Below are positions 1 to 10,078 of a stretch of 10,078 bases of DNA, in pieces (within the stretch, counting starts at the first letter, position 1; every line of letters begins with the position of its first letter). A model generated the notes under the pieces. It was given only the letters and a program-made list of their open reading frames with translations. It was not told the DNA's origin and did no database searches. The stretch is from positions 1-10,078 of the forward strand of contig JAGGVJ010000024.1 in NCBI GenBank assembly GCA_021158055.1. The letters are read 5' to 3'. Origin of the DNA: Candidatus Iainarchaeum sp. (GTDB lineage Archaea > Iainarchaeota > Iainarchaeia > JAGGVJ01). The translations under genes were made by a program, and so were the position numbers.

Positions 1-108
1 CCGTAAGTAATACATCTGAAACCGTAAGTAATACATCTGAAACCGTAAGTAATACATCTGAAACCGTAAGTAATACATCTGAAACCGTAAGTAATACATC
101 TGAAACCG
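1..108. repeat. Perfect 21-bp tandem repeat (CCGTAAGTAATACATCTGAAA) x5 plus CCG, cut by the window edge
   Basis: Identical units start at 1, 22, 43, 64 and 85, with no spacers between them. Confidence 0.97.
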
Positions 109-112
109 CGGA

Positions 113-124
113 TATTATATTATA
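113..124 (+). promoter_or_regulatory. Putative TATA box for a leaderless hemK2-drg transcript
   Basis: TATTATATTATA lies about 24-35 nt upstream of GTG148, and there is no RBS before 148. Confidence 0.45.
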
Positions 125-136
125 CTACACCGCAAC

Positions 137-172
137 ACGTTCAAAGGGTGAAAGACGTTCAAAAGGTGAAAG
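137..172. repeat. 18-bp tandem duplication spanning the hemK2 start codon
   Basis: ACGTTCAAAGGGTGAAAG (137-154) and ACGTTCAAAAGGTGAAAG (155-172) differ at one base and give in-frame GTGs at 148 and 166. Confidence 0.9.
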
Positions 173-819
173 AAATACAGGGAAAACTTCTTGAGATAGA
201 TTATTCCAAATCAGTTTACAGCCCGGCTGAAGACTCGGTTCTTCTTGCAGAAAGCGTCAGCGAAAGCATTGAAGAAAACCACTCGGTTCTCGAGATCGGG
301 TGCGGAACAGGTTTTGTATGCCTGCAGCTTGCCGGCAAGGCAAGGCATGTCACGGCAGTTGACATCAACCCCAACGCTGTTTTGCTTGCAAAGAAAAACG
401 CGAAAAAAAACAACATCAAAAATATTTCCGTGTTTGAATCAGACCTTTTTTCCAGAATCAGCACAGAAAAGAAGTTCAACATAATTGTTTTCAACCCGCC
501 TTACCTGCCAGACGACCACATCGGCTCAAAGGACATGCTTGACAAAGCCCTTATCGGGGGTCCTACCGGCCGGGAAGTATTGTTTTCGTTTTTTAAGGGT
601 GGTGGTGGTGGGAAGAGAGGAGTTAAAGACCACTTAAAGGAAAACGGGAAAGTTTTTTTTGTAATTTCTTCTTTCACAGGACAAAAAGAAGTTGAGGAAA
701 AACTCACAAGACACGGTTTTTGCTCCAGGGTGATCGCGTCAAAAAAACTTTTTTTTGAAACGCTGTTTGTTTACCTCGCAGGTTTTAAGAAGCAGGCCAA
801 AAACGGTGAGAGAAAATGA
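148..819 (+). CDS. hemK2: HemK2/Mtq2-family class I SAM-dependent methyltransferase (putative aRF1 glutamine N5-methyltransferase)
   Basis: VYSPAEDS N-terminal motif, SAM motif VLEIGCGTG, AVDIN, catalytic FNPPYLP, GGPTGR and C-terminal KKLFFETL. The start may be GTG166 instead. Confidence 0.88.
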   Translation: MKDVQKVKEIQGKLLEIDYSKSVYSPAEDSVLLAESVSESIEENHSVLEIGCGTGFVCLQLAGKARHVTAVDINPNAVLLAKKNAKKNNIKNISVFESDLFSRISTEKKFNIIVFNPPYLPDDHIGSKDMLDKALIGGPTGREVLFSFFKGGGGGKRGVKDHLKENGKVFFVISSFTGQKEVEEKLTRHGFCSRVIASKKLFFETLFVYLAGFKKQAKNGERK

Positions 820-1904
820 GCCTTGAGGAAAAAATAACCGAGCTTGAAGACGAAATCAGAAGGACTTCCTACAACAAGGCAACAATGCACCACATCGGAA
901 GACTGAAAGCAAGAATCGCAAGACTAAAAGATAACGCGAGAGCAAAAGCAAGCAAGAAAGGGCCAAAACACGGCTACAGCGTGAAAAAAACCGGGGACGC
1001 CACAGTCGTGATGGTCGGTTTTCCAAGCGTCGGAAAATCCACCCTCTTAAACAAGCTGACCAATGCAAAATCAACTATCGGTGCGTATCACTTCACCACT
1101 TTGACTGTTGTTCCTGGGATGATGATCTACAACCATGCAAAAATACAGCTTCTGGACATCCCCGGACTCATTAAAGGCGCAGCAGTTGGAAAAGGCAGCG
1201 GAAAACAAGTGCTTTCAGTTATCAGGAACTCCGACTTGATACTTATTATAGCTGACCCCAAGGAACCGCAGCAAGTTGAAATACTTAAAAACGAACTTTA
1301 CGAAGGGGGTTTCCGGTTAAACGCGGTGCCGCCTGATGTGATAATCAAAAAGAAAGACAAAGGCGGAGTCAACTTCCTCAGCACTGTCAGTTTGCCTGAG
1401 CTTGACGAAGAAATGGCGCGCGAGGTCTTAAACGAGTACTCAATCCACAACGCTGACGTGCTTGTCAGGGAAAAAATCGGCTTGTCTGAGTTCATTGACG
1501 CCGTGAACGGAAACAGGCATTACGTCCCGATGGTTGTGGTCTTCAACAAAATAGACACGGTTTCTGAAGCAAAACTCAAAAAAGCAGTGGAAACAATAGA
1601 CTGTGATGTGTTGTGCGTTTCGGCGTCTTCTGAAAAAAACCTTGACAAGTTGCGCGAAAGCATTTTCAGACACGTCGGCCTGATAAGGGTTTTCCTGAAA
1701 AAAATCGGCGAAGAGCCGGACCTTTCAGAACCGCTTATCATAAAAAAAGGCACGCGGATTATGGGCGTGTGCAGAACAATTCACAAGCGGTTTGCAGCGG
1801 ACTTTAAATTCGCACGGGTGTGGGGCTCATCAAAATTCGACGGGCAGCGGGTGTCAAAAGGATACGCGGTAAGTGACAAGGACATCGTTGAACTGCATTT
1901 TTAA
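816..1904 (+). CDS. drg: DRG/Rbg1 family OBG-class ribosome-interacting GTPase with C-terminal TGS domain
   Basis: N-terminal NKATMHHIGRLKARIARL, G1 GFPSVGKS, G2 YHFTT, G3 DIPG, G4 NKID, G5 SAS and TGS FKFARVWG. GGTGA RBS at 805-809; ATGA overlap with hemK2. Confidence 0.95.
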   Translation: MSLEEKITELEDEIRRTSYNKATMHHIGRLKARIARLKDNARAKASKKGPKHGYSVKKTGDATVVMVGFPSVGKSTLLNKLTNAKSTIGAYHFTTLTVVPGMMIYNHAKIQLLDIPGLIKGAAVGKGSGKQVLSVIRNSDLILIIADPKEPQQVEILKNELYEGGFRLNAVPPDVIIKKKDKGGVNFLSTVSLPELDEEMAREVLNEYSIHNADVLVREKIGLSEFIDAVNGNRHYVPMVVVFNKIDTVSEAKLKKAVETIDCDVLCVSASSEKNLDKLRESIFRHVGLIRVFLKKIGEEPDLSEPLIIKKGTRIMGVCRTIHKRFAADFKFARVWGSSKFDGQRVSKGYAVSDKDIVELHF

Positions 1905-1914
1905 CTGCTTGAAC

Positions 1915-1951
1915 TTCAGGTTTTTTCCGCGCATTATTTTCAGGTTTTTCC
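1915..1951. repeat. Direct duplication (24-bp period) of the stop-codon region of the convergent gene; the T-tract may also act as the drg terminator
   Basis: TTCAGGTTTTTTCC (1915-1928) versus TTCAGGTTTTTCC (1939-1951). TCA at 1940-1942 is the minus-strand stop. Confidence 0.6.
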
Positions 1952-2950
1952 TTCCACGTTTTCTTCCATTTCCTGAAACTGCTTTTTTATTTTTTCATCT
2001 TCATTTCTTGCCTTTATCGTAAGAATCACAAGAACTGCAATAAGAATCATGGCAACTGCCAGAAGAAAAAAACTGCTGTCTGACTTGACGCTGACAGTGA
2101 ATTCTCTTGAAACTTCGTGGTTTCCGAGTTCGTCGTCAAAAACTGTTTCGACAATCACAGGAAAACTTCCGCTTACCTGAAGGGCTTTGAAACAAAACTT
2201 TTTTTGCATGGCCGAATCAGTCGAGTTCCCGTTAAGCAAAGGGATGACAATTTCTTCACTGTTGCAGCCTGCTTTGATTAAATCCATGTCAAATGCGCTG
2301 CCAAGCTTTATTGTCGTGCTGATGTTCCTTATGTTTTCGTCTGAAATGTTTTTGAAATCAACAGTTATTGCGTTTGAGTCACCGTGCCTAACAGCGTTTC
2401 TTTCAAGAGAGTAACTGATTTGAAGAGGGCTTTTTACTATGCGCACTTCAGAGCCGATAAACTCAGACCTGTTTGAAATCCTTGCGTTTACAAAGTGAAT
2501 GCCTTCCGGAACATCAGAAGGCGTCTGGAAAACCACCTGAATGGTTTTTGCATCATTCGGCCTGAAGTCATAAACATCAATTGTTTTTTTGTCAGCGAGA
2601 AGTCCTTTGTCGTCAAGTATTTTCACATGCTCGCTTCCGGACACTTCAAGCTGAAAGGATTTTGTTTCAAAAGAAAAGTTCTTCAAAGTTATTATTGCAG
2701 TAAATTTTTCCTGCGGGTAAAAAATTGCCTGCCCGAAGTTTTTCGGAACAACTTCAATTATCCCAAACGGAGGCGTTGAAAAATCGGTTTCGGAAACGTC
2801 TTGCGCTTGTGTTTCACTGGCGTTCTGCCCGATTAAAACCGTGCTGTCTTCCGCTGAAAAAGCAGCTGGCAAAACAAAAAATAAAGAGGTCATGAAAACA
2901 AGTGCAGTAAATGCAATAATCTTATTTTTCCCATGGAAACACGTCTTCAT
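1940..2950 (-). CDS. Secreted, C-terminally membrane-anchored beta-rich protein (about 336 aa), probably two Ig-like/CARDB- or COG1361-like domains
   Basis: ATG2950 preceded by GGGGAG; signal peptide ending LPAAFSA; ITLKN and VDFKN Ig-type strands; six N-x-S/T sequons; TM FFLLAVAMILIAVLVILTI then a charged tail. The ORF-track start at 3028 lies well inside the upstream gene. Confidence 0.7.
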   Translation of the reverse strand: MKTCFHGKNKIIAFTALVFMTSLFFVLPAAFSAEDSTVLIGQNASETQAQDVSETDFSTPPFGIIEVVPKNFGQAIFYPQEKFTAIITLKNFSFETKSFQLEVSGSEHVKILDDKGLLADKKTIDVYDFRPNDAKTIQVVFQTPSDVPEGIHFVNARISNRSEFIGSEVRIVKSPLQISYSLERNAVRHGDSNAITVDFKNISDENIRNISTTIKLGSAFDMDLIKAGCNSEEIVIPLLNGNSTDSAMQKKFCFKALQVSGSFPVIVETVFDDELGNHEVSREFTVSVKSDSSFFLLAVAMILIAVLVILTIKARNEDEKIKKQFQEMEENVEGKT

Positions 2951-4226
2951 CTGTTTTCTCCCCGTTGCTTTTTGCTTTTTTTTTATCTGGATGAAAATCA
3001 TGCCCGCCCATTCCAAAAGTGGCTGCAATGTCTTCGCGGTACTTATAACCTATGTAGAGCAGGATTAATAACGCTAATCCAAAAATTACTTCCCACTGAA
3101 AATATGACTGCGCCGGATTTTTTCCGTTATTTTTTATCTGGCTGATTAAATCAGACACCGTGATAAATTTTTTATCTGCTGCCTCAAAGTTCTTGTTTTG
3201 AATATCCTGCGTTAACTCCGACCAGGTGTCAAAAAGGTCATTTACTCCTTTTGCATCTTTATAATCTGAACCGCTGTTCACAATGTCCCTTACTTCGTCT
3301 TCAATTTCACTTACCTTCTCAAGTATGCTTTTTTCAAGATTGTCTCTTTCCGCGACTTCGCTTATACGCTGCACTGAAAGTTCAGAATATTGTGAAGCTT
3401 CTGTTTTTGATATCGAAAATATTTTTTCTGACGCTTCCTGATAATTCACCGCCGCACTATTAAATTGTCTTGATTCCATCAGCAAACTGGTTCCAAGCAC
3501 AATGTTTATGAAATCGCTTTTTTGTTCAGGCAACAATTCACTGCTGAAAATAATTTCGTTTGTCTGGGGGATCATTATGTCATAGTCTTCAATTTTCTCA
3601 GCCAACAGCGATATTTCCTCAAAGGCAAAGGAGTATTCTGCGGAAACAGTTTCTTTTAACTCAAAACCCGGGCTGTTCAAAAACTGCGATTCTGTTTCCG
3701 AAGCATCTGAAATGGCTGATTCGACCAAAAGAGCTTGTTCTTTAATGAACTTCAAAGAACTCAAAAGAGCATTGACGCTTGACTTCACACCCGAATCAAC
3801 ATCTTCACAGGAGACAATAAACTTGAGGCCGTATGTTTTTTTTTCAATGTCGTTTGCAAGCGAATGCATGTTTCCGGCATTTGACTGCGTAAAAAACGCA
3901 TTGTTCTGCCTCAAGTTGGCAATTTCAGAAAACACAAACGCTGTTTCAAGAACATCTGCTATTTTTTTTGAATCTTCCAAGACACTGCCGCTTGATGAAT
4001 CCACAAGAATGTATGAAGAAATTCTCCCGGCTTTTTGAATCTTTCCGACCCAATAGCCTTGCTCTTCAAGCCCGATCGGGGTTGAATTTAAAATCGTGGC
4101 ATCTTCACCGCTATAAAGATAGTTCTTCTGAATAAAATCAGCTGCTTCAACCTGATTTACACTGCTTGCGCCCGCGACCTGAAACAAAAGCAGGACCGAT
4201 ATCAAAAATACGTTTATCTTTGCCAC
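2922..4226 (-). CDS. Secreted, C-terminally anchored acidic helical protein with a PepSY-like N-terminal segment (434 aa)
   Basis: GTG start with GGTGTGAGAG upstream; signal peptide MAKINVFLISVLLLFQVAGA; YWVGKI...ILVDSSSGSVL; long amphipathic helical region; TM VIFGLALLILLYIGY then KYR. Overlaps the next gene by 29 nt. Confidence 0.75.
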   Translation of the reverse strand: MAKINVFLISVLLLFQVAGASSVNQVEAADFIQKNYLYSGEDATILNSTPIGLEEQGYWVGKIQKAGRISSYILVDSSSGSVLEDSKKIADVLETAFVFSEIANLRQNNAFFTQSNAGNMHSLANDIEKKTYGLKFIVSCEDVDSGVKSSVNALLSSLKFIKEQALLVESAISDASETESQFLNSPGFELKETVSAEYSFAFEEISLLAEKIEDYDIMIPQTNEIIFSSELLPEQKSDFINIVLGTSLLMESRQFNSAAVNYQEASEKIFSISKTEASQYSELSVQRISEVAERDNLEKSILEKVSEIEDEVRDIVNSGSDYKDAKGVNDLFDTWSELTQDIQNKNFEAADKKFITVSDLISQIKNNGKNPAQSYFQWEVIFGLALLILLYIGYKYREDIAATFGMGGHDFHPDKKKAKSNGEKTDEDVFPWEK

Positions 4227-4312
4227 GTCAATACACTCTCACACCGATAACATCAATACATTGTACACCAATACTTTATGTTAGATTTGCATTGATACAT
4301 TGCATAAATACA
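4226..4312. repeat. Decayed 25-bp tandem pair plus a 13-bp tandem pair in the divergent intergenic region
   Basis: CGTCAATACACTCTCACACCGATAA / CATCAATACATTGT-ACACCAATAC match at 19 of 25 positions. TTGCATTGATACA (4287-4299) / TTGCATAAATACA (4300-4312). Confidence 0.7.
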
Positions 4313-4333
4313 ATAAGAATAAATCCACAAATC

Positions 4334-4340
4334 TTTATAA
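4334..4340. promoter_or_regulatory. Putative TATA box, possibly bidirectional
   Basis: TTTATAA lies between the divergent starts at 4226 (-) and about 4401 (+). Confidence 0.45.
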
Positions 4341-4400
4341 TTGTTTAGTGAAAAACAACAAACATAAAAAACTATTAAACAAAAACCAAAGGGTGTAGTT

Positions 4401-5114
4401 ATCTTCAAAGTAATTTTAATCGAACCTGAATACCCGCAAAACCTCGGCCTCACTTGCAGGGCAATGAAAAATTTCAGATTGTCGCAACTTGTCCTGGTTA
4501 ACCCGAAAGCAAAACCAAGTGAAAGCTCTGCTATTTCAAGGTCAATGCACGGGCGCGACGTGCTTGAATCCGCAAAAACAGTTGATTGCATTGAAAAAGC
4601 CCTTGAAAACAGTGACCTGAGCGTAGGGTTCACTGCAAAAAGCTTTTTTGAGGACAAAATTCTCCGGACCCCCGTGAACCTGCGCGAGCTCTCGGCAAAA
4701 CTCAAGGGAAAAACAGGTTCTGTGGCGCTTGTCTTTGGAAGGGAGAGCAGCGGGCTTTCAAACAAAGAGCTTAAGCAATGCGACCTGACATGCGTGATTC
4801 CTTCAAACCCTGATTACGCGACACTGAACATTTCCCACGCGTGCGCAATTGTGTTCTTTGAGCTTTTTTCAGGCGGGTTTGGAAAAAAACTGCCTCTTGC
4901 AGACAAAAACACAAAGCAGACAATATTTGATTCTTTTTCAGACCTGGTATCTTCAACAAAATTTGACTTCAAGCGGCCGCAGGTGATGAGCACTGCATTC
5001 AAACGCGTTTTGAACAAAAGCCTGATGACTCAAAGAGAAGCGAACGTTATCGCATCTGTCTTTTCACGGCTTTGTGAAAAAGAAAAACAAAAAAACAAAA
5101 AAAACTCACAGTAA
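4401..5114 (+). CDS. trmJ: TrmJ/LasT family SPOUT tRNA position-32 2'-O-methyltransferase
   Basis: FKVILIEPEYPQNLGLTCRAMKNF, VFGRESSGLSNKEL, LNISHA and a C-terminal helical domain with TQREAN. The conserved N-terminus lies upstream of ATG4464, so the start is placed at ATC4401 behind GGGTG. Confidence 0.88.
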   Translation: MFKVILIEPEYPQNLGLTCRAMKNFRLSQLVLVNPKAKPSESSAISRSMHGRDVLESAKTVDCIEKALENSDLSVGFTAKSFFEDKILRTPVNLRELSAKLKGKTGSVALVFGRESSGLSNKELKQCDLTCVIPSNPDYATLNISHACAIVFFELFSGGFGKKLPLADKNTKQTIFDSFSDLVSSTKFDFKRPQVMSTAFKRVLNKSLMTQREANVIASVFSRLCEKEKQKNKKNSQ

Positions 5115-5142
5115 CTTCGCCTGCTTGCCTGCGCTGTTTTCT

Positions 5143-5224
5143 GCTTCAGTAGCGTTGCTTTTAGCTTCAGTAGCTGAATAGCATTGCTTTCAACTTCAGT
5201 AGTTCAATAGCATTCTTTCAGCTT
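5143..5224. repeat. Decayed 29-bp tandem repeat covering the stop codon of the PH-module gene
   Basis: TAGCGTTGCTTTTAGCTTCAGTAGCTGAA (5150-5178), TAGCATTGCTTTCAACTTCAGTAGTTCAA (5179-5207), partial TAGCATT-CTTTCAGCTT (5208-5224), plus an extra GCTTCAGTAG at 5143. Confidence 0.85.
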
Positions 5225-7618
5225 GTCGTAAAATTCCCTGTAATCCGGAATGTCAACAACCACCAGCTCCGCGGTGCTGCTTCCCGTGGTGTTCACTGAA
5301 ACGTTTCCGTTTCCAAACATTTTGTTCAGCATGCCTTGATTGACATTGAGGTGGTCTATTTTTCTAAACAGGATAGACGTTTGTTTCTTGTACAAAATGC
5401 CTGATTTTTCAACAACCCTGTAGGGCTCAATGGAAAAAGACCTTACCTTTACGCTCCAGACCGCAAGCAAAACCACAACAGGCAAAACCAACAGCAGCGG
5501 AATCAAAAACTGCAAGAAAAGAACAAACAACAGCGTGACAACAACAGCCGGAACGCCCCAAACAACAATGGTGTTTGAAACATCCGGTTTCGCCGTGAGC
5601 ACCTGCGTTGATTCCTCAACGTAAGCCTGAATGTTCCGCTCAATGTCTTTGACTTCCTGCGCATTCGGGTTCCTGTAAAAAATTAGGTCTATCAATTCAT
5701 CTTTACTGCTTACGTCTTCAATGAAATCCACCTTAAAGCTGTTGGATATAACTACCGCGGTCTTCCCCTGCTGGACAACGCGTTCCCCTGCAATGTTAAA
5801 CTGCACAGAGCCGGACTGAGAAAACGGGTATTTCACTGTTGAAATGTCTTTTATGTCGTCGCGCAGGACAAAGTAAACTTCTTCAAAAAATATTCCCCTT
5901 GAACAATAGACATAGTTTTCAAAAAACGAAAGGTTCACCCTGTTTTGATAAACTGACTGGTAAACTGCAAAAATCAAAAACCCGACAATAATGATGACCG
6001 GGACTGCAAGAAACAAGGGCTCAAACAACAACGCTCCCGCAGAAAATGCAAACACGCCCAAAACCAATGCGACTGAAACAAAAAATGCCCCTTTCAACAG
6101 GTCAATCAAAGAAAAGCTCGGGTTCATTTCATAAATCTTTTCCTGTGGTTTTATCCCTGTTTTCGCAATCACTGCCTCGTACAGTCCCTCTGATTTTTTT
6201 ATGTTCCTGAACTGGAGGTCTTCTGCCGAACCGATCGACCAAAAATGAATGCTGCATGTGTTAAACCATTTGTCTATGAAGTTTTCCTTGAATATGACTG
6301 CGGTGATTTTCTCGTTTGCAAATTCAACGTTTTTCGAGTGGATAAAATTGTAACGCTGGGCCATGTTGTTTTCTTTGATGTTGTATTTTGTCGCGCCGAC
6401 TTCAATCACCTTCAATACAACAAGAATAACAATGACAACCAGCAAAGGAGGGAAAATCAGTGCAAACGGCAACAGCACAAGCAACGGTGCAAGTGTCCTT
6501 GCGCTGTCCATTTTGTGCTCTGAAGTATAAGTTGTGTCCCTGTCAAGCGCATGTTTTTGGTATGCTGCCTCTTGCGCGGTGCCGGAAACTTCTTCTCCTG
6601 CGATCCCCTGGGCCTGCGCAGTTTCTGCTGCCTGTGTCTTTGTTCCGACAAGCGAACCGGTTTTGCTTATGAGCTCATCAATGTTTGATTCAAGTTTCGG
6701 GCCGTTTGCCATGTTTTTGAACAGTATTTCCTGGGAACTGCCCTGGCAGCTGATCTTGACATCATACAAGCCGAATATTTTGTCAATCAATGTCTGGGTC
6801 ACAGTGGAATCAGACAGATTTTCTATGGGGATGACCGAGTAGTTTCTTGAAAGGAATCCTTCACTGTAAGTGATCGTGTCTGAATAAACATTATACACCC
6901 TGTTTTTCAGGTCAAGGAAGCGAAATGCAGAAACCAGAATCACTGCCGCCAAAACCAGCAGGGCGCCAAAAAACAACAAAGCAAGATCCACAGGGAGAAT
7001 ATCTGAAAGCGCGCTTGAAAGGCCTTCTGTACCGAAGTCAAAAACAATGTAAATAAAAAACAAGAACGCTCCCGCGATACCGCCGACTGTTTCAAAAAAC
7101 ACACCTATTGTGCTTGGCTTTTCCTGCTGGACCAGCTCTGTTTTTGACAGGCTGAAACCGTTGCTTTTGAGCATGTCCTGAATGTGTTCATAGATTTTTT
7201 CAGGTTTGTTTATGGAAGACATATATATTTCCGAAAGGCCGCTTCCCGCTGATTCAATGGCAATGCTTCCGGTTTTAAACAGTTTTTGTTCAATGAACGG
7301 CAATTTCATGTCAATGTGGGTAACGTTTCTTATGACAAGCTCGGTTTCGCTGTCTGAAATAATGGTTCCTGATTTCCGGATTATTTTGTCTGCAAAAAAA
7401 ATGTATTTTTCCTTGTTGTAGGAAACATTCAGGCAATAATAACAAAATGCTTCCAGCGCAACGAAAACAACTGCCGGATACACGACAGGCAGGTTAAAAA
7501 AAGCATTTGCAATAATGTGAATCACTGCAAAAATCACCAAAAGCAAAATTGAAATCTTGGCAAAGCCATAAGTCACAAACGAGGTCCTGTTAGGTTTAAG
7601 TTCATAAGAGTCAGCCAT
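5204..7618 (-). CDS. YdbS/YdbT-like membrane protein with five repeats of (2 TM + bPH_2 domain), 804 aa
   Basis: Five hydrophobic hairpins, each followed by a Y/F-x-I...G-hh...I..v..Q.hh.K.F..G.v.i..GS pattern (e.g. SGILYKKQTSILFRKIDHLNVNQGMLNKMFGNGNVSVNTTGS). Start placed at ATG7618, 23-30 nt downstream of a TATA box. Confidence 0.85.
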   Translation of the reverse strand: MADSYELKPNRTSFVTYGFAKISILLLVIFAVIHIIANAFFNLPVVYPAVVFVALEAFCYYCLNVSYNKEKYIFFADKIIRKSGTIISDSETELVIRNVTHIDMKLPFIEQKLFKTGSIAIESAGSGLSEIYMSSINKPEKIYEHIQDMLKSNGFSLSKTELVQQEKPSTIGVFFETVGGIAGAFLFFIYIVFDFGTEGLSSALSDILPVDLALLFFGALLVLAAVILVSAFRFLDLKNRVYNVYSDTITYSEGFLSRNYSVIPIENLSDSTVTQTLIDKIFGLYDVKISCQGSSQEILFKNMANGPKLESNIDELISKTGSLVGTKTQAAETAQAQGIAGEEVSGTAQEAAYQKHALDRDTTYTSEHKMDSARTLAPLLVLLPFALIFPPLLVVIVILVVLKVIEVGATKYNIKENNMAQRYNFIHSKNVEFANEKITAVIFKENFIDKWFNTCSIHFWSIGSAEDLQFRNIKKSEGLYEAVIAKTGIKPQEKIYEMNPSFSLIDLLKGAFFVSVALVLGVFAFSAGALLFEPLFLAVPVIIIVGFLIFAVYQSVYQNRVNLSFFENYVYCSRGIFFEEVYFVLRDDIKDISTVKYPFSQSGSVQFNIAGERVVQQGKTAVVISNSFKVDFIEDVSSKDELIDLIFYRNPNAQEVKDIERNIQAYVEESTQVLTAKPDVSNTIVVWGVPAVVVTLLFVLFLQFLIPLLLVLPVVVLLAVWSVKVRSFSIEPYRVVEKSGILYKKQTSILFRKIDHLNVNQGMLNKMFGNGNVSVNTTGSSTAELVVVDIPDYREFYDKLKECY

Positions 7619-7626
7619 GCAATAAG

Positions 7627-7648
7627 AAACAGTAAACTGTTTTAAATA
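7627..7648 (-). promoter_or_regulatory. TATA box (TATTTAAA, 7648-7641) and adjacent inverted repeat AAACAGT-AA-ACTGTTT (7627-7642)
   Basis: Perfect 7-bp arms lie between the TATA box and ATG7618; the spacing fits a leaderless archaeal transcript. Confidence 0.6.
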
Positions 7649-7699
7649 ATTATTCAATGCAATATGACAAAGAAACAAAACAAAGACCAAAGCAAAATA

Positions 7700-7729
7700 T
7701 TTATATATTGAAAAAATAGTCTTTATATA
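7700..7729 (+). promoter_or_regulatory. Two TTTATATA boxes 22 bp apart; putative ttuA-thiI promoter
   Basis: TTTATATA at 7700-7707 and 7722-7729, each preceded by an A-rich BRE-like run. Confidence 0.55.
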
Positions 7730-7803
7730 CCGTTTTGCATTAATTTTTTATTTTTTCAGTTTGTATGATTTTTTTAGTCGGTGTTTTTTCAAACAACTTG
7801 TTT

Positions 7804-7865
7804 TTCAGTTGCATTAATACATTCACATTCAATTGCATTAATACATTCACATTCAGTTGCATTAA
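7804..7865. repeat. 24-bp tandem repeat x2.6 in the ttuA leader
   Basis: TTCAGTTGCATTAATACATTCACA (7804-7827), TTCAATTGCATTAATACATTCACA (7828-7851), TTCAGTTGCATTAA (7852-7865). Confidence 0.93.
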
Positions 7866-7890
7866 ACCCGCAAACAACGGAGAAAATCAA

Positions 7891-8805
7891 ATGTATCAAA
7901 AAACTGATCTGGAATTCAAAGAGTACTTTGAAAAAAAAATAAGGTACACGATCAGAAAATACAAGCTGTGCAGCAAAAAAGACAGGATAGCAGTGGCTGT
8001 GTCAGGCGGAAAGGATTCTACTGCCTGCCTTTATGTCCTCAACAAACTGGGTTTCAATGTTGAAGCAATTACAATAGATGTGCTGATTGGAGACTACACA
8101 AAGCAAAACCTTGAAAACCTCAAAAAGTTCTGCGCTGAAAACGACATAAAACTCAACACAGTGTCTTTTCAGGAAGAGTTCGGCAGACCACTTCGCTCTA
8201 TCCGCTCGGTTGTGAACTCAAAAGGTCATGATTATTCATCGTGCCGGATTTGCGGAATACTTAAAAGATACCTGCTGAACAAGTATTCAAAAGAACTGGG
8301 TTTTGACTTTCTTGCAACCGGCCACAACATGGACGACGAGGCACAGACGTTTCTGATGAACGTCTTCAAAAACGACCTGGTGCTTGCAAAAAGACAGGGC
8401 CCGGTTTCAGCAGGCAACGAAAGCAGGATATTTGTAAAAAGAATAAAGCCGTTGTACCTTTTGTCAGAAAAAGAAACTGAAATGTACTCGAAACTCATGA
8501 ACTTCCCTGTAAACTACGGCATCTGCCCTTGTTCTTCAAACGCTTTCAGGCGAAACTTCATCAACATTTTAAACAAGTTTGAGGAAAAGCACCCGAGCGT
8601 AAAAAGCAACATCGTGAACTTTCAGGAAAAACTTGCACAGGAAATAAAAAACCAAAACAACAATGCAAAAATCACAGCCTGCACACTTTGCGGGGAGCCT
8701 TCAAGCAACAGCGTCTGCAGAACCTGCCAGATACTCACTGCATTAAAAGAGGATGAACATGACAAACAAACAAAAAAGCAAGCCGGATACTGTGACAGTG
8801 CATAA
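7891..8805 (+). CDS. ttuA: TtuA/NcsA/Ncs6 (TIGR00269-like) PP-loop tRNA 2-thiouridine synthetase
   Basis: PP-loop SGGKDS, CRICG, GHNMDDEAQT, RIKPL, CPC and C-terminal zinc finger CTLC...CRTC. GGAG RBS at 7879-7882. Target position (U34 or U54) cannot be resolved from sequence. Confidence 0.85.
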   Translation: MYQKTDLEFKEYFEKKIRYTIRKYKLCSKKDRIAVAVSGGKDSTACLYVLNKLGFNVEAITIDVLIGDYTKQNLENLKKFCAENDIKLNTVSFQEEFGRPLRSIRSVVNSKGHDYSSCRICGILKRYLLNKYSKELGFDFLATGHNMDDEAQTFLMNVFKNDLVLAKRQGPVSAGNESRIFVKRIKPLYLLSEKETEMYSKLMNFPVNYGICPCSSNAFRRNFINILNKFEEKHPSVKSNIVNFQEKLAQEIKNQNNNAKITACTLCGEPSSNSVCRTCQILTALKEDEHDKQTKKQAGYCDSA

Positions 8806-10078
8806 TGACAAACCGGACACAGTGATAGTGCATTACGACAAACCGGACACAGTGATAGTGCATTACGACGAGATAGGGCTCAAAGGAGCAAACAGACCTT
8901 ACTTTGAAAAGCTTTTGATGAAAAACATTGAAAGAAAACTAAGCAGCATTTCAGGGCACCCGGGCAAAGACAAAGGCAGCACGGTTGCCAGGAAACACAT
9001 CCGGGTTGCCGGGAAACACATCCGGGTTGCCGGAAAACACATCCAAATCGCCAGGGAACACGGCCAAATCGCCTTAAGCATCGGCGCGGGCGACAATCTC
9101 TTGGAAATAGCGGATGCTCTTTCAAAAATTCCTGGAATCGCGTTTTTTTCGTTTACAAAAAAAACAGGCCTTGACATCAAGTCAATCAAAGAAAGCTCTG
9201 TTGAATTCCTCAGGAAAGCAAAGTTTGAGTCGTTCAAGGTAAACTCAAAAAGGCACAACAAAAACGTGCCTTTCACTTCAATGGAGCTAAACGCATTGAT
9301 CGGCGAGGTGCTGATTGACGCATTCGGCAAAAAAGTGAAAATGAAGGGAGCTGACCTTGTCTTGAAAATCGAGGTTTCAAACAAGTTCTCTTACCTGTCC
9401 TGCAAAGACATTACAGGGGTGGGGGGACTCCCGACAGACAGCAGGCAAAAAGTGGTTTCGCTTATGTCAGGCGGGTTTGACAGTCCCGTCGCGTCTTACC
9501 TAATGATGAAAAGAGGCTGCGAAGTCATCCTTGTGCATTTCCAAAACCAGAACCTGTTGTCTGAATCTGTCGAGAATAAGATTGTCCGGCTTGCAAAACA
9601 CCTTTCAAAATACCAGGTAAAAACAAAGCTTTTCATCGTGCCTTTCGGGGAGATCCAAAACGAGATAATCTCAAAAGTCCACTCCGGTGTTAGGATGCTT
9701 GTCTACAGAAAGTTCATGATTGAAATTTCATCAACTATTGCAGACAAGGAAAAAGCAGGGTTTTTGGTTGTGGGGGACAGCTTGTCGCAAGTTGCGTCGC
9801 AAACCTTTGAAAACCTAAACGCTGTCTATTCCGGCTCAGAAAAGCACATCTTTTCCCCTTTGATCGGGCTGAATAAGCAGGAAATCATAGATATTGCAAA
9901 GGAGATCGGAACATATGACATCTCGGCGCTTCCTTACGGCGACTGCTGCAGTTACTTTGTTCCAAAGCACCCTGAACTCCGGGCAGGCAAGGAAACCCTT
10001 GAAAAATGCAAGGAAGCCATTGAATCTAAAAAATTAGTCGAAAGCGCAGTGAAAAACGCCAGGGTTTTTGTGTTTTAA
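8759..10078 (+). CDS. thiI: tRNA 4-thiouridine synthetase ThiI/TtuI (NFLD-THUMP-PP-loop, no rhodanese domain)
   Basis: VHYDEIGLKGANRPYFE, THUMP SFKVNSKR...FTSMELN, SGGFDSPVA, GDSLSQVASQT, PLIG and DCC. GAGG at 8749-8752 favours ATG8759 over ATG8753; overlaps the ttuA 3' end. Confidence 0.94.
   Translation: MTNKQKSKPDTVTVHNDKPDTVIVHYDKPDTVIVHYDEIGLKGANRPYFEKLLMKNIERKLSSISGHPGKDKGSTVARKHIRVAGKHIRVAGKHIQIAREHGQIALSIGAGDNLLEIADALSKIPGIAFFSFTKKTGLDIKSIKESSVEFLRKAKFESFKVNSKRHNKNVPFTSMELNALIGEVLIDAFGKKVKMKGADLVLKIEVSNKFSYLSCKDITGVGGLPTDSRQKVVSLMSGGFDSPVASYLMMKRGCEVILVHFQNQNLLSESVENKIVRLAKHLSKYQVKTKLFIVPFGEIQNEIISKVHSGVRMLVYRKFMIEISSTIADKEKAGFLVVGDSLSQVASQTFENLNAVYSGSEKHIFSPLIGLNKQEIIDIAKEIGTYDISALPYGDCCSYFVPKHPELRAGKETLEKCKEAIESKKLVESAVKNARVFVF
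8780..8869 (+). repeat. 30-bp coding tandem repeat x3 (KPDTVTVHND, KPDTVIVHYD, KPDTVIVHYD)
   Basis: Copies 8810-8839 and 8840-8869 are identical; copy 8780-8809 differs at 6 bases. Confidence 0.96.
8984..9073 (+). repeat. 21-bp coding tandem repeat x4.3 (VARKHIR VAGKHIR VAGKHIQ IAREHGQ IA)
   Basis: Units start at 8984, 9005, 9026, 9047 and 9068, with neighbouring units most similar. Confidence 0.93.

Follow-up and report, generated by a model that had tools for sequence, protein, structure and literature searches.

Borgs, which are extrachromosomal, carry perfect arrays of ~20-25 nt units that are unique to their locus and flanked by partial repeats, and these arrays break short-read assemblies (PMC9879509 / PMC12660748). 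For the genomes of Nucleocytoviricota, the published values are 2.9 +/- 2.2 regions per 100 kb, units of ~25 nt and ~4.5 copies per region (PMC12660748). Among cellular archaea, Methanosarcina, Methanobrevibacter and Methanococcus voltae are reported to hold tens of arrays with units of <30 nt per Mb (Subirana & Messeguer 2019, PMC6749651). These archaeal satellites are mostly unique sequences, those within genes have periods that are multiples of three (3n), and published densities range from 7 to 89 per Mb for Methanosarcina and from 26 to 28 per Mb for Methanobrevibacter (PMC6749651). Microhomology-mediated tandem duplication (MTD) is described as a universal low-level process, and the formation of such duplications is tied to Rad27/Fen1 flap processing (PNAS 2026, PMC13167724).

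The window analysed here, 10,078 nt in length, is one entire contig from the 1.15 Mb genome (94.9% complete, 42% GC) of a DPANN archaeon resembling Woesearchaeota. The source organism is a vent archaeon with a small genome. TRF identified 300 arrays in the genome, whereas its five Markov-3 shuffles yielded 17, 18, 17, 14 and 12; at a score of at least 50, the density was 26 arrays per 100 kb versus ~1.4 in the shuffles. Perfect tandem duplications with periods of 12-40 nt numbered 98 in the genome and 0 in one shuffle, and those with periods of 13-40 nt numbered 88 (~77 per Mb), an unusually large number of fixed events for a process such as MTD (PMC13167724). The duplication periods have their mode at 17-24 nt. 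Arrays were found on 42 of the 45 contigs, and the window, with 6 arrays scoring at least 50, falls in the top 4.8% of the 166 ten-kb windows of the genome. Short tandem duplication in the window is a sample of a genome-wide property.

An excess of high-identity arrays sets this genome apart from its sampled relatives. In 29 class-level relatives, sampled over 1.13 Mb in total (9 in 800 kb and 20 more in 332 kb), only 5 perfect duplications of 13-40 nt were detected (3 and 2 in the respective sets), a rate ~17-fold lower than in this genome, and other metagenome contigs contained 3 in 769 kb (80 loci). Furthermore, the 9 relatives sampled over 800 kb carried 4 arrays with at least 90% match and at least 2.5 copies versus 68 here, and a single perfect array of at least 3 units and at least 50 nt versus 31 here. 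The sampled relatives thus lack the trait, in agreement with the initial annotation, which implies a repeat density above that of relatives and shuffles.

On this cellular chromosome, which encodes ribosomal proteins and RNA polymerase, unlike Borgs or the viral genomes of Nucleocytoviricota, perfect regions number 2.7 per 100 kb (~2.3 when contig-end pairs are merged) compared to 5.1 +/- 1.8 in Borgs, and perfect arrays occupy 0.25% of the genome compared to 0.29-1.02% (PMC9879509 / PMC12660748). Array density amounts to roughly half the Borg value. It is near the densities of Borgs and giant viruses, the latter being similar in unit length and copies per region as well, and it falls in the published range for Methanosarcina: under a rule similar to the published one, arrays with at least 4 copies and units of at least 10 nt number 37, or 32 per Mb, although per-Mb values are only roughly comparable because SATFIND (PMC6749651) and TRF (here) differ. 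Since repeat-rich Methanosarcina and Methanobrevibacter are already on record (PMC6749651), the finding is less exceptional for a cellular archaeon than was initially thought. However, the satellite-rich methanogens are large free-living archaea with genomes of 2-5.7 Mb (PMC6749651), whereas this genome is reduced, its sampled class-level relatives lack the trait, and its arrays extend into core translation and transcription proteins.

Comparison of 151 arrays showed that the units are unique to each locus; the only matches were 6 contig-end pairs, each representing the same physical array. No 6-mer was shared among the units beyond AT-rich words. Perfect arrays of 41-126 nt contain 13 of the 90 contig ends, and no perfect array internal to a contig is longer than 118 nt. 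The initially suggested resemblance to Borgs holds for most features: in both, perfect arrays consist of ~20-25 nt units that occur at one locus only, partial repeats flank them, ORF arrays have 3n periods, and the share of arrays within ORFs is similar. Among the differences, Borg units are 48% A (PMC9879509 / PMC12660748), whereas intergenic arrays here have no A-over-T strand bias (38.3% versus 37.6%), and many decayed arrays accompany the perfect ones in this genome; the coexistence of the two, noted previously, is evident in the match histogram. The units fold less readily than matched controls (-0.056 versus -0.080 kcal/mol/nt, p = 1e-4, RNA parameters), so hairpin-promoted slippage is unsupported.

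Six of the nine arrays initially described in the window were recovered by TRF near the positions given for them. At 1-108, in the divergent intergenic region upstream of a gene for a small-domain (MTS/HemK-like) methyltransferase (148-819, plus strand; Pfam PF05175, E = 1.3e-20), a 21-nt unit is present in 5.1 (5.14) copies with 100% match, and the array is cut off by the contig start. Contig C19 ends in an identical unit (6.0 copies, 126 nt), with the array starting directly after a stop codon and adjoining a divergent gene. The identity of the units indicates a single longer array split by the assembler; a coding assignment does not hold, the array being non-coding with its unit continuing on C19. 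In the 18-nt array at 137-173 (plus strand, 2.1 copies, 94% match), the duplicated segment covers the region where the methyltransferase gene starts, with its GTG and the Shine-Dalgarno-like GGTGA. The neighboring gene for a DRG-type GTPase (MMR_HSR1 and TGS; 816-1904, plus strand; Pfam PF16897, PF01926 and PF02824) contains no array. A 29-nt array at 5146-5224 (minus strand, 2.8 copies, 82% match) is located in the convergent intergenic region between the genes for a SpoU-family RNA methyltransferase (4464-5114, plus strand; Pfam PF00588, E = 3.6e-19) and a membrane protein with four bPH_2 domains (5204-7690, minus strand; Pfam PF03703, E = 1.2e-42, 4 stretches), and its first, gene-proximal copy includes the end of the bPH_2 gene, with the final codons and the stop.

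Two further arrays are located in the gene for ThiI, the tRNA 4-thiouridine synthase (8759-10078, plus strand; Pfam PF02568, E = 3.6e-69). At the N-terminus of ThiI, units of the DKPDTVIVHY type are encoded by the 30-nt array at 8779-8869 (plus strand, 3.0 copies, 90% match), whose first, diverged copy includes the TAA stop codon of the preceding TtuA-like gene. In the 21-nt array at 8983-9073 (plus strand, 3-4 copies, 83-95% match), within the N-terminal ferredoxin-like domain, the native copy of the RExGQI strand is preceded upstream by three near-identical copies, which are young. With the registers checked, the arrays of the window copy a start codon, two stop codons and a native ThiI strand, as originally described. 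At 439 aa, ThiI exceeds its best homologues (380-397 aa), and both arrays are lineage-specific insertions in a conserved protein: the N-terminal extension and the 29-residue insertion, which copies the conserved RExGQI strand region, are each missing in 11 of 11 homologues. In the ThiI model, pLDDT is below 50 at residues 1-24 and 67-92. Arrays were also found in the core genes for S6e, S11, Rpo7, EF-1alpha and RadA (in the last case, as an insert at the N-terminus only), bearing out the earlier view that core genes of a cellular chromosome are affected. At 241, 237 and 365 aa, respectively, S6e, S11 and Rpo7 are each the longest among the 30-31 genomes searched. Even proteins of the ribosome and of tRNA modification have been lengthened by duplications. 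Coding arrays show an excess of K, E and P and a deficit of W, R, I, M and L, and coding-repeat residues lean towards disorder-promoting ones both here and in Borgs (PMC9879509 / PMC12660748).

Placement of the arrays relative to genes, which were called with a crude longest-ORF script rather than a trained gene finder, departs from expectation. Intergenic arrays were 4.7-fold overrepresented (108 observed, 23.1 expected), and those at gene ends 2.7-fold (31 spanning starts and 34 spanning stops, with 12.2 and 12.0 expected, respectively), whereas 125 arrays were within ORFs compared to 248.9 expected. The latter constitute ~42% of all arrays, versus 44% in Borgs (PMC9879509 / PMC12660748). 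As the initial annotation had claimed, periods within ORFs are biased towards 3n (94 of 125, binomial p = 1e-21), whereas those between genes are not (35 of 108, the chance share). Most of the non-3n arrays nominally inside ORFs either score low or belong to over-extended 5' ends or to short ORFs of doubtful status. Periods of 3n also prevail in the ORF arrays of Borgs, with an intergenic share of 14-38% (PMC9879509 / PMC12660748) compared to 32% here, and in the genes of Nucleocytoviricota, where the intergenic share is 53% (PMC12660748). There are 39 arrays in the 36.8 kb of divergent intergenic DNA and 13 in the 20.1 kb of convergent intergenic DNA.

Microhomology borders the two-copy duplications. 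Only 9 of the 58 perfect two-copy duplications lack a partial third copy (55% by chance), and in 33 the partial copy is longer than 3 nt (1.7% by chance). These values compare with those reported for MTD: 16% here have no microhomology arm versus 25-30% of young intraspecies duplications, and 57% have more than 3 bp versus ~50% (PMC13167724). Likewise, MTD arrays are depleted in coding DNA, and those with microhomology expand further (PMC13167724). Such flanks speak for slippage or duplication mediated by microhomology rather than for blunt fill-in; of the mechanisms initially offered, slippage filtered by selection is favored and fill-in is disfavored. The genome encodes Fen1, PolB, PolD, NucS, RNase HII, three DHH proteins and NurA, and neither MutS nor a Y-family polymerase was found in it. 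Fen1 appears intact: judged by consensus, the acidic motifs of the catalytic site are in place, as is a PIP-like motif at the C-terminus. Relatives poor in repeats carry an equal or smaller set of these genes, and none of Fen1, PolB, PolD, NucS, RNase HII, DHH proteins and NurA emerged as the enzymatic cause of the excess. The repair-gene inventory proposed earlier thus yields no MutS and no cause among PolB, PolD, NucS and Fen1, all of which are present, including the intact-looking Fen1 implicated in the MTD paper (PMC13167724). PolB and PolD of Pyrococcus abyssi, two families also encoded here, are reported to slip in vitro on repeated templates; however, the template was hairpin-bearing (PMC4134008), whereas the units in this genome form less structure than their controls.

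We consider it likely that the arrays originate by microhomology-mediated tandem duplication followed by expansion through slippage, that this lineage does so at a raised rate, and that selection filters the outcome. Local segments, mostly of 15-24 nt, would be tandemly duplicated between short direct repeats, probably because strands misalign while DNA is replicated or Okazaki fragments mature. With two copies in place, out-of-register realignment could add units, so that perfect arrays grow to between 3 and more than 6 copies. Such a process would have no sequence specificity, copying a local start region, stop codon, leader or beta-strand alike. Purifying selection would then purge nearly all frame-breaking coding arrays and about two thirds of the in-frame ones, which would explain why the survivors are concentrated in intergenic DNA, across gene ends, or, where the units are 3n, close to the termini or in the loops of proteins; surviving coding arrays would add disordered tails and inserts. 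The raised level presumably reflects a higher rate of formation rather than weaker removal, and the perfect copies and contig-breaking arrays suggest that duplication is still running.

Two other explanations are both very improbable. If chimeric joins, strain mixtures or a foreign repeat-rich element binned with the cell were responsible, as might be suspected of an uncurated 45-contig draft with 13 contig ends within repeats, the arrays would not be expected on nearly all contigs, nor within the genes for ribosomal proteins, EF-1alpha and RNA polymerase. Moreover, assemblers do not create tandem repeats but collapse or break them, assembly errors would yield neither in-frame periods nor coding depletion, the contamination estimate is 0.05%, and two runs, which may be the source samples, each contain 98-99% of the sampled words of the window. 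There is similarly little chance that the arrays are the ordinary low-complexity or coding-repeat background of small AT-leaning archaeal genomes. Under lenient TRF settings (score of at least 50), two relatives (G012 and G024) do exceed this genome, with 37-38 arrays per 100 kb; however, their GC content is 24-28%, their own shuffles yield 7-14 arrays per 100 kb, so that the excess is only 3-4-fold, the mean match is ~81%, and perfect arrays of at least 3 units are absent from both. At 42% GC, neither the low shuffle density nor the density of perfect duplications here fits such a background.

Break repair instead of replication, in which staggered nicks or double-strand breaks leave overhangs of 15-24 nt that are filled in and rejoined, or in which microhomology-mediated end joining proceeds with templated synthesis, is unlikely. 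The 17-24 nt mode could reflect a fixed stagger, the missing MutS and Y-family polymerase fit, and the flanks are also compatible with microhomology-mediated end joining, but blunt fill-in predicts no microhomology, which so few duplications lack, and break repair alone leaves growth to at least 5 perfect copies unexplained. In addition, no genome-specific nuclease was identified in the part of the proteome that was searched, and the homologous repair genes for NurA and RadA are present. We are equally doubtful that the density results mainly from positive selection for useful arrays, with in-frame ones supplying new disordered tails, as proposed for Borg amino-acid repeats, and intergenic ones multiplying promoter, leader or terminator elements or encoding repeat RNAs. 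The residue bias, the disorder modelled for both ThiI arrays, the long repeat-built extensions on core proteins, the position of several window arrays on start, leader or stop regions and the somewhat higher density in divergent than in convergent intergenic DNA all speak for usefulness. However, purifying selection alone would leave the same residue bias, and alignment columns without homologues yield low pLDDT by method. Furthermore, the units have no motif in common by which a single factor could read them all, arrays are present in intergenic DNA on the 5' and the 3' side alike, and the intergenic 3n share is exactly that of chance.

The other three arrays initially described in the window are weak. 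The claimed 24-nt array at 1915-1951 is absent from TRF at scores of at least 30, and only a 15-nt two-copy match (80%) is present nearby. Two overlapping genes (1940-3028 and 2922-4226 in the ORF list, minus strand) could be assigned to no family, having sub-threshold Pfam matches only. In the divergent intergenic region at 4226-4312, the 25-nt array (4226-4286) is likewise absent at scores of at least 30, the 13-nt array (4287-4312) scores only 38, and the two-copy matches are of 11-13 nt only; two-copy matches of 11-15 nt often arise by chance. The 24-nt array at 7804-7865 (plus strand, 2.6 copies, 94% match) was recovered upstream of the gene for a TtuA/NcsA-family tRNA 2-thiolation enzyme of the PP-loop type (7891-8805, plus strand; PDB 3vrh/5mko TtuA, E = 1e-51; Pfam PF01171). 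It either belongs to a leader or promoter region or extends the protein at its N-terminus, being in frame with an alternative start at ATG 7765. Counted from ATG 7765, the homology to TtuA sets in at residue 48, only 5 residues past ATG 7891.

Six of the nine short tandem arrays listed for the window by the initial annotation were recovered by Tandem Repeats Finder (TRF) at the same positions: a perfect array of 5.1 copies of a 21-nt unit at 1-108, 2.1 copies of an 18-nt unit at 137-173 (94% match), 2.8 copies of a 29-nt unit at 5146-5224 (82% match), 2.6 copies of a 24-nt unit at 7804-7865 (94% match), 3.0 copies of a 30-nt unit at 8779-8869 (90% match) and 3-4 copies of a 21-nt unit at 8983-9073 (83-95% match). 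The other three proved weak, the 13-nt pair at 4287-4312 having a TRF score of 38 and those at 1915-1951 and 4226-4286 consisting of two-copy matches of 11-15 nt only. With its six arrays, the window ranks in the top 4.8% among the 166 ten-kb windows of the genome. When the arrays were set out in register, they could be seen to copy their own neighbourhood, as had been proposed: the duplicated segments include a start region (GGTGA and GTG), the bPH_2 stop codon with the final codons before it, a segment holding both the TtuA-like stop and the ThiI N-terminus, and one ThiI strand. The copies in the window lie head to tail and lack the unique spacers of similar length that characterize CRISPR arrays, which excludes this identity.

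The arrays of the window belong to a genome-wide population. In the draft genome (1,147,527 bases in 45 contigs, 94.9% complete, 0.05% contamination, ~42% GC), TRF with period ≥7 and score ≥50 reported 300 arrays (2.6 per 10 kb), compared with 12-18 in five Markov-3 shuffles. They are distributed over 42 of the 45 contigs and occupy 1.54% of the genome; of the 1,111 ORFs, 176 are touched by at least one array. The median period is 21 nt and 73% of the periods fall within 15-24 nt, those of 17-24 nt being the commonest as well as the most expanded.

For comparison, 30 relatives with genomes of 0.5-1.3 Mb were available, all related only at the level of class. The outcome hinges on the strictness of the threshold: the genome stands out under strict criteria, but not with lenient TRF settings. 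Under the latter, two AT-rich relatives (24-28% GC) had 37-38 arrays per 100 kb versus 26 here; their own shuffles yielded 7-14 per 100 kb, and their arrays averaged ~81% match. When ≥90% match and ≥2.5 copies were required, 68 arrays remained here versus 4 in 800 kb from nine relatives, and perfect arrays (≥3 units, ≥50 nt) numbered 31 versus 1 in the same 800 kb. Perfect duplications with periods of 13-40 nt showed the same pattern, with 88 here versus 3 in the 800 kb of the nine relatives, 2 in 332 kb of twenty further relatives and 3 in a set of 80 metagenome contigs that carry ThiI (769 kb). The resulting rate is ~17 times that in 29 of the 30 relatives. Thus, the density of high-identity arrays passed both comparisons proposed at the outset, the feature is real, and the initial reading was right in outline. 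A full-text literature search retrieved no report of such a repeat load in DPANN archaea.

The arrays are concentrated at gene boundaries, as originally suggested. Relative to random placement on a crude longest-ORF model (1,111 ORFs covering 89% of the genome), 108 arrays are intergenic (23.1 ± 4.6 expected), 31 span a start (12.2 expected) and 34 span a stop (12.0 expected), whereas 125 lie inside an ORF, against an expectation of 248.9 ± 6.3. The share of sequence taken up by arrays is 0.95% in coding and 6.43% in intergenic DNA. The rule that coding arrays have periods divisible by three (3n) also held: such periods were found in 94 of the 125 arrays inside ORFs (binomial p = 1e-21) versus 35 of the 108 between genes, exactly the share expected by chance (Fisher p = 5e-11 for the difference). 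The 31 non-3n arrays scored as internal are mostly annotation artefacts: for the most part, they score low, fall in short ORFs of doubtful status or lie close to the 5' end of ORFs that were extended too far. In-frame arrays are gathered near protein termini and show an excess of K, E and P and a scarcity of W, R, I, M and L. The deficit of arrays in coding DNA fits purifying selection, as described for microhomology-mediated tandem duplication (MTD).

Comparison of 151 arrays identified matching units in only six pairs, all of which are contig-end halves of the same physical arrays. The units are thus mutually unrelated, as first noted, and a mobile or transposed minisatellite family of the type found in Leptospira and Methanocella conradii, in which a unit should recur, was rejected. 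A search for a shared seed motif recovered no 6-mer in more than ~1/6 of the units, and the enriched words were merely AT-rich; AATAAT was mildly enriched (23 of 133 units versus 7.9 expected), and AATACA, a candidate common motif of several window arrays, was absent from the enriched words. A partial third copy is missing from only 9 of 58 perfect two-copy duplications (55% expected by chance, p = 7e-10), and 33 of 58 carry a partial copy of more than 3 nt (1.7% by chance). The other 49 of the 58 are flanked by such a partial unit, as are 16 of 17 internal arrays with at least three copies. The ancestral state was therefore usually of the form x-Y-x, where the two x are short direct repeats spaced by one period. 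One such pair is seen in the second ThiI array, at the native end of which AATCGCC is repeated at a distance of 21 nt.

These features match MTD followed by slippage expansion. According to a 2026 study (PMC13167724), MTD is conserved among bacteria, archaea and fungi and for the most part neutral, its products are purged from coding sequence, and it is under the control of Rad27/Fen1. The genome resembles that description in the microhomology arms, far above chance in the two-copy duplications, and in the depletion of arrays from coding sequence. Promotion of slippage by hairpins would call for well-folding units, but the repeat units fold less well than matched controls. Diversification by a DGR-like retroelement is ruled against by the missing reverse transcriptase (PF00078), which was not found in the genome, 94.9% complete, in a search that returned matches in control genomes. 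A search for a lost maintenance gene as the cause showed that Fen1, PolB, PolD, NucS, RNase HII, three DHH-family proteins and NurA are all encoded, and the counts of DHH, NurA and NucS across the 30 relatives do not distinguish this genome. The Fen1 gene is a 342-aa open frame that, set against consensus motifs, looks canonical, including a PIP-like C-terminus. MutS and a Y-family polymerase were not found in this genome (94.9% complete), the only one in which they were sought.

The replication and repair families searched by name thus yielded no cause for the raised array level, and the excess of arrays may reflect faster formation, slower collapse or weaker selection. A bolder reading, to which we give rather little credence, is that one DPANN lineage has entered runaway minisatellite formation on its own chromosome, through a change in replication or repair that is invisible in gene presence or absence, and is actively adding new disordered tails and inserts to essential proteins (S6e, S11, Rpo7, EF-1alpha, RadA and ThiI). 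It is similarly doubtful, if conceivable, that this would be the same phenomenon that has served as a hallmark for Borgs and for giant viruses. If the runaway reading were true, Borg-type repeat formation would belong to an archaeal cellular state and not to the elements, and the organism would offer a natural system for finding the responsible factor.

In earlier work, pervasive perfect tandem repeats were put forward as a feature typical of Borgs and giant viruses and nearly absent from the chromosome of the Methanoperedens host. By the metric of the Borg papers (perfect arrays, ≥3 units, ≥50 nt), the present genome contains 31 arrays, which amount to 2.7 regions per 100 kb and cover 0.25% of the genome, slightly under the Borg range, in an uncurated draft in which arrays longer than ~126 nt are broken. 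The corresponding values tabulated previously (Table 1 of PMC9879509 and Table 1 of PMC12660748) are 5.1 ± 1.8 regions per 100 kb (range 3.2-9.2) and 0.29-1.02% of the genome for Borgs, 2.9 ± 2.2 regions per 100 kb for large giant viruses and 0.05 regions per 100 kb for a complete Methanoperedens chromosome. A broadly comparable repeat load, if somewhat below that of Borgs, is seen here in a cell with a reduced 1.15 Mb genome. The resemblance to Borg elements drawn by the initial annotation stands with respect to the unique units, the flanking partial repeats, the 3n rule and the genic share, but does not extend to nucleotide bias or genomic setting. In Borgs, genic and intergenic units alike show a strong enrichment of adenine on the coding strand, whereas no strong A bias was observed here: intergenic arrays contain 38.3% A and 37.6% T on the gene strand, with no excess of A over T, and coding arrays contain 37.6% A versus 32.0% across all genes. 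Moreover, Borgs are linear extrachromosomal elements of a host with a nearly array-free chromosome, whereas the present arrays reside on a cellular chromosome, where they extend to the genes for ribosomal proteins, an RNA polymerase subunit, EF-1alpha, RadA and the tRNA-thiolation enzymes.

Repeat-rich cellular archaeal chromosomes were already documented before this genome. Subirana and Messeguer (2019, PMC6749651) define satellites as ≥4 tandem repeats of a 10-260-nt unit and genomes with >4 per Mb as satellite-rich, and give 7-89 satellites per Mb for Methanosarcina and 26-28 per Mb for Methanobrevibacter. The present genome has 37 such arrays (period ≥10, ≥4 copies), or 32 per Mb, a value obtained with TRF instead of SATFIND and hence only roughly comparable. 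The phenomenon is best regarded as a striking further example of something already known. What the genome adds is a sharp within-class contrast, with ~29 sampled relatives lacking the trait, for the question of what sets the MTD rate in archaea.

The genome also shows the speed at which conserved proteins gain new termini and loops. ThiI is 439 aa long, compared with 380-397 aa in its homologues, the best non-self ones of which share at most 57% identity and come from sources labelled Woesearchaeota or Nanoarchaeota; the genome is accordingly taken to be that of a DPANN archaeon, probably one similar to Woesearchaeota. Related loci sought in genome contigs gave distant matches only, with identities of at most 52%. 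Both ThiI arrays are insertions missing from 11 of 11 nearest homologues: the first produces an N-terminal extension of ~20 residues and the second a 29-residue insert directly ahead of the conserved RExGQI strand. In an AlphaFold2 model, the fold is kept and pLDDT drops below 50 exactly at residues 1-24 and 67-92, although low scores are expected anyway in columns without homologues. Among 20 scanned repeat-bearing ORFs, 16 belong to known families, including Rpo7, S6e, S11, EF-1alpha, RadA, SecD/F, ScpB and AglB. Three of these proteins are the longest among 30-31 genomes: S6e, with an open frame of 241 aa (118-217 aa in the others), S11, with 237 aa (127-175 aa), and Rpo7, with 365 aa (96-232 aa).

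Rpo7 and S6e are encoded near each other (loci L061 and L065; C20:11528-15116), and both have K/E/P-rich C-terminal extensions derived from 24-96-nt repeats, their length being approximately doubled relative to 29-30 relatives. On another contig (locus L068; C25:1822-2928), the N-terminus of the recombinase RadA contains a near-perfect in-frame array of 2.5 copies of a 24-nt unit, with TEEEPKME-type units. In the TtuA/NcsA-type tRNA thiolase gene of the window (E = 1e-51 against solved TtuA), homology starts 5 residues past the ATG at 7891, so that the ~22-residue N-terminal segment of the solved TtuA chains is missing unless translation starts at the ATG at 7765 (region 7765-7890). Judging from the translated sequence, a start at 7765 would let the 24-nt array (7804-7865) supply a Cys-containing N-terminus with FSCINTFT-type units.

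The copy number of the longest arrays is censored in the assembly. Internal perfect arrays reach at most 118 nt, and 13 of the 90 contig ends stop within perfect arrays of 41-126 nt, which suggests the k-mer limit (~127) of a short-read assembler. Because so many contig ends are broken within arrays, short-read genomes of this type under-report them, a practical warning for such surveys. The array at 1-108 is a case in point. It is non-coding, and its 21-nt unit occurs identically at the end of contig C19, immediately 3' of a stop codon and beside a divergent gene; C19 and C10, the contig that the window covers in full, are therefore joined via one array beyond the span of the assembler. At the other end, contig C2 terminates (17896-18018, minus strand) in an identical coding sequence for the 41 C-terminal residues of ThiI (9953-10078), and thus C10 and C2 are chromosomal neighbours, overlapping end to end.

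The genes of the window encode an MTS-type methyltransferase, a DRG-type GTPase, two proteins of unknown family, a SpoU methylase, a four-domain bPH_2 membrane protein, the TtuA/NcsA-type tRNA thiolase and ThiI; no Rfam family and no tRNA was detected in the window. The two unknowns, of 362 and 434 aa, are encoded by neighbouring genes on the minus strand (1940-4226), and their Pfam matches all stay below threshold. Within the methyltransferase gene, consecutive GGT codons at 599-613 give a short stretch of glycines, and this trinucleotide repeat has a period under the cut-off of the survey. Of the sampled words of the window, 98-99% are present in each of two hydrothermal-vent metagenome runs. 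Two cold-seep runs from other studies contain 7-14% of these words, which could derive from a related strain or species elsewhere.
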